A stretch of DNA of 59,224 bases, the filler included, from Thelocarpon superellum (Eukaryota), in NCBI GenBank assembly GCA_026025795.1. It is 2 parts of 2 records of this genome, joined end to end, with 100 filler letters (N's around TTAATTAATTAA, not from the genome) between each part and the next. Parts side by side here need not be neighbours in the genome. Positions count along the whole stretch, not along the records: positions 1 to 29,611 come from JAPEUG010000217.1; 1 more part is not named here. One strand, written 5' to 3'. Every line of letters starts with the position of its first letter. Within the stretch, counting starts at the first letter, position 1. Below, one piece after another: positions 1 to 59,224 of this stretch. The position numbers were made by a program, and so were the translations under genes. The notes under the pieces were generated by a model. That model saw only the letters and a program-made list of their open reading frames with translations, did no database searches and had not been told where the DNA came from.

Positions 1-237
1 GCTGTCTCGCATGATATTTGATGATCAGCGTTTCAAATTGGGAACTTGAATCAGATCTTTCCAGGAGTCGACTTATGGCTTTAACGGAGGTAATAATAGC
101 CTCAGAGCTTAAAGTCCAAGGCTCCAGGTACAGGATCTGATCGTGTCAAAAGTCGCAAATGCCACGACTGACTGTTTGATGTTCGACATGTTGATAATGC
201 GTCTACCGATTCCGCCTGACTGTACGTTTCGTCGAAG

Positions 238-593
238 CATCGCGGCAGCTTCATCGCCCCCATTGGTATCGAGCTCGCTATATTTGTCTGTGAGCTTACC
301 GGTACCTCGGTCAGAGTCATGACATTGCAGACTTCGTTGCTCACTGGATGGACCCAGGCGGTTTTGGGACAGGTGGCTCGCTCAACCCTGCTCGATCCTT
401 CGGACCGGCGGTGGTGGTCACGCACTTCGCGTCCTCGCATTGGATTTACTGGGTGGAACCGATGGCCGGCGCGCTCATGGCCGTGTTGATGCATAAGCTC
501 ATCAAGGTGCTCGAGTACGAATCGTGCAACCCCGATCCGGAGCCCGGTCCAGTACCTCCTCGGGCCGATGTCGCGGTGAAGGATGACGTCTGA
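238..593 (+). pseudogene. Aquaporin (MIP family) C-terminal portion, probably truncated/degenerate
   Basis: Exon 238-301 (HRGSFIAPIGIELAIFVCELT) splices via GT..AG intron 302-357 in frame to GGFGTGGSLNPARSFGP...HWIYWVEP (second NPA box). No recognisable upstream aquaporin exon in 1-237, and several normally conserved residues are altered. Confidence 0.6.
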
Positions 594-1078
594 CGGCAAG
601 TCATCAGATGGCCCAACGCCTAAGTGACACGGCCCTGGCTACATCTCTTACGTTGCAGGCGGGTGGATCGTGGTTCGATGTATGACGACATGGACGTTGA
701 AGCTGTCGGAGAGGCGCAAGCGTCGTCAGGATGGCGTTCGGTTGAACTCTGTGGCTTAGGCAACGGGCATCCGGATCAGGGGTCCACTGCCGCCATCTTG
801 GCACCCTGACTGGCTGGGCTAGCGCTTCCTGGGATGGAGATGTCCTCTTCCGGCTTCATGTTGATACGGCTAAAGTTTTCTCGAGTTATGTCAATAGTAC
901 TTTGGGTCGACGGCTAGTCACTGATTTATCGTGATCTGGGACTGCAGAGGCAAGTGAAGGCCGCAGCCAGGCGACTACCGTCGCAAGACTATAACGCCTA
1001 CATGCGTACGTGACGAGGTCGTATGATTCATCTACGCATGTTAGCCTGCAGCTACTCGTTATTTGCTATCGTGAACAG

Positions 1079-1098
1079 ATCACGTGATAAGATCACGT
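1079..1098. promoter_or_regulatory. Palindromic E-box ATCACGTGAT plus adjacent ATCACGT, upstream of pyruvate kinase
   Basis: ATCACGTGAT at 1079-1088 and ATCACGT at 1092-1098, about 810 bp upstream of the PK ATG. Matches the bHLH (Tye7/SREBP-type) site consensus. Function is inferred. Confidence 0.4.
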
Positions 1099-1897
1099 TG
1101 CCTTGCATGGCCGATACTTACGCTGACATGACATATGGTACATCTGTGACAGTACATACAATCCCACATAACCAGGCAATCTCATCTGACATTTACAACA
1201 TTGTACATCATGACAGACATGGTAATGTACATCATGTGTGTGCAAATCAAGTTTTTAGTTACGCGGACAGAGTGGCTAACACATGCTTCGGGCAGAGGTG
1301 AGGTGTGGAGGGGCAAGTCAGACTAACCGAACCTGCACCAGAACGTTACTCGCCCTCGTAGCAAAGTTGCAAAAGTTTTGGACGTGGGGTGAGGGGAGTG
1401 TGGGGTGTGTCGGGTGTCTGGTTGGCCCTCAACGAATTAACCATGCTCTCTTACCGTTGCCGTTGTCGTTACGGGGACGAAGCATCGAGCTACGTAAGGC
1501 CGCGCCTTGCAGTCTGCGGTCTCGCCCAAGTTCCGGCAGTCCAGTCCAACCACAACACTGGCCGCATCTTTGGGCCCATCTGCAGCTCGTCAGCAATTTC
1601 TTCACCTGGCTGCCCACCTCTCCACCTGCTCCGGTACCTGCCGGTGCTCCTCAGCGGTTCCCCGTTCACGCAAAGCCCAACACAAAGGTCACACCAACCT
1701 TCATAGGGCTGACTCAAGGAGTGCGTCATCGTCGGTTTCTTGCTTGCTGCCTCTTTCTTCCGCCTGCCTCTTCCTCCACCTGCGCCGTCCGGAGTGGGAG
1801 GGGTTGCGGCTGACGACATTCCTAGCTTGTGCAGCCACAGCGAACCTCTTTCTGGTAATCAACGTGTTGGCACTGACGGCTACGTACAAGCTCCATC

Positions 1898-3883
1898 ATG
1901 GATCTTCTTACCACCCGTACGCGGTACGAATGGCTCGCCCAGCTCGACACCGAGTATCGCCCGAAGACGGTGTACCGACGCACGGCAATCATTGGTACCA
2001 TTGGTATGTGGCATGTCCCCTGGCGAGCACTCCCCGGAGCCATGCTTCCGGCGCTGACCTTCGTGTTCCTCGGTAGGTCCCAAGACCAACTCGGTTGAGA
2101 AGATCAATATGCTTCGCTCAGGTTCATCTGCCAGCCCAATGGAAAGGGTCCACGTGTTGACCGGTCCCTGTAGCTGGCCTCAATATCGTGCGCATGAACT
2201 TCTCTCACGGGTCCCATGAGGTTCGTCGGTCCTGGTCTCCATCCTATGATGAGCAGCTGATGGTCTATCATGTAGTACCATCAATCTGTCGTCGACCACG
2301 CCAAAGAAGCGGAGCGAGTCCAGGACGGTCGACCCCTGGCCATCGCGCTCGACACGGTATGTACTGCCCTAGCCCACCTTCGTAAGCTGCACGACCTCGG
2401 CCCCTTGCTCATGCATCGATGCACAGAAAGGGCCCGAGATCCGGACTGGAAACACCACTGGTGACGAGGACATCTCCATCAGTGCCGGAACGGAGTTGAA
2501 CATCACGACCGACGAGAAATATGCCACGGCGAGCGATGACAAGAACATGTGAGTCTGTTTTTGGTGCGGATGCCGATCCTCCGGTGCTGACGGGTGTTGA
2601 ATGCAGGTACGTGGACTATAAGAACATCACCAAAGTCATCGAAAAGGGCCGGATCATCTACGTCGACGACGGGGTCCTGTCCTTCCAAGTCGTGGATATC
2701 GTCAACAGCAGTACCTTGCGTGTGCGCTGCCTCAACAACGGCAAGATCTCGTCCAAGAAAGGGGTCAACCTGCCCAAGACCGACGTCGATCTACCAGCAC
2801 TGTCGGAGAAGGACAAGAGTGATCTGCGCTTCGGCGTGCGCAACGGCGTGCACATGGTCTTTGCGTCATTTATCCGCCGCGGTGATGACATCAAGTCCAT
2901 CCGCGAGGTGCTGGGCGAGGACGGCAAGGACATTCAGATCATCGCCAAGATCGAGAACCAGCAGGGCGTGAACAACTTTGACGAGATTCTCAAGGAGACC
3001 GACGGCGTCATGGTGGCCCGAGGCGATCTCGGCATCGAGATCCCCCCGGCGCAGGTCTTCATTGCGCAGAAGATGATGATTGCCAAGTGTAACCTGGCCG
3101 GGAAGCCTGTCATCTGCGCCACGCAGATGCTCGAGTCCATGACATACAACCCGCGGCCGACGCGCGCCGAGGTCAGCGACGTCGGCAACGCCGTCCTCGA
3201 CGGCGCCGATTGCGTCATGCTGTCGGGCGAGACGGCCAAGGGGAGCTACCCCAAGGAGGCCGTCACCATGATGCATGAGACGTGTCTGTTGGCGGAGATT
3301 GCCATCCCCTACGTCAACGCCTTTGACGAGCTGCGAAGTCTGGCCGCGCGACCCGTCTCGACCACGGAGAGCTGTGCCATGGCCGCCGTGAGCGCGAGTC
3401 TCGAGCAGAATGCGGGAGCCATCTTGGTCCTGACCACCAGGTTCGTGGTCTGCCCACGCCCGGCTCGGCCACCTCGTGCTGACCGATGATCTAGTGGGAG
3501 CACGGCGCGTCTCATCTCCAAGTATCGGCCCGTCTGTCCCATCTTGATGGTCACGCGTAACTCGCGCGCCGCGAGAGTACGTCTCCTTTCTGCATGACGG
3601 GTTGCCCGAGGGTGGATGCTGACTCAGGCTCCAGTATTCCCACCTGTACCGGGGCGTCTATCCCTTCCTCTTTGATGAGAAGAAGCCGGATTTTGACACG
3701 ACGGTGTGGCAAGAGGATGTGGACCGCCGCTTGAAGTGGGGTATTGCCGGCGCCATCAAGCTCGGCGTGCTGAAGAAGGGCGAGATCGTGGTGTGTGTGC
3801 AGGGATGGCGCGGTGGAATGGGCCATACAAATACCCTCCGCATCGTGCCGGCCGAGGAGGACTTGGGCCTGGTGACCAAATAG
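1898..3883 (+). CDS. pkiA: Pyruvate kinase (multi-exon)
   Basis: Spliced exons give [86 protein letters not shown], and C-terminal [15 protein letters not shown]. Stop TAG at 3881-3883. Confidence 0.97.
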
Positions 3884-4487
3884 CAGCCGGGTCGAAAGGG
3901 GATGATTTGATTCGACCTCGGTATGATAGAGGGTGTTGCAACGAGGGCCAAAGTCCAAAGTAATCAATTGAGTCGTCGAGTGCTCCCCGCATCGCGGTCC
4001 ACTTATCTACGGGGACTGCATGCCAAGAGAGGGTCGGTGTGACGTGCTGACAGGGTCACGAGGCTACTTGGTGCGACGCTGCACGAGGACACGAGGACGC
4101 GAGGGCCGAGGACCAGGTACACGAGGCCATCACGCAGGAATGATCAGGACCATGATGAATGAATCGTGCCTCTACAGCTCCCCCGCGCTATGACAAATGA
4201 CTGACGCCATTCCGGGTCATACAAACGAAATCCCACGATGGGAAGGAAGCGCGTGTCCATGGTACGCGCCGTACCCATTGGCCACGTCGGTCTCACCAGT
4301 CAACTCTCCCGGCCGCCCTCATCTTCAGCTCACAGGTGCAGGTGTCATCCTTCGCCATCCTGCTCACAAGTCTACCCTTGATCACATCTGCAAGGGTTGC
4401 CCCTCATCTTCAGCTCACACACACACATCTCCAAGCCTCCTCTTGTCGTCTTGGTCACATCTCCACTCATCACACCTGATCTTCGAC

Positions 4488-6749
4488 TCACCCCTCCAAA
4501 GCCTCCTCCTCATCTTCCTCGAGCACGCCAATACCGCTGTCAAACCGGCGGCGCTTCTTCACGGGCGTGCCGAAAAAGCGCATGCTCTGCGGCGTGGCGG
4601 GGAAGATGGTGCCGCCCTCGCCCGCTCCGGCGCGGCCATTCAGGAAGCCGTTTTTGATTTCGCCCACTCGTGCCAGAGATCGCATCAGCTCAGACTGCAT
4701 CGATTGTACTGCGTTGGCGCCGGCCTCCGTTTCCGCGTGCAGGCGTGCTTGTAGGGTTGTTTGTGTGGACGTGAGAGCGTTGATGGCGGCGGTGGCGGTG
4801 GCCAGCGAGGCCCCGAGCTCCGTCACGCGTGCTTGCAACGCTTCGATTTCTTGGTTCTTCGCGCTGATCTCTTGGGTCTTGGCGTCGATCTCCTGGTTCT
4901 TGCTGCTGATGTCCTGGTTCTTGACGCCGATGGTAGCTTCGTGACTGCGGATGCCACTTGCAATCTCTTTTCGCAAGCCGTCCACGGCGACATCTCGCTC
5001 CTTCAGCAAGCTCCGAGCCTGCTCCTCCACATCTTCAGCGTACTTCCGGGCCAGGCCGACCTTTCCCTCCAGCGCTTTGATTACGTCCGTCTTCGCTTGA
5101 AGCGCGTTGCCCAGGTCACGGGTGGCCATAGCCTCGGCCTCCAGTTGGCCTTCGAGGTCCGCCACGGCCTCGTCCTTTTGTCGCTGCAGCTGCTGCGTCT
5201 TCGTCCGGGATTCTTCCTCCAGTCTGACGACCAGCTTCTCCAGCCCCTTGACCTCCTTGCGGTATCCCTCCAGGGCCCGCTGCAGCTTCTCTACCGACCG
5301 GTCGCGTTCGTCTGACTCGGCCACCAGCTCCTTGACGGTGTTTAGGGCGGCACGCTCCTTGGCGTTGCATTGGATCCAGTGCTGTTCAGCGGCCAGGGCG
5401 CGCTTCTCCGCGTTGAATTGCAGGGCACGGGCATCGTCGATCCGCTCCTGCACCTTGCTCTCCTTGGCCTTGGCCGCCTTCCGCTCTTTGTTGCCCTGGT
5501 CGACGCGCACCATCAGGTCTTTGATCCGGTTGATCAGCATGGCCAGCAAGCGGCAATTGTCAAAGCCCTCCTTGTGCTCTCCCGGATTTAGGTACTCCAG
5601 CTCGATCCTCGTCCGGCGAAATTGCTTGTGGATAGTCTCCACCATCTCCTCGGCCGTGGTGCCTTCAAAGCCCAGCGATGAGATCTCGGCCGTGACGAGG
5701 TTCATGGCCGCGTGAGCTTCTTGGAGCTCCGACTGGGCCAGTGCCAGCTCCGTGATGACACTATCGAGGGCAAGGTCCAGCTCCGTGACATCGTCGTCCT
5801 CGTTCTGAGACGAGGGTGATGAGACGAAAGGTGCCAGCTTGGACATGACCCGCTGCTGGGTGGACTCCAGCACCTCCTGCTCGGCCAGTAACTGGTGCAC
5901 AGCGTCCTTGAGCTCTTCCACCTGCTCCTCGAGCTTGGCCGTTTCCGGGTCGTCTCGTGTCTGAATGCCAACGGAGGATGGGACGGCGGCCTCCGACGTG
6001 ACTTCCACCTCCGCCTCGGTCGTTGCGAGCTGGTGATGGGGCGAGGTTGCGTCGCGAATGTCGGTCAGGTTGGCATCGATGTCATCATCTTCGTCGAGGC
6101 CGACAAAAGGCGTTTCGTGCATGGTCTCTTCGTCCAGTTCGTGATCATGTCTCGTCATCTGTTCGGTCAAGCGCGCGACCTCCCGCTCCAGGTCCAGTCT
6201 CCGCTCGTGGTCATGCTCGTCGAGCTGGTGCTTCAAGTCGTGGACCTCCTTGTCCTTGTCCGCGATCTCCTGCCGGAGCGCCTCAATCTCTGCCACGGTC
6301 CGCCACTTGCCGCGTCGCTTCTGGACGTGGATCTCATTGAGCTCCTCGCTGAGATGATTTCGCTTCAGCCGACGCTTGATGCGGCCATCGAGGACCTGCG
6401 TCAGTGGGGCGAAGTGAACATTTCCACTCGGCGCATCCTGAAGCTCGGATAGCGAAGGCGGCATGGATCGTCGTCGGCCCGGCGTCGCGGATGTTACTGC
6501 CTTGCGCGAGGGAGCCACGGGCGAGAGGGTATGGCGACGCACGGCTGGAGTCAGGCCCGTCGACCAGCTGGGCAGGGGGTCTGGCTCGACATCGGAAAAG
6601 CGCACGCGTTTCCCGCGCGTACGTGAGGCTGGGGTTTTGGATTCGCCCATGGCCTTGAAGGCTACGGACTCGGATCCACAGCTTGGCTCGGTGTTGCTGC
6701 TGTTCGACCGTCTCCGGCTCCGGGTGCGCGGGGTGTGTGGGGCCTCCAT
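4488..6749 (-). CDS. Uncharacterised long coiled-coil protein (753 aa)
   Basis: Single ATG-initiated ORF. Basic S/T-P-rich N-terminus, extensive E/L/K/A heptad helices, C-terminal KKRRR (NLS-like) then acidic tail. Confidence 0.85.
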   Translation of the reverse strand: MEAPHTPRTRSRRRSNSSNTEPSCGSESVAFKAMGESKTPASRTRGKRVRFSDVEPDPLPSWSTGLTPAVRRHTLSPVAPSRKAVTSATPGRRRSMPPSLSELQDAPSGNVHFAPLTQVLDGRIKRRLKRNHLSEELNEIHVQKRRGKWRTVAEIEALRQEIADKDKEVHDLKHQLDEHDHERRLDLEREVARLTEQMTRHDHELDEETMHETPFVGLDEDDDIDANLTDIRDATSPHHQLATTEAEVEVTSEAAVPSSVGIQTRDDPETAKLEEQVEELKDAVHQLLAEQEVLESTQQRVMSKLAPFVSSPSSQNEDDDVTELDLALDSVITELALAQSELQEAHAAMNLVTAEISSLGFEGTTAEEMVETIHKQFRRTRIELEYLNPGEHKEGFDNCRLLAMLINRIKDLMVRVDQGNKERKAAKAKESKVQERIDDARALQFNAEKRALAAEQHWIQCNAKERAALNTVKELVAESDERDRSVEKLQRALEGYRKEVKGLEKLVVRLEEESRTKTQQLQRQKDEAVADLEGQLEAEAMATRDLGNALQAKTDVIKALEGKVGLARKYAEDVEEQARSLLKERDVAVDGLRKEIASGIRSHEATIGVKNQDISSKNQEIDAKTQEISAKNQEIEALQARVTELGASLATATAAINALTSTQTTLQARLHAETEAGANAVQSMQSELMRSLARVGEIKNGFLNGRAGAGEGGTIFPATPQSMRFFGTPVKKRRRFDSGIGVLEEDEEEALEG

Positions 6750-7756
6750 TGAAGATGTTTACTGCATGTGGAGTAGGAGGGATGCAGATGGGAGAAGACG
6801 GGGGGCAGAAGGTGTGGAAGAAGGTGGTGGAAGAACAAGAGCAAGCATGGAGTAGAGACCACGGAGCTGCACCGTGCCTAAAAGAATGTCAAGCAGTGTT
6901 GTGTATTTGTGTCAAGAGGCTGCAATCGTACAAATAGTAGAAAGTTGTCCGTGTCTATCATACAAGTGCAAGTGCAAGTGGCTGGCATGATGCGATAACA
7001 CAACAATCGATAAGCACAATAGGACTAGTCCAAGTGTCCTGCCGGTAAGTTACAGGCATGGCCGTCACCCGCCCGGCAGTGACTACTGGGGGTGGCCCGA
7101 GCATGAGGAGGGGGAGGAAAGTCAGTCAGGGACACCATTCCCTCTTAGGCGACCACGTAAACAAACAATCGGCCTGTTCCAGCGTGGTGCCCCGCCACCC
7201 CATGTCCGTGGAACGTTTCGAGGCAGGGATCAAGCGCCACCACCGATTGGACCCGACTGCTCCACGAACATGAAGAGGCATGCTTGCCATGGTTCTGGCT
7301 AGATCAGAGTCCATTGTTGACAGCCTCATCTTGGACGTGACTCACGGTTGACCGGGGAAGCTTCGGCTACACGAGCTACTCACTGCCCCACCGGTGCCGT
7401 TGATTATTCTGATTGGTTCACGGGGAGCTGAATTGCGGCAACCCGAGCGACTGCTCATACCGTGTACGCTACGGATCGATATCGATCTACCAGTGATATT
7501 CGCCCGTCGGCAAAGGAGTGTGAGATCTTTGGCATCCTCTCAAGGCAGAGAAGTGCTGGAAGAGGGCCCGAGGGGATGGTCTCACGGTTGAGGTCATCGG
7601 CAGCTCGGTGGCGACGCGATCTGGTAGCCGGGTTCAGATCGACAGGTCGCAGGGAGCTGCCGCTGTGTTTACCACGCTAAAAGAGCTTGAGCTCCGGTAG
7701 AGACGTGGCGAGCGACTAGCCGAAGTCTACTGGGACCATCGGTCGGCTCCATCTTC

Positions 7757-7798
7757 GAGTACGAGCATGAGTACGAGTATGAGTACGAGTACGAGTAC
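7757..7798. repeat. (GAGTAC)-type hexamer tandem repeat, 7 units
   Basis: gagtac gagcat gagtac gagtat gagtac gagtac gagtac, in the divergent intergenic region. Confidence 0.9.
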
Positions 7799-8266
7799 GG
7801 AGACCTCGTCCTCGTACAGTACAAATAACATGCTCTCGACGGGCACCAGACTGTGACGTGGTTGAAGGCGGATAGAGTGAACGTTGGAAGGGGACCATAG
7901 ATAATACCGCGGAGTAATAGACGACCAATAATTCGATGGACACGATTGATACGTGTTGTTTCACGCATCATTGCTCTTGACGATAATGCGCACCAGATCG
8001 TCATGACTTGTGAGGATCTCCGTGCTTTTGAGTAGGAGCAAAGTAGACAAGAGTTGAACCGCCGCGCCTCCTATCACGGGGTTCTCCCGAACGTCTGACT
8101 TGACGGTCGGCTGTCTGCAATGTCAACAAGAGTGGGCATGTGCTCTAGATTGGTTCTCCGTCGCGAAGCTTGAGTCTCTGCTTGGCCAAGGCCTTTTCCG
8201 GGCAACGTTACACCTTCTTTATCGTCCGTTCCTGTTGGCGGCGTGTTGAAGAGAGCACGACGTCCC

Positions 8267-9718
8267 ATGGAGGTATCGCAGGGCTCGCGAAGCCTCGTCT
8301 CGTTGCCCTCCGAGATTCTCTTTCAGATCTGCCGTAATCTCCACCCCGAAGACCTCGGTGCGCTCTCTCAGGTCTGTTCCAGGCTGCGCGATCATGCCCA
8401 CGACGACAGCCACTGGCAGCGTCTCATTCAAGACCATGTCCCCGGGTGCAGGATCACGCGGCCCTTTCCGGCCGAGAGCTTTCGGCAGCTGTTCACCAGG
8501 CATTATCCGCGCTGGTTCTTGCCTCGCTACAAGATCTGGTTTGCCGATGAGCCACACGTGGGGAAGCTCTTGGTGGCACGGTACGAGCCCCGGACGGGCA
8601 CGATCGAGGCCTACCGCCTGGTAGCGGAGCGAGGCACCCATTCCTTTCAGATGTGGGAGCACGACCCACAGGTCTCCATCCATACCTTTGCGCCGACGGT
8701 GTCAGTCCACGTGGACAATCCTGTCATCCGGCTGGAGCCTCGACCCTTGCGCCCCGCGTTGCGAATGCACGGCCGACGGATCCTCCCGGCCGAGATTCCC
8801 GTCGACACGCCGCAGGCCGCTGCCAGCGGTCTCTTCTCCAACTTCATGCTCGCCCGTCTATATCCGACTCCCGTCCAGCGCGACGACGGTTCACGATCCT
8901 ACGCCGAGATCTGGCCACCGGCGACCGTGCCCGCACCACAGCACGTCAGCATCCCCGATCGCGAGGGGCCGAATGGCCTCCCGTCCTGCATGGCCGAGGT
9001 GCCCGACACCATCTTCCGCATACGTCGGTGGATGGAGTTTGTGCACTCGGGCCTCCCAGTGGGCGTACGCATGGGCGAGGTCATCGCCACCTACAGCACC
9101 CTCCTCCCGGCGCTGTACACGCCCACCGCCTCCAAACCGTGGCGGGGCATCTGGGTGGGCGACTACGCCGGACATGGGTGCGAGTTTCTCCTCTTACTGC
9201 AGCCGGATGATCCGATCATCGACGTGGGTGACCATCTCGCTCAGTCCGCCGACCACATCTACCAGGGCGAGCTCAAGGCCGTCAAGCTGACGGGCGATCC
9301 AAACGTTCCACGCGGCCAGGTGACTTTCGTCGCCGCAGATCTTGGGCCGGGAGGACTGCTGCGGATCGCCGAGGAAGCACCATTTACGGGGGCCCGAGTG
9401 GTCAGGAGCAAGGGTCATGTGGCGGCCCGGGGGTTTCGCGACGGTAGGTCTTCCTCAATCTGGAGTTGAAACCGCACATTGTGCAGTTGGCGCGTTGGTT
9501 GATTGTCCGATGATCAGTAACTGACCTCGCCTTGACAGACCAGTATCTTGACTCGGAGCTGATGATGCTCTCCGCCGATCGACTGGCCCACTACTGGAAG
9601 GTACGATGTCTCGTACCGAGTGGTGTGGGTATCTACGGACTCTTCTGACTAAAAACAGGGACTGGGCCATATTGACTATTACCAACGAGTGGACATTGAT
9701 GATTTTATCCATGAGTGA
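8267..9718 (+). CDS. F-box protein (FBXO31-like C-terminal domain)
   Basis: N-terminal F-box LVSLPSEILFQICRNL..LSQVCSRL; C-terminal PWRGIWVGDYAGHGCEFL and AVKLTGDPNVPRG. Two 3' introns, then final exon GLGHIDYYQRVDIDDFIHE*. Confidence 0.9.
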
Positions 9719-9904
9719 CGTGGACGAGGAGACACGGAGAGACGGAGAAACGGAGCGAATCGACGGTGGGGCATGCTGCTCGGCTAAAGATTCCTTCGGC
9801 TAAGGTCGAGACGTCATGGGTCAACGACCCGAGAGGAGAGACGATGAGGAAACAATTCCATTGCTTCTCTTTGCACAGAGTACCCTCCCAGATCTATCGT
9901 GGGG

Positions 9905-10993
9905 ATGGCCGACAAATACCTACTGCGCGTCACGGCAGGACCCGCGTATGATCCGGCAACTCATCAGGTAGTCAAGGTCAACACGTCTACGCCGGTGGTA
10001 ATCGAGACGCCACATTCCAGCACCAATCTCAATGTGCGCATCCAGAACTATCGAGGTACCAAGACGATGAAGCACCGCTCACTTTTCAATGGCATGTCTG
10101 ATGGCCATTCGCAGGACTTCCCGAAGGCTCACCGTCGACCTCTCCATATTTCTCCACCCCAGCCCACACCGCCGACCAGTATTCCATCGCCTTCAGCGTC
10201 CTCCCCAAGAGCAGCATACCCGGGAACGACCTAGTCTTCGGCAACGACTTCGACCGACCAATCCGCGATCGACTGCCGCCGGGATTCAACACCGCCTTTC
10301 GCATTGTGAAATGGGCTATCGATCCCGGTATCGACGGGGACCCGTACGCGGACGAGCCGAATCTGTACGGCCCCGCCCTGAGCAGCGTCAACGTGTTCCG
10401 GGTGGGCGAGAAGCAGCCGACGCTCGTGCCGGCTGAAGTTCCGTCGACGCTGGAAGAGGGCGGTGATGGCGATGGCGCGACGATGCGAGCCGACCACAAC
10501 GTCCCTGCCGACGCGGGCGCGCGCAAGAAATGGTTCCTGGAGGAGACGAAGCGTACCGAGTGGGTCTTTGACGCCGGCCGAGTCTACACGGCTGATTTCT
10601 TCAATCCGTATCTGGATTTCAATCGTGGGTAGTTCCGTCGTATTCTCCTGTGCAGACCGACTGACCGGCTGACGCACCCAGGTTTCGCTCTGAAGCTGCC
10701 CGGCTTCTCATTGAGTCTGATGCATTACTGGGACGGACAACCATTGAGGTAGGTCTTTCTCTGCACTCCACCTGCTCTTTCGCCTCCTCTTCTCGACCAC
10801 CGTTCACCCTGAAGACAGATACGTGCTCAAGAACCGCAAAAGTGGGGCCGTCTATTTTGTCATCGTTTTCACGTTGGTGCCCAAAGCCGACGCACAAGGC
10901 GAACCGGCGGAGAAGAGCGGGTTGAAGGACACGACGGAGGGGAAGCCGGAAGGACACGAGAGGGAGAGCGACAACGAGGAGGGCGTTGATTGA
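9905..10993 (+). CDS. DUF1769-family protein
   Basis: MADKYLLRVTAGPAYD..VRIQNYRG, GNDLVFGNDFDRPIRDRLPPGF, WAIDPGIDGDPYADEP, DFFNPYLDF, YWDGQPLRYVLK. Three introns. Confidence 0.85.
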
Positions 10994-11002
10994 TCGATCG
11001 AA

Positions 11003-11044
11003 CTCGTTCTCATGCTCATGCTCATTCTCATGCTCATTCTCATC
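11003..11044. repeat. (CTCATK) hexamer microsatellite between convergent genes
   Basis: 7 units of ctcrtn directly after the DUF1769 stop. Confidence 0.85.
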
Positions 11045-11107
11045 TCCTCTAACCTCTCTCGAAGAATCCATTCCATGCACCCTATTTCTCTAGGGTAGAC
11101 CGACTCG

Positions 11108-12360
<1,253 letters not shown>

Positions 12361-12594
12361 GGTGGATTGTGGGATGGGGGAGGGGAGAGCGAGGTCAAAC
12401 AGGTTGGGCCGCTGTCGAAACGTCAACTGGAACCTTCGAACATGACGCTCGCGAAACTTATCGGTCGCACCCCACCACGTCACGGTCCCTCTCCCTCCGC
12501 AATCCACATTCCACATTTTCAGCCTCTCAAAATTGTACGGTCGCACTTCGACATCTATCATCTGCTACGCAATCCCTTTCCCCACTCCTTCACC

Positions 12595-13283
12595 ATGTCC
12601 TTGGGCCCAGCGGCCGCTCCGTTCAATCCGGACGAGGCGGAAAACTTTGAGGATGTTCGTCCCCATCCTGCCCCGCGTTTGATCTTCATTGACCCCGCGG
12701 TGCCCAGATCGAAAAGCAGTTCGCCGTCAAAGGTAGATCTCGTAGCATGGGGTGACCATCTCTCTGACACCAACAGCCGTGGAGCACATGTCGACCTACT
12801 GGGGCATTCTGGAAAAGATGCGTGCGTCACAACTTCGACTGACCAAGCTCGACGAGGACATCTACCAACACTTGAAGACCGACTTTCCCGAATTCGACCC
12901 ACGACAGACTATCGACGAGAATGAGATGAAAAGTAAGAGTGGCAAAGAGCGATGGCGCAAATTCATGATGGCCTACGAGAAACGGGTGGCCGACTACAAC
13001 TTTGGCACCTTGTTACGCCGGGACGCGAAGTGGGAGTATGGCGAGAAAGAGACCATCTTCGGTGAGAGGGACCCGCTTCGACTGCTCGGTCGTTGTTGAC
13101 TGTCTGAAAGTGCCCCGGATGCAGTTCTATGCCGTGGAGATTGCGAGGTATGATCGTCGTCGATGGGTGGGGACACGGCTGACGCGTTGCAGGAACCGAG
13201 AAGGCTTGAATGACTGGATTTACGAGCGTGAACATCCCGAAGAAAAGACTCCTGCGACGGGCGCATTGGAGAATGATACATGA
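12595..13283 (+). CDS. PBDC1/YPL225W-like protein (Polysacc_synt_4 family)
   Basis: Five exons give AENFEDIEKQFAVKAVEHM, LRLTKLDEDIY, KSKSGKERWRKFM, DYNFGTLLR, PRMQFYAVEIARNREGLNDWI. Confidence 0.9.
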
Positions 13284-13797
13284 TAAATCAAACAATTCTG
13301 GCTTGTCTTTGGATCTCCCTTGCGTGGGATGCTGGCGTGCGACCATCGCTTCGGCTGATCGAATGGACTTCAGTCATAGGACTCGACTCGACGACCCCAC
13401 CAACGCCTCACTCAACTACTTACCTATGATAACAGCGTGCCCGTGTACGATGACCCAGACAACAATATGATCGCCATCTCATTCTCATCTCACTCGTCCA
13501 GTCACTCATTCGAGATTCACAAGGATCGGACTCGACCTCGCGGCGTCGGTGGCGGTGTTGATTGTGCCGTGGACGAACAATACTAAGACTAGCCCCACCA
13601 GATGGACAATACAACGACTCCACCTTGCACGACCGACCACGCCTTTTCGATGATGGCGTCGCCGCGCTCTCCCCGCGCTTCATTGCGAGCTCGTCCTTTC
13701 ATTCTCACCCTCCTCATCGCATCTACACCTTTTCCGCTCCAGGATTCTCCCGTCGGTCTCATCGTACCCTTTCTGACTCACCACCTGCCACGCGATT

Positions 13798-16700
13798 ATG
13801 AAGAAGAGCCCTGCCCAGGATCCGGAGAAGCCCAACAGCCACCCGCTGCGCGCTGTCCACTGGTTGGAGAAGACGGGCATGGATGGGCAGGTCGACGGGC
13901 CCGCACCCGACAACGCCGACGAAGAGGATGACGAGGCAGAAGATGGGATCCAGCATGCCGGTTGGGCATCGCTGTTCCTCTTTACCCGAAAGTCACACAC
14001 CCTCACGTTACTCACCGCCGTGGTCCTCTCCGTCGTCTCAGGCGTTATCATTCCGGCCACATCCGTCTTCCTCGGCATCATCTTCAATTCCTTCACCGAC
14101 TTTGGTGCTGGCCAGATCACCGGCCCCGAGCTGACGGCCAAGATTTCCGTCCAGTGTATCGCGCTGGTGGCCCTCGGTGGGGCTAGCTGGGCGCTCAACG
14201 GCGGTTACTTTGGCTGCTGGCTGGCGTTTGGCGAGCTCCAGGCCAAGACTGCACGCGAGTCCGTCTTCGACGAGATGATTGGCAAGGACATGGAGTGGTT
14301 TGATATGCAGAGGGATGGCATGGGGGGTCTGATCCCACAGTTACAGAGGTACAAATAGCAGATTCTGCTACACCGAGATGAATGCTGACGTCCACGTAGC
14401 CTTACTCGTCAGCTTCAGATCGCAACCTCGCAACCCCTGGGCTTTGTCGTCCAATACAGCGTCACAGCACTGGCGGCCGTGGGCGTCGCCTTCTACAACT
14501 CGTGGAATCTGACGCTGGTGACGCTGGCCACGGTGCCCATTGCCGCCTTGATCCTCTCTTTCATCTCCGCCCGAATGCAGCCTCACATTGAAGCGCAGGA
14601 AGCAGGCCTTTCCAACGCCACCAAGTTCGCCTGCAGCGCCATCACCTCCATCACGACGGTCAAGTGCTTCACGGGTGAAGCGCACGAGATCCGTCGATTT
14701 GGCGACGCCATCCAGACCGCAGCACGTTCGTACCTGAAACAAGCGCACGCCAACGCGATGCAAATTGGTATTGTGCGTCTGTCGATCCTGAGCATGTTCG
14801 TTCAAGGATTCTGGTATGGTAGCACCTTGGTGGGCCCCGGCGGAAAGTCCGCTGGTCAAATCTTGACGACCTTCTGGTCCGCCCTCATGGCCACACAGAC
14901 CATTGAGCAAATCCTTCCGCAGATGATTGTGCTGGAGAAGGGTCGAGTGGCGGGAGCGACCTTGACGTCCATCATATCGCGTACCGCGGGAATTCGGAGG
15001 GAAAACGAGAGACGAGGTGGGGTAGCACCGGGCCCATGCCGCGGCGGGGTGGATCTCAAGGAGGTGAGTTGATGCCCTCCATCGGTAGATTTTCGCTGAC
15101 CACCAGATCTCCTTTGCCTACCCTTCCTCTCCCCAACAGCCCGCCATCCACAACGCAAGTCTCTTCTTTCCCGCCGGCGAAACCACCTTTGTCGTGGGGA
15201 GAAGTGGATCGGGCAAGAGCACGATTGGAAATCTCCTGCTACGATACTACTCCCACAATGAAGGCCAGATCTTCATCGACGGTCATCCCATCCAGACGTT
15301 GGACCTGTCATGGCTGCGCGAGCAAATCACCCTCGTCCAGCAGCAGACGGTCCTGTTTACCGAGTCCCTCCGACATAACATTCTCTTCGGCTGCCAAGAT
15401 GGGAGAGTGGTGACGGACGCGGAAGTTCGGCAAGCGTGTCAGCTGGCCTTGCTCCAGCACATGGTCAACGATCTTCCCGATGGGCTCGACACTCCGGTCG
15501 GAATGGGAGGCGATGCCTTGAGCGGGGGGCAGAAGCAACGGGTGGCCATCGCACGGGCACGACTGCGCGACACGCCAATCCTGATACTTGACGAGTCCAC
15601 CAGCGCGTTGGACTACATCAGCCGCTCCCTGGTCATGGACGCCATCCGGGAGTGGCGAAGGGGCAAGACCACCATCATCATCACGCACGACATCAGCCAG
15701 ATCTTCGAGGACGACTACGTGTACGTGATGGATGCAGGTCAAGTGGTGCAGGAGGGATACCGAGGTCATCTGGAGACTGACGCGGATGGCGTCTTTGCTA
15801 GCTTTGCACCCGTCGCCTCCACGGCGCCAAGTCCCGTCACTGAGGACGAGATCCAACCCGTGACCCTGGCGACGAGCACATCGCTCTCGGCCGAACCCAT
15901 CTCACGAGTCTTGGAGGACTATGCCACCTTCCGTGCCAGCCACTACTCCCGACTTTCCACGACGGGACTGCCCCGTCTGCCTGCAGCCTCGTACCGTCGC
16001 TTTTCTCTTGAGCCCGCATTGCCGGACACGCCATTGAGCCCTCCGTGGTCCCCGTCGGAGGATCTCGAGCTGGTGCGACTGGCAAGGAAGAACTCGGCAA
16101 AGATTCGACAGTCCCCTGGCAGCACCCCGCTCGGCGCATCATCTTCTCCGGCCACTCCCAGCAGCTCCAAGCCACTTCAGCGGCCCGACTCCTTCCGCAA
16201 TCGCACAAGGCATGTCCTAGGCAAGAGCACGACTGGGCCACGACGCATGCGATCCCTCTCATCCATCTTAGCGACGGTCTGGCAAGTCCTGGACGGCAAG
16301 CACCGGGCCATACTAATCCTCGGCTTCGTCTGTGCCTTTCTCCACGCCGGCGCCACACCGACCTTCTCCTATCTCTTCGCCAACCTCCTATCGACCTTTT
16401 TCGCCGGTCCAGACGACCAGAAGCAGCTTGCCATCAAGTGGTCACTGTCCGTCCTCGGAGTTTCAATCGGAGACGGACTCTCCAGCTACTCGATGCACTA
16501 CCTGCTCGAATACAGCGGGCAGGCCTGGGTGGACGGCCTCCGGATCCAAGCCTACACGCGCGTGCTGCAGCAGAGTCAGGCCTGGTTTGACGAGGAAGAC
16601 CCCTCCGCGTCGCGCATTGTGGAGTGCCTAGACCGCAACGCTGAGGAGATGCGCAATCTGGTCGGTCGTTTTGTAGGCTCGGCCTTTGTCGCCGCGTGCA

Positions 16701-18531
16701 TGACCAGCATGGCGATCATATGGAGCTTTGCCATCTGCTGGAAACTGACGATCGTTGGCCTGGCATCCGCGCCGGCCATGTATGCCATCACGCGTGCCTT
16801 TGAAACGGTTTCCGGGCGGTGGGAGAGCCGCAGCAACGATGCGGCGGAGGAGGCGGCCTCGGTCTTTGCGGAGGTCTTTACCACTATTCGAGTCGTCAAG
16901 GCTTTGACGCTCGAGGGCTACTTTCGCAAGAAGTACCTCGCCGCCGCGGAGGAGTCGCTCAGGGTTGGTCTAAGGCGTGCGGCGTACTCGGGCGTGTTCT
17001 TTGGTTTGTCTGATTCGGGTATTCTCTTCATCATGGGTACGTCTCCGTTTCTCCATCACCAGCTTGAGGCACTCTCTGGCCCTTGAAATCTGACGTGCTA
17101 GGCCTCCTATTCTATTATGGTGCCCTCCTTGCTTCAACGGGGACATTTAGCACGACGGACATCTTGACCGTCTTTACTATGCTAATTTTTAGTATCGCGA
17201 GTGCGAATGCCGTTATTCTATTGAGTGAGTTTCATGCCACTACAACTACCACTACCACCACCATCACCATCTCTGTTACTCCCATCAGCACTAACGTGAT
17301 AGTCCCCCAAATCAACAGCAGCAGAGACACAGCAACGCGGTTGCTACGCCTCGCACACCTTCCGCCTTCACTGCACGAATGCACAGGCTCCACGAGGCTT
17401 TCGACCCTCTTTCCCATTGAATGCCGTGACCTCACCTTCCGATACGCCTCTCGTCCGACTCAGACCGTGCTACGCTCCTTGAACCTCACCATCTGCGCCG
17501 GCACCAGCACCGCTATCGTCGGTCGCTCGGGCGCGGGCAAGTCGACGCTCGCTGCGTTGCTGTTGGCGCTGCATGCGCCTTCGCCTCGGCCAGGTGCTAC
17601 GGGTATGGGGGCAGAAGAAGCAGCTCTTACCTTTGCAGGCATCCCGGTCAACGAAGTCGACATGAGATCCTTGCGATCTATGGTGGCGTTTGTACCGCAG
17701 ACGCCGGTGCTGTTCCCAGGGAGCGTAAGGGATAACATCGCCTACGGGCTCTTATCTCCGTCCTCCTCCCCCTCTTCTCCCTCATCTTCTTCTTCTTCCG
17801 CGTCACATTCATATCATCGCCGCCCACATACCATGCAATACCAAGCCCACCGCGATCCACGACGTGCCTATCCACCACGAAGCTGTTCGCTGGCATACTC
17901 CAGCGACCCACCCCCCCTCTCCACACAATCACGGGTCGAGCTCGCGGCAAAACAAGCCGGAATCCACACCTTCATCGCCTCTCTACCAGCCTCATACGAC
18001 ACATTCATCGGCGACGGCGGCATCGGGCTTTCGGGGGGCCAGACGCAACGGATCGCTATCGCGCGTGCGCTCGTGCGTCAGCCGCGCTTGCTCGTGTTGG
18101 ACGAAGCGACGGCGAATTTGGATAACGAGTCGGCGAGGGGGATACGAGAGGGGTTACTGCGTCTTCCTCTTTCTCCGCCTCTGTCTCGTTCCCTTTTGTC
18201 TCCATTTCAATCTCAAACTTTGAGAGAGGGAGCATACGATGGAGGGGGACGAAGGGAGGGAGGAGAGGAGGAACAGAAAGACATGGCGATAATAGCCCTC
18301 ACGCACGACGAGGAAATGATGCGCGCCGTCGACCGCATTGTCGTCTTGGGCCAGGCCGGGGAGGTGGTGCAGGCTGGGACTTGGGCTGAGGTTTCGCGCG
18401 AGGGAGCTCAAGATTTTTCCAAGGTAGGTGATGCGGAGAAAGAGGGCGAGGAAGAGAGTGAGGAGATGAAGATGGAGAGAAATCAGGCTGCGGTGGCGAA
18501 GGAGCATCATATCTCGTGGTTAGATCTATAG
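13798..18531 (+). CDS. STE6: ABCB full transporter, Ste6/Mam1-like a-type pheromone exporter
   Basis: TMD-NBD-TMD-NBD layout. Walker A GRSGSGKST and GRSGAGKST, signatures LSGGQKQR and LSGGQTQR, Walker B ILILDES and LLVLDEA. Family motifs WLAFGELQAK and LDRNAEEMRNLVGRF. Four introns. Confidence 0.88.
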
Positions 18532-18863
18532 AAGTGAGATGAGATGGAAGAAATAGAATGGCTCCCGCTCTTGTGGGATCCCGTCTAATTCCACTCCTAG
18601 TTACCTCCCCTTCTTCCTTTGCTCATTCCGTTGATCTGATTCAGCCTGATCCAAGATATTCATCCGTTTGAAGTCTCTACCCAACACATCCATGGTCTCT
18701 TTCTCCAATAGATCCTTCGGGCATGATTCATCGCACCCAACCTAAGCCTACCCTTTCCTGTCCTAAACCAAACCCTCCCTATATCCAAGATCAAGATTCC
18801 AAAAGAAAGAAAGTGTTAGATACATCAATCGACCATCAGGGACAGTCTGGGGCCCCGGGGCGT

Positions 18864-18864
<1 letters not shown>

Positions 18865-18902
<38 letters not shown>
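18865..18902. repeat. (CA)19 microsatellite
   Basis: Perfect CA run between the ABC gene and the convergent membrane-protein gene. Confidence 0.97.
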
Positions 18903-18906
<4 letters not shown>

Positions 18907-18937
18907 AGTGACCGCCTTTTGATGGTCCACATTAGCG

Positions 18938-19149
18938 TCACCGGAAACTGGTATGCTGAGAATGAGCGGAGGAGAAATCAACAGGCGTCGCGGGCGTCGA
19001 TGTGGTCGTGACTTCGATAGAAGGCAGGACGCGCACGGAGGGTAGGCGGGGCGGGATGCGACTGGGCCGTTCGTACGGCGGCGCGTCGTCGTATTGAGGC
19101 GGTTCGGGGGCTGGGAGGTCTTGCATGCCAAGGTCGATCTCCTGGGACG

Positions 19150-19184
<35 letters not shown>

Positions 19185-20328
19185 CCGCTCATGCCCCCGC
19201 TCATGCCCCCGCTCATACCCCCGCTCATGCCCCCGCTCATGCCCCCGCTCATACCCCCGCTCATGCCCCCGCTCATGCCCATGTCGTGGTCGAGATGCGA
19301 GTCGGATCCGTTCGTCGATAGTGATAAGACCGATCCCGATCGGCCATGGCTCTGTGCGGATGACGTTCGCAGCTCCGACGTCGGTCGCGAGGTGCCCCCC
19401 ATGGACGCCGCGCTGTCGAGCAGCGGGCGGTCTGACTCCACCGAGCTGGCCCGCACCCGGGTGCCGTCGGCCCGCGCCAGACCCACGTCGGCGTACGAGA
19501 CGCTGGAGATGCGGCGGTCGCGCTCGGCGCGGCTCTCGCCGCCCTCGTGGCCCGGGATCGAGAGAGCTCCCTCGGCCGTTTGCGCACTCGCCGCGCTCTC
19601 TGCGCGGGCGCGTTCGCGCTGGTGCGCTTGTTGCCGGAGCTCGATCAGCGTCTCGTAGTCGCCGGCTTCGCGGGCGGCGCGCCGCGCTCGTCGTCGTGCT
19701 TCCCGCTCTGCTATCTCCGCCTGTCGGTTCAGACGTAGTTGGTACAGAGCCTCCATCTCGCTCTCGCGCCGTTCCTCCTCCTCCGCGGCCGTCTCGGGAT
19801 ATTCCACCACGACGTCGATTCCTCCTCGTTCGCCCTCGCGCCCCAGCACGCGCTCGGACGGGTCGGGCGTCGGCATGTACGCTGGGAGCGTGAGCACCGA
19901 CCGAATGGACGTGTTCCGGTCCACCCCGGGCGTCGACGACCCCTCTCCTGACCGGGAGATTTCCACGGACCGACCGTCACCCAACAGCTCTCTGGCGTCG
20001 GTCGCGGCTCGATTGTACTTTTGCTCCGGTCGCCCCACCCACGCTCGCCATTTTCCTTTGAGATACGACGTTGGGATGAATCGAGGCTCGGCTTGTCGTC
20101 TGCGAAGAGTTGAAAAGACCGTGTAGAGGTAGATGGCACCGACGGTGGCGACAATCAGGACGACTCCGGTCTGTGTCTAGTCAGTGACCACTAATCACCG
20201 AGCGACCCACCGAGACCAGGACATACGACGATAAAGATGACGTTCGGAGATGCAGAGGTGGTAGAGGAAGAGGCCGTCTTGCGCGGATGGAGGTCGGTCG
20301 ACCGTCGCCGCAAGAGAAGCGGCATCAT
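18938..20328 (-). CDS. Uncharacterised single-pass membrane protein with PY motifs and Gly-Met repeat
   Basis: Exon 20328-20227, intron 20226-20171 (GTATGT..CAG), then in frame with ORF 18938-20038. Hydrophobic VIFIVTGVVLIVATVGAIYLYTVF followed by RRR. Conserved-looking SIRSVLTLPAY..VLGREGERGGIDVVVEYPET. Confidence 0.85.
19151..19282. repeat. Coding minisatellite: 8x12-bp (SGGM) plus 6-bp (GM) units
   Basis: (gcccat)5 followed by (rcccccgctcat)8 on + strand, in frame in the minus-strand gene. Confidence 0.95.
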
Positions 20329-21667
20329 GTCGGTCTCCGTCCTAAGCAAACGATCTATGGCCCTGGATCATGGGGCGGTGCAGACGACCCGGTCCGGGTA
20401 GAATGGCCCGCGATCTCCACGATGGTTCAGCGGGGTAAGCGCGGTGACAGCTCAATTGCCCACGTCCCCGTTGTCGCAGTCGCAGTCACAGTCGCGGTCG
20501 CCACCCGTGGACAGGCACGACTAGGACATTAGAACAAGGCGAGACGGCGAGACGGCGAGAAGGCCGAAACTGTCATCGTGGGTCGGATGCGCCGAACACG
20601 GAGGTCAAACGACGGGGCAGGCAATCTTGGCGGCGGAAGGCGGCGACGACGCCGACGACGATGCAGGATGACAAAACAGGTATAAGAAGACCTCCCTTTT
20701 GGTGTTGCGACGTGCCGGGGAGCCAGTCCGAGTCGACCACACGAGCGCGCGTTGGTACGAAGAGGCCCCTGTCGTCTGTTGGGGTACCCCGTAACCGCGG
20801 CATACTCGTACTCGCCCCGAGAAGCGCAGGGCGAAGTCCGTCATGGCCTCGTACTCATACCGTGACAGACTCGCAGGGAGCACACCGTAATGGCGCAAGT
20901 CAGGTCTGACGGAAACGGCGCCCGGCCCAAGTGTTGCTCCTCTCCCTTCCCCCAACTGTCGCACTCGTGACCAATCCGTATCCGGACCACGGATCCAGCC
21001 AAAAGACGAAAGACTTGCCTCTTCACCGTCGCACGTCTGTCTGACGCGCCTTGGTCCCTTGGCAGAAGCCAGAGCGGATGCACGGCAAGTCATGAAATGC
21101 GGGAAGCTTGCCAATGATATCGAGACGCAGGGGCCCTCTGCCGGTCAGCCAGCCACTCGGCCCCCATGCTCTTTCGACAGAGCGTGGGTTCCCGTCCAAT
21201 CAATGCGGGTGTTATACTTGGAGCCGAACTCTCCCAAAAACGCAACTCGCCTGTGTGCACACTCGCCTGTCCACACCCCTCGCCTGTGCATTCGACCCTG
21301 ACACTGGCGTCACGGTCGCGGCCGCTAACCCGCCATGCCCGTCAACGCTCATCATTCCCAGGACGTGCACGATAGGGAAACAATCCCAGCTGCCTCACGG
21401 GAACGAGCGTGGAGACTACCACTGCTCCATGTCCATTCATCAAGTTTTGTCGCCAATTAACTTCCCCATGTCCACTCGAACGAGGGGCATACGATACCAC
21501 CCGACGGCCATGGCTCCACGTTCGCGGAACCCTCAGCCTGATGCGAATGCAGGAGTCCTCCGCACTCATAGATTGAAGCCAGCCCACCGACCGGCCAGCG
21601 AAAATTTCATGGGGCCAACTCGGCGCATACAACATATCCCATGCATTCATCATCATATCCCTGCGCT

Positions 21668-23107
21668 CTAGCCCACGCGTTTCTCTAATTTCTTAAAGAG
21701 CTTGCCCATCCCCTTGTCTACCTTGCTCATCTGATTCTCCAATTTGGTCGGCGGGGCGCCGGCGGCGTGAGACTTCTTGGCCGTCTTGACTTCGGCTTCC
21801 GTAGGCCGATAGACCTGCGAATGAAGCGCATACGGATCCGTCGGAGCTTTCCGCGGCTGACCATATTGGTAGGTGGAGTAACCGCCGGCTGGTCCTTGGC
21901 CAGGAGGTTGACTTCCAGGTGGTGGCGATGTGGGATGGGCTGCCACTTGGCTAGGCAAGCGACTGGCCGGCTCGGCTGGGGGCAAGCTGATGGGGGTTGA
22001 AATGTATTGCTGTCCGGGCAGCGCACCGGGGTGCGCTCCCGGTGAAGACATGGTGTTGGCGCGCGGAAGCGTTGGAGGAGGCCCGAACGTCGGCGGTGAC
22101 GCCTGCGGCGTGTGCGGGAAGGCGTTTGAAGCAGGCAGGAGTGGGGCCGTCGTCTGCCGTGGAAGACTCCCCGGCTGTTGCATCTGCGGAAAGGATTGCG
22201 TGGGTGGTGACGCGAACTGCAGCGCTTGGTGGTCGAGCGCGGCCGCCGCTGCTAGACCTGTGCCGCCCTCGGCTTCCGGAGGCGGCGGAGTCTTCTGACG
22301 AGGCGCGATCGGCTCGGGCGCCGCCGGCGCGGCGGGGTTGTACGCCATTGGCGCGTATTCGGCGGGAAGCTCGGTCGCCCCGCTTCGGTCCTTGGGCTCC
22401 GTGTAGTCAGGCTGTGGTGGCGATGGCAGATGGGTCGAGGTTGGCGTAAAGCTGTCCGGCTCGCGCCGACCATAGGCCGTGTCAGAGATGGCCGCATGCT
22501 CGAGCATCTGCACCACCGGACTCATCATATCCGCGTGAGCTGACGGGGGCGGCTGAGCATCTCGGATGGCGACCTGCGCAGGCGGGAGTGATGAGGCGAC
22601 AGATTTGATGAAGAGCAAGGCATCATCCGTCGTCCAGAAGTAGAAGTCGATCGTATGAAGCCGGAACATGTAGCGCTTCTCATTCCGCGCATCCAAGGCC
22701 GGAAGATGCCATTGTCGAAGATCACCCGGTGGCAAGGTCGCAGCTGCATGGCGGCTTGACGTCGGTCCGTCTACCGTAAGGGTGACGAGATTAGGGTGCT
22801 TGTGCGAGTACTCCGAGTGAGTCAGCTCGAGGGCTGCATCAGCGGTCAGTACGCTCCTTCATCGATGCCCGGGCCCGAACGAGGGAGATGACATACATCC
22901 AGACACGGCGTCCTGCTGCGGCGTGCCCGCCTGATTGGCTACTTCGAGACGGCCCTGATTCACGGCGGTGTCCCGGTAGAGGTAGACGTATGAGCCTTTG
23001 TCGAAGCGGTGGTGAGGGGGCTTTTCGTGAGGCGGGCCAAAATAATAATGCACATCCGCGAACCTAGGCGTGTCAGACGGCATTGAGGCTGTGGGCGTGT
23101 TGGACAT
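21668..23107 (-). CDS. Uncharacterised fungal protein, globular N-terminus and Pro-rich C-terminal half
   Basis: Exon 1 DVHYYFGPP..HHRFDKGSYVYLY..GRLEVAN splices (GTATGT..CAG) to YSHKHPNLVTLTV..WHLPALD..LHTIDFYFWT. Tail HSQVYRPTEAE..GKLFKKLEKRVG. Confidence 0.85.
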
Positions 23108-23732
23108 ACACCGTCAAGAACAGATCGTCACCCGGTCCTTGGGGCATCTTGTACCAATTCTACGACGGATTATTGGAAAGGAATCTGACACGCCGCCAAT
23201 CGATAACGGCACGGCAGAGTAAAACCAAGGAGGTAGAGGGATCGGAAGACCGAGAGGGGGCCATGTCACTATTTGAGCCATCCCCACGGTACACTTATCG
23301 AGGACGCATCAGCTAATCAGGGTGGAGCATCGACGTCGGCGCCTAACTCGCAACTACAGGCGCCCGGTCGAGGTCGCGCCGCGGATCTTGTCGGAGCTGT
23401 GCGGAGTCGGCGTACTCGTACAAAGTACTCGTTCGAAGTACTCGTTCTCGTCTTCGCACCCCCAGTTGCACAACAGCCGCGTGACTTGGGCACCTCTCGG
23501 GCGCCAGCTCGCTAGCGCCTCGACTAGCTGTGGTCTGCCACCGTGCTCGTAGCTTCTCTTTTCCGACATGGCGATTGATCCCACTCGAAGAAAATGATCC
23601 GACTCCTGCACGAGGATCCGCCCATGAAGATGGCAAGCACGCGGAGATCTTAGCAGTACCACCGTGAAGCTCTCCTTGACTGTGCCCTTTTGGGCATGCT
23701 CCATTCCTTCGGGACGACACCCATCTCTCACC

Positions 23733-24233
23733 ATGTCGCTCGTCAACCTCTCACACGTGTGCTCCCATCTCCAGAACGCGTCCAAGGCACGCCTCGGCAT
23801 CACCTCTGTCCCGTCCACCAATCTCATCCTGGGCCTGATGCTCTCGCTGCAAACCCACGGCTTCCTCTCCTTCGTCACTCGCGGTGGGCCGGACCCCCCA
23901 CAGATGCTCTCGCCCACCTCATTACAACCGCTCGAGCCGCCGGAACGGGTCACGCAGGCCAACATCGCCTCCAGACGGCTGTGGCTGGGGTTGAAATACT
24001 ACAACAATGAGCCGGTCCTGTCGAAGATGAACATGGTGTCGAAGCCGACGAAGCGCGTGTGGATGGATGTCGAGGGTCTGGGCAAGTTGGTGCGGGGCAA
24101 GGATGCCAATTATGTCCGGGGCTTGCGGCAGCCGGGCGAGTGTCTCTACGTCACCACGGATCGGGGCATCATGGAGGCTCGGGAATGCGTGGAGCGCCAG
24201 GTTGGAGGCATGCTGCTTTGCCGGGTGTTATGA
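23733..24233 (+). CDS. MRPS8: Mitochondrial ribosomal protein uS8m
   Basis: MSLVNLSHVCSHLQNASKARLG, NIASRRLWLGLKY, VSKPTKRVW, TTDRGIMEARECVERQVGGMLLCRV. Intronless. Confidence 0.95.
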   Translation: MSLVNLSHVCSHLQNASKARLGITSVPSTNLILGLMLSLQTHGFLSFVTRGGPDPPQMLSPTSLQPLEPPERVTQANIASRRLWLGLKYYNNEPVLSKMNMVSKPTKRVWMDVEGLGKLVRGKDANYVRGLRQPGECLYVTTDRGIMEARECVERQVGGMLLCRVL

Positions 24234-24556
24234 AGACTTGGAGTGTACCCATACCATGATGCGCCATTCTTTGCGCTGTACTCTACATACCCTCTGCACT
24301 CATTCGCCCCCCATACCACGAGAGTTCAGGAGTCGAGGTCAGGCTGGAACCAATTGCTTCGCGTCAAAGAAGCTACTCGACCCGCAAATGGCCAGACCTG
24401 GCCGCCTCAGAATGCTGCGCGATTGCGCCGGTCCCCGTTTCAGCACGCAAGCACGGGAGCACCCTTGCGCAGCAACGCGTGCGAAGAGAGTCGAAGAGAA
24501 TGTACAAGGGAGGGGGCCGATGGGGGAAAGGGCAAAGCGTTCACGACGTCCACCTT

Positions 24557-26383
24557 CTACGCCTCCTCAACCTCGGCTTCCGGTGGTGGTGCTTCGGTTG
24601 AAAGCTCGGCGTGTTCCGGGTGTTCCGGCACAGCAGCTTCTGGTAACGCTTCCTCCATCGGCGACGCTGGAGATGGAGCCGAAGCCTGGTCAAAGACCTC
24701 CTCGTCTGAGACCGGAGTAGTCTCCGCGGTAGGGCTAACGGCCTTGTCGACGGGTGAGGGTGCTTCGTCGTCGTCGTGAGCGCTGGGAGGCTCTGCATGC
24801 ACCACGTCAAGACTGGCGTGCGCACCGTCTTCGCTCACGCGCTTGGCCTGGGTGGTGCGCAGAGGACGGGTCACACCGTGGGGTTTCGTTTCCATCTTTT
24901 CGTGCGTCTTGCTCGCCGAGCTCGCCGTCGGACGCATCATCCGCGCGAGAAAGCCATCGTCCGAGACCTTCGAACCCACGCTCACCCGCGACGCGGTCCG
25001 CTGTGGAGCCTGATGGACAGGAAGGGAGTGTCGTGCCCCGGACTTGCTCGTCGCCACCAGGTCATGTTGCCGCGTGGAAGTCTGTCGGCGGATGTTGGTG
25101 GGCCCGTGGCCCTTGCTGGACGAACGTGATGGGTCTTTGGTGTTAGCCGCCATCGTCTTGGCCGCGGACGACGCCGTGGGCGCTGTGGCCGAGGCAGGCA
25201 GCGGCACCGGACGCGTCGGCGTCCACGGCTTAGTCCGTCTTGGCGGCGATAGGTGAGAGGGGACCTTGGCGACCTTGGACACCGATGCCTTGGATTGCTC
25301 TCGTGGTTTCGCAGCTCTATTCGTCGACTCGGCTTTTGTCGTCGTCGACGTCGTCGTCGTCGTCGTCGTCGTCGGTCTGATGATCGGTCGACTGATCGCG
25401 GCGCCGCTTCCTTTGCTTGTTTTGCCATTGCTTGCGGGCTCCGTGGCTCGCGACGATCCAGCTTTTGCGGCTGCAGGTACGGTCGGCGTCTTGGGCGTGC
25501 GAGGCGTATCCGCGGTGCTTCGAGCCGGGGATTTGAGGGCAGGCTTGCGGCCCGGTGTTCCGCGCGCGGTGGTGGTCAGGATCGGCACGGTCCGTCCCGC
25601 ATCGGCCTTGCTCTTCGCTCTGTCTGAGGGCCCAATGGAGGATGTTGCCAATGCTCTTCCATTCCTCGTAGACATGTCCTTCAATGTGGGATCAGCTTTA
25701 GGCCCTGCTGTCGTCGAAGTCGGCTCCTTCTTCTGCGTAGCCATGGTCGATGGACCGTTGGTGCTAGATTGCTCCAGCTTGGCGATGTCGGTTGGGCGGA
25801 CGGCGCCATTGGCCTGTCTCGGCGAAGCTTTGATACCGCTGGCCATGTCCTCGGCCTTGATGCTCTTCAACCGTGACGCGGCCTTCCCTAGTGTTGTCGT
25901 CTTATCGCCCTGGCTCCCCTTAGGTCTTGCCGCGGACAGTCCCTGGAAGGCCTCCGTCTCCGACTTTTCGACTTCGGGAGTGCCCACGGCCACCTCGGGA
26001 ATGGTTTCTTCGATCCGCGTATTCCTCGCCCGCTTCTCCGCTTCGCCGCTGATGGTTCGTCTGACCTCGGCCATGGCCTCGGGGTCCTGCTCCTCGTTGA
26101 GACTGAAGCTGGTGCGGCGTCTGGAGGCAAAGGATTCGGGCTCGTTGCTCGGCTTTCGCTCGAGCTGGATGCCGATTTGGCCGCTGCGTTCCACGGCCAC
26201 GAAGTTGGTCCGTACCGAGGAGAGGCGACGCGGCGTGTTGGACCCGTTACTCGCCACGCTCTCCGATCCGGCGGGCGAGCGACCGCGGGTTGAAGGGGGG
26301 GAGTTGATGGCATCGCCGCCGCCGCCTTCGAACATGGCGCGGAGGTTGCGGACGCCGCCGCTGCTCGATCGGTTGCTCGACAT
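24557..26383 (-). CDS. Uncharacterised low-complexity basic S/T/P-rich protein
   Basis: Long ORF; likely ATG at 26383 (MSSNRSSSGGVRNLRAMFE). Short motif-like islands RTNFVAVE, APTASSAAK, FLARMMRPTASSASK; acidic tail. Confidence 0.8.
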   Translation of the reverse strand: MSSNRSSSGGVRNLRAMFEGGGGDAINSPPSTRGRSPAGSESVASNGSNTPRRLSSVRTNFVAVERSGQIGIQLERKPSNEPESFASRRRTSFSLNEEQDPEAMAEVRRTISGEAEKRARNTRIEETIPEVAVGTPEVEKSETEAFQGLSAARPKGSQGDKTTTLGKAASRLKSIKAEDMASGIKASPRQANGAVRPTDIAKLEQSSTNGPSTMATQKKEPTSTTAGPKADPTLKDMSTRNGRALATSSIGPSDRAKSKADAGRTVPILTTTARGTPGRKPALKSPARSTADTPRTPKTPTVPAAAKAGSSRATEPASNGKTSKGSGAAISRPIIRPTTTTTTTTSTTTKAESTNRAAKPREQSKASVSKVAKVPSHLSPPRRTKPWTPTRPVPLPASATAPTASSAAKTMAANTKDPSRSSSKGHGPTNIRRQTSTRQHDLVATSKSGARHSLPVHQAPQRTASRVSVGSKVSDDGFLARMMRPTASSASKTHEKMETKPHGVTRPLRTTQAKRVSEDGAHASLDVVHAEPPSAHDDDEAPSPVDKAVSPTAETTPVSDEEVFDQASAPSPASPMEEALPEAAVPEHPEHAELSTEAPPPEAEVEEA

Positions 26384-27292
26384 GGTCGCCACCAGTCTCG
26401 CCGGAAGCTCACGCTCTCGCTCTCGCTCACGCTCACGAGATACGTTGGACGAGACGTTCGGAGGAGAGATGACACCGTTCAATGACGAGGACACATCTTG
26501 TGGGTTGGCGATGCGAAGGCACAAGGAGAATTACTGGCCACAGGAGGTGGCACGGTTGGTGACGATCACCAGAGTCAGGGGCTGTGGGAATGTTGCATCG
26601 ACTGGCTCAGGTCGACGCAGACGCTTGGTTGGTCTCTTGCTCCCGATATTGGTCCTTGGTCCTGGCATCGAATTCACGCGAACCGACAGTGGTTTTCGGT
26701 CTTTTACATCTCACCTGCGCACCTCGCACGCACCCACGCACCCGACCCACCGGTCGTTCCTGCGGGATTCATCTCTTTTTCTTGAGACCCCTGCACGGCC
26801 TGACGACTGTCCCATGCGTGGCGAGCTATCCGTGCCCAGATTTGCCGACAGGGCATGATCGTCCGTCGCTTCGAGATACCTGACGCCACCAGCAAGCCGG
26901 GGGTATACTTTCCCGCCCCGGCTGTCCACATTTCGACCATCCGTCCGACACTCGTCCGCACATCTTTAGCTCCACCATTGAACAGTAGACCCTTCTTGTG
27001 CTTAAACGCACCTCATACTACTTTGAATACGTAAGCTGATATAAGGCATACTCCAGAGCACCTACTCGATGAACAGGGCGCCCTTCATACGCCGTGCGTG
27101 TGTGCTGGGTATGAGGGTGTTTGGTTCTGGCCACGGGGAGGTGTGCGCGGAGCGGTTTCCGTTCGTTGTGAGACATCTACAATCGGAATACAAGGACCAA
27201 GGACTTCTACAGGTCAGCGAAGATATGCTTCGACCGGAACGTCTAACAGCGCATGGTAGCCATTTTTCCGTCCTTTTATCTTCCCCCCTACT

Positions 27293-29501
27293 TTATTCCT
27301 TTCGTCGCTTTCGAGGCTTGGATGCAATGACACTGGTCGATCCGTCATCTTGGCCCGCCTTGTCTAGACCCATCTCCCCGGCGACCAAAGTTGCCGCATC
27401 CCCATCGAGGTCGGACTCATCCTCTTCCGAATGGCTTGCATCCTCGTCAAGGTCGTCCTCATCGTCGAACCCCTCAAAGTCATCCTCGGCATCGTCAACC
27501 TCAGTCTGGTCATCGGCTGGCGGGGTATCGCGCTCTCGCTTCCGCTTCCGGCCCATTTCGCCCAGCCGACCTTCGCGGCCGTCGATTCCTTTTGGTTCGT
27601 CCCCATCAACCGCCGGCGGGGGCGTGAACCACGGAATCTTCCCGCGAAGGAAGTCATTCAACACCATTTTCGCTACGCCATCCACGTCCGCCTCGCCACC
27701 TCTCAGTAATCGACCGCCTTTCCGCGCCAGCTGTTCGAGAAACTCGGTGGCGGAGTGGAAATCCCGCATGTCGTAGGTACGCTCGATGTGATGCGGCTTA
27801 CACTTCCTTAGCACCGCGTCGATATATTGCTCGGGGTTCTGCACGTTCTCCACCCGCACCACTCCCCGTAGCAGGATGTCTTGCTCCGAGTCGGTCTGGT
27901 TGGGTGGCACCACGCCAGGACAGTCGATCAGGTAGATACGCTTCATGAGCGTGATGTATTGCCACACCTTGGTCTCGCCCGGGATGGGTGCGACGGTGCA
28001 GACCTTCTTCTTGCGCAGAGTATTGATGATGGACGACTTTCCCGTATTGGGATACCCAATGAAGCCCACGGAGATCTGCTTGCGGTCCGAGTGGAGGGAA
28101 GAGAATTGTCGGAGGAGTTGGATGAGCGATCCTTTGCCAAAGGAATTCGTGATGGACGCATGAAAGGCCAGGGTCGGATAATCTTTGGATAAGAAGCGGA
28201 CCCACGATGCCTGATGACGCCGTACGCCGAATCAGCCAACGGTTCATGGAGGGTTACTTGTGCCGGCAAGCGTGTACACCGCGCTACTATAAGTCCCACC
28301 ACGAGCCACTCGGAGAGCGGAAGTGGGTCTCAACTCAAGCATGGCGTTCCCGATCCCTAGAGGACCGAACACCAAGACGATGCCCAGTCGACTCCGGGTC
28401 ATGGATCCGAAGCGGCAGGATCGGCGTTGATATACCAAAGTCGTAACAGACGAGCCTTCCACTGAACAATGCGTCTGATGATGCAGGAAGGAGTCTTGAC
28501 TGAACGATGGGGCGGGGGGGGGGCAGCATTGCCCCGGCACGGCCGGGATAGAGACGGAGAATATGACTTACCGCTACGCCGGTCGGCACCAGGTCACACT
28601 TATTCAGCACAAAGATGAGATGCTTGTGTGCCGCTTCTTCCTGGATGTACTTTTCCACGCTGCGGCATCGCGTCCCCAGCGGGTCGCGCGCATCCAGTAC
28701 GTGGATGACGACGTCCGAGGAGTCGATGACCTTGTACAGCTCGTTCCAGATCCTCTTGCTCTGGCCTTTGGAGAAGATGGCTTCCCGCGCCAGGGAGAAG
28801 CCGCCGTCCGCTTCGGGTTCCCGATCGTCCGGCTGTGTCTCCGTCCCTGCATTCCCACTGAGCAACCGCTGCTGTTCTAACCGATCCTCGTACGTGTCAT
28901 GGTCCTTTTCTGTTTCGCCCACCAAATCCTCCAAGGAGCTGACGCCCAGCTTGACCCGCTTCCGTTGCGCCTTGGGGCCAAAGGTGGCGCCGAATGGGGA
29001 TGCTTCGACCGTCATCTTGGCTTGGTGCTGCTTCAGGCCGTTCTTGCCCTGCCCATCCCGGATCAAGCTCATCGGGAGCTTATTGGTCTTCAGCAGGACT
29101 TGATACGGATCCGACGCTCGCTCGGCCATGGCCTGGCGGAAGGAGTTCAGGGCATCTTGTGCGATGACGCGCGTATTGCCGAACCACTTGCGGTTGGGTT
29201 CGATGCGGGCCTTGGGCAGCTCGCGTGATTGGTACGAGGCGGCTTTGGTGATCTTCCCCGAGGCATTTCGCTGCGCCTTCCCCTCCTTGAACATGTGCAG
29301 CGTTTTTGCCTTTTTGGCATCGCTATCGCGCGGTCAGTCGTCGACCACATGGTGGGCGGATGGGCGGTCCAAGCCTCCCAGGCCCGATGGAGAGGTCACA
29401 TACCGATAGAAGTTTTCACCCTTGGTCTTGACGTTGGCCATGCCATCCGAGGATTTGCCCTGCCTCTCCTTACGGGAGGCTTCCTTCTTGCTGACCCCCA
29501 T
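27293..29501 (-). CDS. NOG2: Nucleolar GTP-binding protein 2 (circularly permuted GTPase)
   Basis: NGP1NT region KGENFYRDAKK and [67 protein letters not shown]. Introns 29403-29323 and 28571-28211. Confidence 0.97.
28270..28512 (-). ncRNA. snR191: Intronic box H/ACA snoRNA, snR191/U19 orthologue (guides two pseudouridines in LSU helix 69)
   Basis: Inside the 361-nt NOG2 intron. Hairpin 1 pockets AGUCA (28501-28497) and GUUAC (28447-28443), H box AUAUCA (28433-28428) 14 nt on. Hairpin 2 pockets GAGU (28336-28333) and UAGU (28289-28286), ACA (28275-28273) 14 nt on. Pockets are complementary to rRNA GUAAC-U-A-U-GACUC. Confidence 0.9.
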
Positions 29502-29611
29502 GGTGAGGGAATGTGGTGTGATGAGCCGACGACTGGAATTTTAGAGGCGTGCAATCTTCGAAATTCTGGTGTGGAGTCCGAATCGCTTGTGGCTGAAATC
29601 CGCCAAGATTT

Positions 29612-29711
29612 NNNNNNNNNNNNNNNNNNNNNNNNNNNNNNNNNNNNNNNNNNNNTTAATTAATTAANNNNNNNNNNNNNNNNNNNNNNNNNNNNNNNNN
29701 NNNNNNNNNNN
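29612..29711. other. Assembly gap with artificial linker (N44-TTAATTAATTAA-N44)
   Basis: Symmetric N runs around a 12-mer carrying stops in all six frames; total exactly 100 nt. Confidence 0.97.
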
Positions 29712-29946
29712 AAAGAGAGTGTGCATCTCAATAGTAAAACCGGATGTATGCAGACTCGTGTCAGATGTTGGTCATACCGATGCTGCTTCGTGGATTGTAT
29801 GAAGTGAATCCCCGCTTCGATTGATGTCTGGTCTGATCTGTTCTCTCGCTATCTCGAACGCTTCAGTGCATGTGGATCTCTGCATGTGTGTAAGTGTCTT
29901 GGTGGCCCGAGATCATACTTCTGATCAAGGCTGTGGCGAAACACGT

Positions 29947-32900
29947 TTATAAGTTCATCGTCACGGTCATGCTGTTGCTGTGGACTAGAAGGACCGGCGG
30001 GAGATCGAGACACAACACCTCCAGATCCGAGAGATAGCGCATGCTATCAGCCTCGGATCGGCCGGTGCCTTCCAAGGGCGACGGGAGGGTGGTGAAGAGA
30101 ACCGCAGTGTCGGCTGATTGGGCGCGCAGCAGCTCGTTGAGGATGAGATGTTGCGCCCGACACGGCAGGTCATTGAAGCTCAGCGGGAGCGCCGACGGGC
30201 CGGGGAAGCCGCTGGCGGGCGCCGATGTGGCGTAGATGGATCGGTGGTGTGAACGGCGTCGGTGGGGTTGCTTGTCGTGTGGAGGATGAGGCGATTGAGC
30301 CTGAGAGCGTCGGCTTGGAGATGCCGATGGTGACGCGGACGGTGATCCCGACGTTGATGCCGAACCGGATCGGTCAGGCGCCGGCGAGTCCTCAAACATG
30401 ATCGATGGTCCAGTGCCGTCCTCAGTCGCGACTTTGGTCAAGGGCACGGGCTTGGAGGAGAATTTGGCATTGGATGACTGTCGATAGAAGGGGAAGGGGG
30501 GCTTGGGCCTTGTTGATGGCGTTGGTTGTGATGTCCCGCTTCGGGATGGCGGTCCCAGCTCTCCGACCGTATCGCTGTTCCTTCGTTGAGGCGACTGGGC
30601 GGCCTTGTCACTGGGTTTGCGCGGAGGTGACCTAGCCCTGCGCTCTTCCTCGTCATCCTCATCATCTCCATCTTCCCCACCACCCTCCTCCTCATCCTCA
30701 TCATCATCAGTGAAGACCTCGCTGTCAATACCTTCATCGCTGTCCGACCCTTCACTGGCGCTAGCATGACTGACGTGATGATGCACTAGATCTGGATGGA
30801 GTCGATGCGTCCTCATCCCAAGGTTGACACCCAAGCGGCTGATGAGGCCAAAGGAGCTGGCCCGACGTCGTGGCTGGCGAAGTATTCGTTTCAAGCCCTC
30901 GATTCGTCCGGAGCGAATGGACCGCACCGACCGGCTATCGTAGGGACCATCCTGGAAGGATCCACCCGGCCATACGGCGCTACCGAGGAGGCCTTCAACA
31001 TCGGCCAGATGCTCCGTCGCGCTAGATTCACCGCGTTTGCCGCGGATCCTCTGGATCTCGCGCCACCACTCCTCCTCCTTCAGGGCCTCTTCAACGTCCT
31101 TTTGGGCCTCGGCGCTATCCGGCGGCACCACGCCGTTGACAATGATCTCATACGTCTTCAGCTCGCCCGAGGCCAGCCAGAAGACCAGAATCTCCGCTTG
31201 GATCCGGAGATTGTCCAGCAACGTCTTTACCCGCCCGCGCTCCTCCTCCACGTCGGACTCGTACTCGACGAAGACGGCGACGCGTAAGGCGTACGCTCTC
31301 TGCCAAGATGGTACCGTGTCCAATATGCCTAGTCCGTGTCAGTTCCATCCCGCCTCATGGGCTGGGTTGTAATCACTCACATCCAAGCTGGAGGATGAGG
31401 GTGTAGGTGTCAAAATTCGTAGTCAAAAGATTGGTGTCGCTGTCGCCATCGCCCGTGATCTCAGCACTCATCTGGATGGGCCAGAGATCGATCGTCTTCT
31501 TGTCATTCTTCCCTGCTGGGTGGGGAATGTGGAGGTTTTGGAAGCCCTTGGCCACCGCCACGTTGATCTGAAGCCGAAGGAGGAGATCCTCAAGCACGGT
31601 GACGTAGCTTGAGGCTTTCAGCGCCACCTCCGACCGACATTCATCCGTCGGGAGGAGACCCTGCACTCGATCTTCCTCGCGACCGCTCAACGTGCGCCGC
31701 CGTATCCCGTTCGCAGGGCTTGGCTGCGCCGTCGCGGGCTCGCTGAGGTCGATCAAAGGCTCCGCCTGCCGACCTTCGTCCATGTTGAAGAAGCCAATGA
31801 CCGCGATGTTGGGCCGCATCCCGCCCAGGCCGGAGCTCAAGACGATGTTGCGCGTGCCCCACTCGAAGACGGGAGAGATGGCGATATTCACGAAGGCTTT
31901 GACCTTGGATACGTCGATGTATCGCGTCCAGGCCAATTGCTGACGCCGTGCCTCGGGTACGGCGTCACCGAAGTCGGGCGAGACGATGACGTGTCCAAGG
32001 ATATACAGCGCTCCCTTCTTCATGGAATTGCAGAATTGGATGAGCTTGTATTGGCGTCGTGGATCGTTGATCAGCAGTAGAATCTGCGGCCGCCAGAACT
32101 TGACGTGCTCCTGGCGCAGGCGCAAGAGATATTTCCGGACTTGATGATAAATTAGGCCTTGGCTGACATCGCCCCAGGACTTCGGTGGGCTGGTGTAGTG
32201 AATCAGGACGAAGACAACGATGAGGATGCCGACGCAGCCAGTGGCATACAAGCCATCGACGAAGAACATGGTGGCCCCGCTGATGACGGTGCCGAGCGCG
32301 GCCGTCTGCCAATTGAAGTAGCGGAAGGAGGGCCGGAAGTTGGGTGCGGACCCGATCTTGAGCAGGAAACAGGCGAGGTTGGTGACGAGAAAGGTCATGA
32401 GGTAGGTCATGGTGACAAAGGAGGCGATTTGGTTGATGTCGAGGAGCATGGTGATTTGTGCGACGACGTAAGTGATAATGATAGCGTACGTAGGCTCGTC
32501 GTTCTTGGCCGTACCCTGGCCAAAGAGGGCGAAGCCAGGCAAGAGGTTGTCGCGGGCCAAGGCCTGAAGGAGTTTTGCGGAACCAATCACGCCCATAAGC
32601 GCCGAGAAGAAGGTCGTGGCGAATTCGCCCAGGAGTATGAGCGCCTCGGACACGTTGGTATCTTGAATGACATTGACATCGCGATAGAAGGAGGGCCGCG
32701 TGATGGTGGCGGCCATGGCAAAGATGACAATGGTATAAGCGACAAAGGTCAAGGCGAGGCCGGCGAGGGTGCCTTTGGGAATCGCTTTGCTCGGATATTT
32801 GAGGTCTCCAGACATGGAGGCGCCCCTGCGATCACATCAGCACTTTCAGCACGCTATGAGGTCGGGTGCCGGGGTCTCACGCAAAGATACCACCCGTGGC

Positions 32901-33914
32901 GGGAAACAAAATGCCAAAGAGATCTTGAAAGCTCTCGCGACCCTTGACCTGGCTGCCGGCGGCGCCCTTGGTCAGGCGTGGCATGAGATTCTCGCGAAAA
33001 GTCTCGGTGCTGAGGCCGGTGAACTCGACGCCGAGCTGACGGCTCTCAAAAGGCTTCCGGACCAGGGCGGAAAATGGAATGCTAAAGGTGGCGATGAGGA
33101 CGACGGCCAAGAGGCCGTTGCTGGCCCGGGCGAAGATGCCGCTTCCGGCCAGGCAGATGGCCGTGCAGATGACCAGGACAATGGTGGCCCACAGATACTG
33201 CCACCAGAATCCCTCCTGCAGCAACTGGTACCACGAGCCGGACTCGGAGCCGAAGTTCTGATTGAGGCAGTCAATCAGGCCGACGGCATTCATGCCCGTG
33301 TTAAAGACGAAGCCCAGGTAGAAGACAACGCCAATTGACCCGCCAAACTCCGGTCCCAAGGAGCGGGAGATGAGATAGTAGGCTCCGCCACCCCGAACAG
33401 TGCCATTCGTGGCGATGGCCGAAATGGACAGGGTGGTGACGAGATTGATCAGGTAGGAGACGACGAGCATGCTCATCATGCCCACCACGCCACTCTGCCC
33501 CAAGATGAAACCAAACCGCAAGAACATCAAGATGCTGAGCACGTTGAGACTGGTGGGGACAAAGACCCCGGAGAAGGTGCCCAACTTCTCAGAACCGCCG
33601 ACGGGTCGGGGCATGGCGCCCACCCGTGGGGTGGAGGCGCCCTGATGACGTTTGTGTTCCAGGCCATTGTGCACCTGCGCCGTCGAAGACTGGTCGGCCA
33701 GTACGGGAGCGGTCCGACTCGGTCTCCGCCGGGCACCTGGCGACGACTTGCTCGGCGTGGCCGATGCATCGGGAAAATGGTGGGAGCCGATGATCTTCTG
33801 CGTCAAGTCATGATGGCGAGGTTCGGGCTGAGACGAGTCGGTGCGTGGCTCGTACGGATTTTGGGGCTCGTCCGAACGGGAGGGCCCCGCATCTAGAGGC
33901 GAGGAGTCGGACAT
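29947..33914 (-). CDS. VHC1: Cation-chloride cotransporter (SLC12 family, Vhc1-like)
   Basis: KLGTFSGVFVPTSLNVLSILMFLRFG, GGGAYYLISRSLGPEFGGSIG, LFPATGGIFAGASMSGDLK, SAPNFRPSF, KSWGDVSQ, HVKFWRPQILL, IDLWPIQM. Two introns. Start ATG is inferred. Confidence 0.93.
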
Positions 33915-34791
33915 GCCGTCACCGTCGGGGGCCAAGGGCTTCCAGGGTCATGGTGGAGGCTGGGGCGACGACAGCGACAACGGAGGCGGCGTGGTACCAA
34001 GACGAAGAAGCGGGGGGCTCCGGCGAAATCAAGCCACTGGCGTATGGCTCATTGTGTTTGGGATCGATGTCGCGAGTACTTGAATCCAGTGTGCCACGGT
34101 CAGTCGCAGTCGGTGATCAGGCAAGCGACCCAGCAGACAATCTACAGACGACACGGAAGACGGTCCTCTCGGCGCGATGCGAGAGATCCTATCAATCGAG
34201 AGTTAGATGGTTGAGTACGACGCGACACCTCGACGGTCGCGGTGCCCTCGAATCTGCTCGATGATGCTTTCCGACCATGGCATCGCTACGATACAATCCG
34301 CTTGCCGTCCCTGGTCAGAGCTTGGTTGGCGGGGCCTTCTGACAGGTGCATGAGATGGGAGGCCCCACCCCCCCGAGCTGCTCGGGCTGCTACAGGGAGG
34401 GGTACCTGATTGGTTCGCTTCGGGCGAGACGGTCACTTGTCAGTGGCATCCGTTCGTTGTGCGTTGCGTTGCCGATCGCCCTGGCTGCTCGTCAGGTGTT
34501 GATGTTGTCGCCTACCAATCCGGGCCGCCCCGAGCCAGTCGTGATATTCCCGTCTCGCTCGTCTGCTCCGGCCCCTCACTATCCAGGCATTGAGCACGTC
34601 CAGCGATCTCAAGACAAGCGTCGGTCCAGCACAAGTGACCCGTGGAGCTTCTCCTATATCACCTTTTCATTCCTTTCCGGTCTCGAGTCGCTCATCCATC
34701 TCGCTGACACTGCTCTGCTCTGTCGACGACGACTTGTAGACATGCCCGGACCATAAGTCAAAGGCACCCTCTGCCTCGGCCAGTGCACAAG

Positions 34792-37187
34792 ATGGCCAGT
34801 CCACGGGAGATGCCGGCGGGATCCGATGCCCAGCGTGATGTTGGACATCTCTCGAACTCCCCCCTGTCGAGGGAGGGTCGCAACGCCTCGGTCTCGACGG
34901 TGGTTCACCTGGGCTCGCCTGCCGGCGCCTCCAAGGGCTCGCCGCCAGTGCGCCAGATCCCCACCCCAAGGCGCCTCGGGAACGGCTCCTCAGGCGCCGT
35001 GACGCCTTTACCCGGCGTCGACGGAGCTGGATCCTTGCCAGGGCCTGGCCAGTCAGCCTTGGCCGCGGCACTGCAGAATTCCTCGGGACAGTCGCCCCCC
35101 CGCTTCGGCACCCCGCCCTTGCGCCCCCGCTCCCCCCTGGCGGCCGGTCCTACCTCATCCACCTACGGCTCCTTGGATGCGCGGCCGCCGGCGGAATCCA
35201 CCACGTACGAGGACCCCGAGATCGTGAAGCGACATCTCGTCTTCCCCAACGGCAGTCCCTCCGTCGCCACGTCCCTCGGCGAGCAAGGCGGCCGATCCAG
35301 CAGCCAGCCAGCAGGCTCACGTGGTCGGACAGCCACTCCGAGGTCAGCCACCGCGGCCGGACCGTCAGCACCAGGGGCGGGTGACGAAGAGTTCTCGAGT
35401 CTCCAGCTCCAGAGCGGGGACATGACCCGCGAGCTCTATCGGTGGACGGAGGATGCCGAGGCACAATCGCAGGGCAAGACGCAACGGAGCCAGAGCTTCC
35501 ATAGCCTGCGCCCACCGCCAGAGAGCAAGGTGCTCGACATCAATGCCATCAGGGCCCCCGGAGGCTTCCGAAGAGACTACATCCGCCGTGCCGTCGACAG
35601 TCCGTCACCCGCCGGACGTGGAAAGGGTAAAGCCCGTGCAGATGATGAGGAGGCGGCAGCAGCGCCGCGCCTGCTGACGGACAACTTCATCGAGTTTCTC
35701 AGCCTCTACGGCCATTTCGCCGGCGAGCAACTGGAGGAGGATGACGACGACGAGAGCTCGTCCGACGACTATCTCGCCGCGGGTGGCGATGGCGAGGGCA
35801 CTGCGGACGCGGACGACGGCGACGACGGACAGAGTCGAGAGTTCGGCGAGGACAGTGCGCTCCTTTCGCTGGGCAAGAAGAAGAGGAAGCAGGCCAACGT
35901 CGTCCATGCCACCAACGGCCTGGGCGGCGCGATCCTCCTGCTGCTCAAGTCCTTTGTCGGCACTGGCGTGCTCTTCCTCCCCAAGGCCTACCTCAACGGT
36001 GGCATGGTCTTCAGCAACGTGGTGCTCCTCGTCGTCAGCCTCCTCAGCTTTTACTGCTTCGTACTGCTGGTGAAGTCGCGCGAGGTGGTGAGTGGGTCAT
36101 TTGGCGAAATCGGCGGTACTCTGTACGGCCCGTGGATGCGGAACGTCATCCTCGGCTCCATCGTCTTGAGCCAGATCGGCTTCGTGGCGGCGTACATTGT
36201 CTTCACCTCGCAGAACCTCCATGCTTTCATCCTGGCCGTGTCCGACTGCCGCACCGACGTCGACGTGCGTCTCCTGATCCTCGGGCAGATCGTCATCTTC
36301 GCGCCCCTCGCGCTCATCCGCGACATCGCCAAGCTTGGGGCGACGGCGCTCGTGGCGGATGGACTGATCCTGCTGGGGCTCATCTACCTGTACTGGTACG
36401 ACATCGCGACCATCGCGCGGTACGGCGTGGCGGACATTGTGGCCTTCAATCCCAGAGACTGGACGCTTTTCATCGGCACGGCGGTGTTTACATTTGAGGG
36501 CGTGGGCTTGATCATTCCCATCCAGGAGTCGATGATCCGGCCGGAGAAGTTTACCATGGTCTTGGGTGGGGTCATGGTAATCATCACCCTCATCTTCGTC
36601 AGCATGGGCGCGCTCTCGTACGCGGCGTATGGCTCGTCGACCAAGACGGTCATCATTCTCAACTTGCCGCAGGATGACCAACTGGTCAACGCGGTGCAGT
36701 TCTTCTATTCCTTTGCCATCCTGCTCTCCACGCCACTGCAGCTGTTCCCCGCCATCAAGATCACGGAGAACGCGTTTTTCGGGCGCAGCGGCAAGCACAG
36801 CATCACCACCAAGTGGCGGAAGAACGGGATGCGTTTTGGCATGGTCCTACTCTGCGCCGCCATTGCGTGGGGCGGCGCGGATGACCTGGACAAGTTCGTG
36901 GCGCTGGTGGGAAGCTTCGCGTGCGTACCACTGGTCTACGTCTATCCGGTAGGTGGCCCGACATCTCGTCTTTGTCGGCGCACTGCCGCTTCACCCCTCG
37001 TGTATTGACGTCGACGTAGCCTCTGCTGCACCTCAAAGCCGTGGCACGCCATCCCCTGCTCCGCGCCAGCAACATCGGCCTCTGCATCTTCGGCTTCGCC
37101 GTCATGATCTACACCACCGTCCTGACGGTCCGCGACTGGGCCGGTGGACCAGGGACGAAGTCGCCGGGATATTGCGATGGGGTGTAA
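34792..37187 (+). CDS. Vacuolar amino-acid transporter, Avt3/Avt4-like (AAAP family)
   Basis: Long disordered N-terminus with PGGFRR and FIEFLSLYGHFAGE; LLLKSFVGTGVLFLP, FTFEGVGLIIPIQESM, LSTPLQLFPAI, LDKFVALVGSFACVPLVYVYP. One 3' intron; stop at 37185-37187. Confidence 0.93.
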
Positions 37188-37774
37188 GCGTGTCGCTATC
37201 GTAGACGTGTCCCTGTCTCTTCATCAAGCGAGTCGTTTCGGGCATACCAGGAGCAGGACGGTGAACAGTGTCTGGAGTCTGCATTGCATTCTGTCGTTCC
37301 GTTTCTCTTGCCTCTCTCTCCTGCCCTTCTCCGCGAGTGGGCTGGGCCTTTTGGCGACATCGCAGTGCATGGCGAGGCGTGGTCCGGCGCGACGTCGGCT
37401 GTCTCACTGGTTGAGAGTTTTTCCTCCGCATGTGCATCGTGGCCGCAGGTGGTGCGCAGTGTAGGCCGTCCCGGTTCATCGGATCTGAAACCATTCCAAA
37501 TGGGTGAACAACACGTTTGACTGTCAAAGCGCTGAAGAAGCCATGAAGTGGACTTGTGCAGCATGACTACAGTGATCGAAGCCCCGTGGAGATGTGACGG
37601 TGTCGGCGACGCTCACCCTGGCATTACCCGTGGCAGTGGAATCCAGGGCCGGTTTGTGCTGCGACGCACCACATGAGAGTAGATTAGGGCATGACACACC
37701 CATCCGTCCATCGACCCTTCAACTCGGCTGCTGTCCAACCATGTTCCCCTTCCCACTCTCACTGTAACCGACTC

Positions 37775-39262
37775 CTATTTCATCATAGCCAGCGCCGTAT
37801 TTCTCTTCCGCTTCCTGTCCTCGTCACGGATAACCTTCCGCGTCTCGGCATGGACGTCGAATTTCCCCGGAACACTCGGTTTCAGGCCCGAGACAAGGGC
37901 GCACATGGCCCACATCATAGCATAAGTCGTCCACTCGCCGACGGGTCCCATTTTCTTCTTGCGGCTGCCCATGCGCCGCGAAAAATCCAGAATCTGCTCC
38001 ACCCGCGGCTTGCGGATGATCTGGAAGGCCGTCGTGGCTGCCGCGATTTGCGCCGCGTAGTGCGACGTTCGGTCGTCTTGCTGCATTTTGCTCGCTGACA
38101 GCGAGTCGTCCTGGAGGTAGTGTGCTAGGAGAAGCCCCAGCGTATGTGCGTCCTCCAACGCCTGCGAGACACCTTGACCCGACGTCGAAGGCAGGGTGTG
38201 CGCCGCGTCCCCGATCAGAACCACGCCGTCGTTGGTCCACGTGAGTAGCTTGGGTGTCACGTAGGTCGCCGTCATCCCGAACATGGACGGATCTTCCAGC
38301 ACTTTCTGGATGAACGGATCTTGCCATTTGGAATGCCGCTCGCGGAGCTGTTTGTACACGGCTTCTTTGTCGATGTCCTTGCTCAGGGCCGGGGGCTCCT
38401 CCACGCTGAAGGTCGACCACCACATGGCGCGAGGCCCGTAGGGTATGGCTTTGTTGTCTTTGATCTCGGCCGTGCTGAGATGCGGCGAGGTGGCGCGAAT
38501 GTCGGCCTCGCATGGTCCGTAGCCGAAGAAGCCTTCCGCGCCAAACGTCATCACCACGGGGCTGTGGGGCGCAGGAAGCTTATGGTTGGGCGGGATGGGT
38601 GGCAGGTAGCTCGAGGGCACGAAGCCCCCGATGCCACACAGGCCTTCGTAGATGGGCTTCTGGTGGTCGCCGTCGCGGATCGCGTTCTTGACGATGCTCT
38701 TCACGCCGTCGGCGCCGATGACGAGGTCGAATTCGTTCGTCTTGCTCCCGTCGGCGAAGTGTAGGATGGGCTTAATGTTGGGCCCACGGTCGACCTTGAC
38801 CAGCGTCTTGCCTGTCCGTAAAGCGTCGTCGGGTACGCGGTCCCGCAGGCAATCCCACACCCCTTGACGCGTGCTCATCACCATAACCTCCGGCGGCTCC
38901 TTGCTGACGTCGCTCGTGGGCATGGATCCGAGGCTCCAGTTGCGTGAGTTCTTCATCTGGAAGCGAAGGACCGGGTAGCCTTGCGCCACGACGGCATCGT
39001 GGAGCTCCGGGTCCAGCTCTCGGAGAGTGTGCATGCCATTGGGCGCCACGCCGAGCCCACCGCCAATGAATGAGGCCGCATCGCGCCGCTCGGCTTCTTC
39101 ATGTTTGGCCTCTCGTTCCTTGCGCGTGGGCGCCGGGTAGGTTTCAAAGATCAGGATCTCATGCGTAGTGGAGGCCGGCAGAAGCTTTTGGAGAAACAGA
39201 TACGTCGACAGGCCGCTGATGCCCGCGCCGACAATGGCGATTTTCAACGCTGGGGTAGTCAT
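37775..39262 (-). CDS. FAD-dependent monooxygenase (group A flavoprotein hydroxylase)
   Basis: GxGxxG (IAIVGAGISG), DG motif (LVIGADGVKS), GD motif (VLIGDAAH..GQGVSQALEDA). Intronless, 495 aa. Confidence 0.93.
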   Translation of the reverse strand: MTTPALKIAIVGAGISGLSTYLFLQKLLPASTTHEILIFETYPAPTRKEREAKHEEAERRDAASFIGGGLGVAPNGMHTLRELDPELHDAVVAQGYPVLRFQMKNSRNWSLGSMPTSDVSKEPPEVMVMSTRQGVWDCLRDRVPDDALRTGKTLVKVDRGPNIKPILHFADGSKTNEFDLVIGADGVKSIVKNAIRDGDHQKPIYEGLCGIGGFVPSSYLPPIPPNHKLPAPHSPVVMTFGAEGFFGYGPCEADIRATSPHLSTAEIKDNKAIPYGPRAMWWSTFSVEEPPALSKDIDKEAVYKQLRERHSKWQDPFIQKVLEDPSMFGMTATYVTPKLLTWTNDGVVLIGDAAHTLPSTSGQGVSQALEDAHTLGLLLAHYLQDDSLSASKMQQDDRTSHYAAQIAAATTAFQIIRKPRVEQILDFSRRMGSRKKKMGPVGEWTTYAMMWAMCALVSGLKPSVPGKFDVHAETRKVIRDEDRKRKRNTALAMMK

Positions 39263-39630
39263 TTTAGCAGATGGTGGGCAGCGAAGTCGATAGACGTGTA
39301 CTGTCTCCAGCTAGAGCAAGAATTGATTCACATCAACCAACCAGTCGGGTCCACTGCAGGCAGGCATGGTATATATCGTCGTGACTCGACATCTTCAGCT
39401 GGAGATGCAGTGACCAGGCTTGCGGACGTGGCCGCTTGCGTCGGAGCCGTCGAGCTGTCTCGGGTGGCTTGAGCTCCCGAGCCGACGCCCAAGTTGTTTC
39501 CTTACGACGCCTGCACTTGCTGCAGGCTGCAGCCAACAGAGCCGCTAGTCCGGCGTCTACTCGGCGGCCGCACTCGTACCTTGACATGGTCCGTCTCGAT
39601 CTTTGGTTAAGCACCAACAGAGAGTCCAAG

Positions 39631-39730
39631 GTACTTCGTACGAGGTACTTCGCACGAGGTACTCTGTACGAGGTACAAAGTACGAAGTACTACCTTAACA
39701 GTAGGATTGTAAGGTAGTACGAAGTACTTC
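39631..39730. repeat. GTAC-nnn 7-bp periodic array with terminal inverted repeat
   Basis: GTAC at 39631, 38, 45, (52 GCAC), 59, 66, 73, 80, 87. Perfect 11-bp inverted repeat gtactacctta (39687-97) / taaggtagtac (39710-20). Confidence 0.85.
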
Positions 39731-40950
39731 GTGCCTTGGCGTGGTACGACACGTGTGGGACGCGTAACGCGATGATAAGTCGTGATTCCGCGTAGCTCCT
39801 CAGCCTGGAGAGGATACAGGACAAACTTCCTTGTGGAGAGCAGAGTCTTGAGTCTTGAGTCGATCGTCGATCGTCGGTCGTCGATCGTCGATAAGAGACG
39901 GCGATAGCTGACGAGTTCGACCATTCTAGCGAACGGGTCGACGGGTGGGACAGTAGGCGGAATCCCACATGAGCTGCGCGGTCCACGGCTCCGCGTCCTG
40001 GCAAGCACTCGAAAATCGGCACTTCAATCCGCACAGAAGCCACCTACCATACCGACCTGTCCAAGTCTGTCCGTGGCACGGGAAACAACTCTACATGTCA
40101 GAGATACACGTCTGAATCATGCGGCAAAGATGGACATCCCAAACATCATAACGTGCAGGGTTCAGATGCCTTCATCTAAGGGACAGGACCATCCGATTCA
40201 GGCAACTTTATGGGGTTGCAGTGGCACAGCAACACGAGTGCCGACTCCTAGGAAAGTACCGCACCCTCTACCTAATTCCTACTAGGAGAAGTGGTGAGTG
40301 ATGGAGTTCCCGTGATGCTGACAGCTGGCGGCCTCCGCAAACGAACTGCGTCCAAATTGTCGAGGCTTGACGTACGATCAATCAGCTGCTCGGTCGGCAT
40401 CCGACTACGGTGGCTGGTACCAGAGGTTTGTACGTGGTGCTATTCGTGGATTTGCGAATTTCCTCAACGTTGTGCCGAGCTAGGCAAGTGGCACGTCAAT
40501 TTGGCCTGGATACGTGCTAGCTTTCAGACCTCTCCTCCCATCCAAGGCGAGGCGAGGCAGATGGCATCGTCCATAACCGTACTTCCTCTTTGCTGACCCT
40601 CCTCCCCCGTGAATTGCCCACCCGCGCCATTCAACCGTCCCCAGCGAACCACGCGTGTTCTCGGACCATCCTCTGCGACGTGGCTTGACGCTCGTAGCCT
40701 TTTTGGGCGAGCGGGAGCTCAGCAGTGCTTCGGGCGGAGCCATACGGTGCTCAGAGGGGCAGGCTCTTTACCTTCTACTTTCCTCTTTTCCTCCTCCCCT
40801 CCTCGTCGTGCCCGCTCGTCACTTTCTATAAGAAGCAGCCTACATCCCCCGCGGTGGTGGCCCTTGATCGAGTGCAGTCCGATATTTTCTACCGCGTCGA
40901 CTCAACAAGGATCCGTCCACCTTTAGATCTCATCCGCATTCGTCGACATC

Positions 40951-41394
40951 ATGGTCAACCTCAGAAGCGTCCTCGCCGTCGTGGCTCTCCCTCTCTTCGC
41001 CACGGCCGTCCCGCTTCAGAGCCGGAGCTACGAGCAGCTCCCTGGCCAGACGCCCAGCACGGGAACGTAAGTCATGCAGACTGCCGTCGCCTTTTGCTGT
41101 CACTGCCGGCACCACCAACATCCCCACCCTCTCGCTCTCCAGCAAATGTAAGATTCAATGGAACAATCGACTGACACTTTCGACATGAACTCCAGGGAAG
41201 AGGACCCAAGCTGGTGCAGCTACAGTGTCTTCAGTACCGAGACAGGCATAACGATGGGCGGGGATACTTCTCAGGTCTATTGCTACATTGGCCACAACAC
41301 TCAGTATGACGGGGTGCACTTGCAGTGCCGGGCGAATGGCGTATGGGTTAAACGTCCGGACATCCCGTGCGATACTGTCTACAGCGACTGGTAG
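40951..41394 (+). CDS. Small secreted cysteine-containing protein (104 aa)
   Basis: Signal peptide MVNLRSVLAVVALPLFATAVP. Intron 41067-41195 (GTAAGT..CTGAC..CAG) joins in frame to EEDPSWCSYSV..YCYIG..LQCRANG..IPCDTVYSDW*. TATA-like TATAAGAA at 40827-40834. Confidence 0.78.
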
Positions 41395-41615
41395 CCAATT
41401 TTCCAATTCTTGGAAGGGGTGGAGAATACTTGGCGGGCGATCGAAGCAGGATCTATGCCCTGGGGAGCCTCGGGGCTGGATTAGAGCTGTGATCGACGCA
41501 ACTTCAGGCCGTCAGTGGCGCCATCCGGACCTATGCTCCTCGAAATCTGGGAGAAGGGTTTCTAATATCATTGACAATGCATCTTTACAAGAAGCCATTC
41601 CTCCAGATCCTCATT

Positions 41616-42865
41616 TCATTCCATGGCCGAGAGACCTACACTACGACGCTTAGAACGAGACCGGGACCGGGACCGGGGAAATAACCTAGAGAGCGAAGAG
41701 CGACGTAGCAGCGGCCGCGACCAGCTTCCACTGACGCGATGTTCGGAGGTGGTGCACTTATGCCGGGCGGGGTGTGAGAGCAGCGCCTCGGCAGCCAGAC
41801 GCTTGAGATGGTACGATACGGGGATGAAGGAGAGGCCGTCGGCGGCGAACTTGCACATCGACGAGTGGTCTGCGTTAAGCTCTAGCTGAGATTCTTGGTG
41901 GCTGGCGAGGCCTAGGGTGGCGGACGAGCGGGGGACGATTATCTGCAGGACGTCAGCATGGGAAATTGGGATTGCAGATGGGTGTCTCGAGCCACCAGGG
42001 GGAAATGGGCATTCTGTCCGGGCCACTCACCGTGCCCACCGTGAGACCATATCTCCGGTACTGCATCGGTTTCGTCTCGAAGAAGGATACAACTTTGTAG
42101 TCTTCGAGCTGGGCCCGGAAATGGTCGTCCACCTCCTGCGAGAAGATGGAGTCTCGCTTCAGATGGCGCAGGATGTCGTTGTTTGACGCGCCCGTGAAAG
42201 CGCGGACGATGCGAGCCGCTATCTTCCCAGGGCCAACGCCGTGCCCTCCGCGGTGCGGCGTGCCAGAGAAAACCAGTCCATAGGTCGATTCCCGGATTTG
42301 ACCATACGTGACACGATGCGTATCCGCCCGGATCAGAGCCTGCGGGGAGCATCAGTATCATCATTCGCCACCGACGGACATCCGGTCTTGCCTTTTTGAC
42401 AATCAGTCCGCCAAGGCTATGTGCCACGAATAAGATAGGCACCGCGCACCGCGGTTGCTACACGCGCGATCAGCAAGGAGCGTAGAGATGCCACCAGCCA
42501 CCAATCATACCGACAAGGCTCGATAGCGATCGAGCAGCGACTCGGCGTGATCACTGAGGGTGGCGGCAGAGGAGTTGAAGGCGACGTTGGCGTTATAGGT
42601 GTACAGCAAAACTCGGGCGTGGGGGAGATGTAGCGGTAGAAGGTCCCTGGGCCAGAAGACCCCGTTGGGATGGGTCCAGGTCTGCGACGCGTGGTGCGCA
42701 TGGTCGACGGGGTTCAGTCCGTGTACAAAGATGATGCTTCCTGTTCTTAGAGGGCGACTCTAAGTCGTGATGGAAAACTCACTCGACTTGTGATCGAGGC
42801 TCAACTCGTTTCAGCTTTCCCGTGGCCACCGCCGCCGAGGCATCGTACACGACTTCCAAAGTACT
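41616..42865 (-). CDS. Stand-alone SesB/SERAC1(DUF676)-like alpha/beta hydrolase; 5' start unresolved
   Basis: Spliced exons give VD-IIFVHGLNP..TWTHPNGVFWPRDLLP..ARVLLYTYNA, ILFVAHSLGGLIVKK-AL, GLVFSGTPHRG, SFFET, IIVPRSSATLG, LNADHSSMCKF. One intron is GC-AG (42391-42340). In-frame TAG lies immediately upstream of 42865. Confidence 0.8.
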
Positions 42866-43732
42866 CTAGAGAAAGGCATGAGATGCCACATCGGACACCG
42901 GTTCAGGATTCAGTCACACACCACGGACGCACAGAATGGATTTCAGGACTTGCTCGATTCTATCGACCAGGGATTTGATATTTGTACCATTGACGCAGAA
43001 AAGCTGCCGATGGGCCAGGATAAGAGATAGAGCAACACTGCACAATCTTGGAAATGCTTCAGCCTGTTGCTTGATCGTCCAATCATCCCAGCTTGATGGA
43101 AAGAGGAATGTTGGAGAGTCATGCAACACGAAGGCGCCACGACGGAACAACAGGAACGATAGACGATGAGTAGATCTGGAGCCGCACAGCCACAGCTGGA
43201 TGGGCTATGCGAATTGGGGACACCCTCGCTCTGACTCTTCTGCCGTCCCCTTCTACCAAAGAGGTGATTTGGCTGACACACCCGAGAGATCAGGCGTGTG
43301 CGCCTTGCTGCAGGCACCCATCTTACCTGCAGCCTTGCTCTCCTCAGCAGGCAGAAGTCCATCGATACGGCCGAGGAGCCGAAAGGCCGAACGCCAAACG
43401 GCCGAAGAGGCCAAGACCGAGAGAGAAGTATTTCGACGTAGGGGATCATGAAATGTTCTGAGAGCTGGACAATTCCTACTTCCGTCCAGGTCAACGACCT
43501 TCCAATATGCTTGGAGTCGGAGGCCCGCAAACGGACCTCCCTTTGGCAGGATCATCCTTGTCTGGACAGCAGCGGTTGGAAGCGTTCGGTCTCTCAACCG
43601 AACTCGTGCCGGGCGGGCAGTCGCTAGGGTAAAGTCAAACTTTGGGACTCCCGATAGTGTCGAAATGTTTCAACTGCTAAAATGTCTGGGATTTGAGCAT
43701 CAATCAGCCAGGGTAAACACAGCAGAACGGCC

Positions 43733-45266
43733 ATGTCGACCGAGACAACGCTGGTGGCTGCGTCTGCAGCTGAGCAGAGTCGGTCGGGGTCGGAGGTGCG
43801 TGTGGAATTTACAACGCGGGATCCAGAGTTACTTCTGCCAGAGGAATCCAGCACAATCGTAGTGCCCACAAGTGAGCAAAACCAACTGTGATGGTGGCCG
43901 CCAGACTGATGGGTGCAATCAAATAGATCTCCGCCGATATGGTCTCTCACGACTAGTGAACCATCTCCTGGCCACGGAGAAGTCAACGCCTTTCAATTTC
44001 CTGGTTGCAGGCTCGTTTCTGCGTTCCTCCATCGACGATTACCTCACCGCGACTGGACTGTCTGCGGAACATACCCTCACCCTCGAATATGTCCGCAGCA
44101 TCATCCCGCCGTTACATCAAGCATCCTACGAGCATGATGACTGGGTGAGCTCGGTCGACGTTCTCTCGAGCACTTCTTTAGCGGAAGTTTGGGCTGGTGA
44201 TTCCCCATCACCCGGCCAGGAACGGATCCTCTCGGGCGGATACGACGGTCTGCTGCGGGTATGGAATACATCATCACAGCTCCTAACGACCTCTCCATCC
44301 GCTGCCGAGGGAGGACACACCTCGTCGATCAAAGCCTGCCAGTTTCTGTCCCCCAAAGTCATTGCGTCCTCAGGTTTGGACCGGAGCATTCGAACATGGA
44401 AGTACAACGAATCGGCGGACGATATGACCGCCACGTTGGAACCCCAGTTGGAGCTCTATGGCCACCGTGCGAGCGTGGAAAATATTGCTGTGCACGCTCC
44501 CTCCCACCGGATCCTGTCCGGTTCAAGCGACCACAGCGTGGGCTTCTGGTCGAGCAAGAAATCCGACGCGCCTCCGGCCCCTTCGTCACTCACACCATCC
44601 AACGCCTCCGCGCGATCCAAACGACGAAAGATCGCTTCCGCATCGGGCACCCCACAGCGAGGGCCCCTCGCCCTTCTGCAAGGCCACGTCGCCCCCGTAT
44701 CCTCCACCATCTTCGACGCCACCGACGCCACCGTCGCCTACTCCACTTCATGGGACCACACGCTACGGACGTGGGACCTCCCGACGAGCACGTTAGTTGA
44801 CACGCGCACGACCGCTCACCCGCTCCTCTGCCTGGCCGCCCTCCCCGCCCTCCATCTCATCGCCGCCGGCACGTCAGCGCGACACATCACGCTGATCGAT
44901 CCCCGGGCCTCAGCCGCGACCATCAGTGCGCTCACGCTGCGCGGGCACAGCAACGCCGTCGTTGCCCTCGCGCGCAATCCAAGCAGCGTGTACGGGCTCG
45001 TGAGCGGCAGCCACGACAGCACGTGTCGAGTGTGGGATGTACGCAGCACCAAGGCAAGCGAGGGAGAGGTTGCAGGAGTCGGCACGGTGGGCGAGAGCAT
45101 GTACACGATTGAGCGCGAGTCGTTGAAGGGCCGTGGGCGACGCGTCGCAGGCGAGGGAGTCAAGGTGTTTGACGTCGCCTGGGACCGCGACGTCGGTATC
45201 GTCAGCGCGGCAGAGGATAAGAGCGTGCAGATCAATCGCGGCCGAGACGGGGCAGACCCTACGTAG
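43733..45266 (+). CDS. YTM1: Ribosome biogenesis protein Ytm1/WDR12
   Basis: N-terminal NLE/UBL region (VRVEFTTR..IVVPT-DLRRYGLSRLVNHLL..FNFLV..LEYVR), HDDWVSSVD, WD40 repeats (SWDHTLRTWD, LRGHSN..SGSHDSTCRVWDVR). One intron. Confidence 0.94.
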
Positions 45267-45310
45267 ACGAGATGAGACAAGACGAGATGAGACGAGACGA
45301 GTTGAGATGA
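45265..45310. repeat. (GAGAY) pentamer microsatellite between convergent YTM1 and ZW10
   Basis: Degenerate gagac/gagat units starting at the YTM1 stop. Confidence 0.8.
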
Positions 45311-45403
45311 CGATATATCAGACGTGATGTGACCATGGAGAGAGAGGCGCATCTGCCCCAGGGCAAACACCACATGGCCCAAGCCACTCAAACTCGAATC
45401 GCC

Positions 45404-47983
45404 CTATGATCGCCTGATCTCCGCTATGGCAGCACGACGATATTCCGAGTCAGCGAAGAGCGCCTGGATGAGCTCGACGACCTCAGGCGCGGAAAACTCC
45501 AGCTTCAGCTCCCCCTCGCTCCACAGGTACTTGATGTCCGCCAGCGAGCTCTCGAGAATACTCGCCAGATACTGGAAGCGGAGCCAGCTTGGCACGTAGA
45601 CTGCGGTCAGTGGGATTGGGTCCGTTGCCGCAGGTGTAGGAGGAAGAGCGGCGGCAGTAGAAGTAGAGAGAAGTGGTGCGTCGGGGAGGAAAAGGGTGTC
45701 AAGCGCGGTGAATCGACCGCAAATTGCAGCCAGGCGCTGCGATTCCGTCTCGGAAATGTCGGGCATGTCTTCGACGTCGAGGATGACTTTGTTGGTCGCC
45801 GTGGCGAGGAGCGAGCCTAGGGATTGAAGCAGCGCGGAGCGCGAGAGTACGGCTTTCCATCGTCGCTCCAGCGTCGTGATCTGCGCGACCGTCCCGCTGA
45901 CTGCCGTGTCGCACGCCTCGGCGAATGGCGATGCCGTGGAATTGACGAAGCCCTGCGCCCCGTCGAGCAGGTCCGCGATGATCGTGCGTTGTGCTTCCAT
46001 CTCTTTAGTGTAAGCGCGCTTGCCGAAGCCTTCGAGTGCCGTGGCATCCGCGTCGAGTTTCAGCCTCTTGGCGATTGAGGGCGGGGCCGAGGCTTGAACC
46101 GTTCGGAGTTGCTCGGCCAGCCAGAGGCTGTCGTTGTAGAGGTACATGCTGCCGCTATCATGTCTGCTGTAGTGCGATGGCGCGCAGGCCCGGAACATCG
46201 CGAGGGTGAGGGTGGGGAGGGGGAAGAGTCCCGTGGCGGCGGGGGCGATGGGGTTGTCGGTTGCGCTTTGCTCCGTGAGCTGCTCCGCGTCATGGATGAT
46301 GTTCTCGACCACCCCGAGGATGGCCTGTGGAATGGATGTGATGGTGTAATGTTCTCGCAGCGTCACCTCTTTTTCCGCTTTAGCGCCTTTTGATGCCTGT
46401 CCGTTGCGATTTGGAGCCGGTTGGAAAGCTTTCTGTGGACTTGCTGGGGTCGACTTGTTGTTCTTCTCGTCTCCCCAGCCCCAGGCCTCTTCGACTTCAT
46501 CGTCATCAGCGACGTGAATGTCGGACTCGGAGTTGCCTTGATCGTCCACCGGCTCATCCAATCCCCAGGCGCTGACATCCTCTTCCTCCTCTTCTCTTGC
46601 AGGTGACGTCTTCTCTTCGTCGTTATCTGACCAGCCGGCATTCCAGTCTTCTTCCGTCGCCCTGAACATCCCATCATCAGGCGCGACCTTTTGCGTCTCG
46701 ATTCGTTCAACAAGCTTCGTGTCCTTCAGACCTTGCTTCAGCATCGTCCGAACCAGCTCCAATGACGTTTCGCGGCGCTTGGTCAGCCATACGCGTGGAG
46801 TACTTTGGACCCAATCCTTTAAACCTTCCGTCCCTTTCCAGCCGAGCGAGTCGATTCGCTCGATGAAAGTCTCCACCATGGACAGCACCTCACGGAAGGT
46901 CGGCATCTCCGCGAGCGATGAAGGGAGTCCCGGCGTAAGCCAGAAGGTGATCAGCCTCGTGGAAACGCTTGACATCAGGGTTTGAGAGAGCGGCAGGGCG
47001 ATGGATGGGGGAAGGTTGGTGCTCAAGAAGTCGACCATGGACCCAAGGTCATGAAACAAGGGCCCAAGACCGGAGTTGGCCCCGTCAGTCGTGACCGTGA
47101 TGCTGTCCCCATCGATGGCAATGGTGACCGCTGAAGATAAGAAGGGATGGTCGAGCCGAGGGGAGAGCAGCACGCGGGCGAGAGCTTGATAGAGAACATC
47201 GACCTTGCGCTCCAAAAGATTCAATTTCTCCAGCCCTCGCACCACCCCGTCCATTTCGATCATTGCCTCTCGGCCTGAATGTCGAATGGAAATGCTCTGG
47301 TTTGCCTCGTCCACGACGACCCACTGATCCCACGACCGACCAAGGCTCTCCCCGATCACCTGGGGTAGGTAGTCCGCCCGCTCTTTGAGCATGCGGACCA
47401 CCGTGACATTTTGAGAGGTCCCCAATTGGCCCAAGCGTCCCTGGCAAATCTTGAGCAGGTCGATTGCCTCAGATAGCCGATTGGTGCTTGTCATCGTCTC
47501 CACTTGGTCGAGGGTAGTTTGAATCTCGTATATAAGCCCCAGCGCGTCGACAAGAGTCTGGTTGAAGGCGACCTCCGAGTCCAGGAGCCTCTTCTTGCCC
47601 GCTACATCCCCGAGCTGGTTGTCCAGCTGTTCACCCTGCTCGGCATGTCGAACGATCTCTTGCGCGGTCGCTTTGGCCGACTCGATGTCCTGCTGCAGTT
47701 TCTTGGCCTGCTGGATCCATTCGTCGATGTCGCCGGCGCTGTGTCGACCCAGGGTCCCGAGCTCTTTCTGTTACCTGTCAGCGCCGTCGCCTTTAGTGAT
47801 GGGCTCGTGGAGGATACTAACCTTAACATCCTTTCGAGCAGACTCGAGCGAGCTCAACAAGGTAGAGAAGGTTGTGGGGGGGAGATTGGCGGAGATGATG
47901 TCCTCTGAGTCCGGGTAGGCCCCATCTTGGACAAAGTGGAGCACTGCCTGGGCAAGCTGCGTCTCGGGTGGCAGCGACGGCAT
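45404..47983 (-). CDS. ZW10/Dsl1-family tethering protein
   Basis: Helical protein with a central acidic W-rich linker (EEDWNAGWSD, SAWGLDE, EAWGWGDE), MYLYNDSLWLA, DMPDISETESQRL, WLRFQYLASILESSLADI..LIQALFADSEYRRAAI. One 5' intron. Confidence 0.88.
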
Positions 47984-48674
47984 TCGGAGGGCATTCGACA
48001 GGATGACTGTGACACCCGTGGGGTGGTTCTTCAACGATGGTCAAGCAAATGGCATCATATGCCCTGTGGGAAGTGCATGGCTAAGACTCGCCTTCATGGT
48101 AACAGTTTGGTTGCACACTTGGTCAAAGTCGATCAACATGCGAACCGAGCAAATCGAGCAAATCGAGCAAACTAGGCAAACATTGACCGGCATCCGCGGC
48201 AAACACCGAGGCGATGTTCACCCCAGCTTATGCGGCTCCGCCCCTCGTAGGTCAGTGCATTCTGTGTGGGCAGAAGAGTCACGCAATATTCCGACTAACA
48301 TTATACTCGTTCTGAAGCTCCCGGCTACCAGGAACACTTTGGGAAACTCGGCCATCCTACTCATACATCGAGAGATGGTGGGTTCAGGCACCGTCAATCC
48401 TCGTGCCCATCTCATCGGTCTGAAAGAGCGTTGGGGTTGTCCAATACGTGTGATTCGGGCAAGGTAGCTCAGCTGTCTCCTCCAGTTCCTTCTTCGTTTG
48501 GTGTCTCAACATTCTTCTTCGCTGCCCCAAAGGCCCGTCGGATCTCTCTTCAGCCTCCTCGTTCAGGCCTCAACTCAGGCCGAGTCTTTCGTCATTCTAA
48601 CATGTCATGAGTCAAGTAGGCTCTTGCCACCGTTGTTCTAACTCTCCACGGTCTCGTCACGTGTGCACACCACA

Positions 48675-51600
48675 ATGTCGTCGGCGAGTGAAGGGACATC
48701 GTTCCGGACCCTTCAATCTTTCCAGACGGACTATGTTCCCACCACCTTCACCCAGTACGAGTCGGCTCGCACGGGCATGAGGGTGGTTACGGTCGACTCG
48801 GACGGTCCCAAGGTCTATGGCTTCTTTACCCTGGCCACGGAAATCCACGATGACTCGGGAGCACGTAAGTCATTGGCCGACACGTCAAGATCCGTACCAA
48901 CATCATCTAGCCCATACCCTGGAGCACCTGGTCTTCATGGTAAGTACGTACGACACACGCAAGCTATTCATACTGATCCGAGCAGGGATCTAAGAGCTAC
49001 CAGTATAAAGGCGTTCTGGATAAGTTAGCCACGAGGGCGTATTCCGCCACCAACGCGTGGACGGCTACCGATCATACGGCCTACACCCTAGAAGCGGCAG
49101 GCTGGGAGGGCTTTGCTCAGATTGTAGGTTGCCGACACAGACGACGAGCGCTTGCGTTCCATGCTGATCCATCTCAGCTTCCCGTGTATCTCGAGCATGT
49201 ACTCCTCCCGACTTTGACTGACGCCGGCTGCTATACCGAGGTGCACCATGTGGACGGCACAGGGAATGACGCCGGAGTTGTCTACTCGGAGATGCAGGGC
49301 GTCCAGAATCTGTCAACGGAGCTGATGGATCTCCGGGCCAAGCGACTCCTCTACCCGGAGAATGTCGGCTTCCGCTATGAAACGGGAGGCATGATGGAAC
49401 AGCTCCGTATCCTGACGGCGGACCACATTCGGGCCTTCCATAGAGCGATGTACCAGCCCAAGAACCTGTGCCTCATCATCATCGGCCGCATCGACCATCA
49501 ACACTTGTTGGCGACCTTGGACAAATTTGAAGGGACCATCCTTGATGACATTCCGTCACCCAACGACCCTTGGAAGCGTCCGTGGATCGACTCACCACAG
49601 CCACCGGCGCTGGCCACGTCCGTCGTTGAGACCGTCGAATTTCCCGAAGAGGATGAATCGTCGGGCGAGGTTCTCATTGAGTTCCTGGGGCCGGGTGTGA
49701 ATGATACGATGTTGTGTACGGCGTTAAGCGTGCTCCTAGTCTACCTGGCCGGTTCGTCTGTCTCCGTGATGGAGAATACCTTGGTCGAGAAAGAACAGGT
49801 CACCAGTGCAGTCGTCTTCTCGACCGAATTTCGGCCGGACACCGTCATCCGCTTCTCTCTGGAGAGCGTTGCCACCGAGAAATTGGCCGAGGTGGAACAG
49901 CGCTTCTTCCAGGTACTCCAAGAGACACAGGCAAGGCCGCTGGACATGAAATACCTCTTGGATTGCATCCGGAGGCATAAGCGGCAGGTGAAGTACGTGA
50001 CGGAGGGGTCGGCCCGGGAATTCTCCGACTCCATCATCAGCGACTTCCTCTTTGGAGAACGGGATGGCTCGACGCTAAAGGAGATGGAGTCGCTGCGGGA
50101 GTACGACGCCCTCGAGGCCTGGACGGAGGCTCAATGGAAGGAGTTTTTGAGCAAGTGGCTCGCCGATGCTCACCACGTGTCGATCCTTGGACGACCATCG
50201 GCAGCGCTATCTGCGACGATGAAGGCAGACGAGAAGCGTCGGGTCAAGGAGCAGCAAGAGCGCCTCGGAGAAGAGGGTCTCAAACGACTGGAGAAGCAAC
50301 TCGCGGAGGCGAAGGCGGCCAATGACGTGGAAATTCCACGATCCATGTTGGAGCAGTTCACGATTCCGGGCACAGACTCCATCCACTTCATCAAGACCAC
50401 AACGGCTCGTGCCGGTCTGGCACGAAAGATGGGCCCTTGTGAGAATCCGATTCAGGGGATCGTTGACCGGGACCAGCCCGACCTACCGTTGTTCATCCAG
50501 TTTGAACACGTTCCGACCAATTTCGTTCATGTCAACCTCGTCCTTTCCACCGGATCCATCCCGGTGAAGTTGCGTCCATATCTATCCATCTACCTCGAGA
50601 ATTTCTTCAACCTTCCCATCACCCGGAACGGACAGCAGATCGGGTTTGAGCAAGTGGTGACGGAGCTGGAGAAAGACACGGTGGCATACAGCATCCAGGA
50701 CGGTAGCCACATTGGTACTGGTGAGGTGATCTGCATCGGAATCATAGTCGAGCCGCAGATGTACGTCAAGGCGATTGAATGGCTGAAAGAACTCATGACG
50801 GCGTCAATTTTCACCGAGGAGGTAGGCGAGAGACGGCATGCAATGGAGAGACCGCGCTGATGTATGGCAGCGGTTGAAAGCAACGCTGACTAAATTGCTG
50901 GCGGAGATCCCTGATGAGAAACGAGATGGCTACAGCGTATGAAGCCTCTTCCCATTCCTGCAAGTCAAGCTCACCAGAAACTAGATGGTCGCCTCCGTGC
51001 GAAGGATGTTGCACTTTGCGCCAGAATCGCTCAGTCGCGCATGCAACACCCTGGTCAAAGCGCTGCACCTGCGGCGAATCAAACGAATCCTTCAGAAAGA
51101 CCCAGGGACGGTCATTGCACAGATGGAAGAGTTACGCGAGGCACTCTATCGATTTGAGAACATGCGGGTCCTCCTGATTGCCAACGTGGAGAAGCTACCG
51201 AAGCCCGTGACGACATGGGCGCCGTTCGTCAACGGGCTCGACACAAAGCAGCCCCTGCGTATCCTCGACCGCGCCAACACTCGGCTCAGTGCGGCAGGAA
51301 AGAAGCCGGGAGAGCTAGCACATATCGTGCCAATGCCAGCCATCGACTCGTCGTACTCGCTCTTCACAGCCCGGGGGCTGGATTCATACACGCACCCGCA
51401 GCTACCGGCGTTGATGGTGGCGATCGCCTACCTTGACGCGGCGGAGGGGCCGATGTGGTGCGCGGTGCGCGGAACGGGCCTCGCATATGGCACGGGCTTC
51501 CAGCAGGTGACGCAGGCCGACCAGCTCATCTTCCGCATCTACCGCTCGCCCGACACGTTCAAAGCGTACGCGGCGAGTAAGAAGGTCATCGAATCGTATA

Positions 51601-52168
51601 TCGACGGCAGCGCGGCCTTTGATCCGCCAGCCCTGCAAGGCGCCATCAGCAGTATCGTCATGGCTTACGCGGACGAGCAACCCAGCATGGTGTCGGCAGC
51701 ACAGATGAGCTTCATCCACCAGGTCGTGCGCGACATTTCGACCGATTATAACGAGCAGATGTTGAAGAAGGTGCGCGAGGTGACTGTTGACCAGATCAAG
51801 ACAGTCTTGGAGGACATTGTTCTTCCGATCTTTTTGCCGGGGACGTCGGACGTGGTGGTCACGTGTGCGCCGATTATGGAGGAAGTGAGTCTGAAAAAGG
51901 AAAGCAATGAAGAGAAGGCCACTAACAGCGAGACCCACAGAGCCTAATTAAGAGCTTCACGGAAGTGGGGTTCAAACCGGAGGTTCATCCGCTCTCGTTC
52001 TTCCAGGACGATTATGGCCTGGTCGCTGATGCTGATGATGATAATGATGACGACGACGATGGTGACGACGACGAAGAGATGGAAGACGGGGACGAAGACG
52101 AAGAAGAGTCGTGGGGCGAGATCGACGAGGAAGGAGAAGAACAGGTGGAGGAGAAGGATGAACTATGA
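48675..52168 (+). CDS. M16 (insulinase-family) zinc metallopeptidase, YOL098C/Sdd3-like
   Basis: Spliced exons give TEIHDDSGAPHTLEHLVFMGS (inverted HxxEH), NAWTATDHTAY, GVVYSEMQG, YETGG, AVRGTGLAYG, IYRSPD; acidic tail. About 6 introns. Confidence 0.92.
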
Positions 52169-52899
52169 TGTATGCTATCCTTTTCCACACCTTCTTACCC
52201 TCTTCTCCTCCAGATGGATGAGCGGGCAGATGATGCACCGAAGGACATTCACGAATCCACGAGATGAGAAGTATGATAGAACGAAGGAATACGACGAGAC
52301 CAGTCCATTTATTCATTTATTCTAGAGGATGAACCACGACAGAGGAGGTGTACAACTGAGCCGTGAGGATTGCATTTCAATTCGCTTCACGTCACGTACA
52401 TATATGAACATACGGAATGCGCCGTCTCCCCTCCCTCTCTCACTTCACGTCCCGTGGCGTGTCCAGTTCCCCTCCGCATCTCTTCTCGCCTCTCCCGTTC
52501 CCAAAGTACCCCAGATGCCCAAATCATCAATCGTCAATCGAGAGATAGAAGCAATTACGTACATGGTGGGCGGACCATAAGTACAAAAAATACATGACTT
52601 TCATTTTTGGGGGACGAGAAGGGAAGGGGGAAGGTTAGGAGGTCAGAAGGATAGTATAGCTTCATAGCCGTCGCGCCGCGCGGTATGGCTGCCCATGTGT
52701 GCATCTTCCGCAATCGGACAGCAGGTATGGTCGAGGTAGGAGGAAGTGGTAAGTCGCTGACCGCACTTGCGTCTGGTGTCGGTTCTTGTGGTTGTGGATA
52801 TGGATGTCGTTTTGGCCCCTCGATGGTGAACGAAATAGGTTTCGAACTAGTGCTCGTGGAAATACCCAAGCCTTGGAGAACGGTACCGTCAGGACGGCC

Positions 52900-53433
52900 T
52901 TATGAAGTCACCCCGCCCGAGTTCATAGTGGCTGGGGGGGCCAGCATCGTCCCCGCGGTGTTGCCGTTGGTACCGGCGGCGCCATTCAATGTGCTAAGAA
53001 GACTGTTGATAACGCTGAGGCCCTGGGTGAATCCCCCACCACCACTGGAGGAAGCACCCGCGCTACTTAATGTGCTGGAAACCTGTTGGGCCACTTGTAG
53101 CATCTGTTGAAGCTTCGCCGGGTCAAGTTGATGGTGATGTTGTCCGCCGGAACATGTTGTTGGCGTTGATGACATTGACGTAGGTGGACCCGTGCCTGTC
53201 CCAACGATGTTCCCAGGTACTGTCGATCCCGCCGCGGCTCCATCAACAGGCACCGTGGCAGGTGGTGTGGCAGGTGGTGCAGCCTGTTGAGCGGCCGGTT
53301 GTACACCTGATTGTGCACCCGGTTGAGTGGCTGGTTGAGCGGCAGGCCCTGTGACGGTCTGCGGGATAGGTGCCGGCAGCACGCCACTTATGAATAGGAC
53401 CATGAGGGCTATGACGTGAAAGAGGTAGACCAT
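52900..53433 (-). CDS. Putative secreted low-complexity P/Q/T/G-rich protein
   Basis: ATG at 53433 in good context (accATGg). Signal-peptide-like MVYLFHVIALMVLFISGVLPAPIPQ, followed by QPAA/QPGA repeats. Confidence 0.65.
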   Translation of the reverse strand: MVYLFHVIALMVLFISGVLPAPIPQTVTGPAAQPATQPGAQSGVQPAAQQAAPPATPPATVPVDGAAAGSTVPGNIVGTGTGPPTSMSSTPTTCSGGQHHHQLDPAKLQQMLQVAQQVSSTLSSAGASSSGGGGFTQGLSVINSLLSTLNGAAGTNGNTAGTMLAPPATMNSGGVTS

Positions 53434-54403
53434 GGTGGGTGGTCTGGATGATTGTCTATGCCAGCGTAGTGGCTGTTGGGGACACGAAGGGAGGGTAGCA
53501 GTCGCTCTCGTCTGCAAAGAGAGGTCTCTTCTTCAGCGGCAGGTGAGGAGTATGAAGAAGATAAGAGATCACCAGCTTCTTTGTATGCCGAGCAGCGTGG
53601 TTCAGGTATATGAATGCGAGCAGGGCCGGAGCAGGCCGCGAAGACACGCCATGGCGCCGAAACCGCATGAGAATCGGAACAATGGCGGAACGAAACCGCA
53701 CCGGGATGATTTGGATGAGGTGGGCCTGCTATCTTTGGAGGGTCTCGCACCGCTGCGTTTTGGCTCATTGTGTTCATGCGCTCGCGGACGAAACGTACCT
53801 GCGGTCGGGATGGCCCCGTCGAGCATGAGGCTGAGCGGGCATGTGTGACGCATTACAGGTCATGAGCATATGGTGAAACTTGGCCCTCAAACCTCTGGAA
53901 CTCTCTGGTGGAGAGATGGCTGGTCGAGGTGTAAGGACTTGGTGTTGAAACCCCAAGGTGAATCGGGCCAAATTCATGGCTTATGCAGCCAAGGTGGCGT
54001 TTGGGCTTCACCCATCTCCGCCTGCGGCCACGCGGACCTCCGAGCCACACGATACCCTGTGCGCGTCTCGCCCGCCACCGCTACCCTGGGTTGCGTCTGT
54101 GCGTCGTCATCCTGCTATAATTCACCTCTCCGGCCCCGGGCCATGCGGTTCCATCTGTGGCTGACGGGCGTGGGAAAGCTTACGTTGGAGCATGATCCTA
54201 GTAAAGCCGAGCGAGAGCAAGTTGGAAGAAGGCTGACTAATGTTCAAAGGCTTCCACCCACACCATCGCATTCTGATACGCTTCTCCCTTGCCGGGACCA
54301 TTGTTGTTGTCCCTTGCCACTCGTGGTCACGTTTATGGATAAGCCAATTGTCTACGCACAATCTCAAGAATACTCTGCGGAGTGTGCAATGGGAGAAGAC
54401 GAA

Positions 54404-55256
54404 TCACATGAAGGCATAGGGTAAGGCCAGAAGAACAACGCAACCCCTCCACGTCCATCCCTTGGTCGCCTGACTAGTCACCTTCACCGTCACCGTCGGA
54501 TGCGTCGGATCCGTGGAAGTGGTTTGCCCCGTGGAATCCTGGCCCGTGGAGCTCGATTGACCCGAGGAACTCGATTGACCCGAGGAGCTCGGCTGGCTCG
54601 TGGTGGGCTGACTAGATGAAGGCGAGGAGGACGGGGTGGCGCTGGACGACAAGCCGCTCGGAGTTGGGTACGGTCCAGTGTAGAGGTTTCCTTTCTCCCC
54701 ATCTGCCAATGTGTACGCGCCCGACTTGGCATTGCCAGTCGTCCCGTCCCCGGTGTGGAAGGCCCCGGTTCTGTTCCACGTCCGCCTTAGTTTCCTGTGC
54801 TTCAGGTACGACGCGTGCAGTACGCCGGTCAGGTCAGGGCCAAGCTTACACTTCATTGAGGCAGAACGGATCGCCTTGTAAAGACAAGCATTGTTCCGCG
54901 TCCGTGCCTGCTCCGGCTCAGCTATCAGTCTCACCATCTACTCGCCTTCTCTCTCGTCTCGACATCAAAACGTACACTCAAGCGTGCCACGTTTCTGCAG
55001 GACGCTCCGCTTCCAAATGGCCCCGAGGACGGCGAGACCCGCCTCCCCAATAAGAGCGGCGCTGTAGCCCGCGATCGCAGCCACTTGGCCATCGACCGAC
55101 CGGGCATTGCTTGTAGTACAATCGGCGGTCTATGAAGCAGACGCTGAAGTCAGCAACGGCCCAGGCGGACTCGAGATCAGGGGCGTAGAAGCCCACCGCG
55201 CCGAGCACATGACACAGAAGCCACGCCAGCGTGACGCTGATACCGGAGACCTTCAT
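54404..55256 (-). CDS. Putative GPI-anchored cell-surface protein
   Basis: Signal peptide MKVSGISVTLAWLLCHVLGA. Three GT-AG introns give ..KRGTLECTDAEQCLSLQGDPFCLNEVTGAFHTGDGTTGN..GNLYTGPYP, an S/T-rich stalk, and a hydrophobic C-terminus (GCVVLLALPYAFM*). Confidence 0.75.
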
Positions 55257-56150
55257 GCTGAGAATTCACAGCAACAAAACGGCGAAGACGTTGAGATTTA
55301 GTAGCCAACAGCGTAGTCGACCTCAATGGCACGGGCACGCGATACCCAGGTGAACACCATGGTCGGCCATCCTCACGCCTTTAAGAGGCCTCTCTCTCAC
55401 CCTTTGTGCTACAGAGTCTGTGGCGTTCAGCCACGTCTCAAAAACGCAAAAAACGATAGCCTTGCGGCTCTGTCAAGGGTCCACAATGGCCAGCCTCGCC
55501 GACCGAGTCCGTGTCATCAAGCCATGGGAAGCACGATAGATGCTCCTCGGGCTTGGCATGGCTCTTCACATCCAATAAGCAATGCGGCTCGTGCCCGCGG
55601 GACCGATGGACGGGGTCTGGCCCTGCATGAGACGTTGAGCTCGGGGCGAATCTAGGCCGGATGCGGGTCCCGTCGGCTACGCTGGCGCCCTCCTGCCCGC
55701 CCGATGAGGTATGGGATAGATGGGCTCGCGCCCGCAAGGACATGACCCTGAATCTATTCGTACGGGACCAGAGAGGCGGCCAATAATTTCACTCGAGCTG
55801 AGTGGACAAATCACACGAGCACTTGCAAGGCGGTTCAAGCCAGCGCCGATGCTTCATCCTTACCTTTTACCAGACGTGGATATACGTTAACTTCGCTACC
55901 GTGCAGAGAGCGGTCTTACCCAGGTGATTCGCCTCGCCTCGTAGCTCGTCCTGTCCGCTCACTGCGTGCACCTGAACCATTCTACCATTTTGTTAATTAG
56001 ACGCACGACAAGGTCACCGTAATCAAGCGTCACGCCCCAAGACAGCTGTAGTTAGCACGAATGGCGCTCGTGCTGCTTACTACCACTACGGCAGGCTTTT
56101 GGGAGGCCCACGCTCCCTGCCACCGCCGATGAGCGCAGCTTGAGAAAGTA

Positions 56151-56220
56151 GCAACGCATCGCAACGCATCGCAACGCACCGCAGCATTTCGCAGCGCTTC
56201 GCAGCGCTTCGCAGCACATT
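56151..56220. repeat. 10-bp tandem repeat x7 (GCARCRY..)
   Basis: gcaacgcatc gcaacgcatc gcaacgcacc gcagcatttc gcagcgcttc gcagcgcttc gcagcacatt. Confidence 0.9.
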
Positions 56221-56681
56221 CCCTTCGCCGCATGGACCATCTAGATCGACACATCCCAGCGCATCCGGCACGCTCGCAACCGGCATCGTGGAAGGCAGAC
56301 CGTGAACTCCCGGCTGCGTCCCGGTTCGCTCCCGCCACCTACCTATTCGGGTCTGACGTAAGTAGATCAGACCACAGAGCGACATCGGTCCGCTTTAGCA
56401 TCGCGTTAGCAGGCCCGGTGGATGATGGACGGCGAGCGAGAAAATATCTCACGAGATGCGCGATAGAGAGCAAGAGAGAGACGCGGATGCCTTTGTATTC
56501 CTTGGATCTGCTATATAGCGAGATAACTATCTGGCTGTGCGTCTGAACCGTCCATTCTCCGTCCTGCCGGTCGTTTGTGGGAGAGGATTACACGAGCCGC
56601 CATCATCCGTCACGCTCACGTCGCGGCTTTCGACGTGATCCCGCCTGACGACTCAGGATCGCGCTCGCGGCACTCAGCATC

Positions 56682-58073
56682 ATGGCAGTCGGCGTAGGCG
56701 CTCGACCAGCGTCCAAGGTCAAGCCGTGGGTGGAGACACCGCTGAAGCTGTCGGCGCCGCTGTCGCGCTCGGCTGGATGGTAAGTGGGCGGGCAGAGGCC
56801 AGCCCGCCATCGGCCTCTGTCTGCGTCCGTGACGCCTTACGCGGCGGCGTGGCGGTGTGACTTTGGCTGAGAGGTCGTGTGTGTCATCAGCAAAGTCTAC
56901 ATGAAGCTAGATAATCTGCAACCATCCGGATCGTTCAAGACAAGGTGAGGAAGCGTAGTGCATCATCCTCCTGATCGTGCTCGAATTCTCACCACCATCC
57001 TAGGGGAATCGGTCACTACATGTCCCAGCGCATCCTCGAGCATGGTCCTGAGGCCAAAGTGCATTTCTACTGCGCGAGTGGGGGAAATGCTGGTAGAAGC
57101 ATCCCATCTCCCTTTTGATTCACCAGGGCTGACCCTGGTCACAGGGCTGGCGTGCGCGACGGCGGCTCAAACCCTGGGACGGCAGGCGACCATCGTGGTG
57201 CTCGAGTCGACCCCGGCACACGTTGTTGCCAAGATCCGCCTGCTGGGCGCCACCGTGCATCAACACGGGGCCTCGTGGCAGGACGCGGACGGGTATCTAC
57301 GCGCCCAGTGTCTGGCCCCCGACCCGGACGGCGTCTACGTGCCCGCCTTCGATCATGAAGACATCTGGGTGGGCAACGCCAGCTGCGTCAACGAGATCGC
57401 CGCCCAGCTCCGCATCCTGAAGGCATCGGAGCTGGACGAGCGAACCGATGCTGCCGAGGCTGACTGGGACGGCCGACCAGATGCCATCATCTGCAGCGTG
57501 GGTGGCGGCGGCCTCCTCAATGGCGTGATGCTTGCCTTGGACGCGCACGGCTGGGGCAGCTCCGTCCCCGTCCTGGCGGTGGAGACGCGTGGTGCCGATT
57601 CGTTGGCGCAGGCCGTCGCTGCCGGCCAGCTCGTCACCTTGCCCGCCATCACCAGCATCGCCAAGAGTCTGGGCGCCGTCCGCGTTGCGGCCCAGACCCT
57701 TGCCAGCGCGCAGCGTGCCAATGTGCGGACGGTGGTGGTGGAGGACGCCCAGGCGGCGCGCGCGTCGTGGCGCTTTGCCGACGACGAACGCATTCTGGTC
57801 GAGGTTGGGTGCAGCGCCAGCCTGACGCCATTGTATGAACCGGGTCTGTTGAAGCAGCTGGTCCCCGGCCTGCATGAGAACAGTCGCGTCGTCGTCGTCG
57901 TGTGTGGCGGAAGCAACATCAGTCTCGAGATCCTCGAGGGCTATCGACGGACCTATGGTGCCGGCGAGGTTACCGTGGCCGATGTCCCGAGCGCCTTCAC
58001 CGCGCCCACGGCGTCGCGCCCAGCGGAGACGCGGCGCTGGTGGTTTCCCTGGATCCGCGCCCTGCGAGGCTGA
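56682..58073 (+). CDS. CHA1: L-serine/threonine dehydratase (PLP fold-type II)
   Basis: Spliced exons give PWVETPL, VYMKLDNLQPSGSFKTRGIG (PLP lysine), SGGNAGLA, CSVGGGGLL, VVVVCGGSNI. Three introns. Confidence 0.92.
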
Positions 58074-58102
58074 GTGGGAACGGTCGATTTCATAGACGGG
58101 CA

Positions 58103-59217
58103 TCAGGCCACCGCCGCGCTGGCCGGCTGCAGCAATTGCTTTTTGTATTTCCAGTATTGGGCACGGATCGGGTCGTATTTTTGCGCCAGGAGATCCAATG
58201 CCTGCGCGCGTGTGAGCGGGTGGCTTCTTTATAGATTGAGTATACCAGACATACCAGCTCCGCGTCGGCCTTGGTATCCGCCTCCTCACCGTAGATGTCG
58301 GCCAGGACGTCAAGCGCGTACGACGATCGAATCGTCTCGGGTCGATGGGGGTCGGCGAACTGGGCACTGAAGGTCCGGATGGTGGACAGCGGCAAGTTGG
58401 ACTTCCGTAGAACCCTAGATATCCTTAGCTTGGACAGGCCAGACGCCGATGTTCTGGGGAATAACCCTCTCAGATAATTCCACGGGCTCTCGTTTTGAGG
58501 GGCGAGGGCGATGGCCGATTGCGCATACTGCCTCTCCCGCTCTACAATCTCCGGCGCCACCGGCTGGCCGTCCTCGCGCCCGTAGACGACGTAGTAGCGG
58601 TGATTCCAGGCTGAGTTGTTGCGAACATCCGCCTGGATCAAAGACTCGAGGTAAGGTAGCTCCGTGTCCCACAGGGCAAAGTGCCGCACCAGCCATTGCC
58701 TAGGGAGAGGTACAGCCACATCTCAGCCACGCATCGCCAGCGCAAGGGCCATCACTCACCGGTACGACCAGACGTGGTAGTTCTTGGCGTCCTTTTCAAA
58801 CATTTGCGCGATGAAGTCCGTCTCTCCAGCCGGATCGCCCAGCTTCTCCACGATGACCTGACGGTGGTGCCAGATCTGGTAGTTCTTCAGGTACCGCAGT
58901 GCCACGCCGTTCAACCAGTCCCGCTCGAGCCGAAGGTCGGCGTCCAGGGCGAACAAGATCTTGGCGCGATAGAGCCAGACGGTGTAGTGGGCGGGGTTCA
59001 AGCTGATGATGTGCTTGGTCAGGGTGAGTGCCCGTGGGCTGAACTCGCTCTGTGCCATGATGGCCCGAAGGTAGGCCATGGCCTCCCGATATTCGTCCGT
59101 GTAGGCAATGGCAGCGAGCGGGTTGGGACCGCCATCATCTTGCGGTAGGGCCACGACATCCTCCCAGGCCGGGTCGTCCCCGTAGGAGGATGGCGAGCTG
59201 TTTCCCTTTCGATTCAT
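58103..59217 (-). CDS. RAM2: Protein farnesyltransferase/geranylgeranyltransferase-I alpha subunit
   Basis: PPTA repeats NPAHYTVWLYR, KNYQIWHHR, KNYHVWSYRQW, RNNSAWNHR, PQNESPWNYL; final exon KYDPIRAQYW. Three introns; stop at 58105-58103. Confidence 0.95.
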
Positions 59218-59224
59218 CGCGTTG

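Follow-up and report, generated by a model that had tools for sequence, protein, structure and literature searches.

The window, by which we mean the whole stretch of 59,224 nucleotides of Thelocarpon superellum DNA that was analysed, carries on its minus strand the gene for Nucleolar GTP-binding protein 2, NOG2. The NGP1NT exon of this gene ends in the protein reading ...LVPTGVA, and its 3' end reads ...CCGACCGGCGTAGCG at 28572. Intron 2 then begins with GTAAGT at 28571 and ends with CAG at 28211, lying between the exons for the NGP1NT and the GTPase domain, and the reading frame joined across it continues into the GTPase exon, which matches PDB chains titled Nucleolar GTP-binding protein 2 (E 5.8e-115). 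The 361-nt NOG2 intron described in an earlier note on this DNA is therefore borne out. A candidate branch-point motif, CTGAT, fits the fungal consensus CTRAY. The earlier note gives 45-80 nt for most introns of the window; the sole other intron measured there is also in NOG2 and is 81 nt long (29403..29323). A heuristic intron scan of the window returned 76 candidate introns, of median length 329.5 nt, and recovered both NOG2 introns, but is too permissive on G+C-rich DNA to be usable for typical intron lengths. The features of the host gene and of the RNA within its intron are as follows.

28572..29322, minus strand: NOG2 exon 2, NGP1NT domain (Pfam PF08153 NGP1NT, E 2.8e-53; bounds from the sequence)
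28211..28571, minus strand: NOG2 intron 2, phase 0, GTAAGT...CAG, 361 nt (read in the sequence)
28231..28235, minus strand: candidate branch-point motif CTGAT, 21 nt upstream of the 3' splice site (from sequence only)
27290..28210, minus strand: NOG2 exon 3, with GTPase domain, acidic tail and stop codon (Pfam PF01926)
28270..28514, minus strand: snR191-family box H/ACA snoRNA, about 240-245 nt, 5' end approximate (Rfam RF01263, nhmmer and models R1 and R2)
28435..28510, minus strand: hairpin 1, with lower stem, pocket and upper stem (fold, covariation, R1 model)
28497..28501, minus strand: 5' pocket strand of hairpin 1, AGUCA (GTCA in 34 of 34 aligned rows, AGTCA in 31 of 34)
28443..28447, minus strand: 3' pocket strand of hairpin 1, GUUAC (unchanged in 34 of 34 rows)
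28428..28433, minus strand: H box AUAUCA (ANANNA), between hairpin 1 and the remaining RNA
28350..28424, minus strand: central Y-shaped domain, from H box to hairpin 2 (minimum-energy fold; also in the Rfam consensus)
28276..28347, minus strand: hairpin 2, with lower stem, pocket and upper stem (fold, covariation, R2 model)
28333..28336, minus strand: 5' pocket strand of hairpin 2, GAGU (unchanged in 34 of 34 rows)
28286..28289, minus strand: 3' pocket strand of hairpin 2, UAGU (unchanged in 34 of 34 rows)
28273..28275, minus strand: ACA box, followed by CGC and 3 nt from the predicted 3' end

The RNA has the hairpin-hinge-hairpin-tail layout of the box H/ACA snoRNAs, a class of stable RNAs bound by Cbf5, Nhp2, Nop10 and Gar1, with the H box in the hinge. 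The upper stem of hairpin 1 is formed by AGAC/GUCU and CCUUCC/GGAAGG, and that of hairpin 2 by CCCAC/GUGGG. In both hairpins the base of the pocket lies 14 nt upstream of the box, within the 14-16 nt typical of H/ACA RNAs; the distance is exactly 14 nt from the G of GUUAC to the start of the H box, and exactly 14 nt from the U of UAGU to the start of ACA. The two hairpins, the pocket strands, AUAUCA, ACA, the upper stems and the spacings are all as the earlier note had described them, in sequence and in fold. Holding the pockets and boxes open costs only 0.3 kcal/mol (-85.2 vs a free minimum of -85.5 kcal/mol), and hairpin 1 folded alone has an open pocket even without the constraint. The fold of the whole RNA showed no extra stability relative to shuffled sequences (z = -0.80; 44 of 200 shuffles were at least as good). 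The pattern GTCA-N35-65-GTTAC-N9-ANANNA occurs once on the two strands of the window, at the snoRNA, where 0.04 occurrences are expected, and GAGT-N35-65-TAGT-N10-ACA likewise occurs once, at the snoRNA, with 0.28 expected.

Positions 1-273 of the Rfam model for snR191 (RF01263) align to 28514..28270 on the minus strand with a score of 31.5 bits (E 1.7e-5 in a 501-nt search, 0.002 in the whole window). When the whole window was scanned with Rfam in E-value mode, snR191 was the top of three matches. The default Rfam scan reported nothing at the NOG2 intron, 31.5 bits being below the curated gathering cut-off for snR191 of 46 bits, a threshold that is operational and not biological. Of 80 clearly homologous NOG2-intron loci, 47 also fall below 46 bits, so a low Rfam score is usual for the group. 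The covariance-model check proposed in the earlier note was favourable, with the reservation that the full-length snR191 match, obtained at the predicted place and on the predicted strand, scores under the cut-off. The snR191 model belongs to clan CL00043; where members of a clan overlap, only the best is shown, so no separate SNORA74 match is listed.

The comparison set of 80 loci consists of metagenomic fungal NOG2 genes. A search with nhmmer using the window's 245 nt matched 62 of them at E<0.01, and 33 exceeded the Rfam snR191 cut-off at the same place in the intron; together the two approaches detect the element in 67 of the 80. In these relatives every nhmmer match has the orientation of NOG2 and sits immediately upstream of the equivalent of exon 3. 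Both flanking exons were matched at 65 loci, and 61 of these have a gap of 291-459 nt at the identical junction. The element was detected by nhmmer or Rfam in 59 of the 61, and the pocket motifs are also present in the remaining two (L047 and L075). The RNA thus occupies the conserved NOG2-intron position that is characteristic of snR191. Two further models, R1 for hairpin 1 with the H box (29 distinct sequences) and R2 for hairpin 2 with the ACA box (30 distinct sequences), were derived exclusively from relatives that exceed the Rfam cut-off, leaving out the window sequence. R1 matched the window with 68.5 bits (E 5.3e-18) and R2 with 30.7 bits (E 8.8e-6), the latter with no other match in the window. 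R1, R2 and nhmmer all place the RNA as homologous to accepted members of the snR191 family.

An alignment of 34 rows was used to assess 49 stated stem pairs in seven helices. The pairs are 80.0% paired, compared with 39.7-48.1% when the partners are slid, and 40 of the 49 show changes on both sides, that is, compensatory ones. None of 500 shuffles reached any of the five measures. Helices 1-3, which make up hairpin 1, are 83-93% paired, with compensatory changes at 12 of 16 pairs; the corresponding counts are 13 of 14 for helices 4 and 5 of the central domain and 15 of 19 for helices 6-7 of hairpin 2, so that covariation is found in every helix. Where the window departs from the consensus, the departures are themselves compensatory (C-G for U-A at pairs 204-288 and 213-281; U-A at 220-275). 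GTCA, GTTAC, GAGT and TAGT are constant throughout the alignment. Positions 1 and 3 of the H box and the A at 7 are constant in all rows, and position 6 is A in 17 and G in 17. The ACA box is ACA in 30 rows and AUA in four. The loop of the central domain, C-GUCUU-G, is near-invariant. RNAalifold paired two nucleotides of the hairpin-1 pocket with one another; we regard this as an artefact of guide strands that are partly self-complementary. The earlier expectation that the RNA would be conserved in the NOG2 introns of related fungi holds in these data, with pockets and boxes invariant or nearly so and stems that covary.

Helix 69 (H69) of the large-subunit rRNA is the same in fungi as in animals, and in this species it is expected to read ...GUAACUAUGACUC.... 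The pocket strands of the snoRNA are Watson-Crick complements of GUAAC/UGACU and of ACUA/ACUC within GGGAGTAACTATGACTCTCTT, which is printed as a 28S sequence of animals (PMC3774820). Against this animal string hairpin 1 forms 5 + 5 bp and hairpin 2 forms 4 + 4 bp. Four of the 34 rows read UAGUUAY, which extends the pairing to GUAACUA of H69. The NOG2 intron of S. cerevisiae houses snR191, the guide for Psi2258 and Psi2260 of H69, and on both host and targets the earlier note agrees with the literature (PMC8476143, PMC9351541, bioRxiv 10.1101/2024.02.02.578723). In yeast, and only there, loss of snR191 has been shown to abolish both H69 pseudouridines (Badis et al. 2003, cited by PMC8476143). 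PMC5824354 describes the target of hairpin 1 as conserved at least in Dikarya, gives the yeast hairpin-2 site as predicted only in Saccharomycotina and Taphrina, and across a wide range of Pezizomycotina predicts that hairpin 2 targets U6-85 in place of the 25S site. A search for the U6 family in three viral records and 14 control genomes gave no match. Viral contigs containing the H69 15-mer were also considered (41 loci); the 20 that were run against Rfam contained no rRNA and only tRNAs, and these were set aside as chance matches.

The resemblance to the S. cerevisiae snR191 (RF01263) extends to the host gene, to the intronic location and to a full-length model match that takes in the additional central domain as well. 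In the pockets, GUCA/GUUAC and GAGU/UAGUA agree letter for letter with the Rfam consensus. The window copy differs from the Rfam family in its score (31.5 vs 46 bits), in being G+C-rich (0.57), and in the loop of its central hairpin, which is GUCUU where the consensus is U-rich. Human U19 (SNORA74) is related in that its clan, CL00043, includes snR191. U19 guides the two equivalent H69 pseudouridines of 28S rRNA, and it is hosted by a gene without coding function rather than by GNL2, the orthologue of NOG2.

We conclude that the RNA encoded by the intron is very probably orthologous to yeast snR191: a box H/ACA guide some 240 nt long, in which a Y-shaped central domain accompanies the two guide hairpins. 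This assignment is based on sequence, fold, box spacing, family homology, covariation and the conserved intron position, and it stands despite the sub-cut-off Rfam score because homology settles identity. Expression, processing and both targets we infer by analogy with what is established for yeast snR191 and for intronic H/ACA snoRNAs. The snoRNA would be transcribed within the NOG2 pre-mRNA, and the H/ACA core proteins would bind both hairpins together with the H and ACA boxes. Splicing and debranching would be followed by exonucleolytic trimming of the intron down to the protected RNA, and the resulting particle would pair with H69 of the large-subunit pre-rRNA. There, hairpin 1 (GUUAC and AGUCA) is predicted to bracket the first U of ACUAUG and hairpin 2 (UAGU and GAGU) the second, so placed that the bound pseudouridine synthase could convert both uridines, which correspond to Psi2258 and Psi2260 of yeast.

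Hairpin 2, which has just 4 + 4 bp to H69 and scores far below hairpin 1, was counted against the orthologue assignment. The sub-cut-off Rfam score, the unexceptional fold energy and the U6-85 prediction of PMC5824354 were counted in the same way.

The RNA could be an snR191 orthologue whose hairpin 2 guides U6, at U6-85, instead of or besides the second H69 uridine. This is the prediction made for Pezizomycotina (PMC5824354), and the short duplex between hairpin 2 and H69 would fit it. Against it, GAGU and UAGU are constant in all 34 rows and their letters are identical to those of the yeast-based Rfam consensus, GAGUuGAG...UAGUA, which implies that their ability to pair with H69 has not changed; the rows with UAGUUAY offer a longer H69 pairing still. 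The argument is weakened further by the organism of the window being only presumably a member of the Pezizomycotina. We regard a U6 target of this kind as unlikely. An additional role for the RNA beyond guiding the two H69 sites, whether through a U6 target for hairpin 2 or through the central Y-domain as a third module, is unlikely as well. Such a module, conserved and covarying, may for example serve for docking on the pre-60S particle or of a protein, and it would account for the roughly 75-100 nt by which the RNA exceeds a minimal H/ACA guide.

If the RNA were a relic of snR191 in decay, unable to give a working guide, this would account for a score of 31.5 bits where the cut-off is 46. 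In favour of decay, divergence is greatest in hairpin 2 (R2, 30.7 bits), and the flank of its 3' pocket strand, AUAGUAGC, is unique to one of the 34 rows. None of the four pocket strands and neither the H nor the ACA box is disrupted, however, both spacings are still 14 nt, the departures from consensus are compensatory, and the 47 of 80 related loci under the cut-off share the low score, which together make decay very improbable. Chance resemblance, or some other conserved intronic element such as a regulator of NOG2 splicing or expression, would be in keeping with the unexceptional overall fold energy. It is at odds with the E-values of the independent models (5.3e-18 and 8.8e-6), with covariation in all seven helices, with conservation that is concentrated precisely on the guide and box nucleotides, and with motif patterns that each occur a single time in the window, where 0.04 and 0.28 occurrences are expected. 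This last reading is already disfavoured, and we consider it extremely improbable. The snR191 orthologue is retained as the identity of the RNA.

The pairing of host and snoRNA was proposed in the earlier note to be conserved in this lineage. The 67 of 80 loci agree with that, but the observation is not new, having been reported for fungi in PMC8476143. There the intron position in NOG2 is stated to persist in 72% of fungal species and to harbour a box H/ACA snoRNA, and the 80 metagenomic loci reproduce this published picture. The snR191 RNA is family HACA_42, described across fungi in 'The fungal snoRNAome' (PMC5824354), and co-expression of the NOG2 host and the guide has been proposed (PMC8476143, PMC5824354). 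The NOG2-snR191 association is therefore real but ordinary, being already published for fungi in these two papers, and this case alone raises no new question. It is a further instance of the published pattern in which the NOG2 intron is retained for snR191, linking the gene for a pre-60S GTPase to a guide for the 60S subunit. Its chief value is for annotation. Protein-centred annotation overlooks this real gene, as had been foreseen, and the default Rfam scan misses the snoRNA too. With 47 of 80 copies below the cut-off, genome pipelines applied to filamentous fungi will as a rule leave out the guide that serves the two most conserved pseudouridines of rRNA.

The predicted host gene was read from the sequence as three exons on the minus strand. 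The exon preceding its long second intron encodes an NGP1NT domain (PF08153, E 2.8e-53). An MMR_HSR1 GTPase domain is encoded by the exon that follows; this exon matches chains in the PDB labelled Nucleolar GTP-binding protein 2 (E 5.8e-115), and begins at residue 282 of the best chain (residue 271 of chain 3jct_m). From these domains and matches the host gene, judged by its sequence, is NOG2. The long intron has exactly the length and borders that the earlier note gave it, and a CTGAT motif lies 21 nt 5' of its acceptor.

29501-29499, minus strand: start codon of the NOG2 gene (sequence)
29403..29323, minus strand: NOG2 intron 1, 81 nt, GTATGT...TAG (sequence)
28571..28211, minus strand: NOG2 intron 2, 361 nt, GTAAGT...CAG (sequence)
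28424-28350, minus strand: Y-shaped central domain of the element, 75 nt, between the H box and hairpin 2 (fold)

About 110 nt upstream of the start codon, two 44-nt N runs (29612-29655 and 29668-29711) enclose TTAATTAATTAA (29656-29667). This block resembles a linker for joining scaffolds that puts stops in all six frames, or else a masked stretch. Because of the N runs, the NOG2 promoter region is only partly readable.

Scanned against Rfam with default settings, the window gave no match. In E-value mode, the model of snR191 (RF01263), a yeast box H/ACA guide RNA, matched the minus strand at 28514..28270 over its full length (model positions 1-273); E was 1.7e-5 in a 501-nt search and 0.002 in the whole window, where this was the best of three matches. 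The family assignment made in the earlier note is recovered in place and strand, but at 31.5 bits the copy lies below the cut-off of 46. The Rfam alignment sets the pocket strands of the window on the conserved GUCA/GUUAC and GAGU/UAGUA of the model, and includes the central branched domain.

Two half-models were built from 29 and 30 distinct sequences. Their source was the set of 33 relatives that pass the Rfam cut-off, of which 31 were aligned once two identical duplicates had been dropped; the window was excluded. The model of hairpin 1 plus H box matched the window at 28513..28427 (68.5 bits, E 5.3e-18; next best match 10.9 bits), and that of hairpin 2 plus ACA had its sole match at 28349..28270 (30.7 bits, E 8.8e-6). 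These matches tie the sub-threshold copy to accepted members of the snR191 family.

All sequence features named in the earlier note were found where it had placed them. In hairpin 1, an upper stem of AGAC/GUCU plus CCUUCC/GGAAGG sits between AGUCA and GUUAC, and the H box AUAUCA begins 14 nt past the G of GUUAC. In hairpin 2, an upper stem containing CCCAC/GUGGG sits between GAGU and UAGU; ACA begins 14 nt past the U of UAGU, and three nucleotides then remain. The two composite motif patterns occur once each on both strands of the 59-kb window, both at the element and in the right order, with chance expectations of 0.04 and 0.28. Keeping both pockets and both boxes unpaired raises the energy by only 0.3 kcal/mol (-85.2 versus a free minimum of -85.5), and hairpin 1 folded alone forms its open pocket unconstrained. 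The fold of the whole RNA is no stabler than that of shuffled sequence (z = -0.80), a point against leaning on fold energy as evidence. A C run lies directly 5' of the element (28516-28530, minus strand), and similar C-rich runs precede it in at least two distant relatives (the upstream regions of loci L047 and L075).

To find relatives, metagenome contigs were searched for the downstream exon of NOG2, and 80 loci with 57-85% protein identity were kept. An nhmmer search of these with the 245 nt of the window gave matches in 66 loci at E<10, of which 62 remained at E<0.01 and 55 at E<0.001, every one on the NOG2 strand within 300 nt preceding the exon. The curated snR191 cut-off was passed at that place in 33 loci (8/20 + 13/20 + 6/20 + 6/20). 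In 61 of the 65 loci holding both exons, the two are separated by 291-459 nt at the identical codon boundary. A motif search of the 80 upstream regions found both hairpin patterns in 58, hairpin 2 only in 15, hairpin 1 only in one, and neither in six. Either nhmmer (E<0.01) or the Rfam cut-off detected the element in 67 loci; the other 13 are as follows.

Exons joined without an intron (4): L034, L044, L049, L054
Contig cut no more than about 340 nt from the exon (7): L046, L058, L061, L064, L067, L071, L078
Full intron, pocket motifs present by regular expression (2): L047, L075

In the first group the exons are fused at exactly the codon boundary of the window intron. These are either contigs derived from spliced transcripts, or lineages that have lost the intron and the snoRNA locus along with it. 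In L075 and L061, GUUAG or GUUAA replaces GUUAC in the 3' pocket strand of hairpin 1, so that pairing with helix 69 (H69) of the LSU rRNA is shorter by one base pair.

Of the nhmmer matches, 48 were non-identical and nearly full length; 33 of these were aligned with the window, 15 close variants being omitted by eye. The pocket strands GTTAC, GAGT, TAGT and GTCA are each invariant in all 34 rows, which, together with the 67 of 80 loci, bears out the conservation proposed for related NOG2 introns. At the 3' box, 30 rows read ACA and four read ATA. The H box has A at positions 1, 3 and a seventh position in 34/34 rows, and position 6 is A in half of them (17/34) and G in the other 17 (for example AGAUUGA; alignment columns 90-96). 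The window reads AUAUCAA at 28427-28433, with A at both the sixth and seventh positions.

The stated structure comprises 49 pairs in seven helices. It pairs 80.0% of cells, a figure that drops to 39.7-48.1% with the partners shifted by 1-3 columns, and its covariation score is 0.372 versus 0.101-0.132 for the shifted versions. Both-sided changes occur in 40 of the 49 pairs, and none of 500 shuffles reached any measure. RNAalifold alone gave 30 pairs, 22 with compensatory change. Where the window departs from the consensus, the change is compensatory: pairs 204-288 and 213-281 have C-G in place of U-A, and pair 220-275 has U-A. In the central domain, a small hairpin has a nearly invariant C-GUCUU-G loop (xCGTCTTGx in 27/34 rows, columns 169-177) and covariation in five of its six stem pairs, whereas the loop at this place in the Rfam consensus is rich in U. 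To our knowledge this hairpin has no known function.

The pockets of hairpin 1 complement GUAAC/UGACU (5 + 5 bp) and those of hairpin 2 complement ACUA/ACUC (4 + 4 bp); in the animal 28S string GGGAGTAACTATGACTCTCTT, hairpin 1 brackets the first U of ACUAUG and hairpin 2 the second. We take fungal H69 to be identical to this string. It is printed as the 28S sequence adjoining the R2 insertion site in animals (PMC3774820). Yeast snR191, in the NOG2 intron, is reported to make Psi2258 and Psi2260 in H69 (PMC8476143, PMC9351541 and bioRxiv 10.1101/2024.02.02.578723). PMC5824354, where snR191 is family HACA_42, reports that the hairpin-1 target is kept at least in Dikarya; for hairpin 2 it predicts the yeast site in Saccharomycotina and Taphrina alone, and U6-85 in many Pezizomycotina. 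We argue that hairpin 2 has probably retained the capacity to pair with H69, because GAGU and UAGU are invariant and have the same letters as the Rfam consensus, and four of the 34 rows read UAGUUAY, which extends the pairing.

The window element is very probably a real snR191-family H/ACA snoRNA gene in a conserved NOG2 intron; our confidence in the hairpin-2 target is somewhat lower. By analogy with yeast (PMC9351541), the spliced-out intron would be debranched and then trimmed by exonucleases until they reach the bound H/ACA proteins, with the 3' end formed by the exosome; we infer both this processing and expression here.

Features of this kind, an snR191 gene in a NOG2 intron, are already known. 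PMC8476143 finds the position of the intron conserved in each of the eight intron-poor fungi it studied and kept in 72% of fungal species. It also reports that a box H/ACA snoRNA (snR191 in yeast) is encoded there, and raises the possibility of functional coordination between host and guide. The pairing of host and snoRNA proposed in the earlier note is therefore correct, though not new. Deletion of the yeast intron is reported to lower fitness in synthetic chromosome XIV work (abstract of bioRxiv 10.1101/2022.07.22.501046). The new detail is practical: the window copy and 47 of the 80 relatives lie below the Rfam snR191 cut-off.
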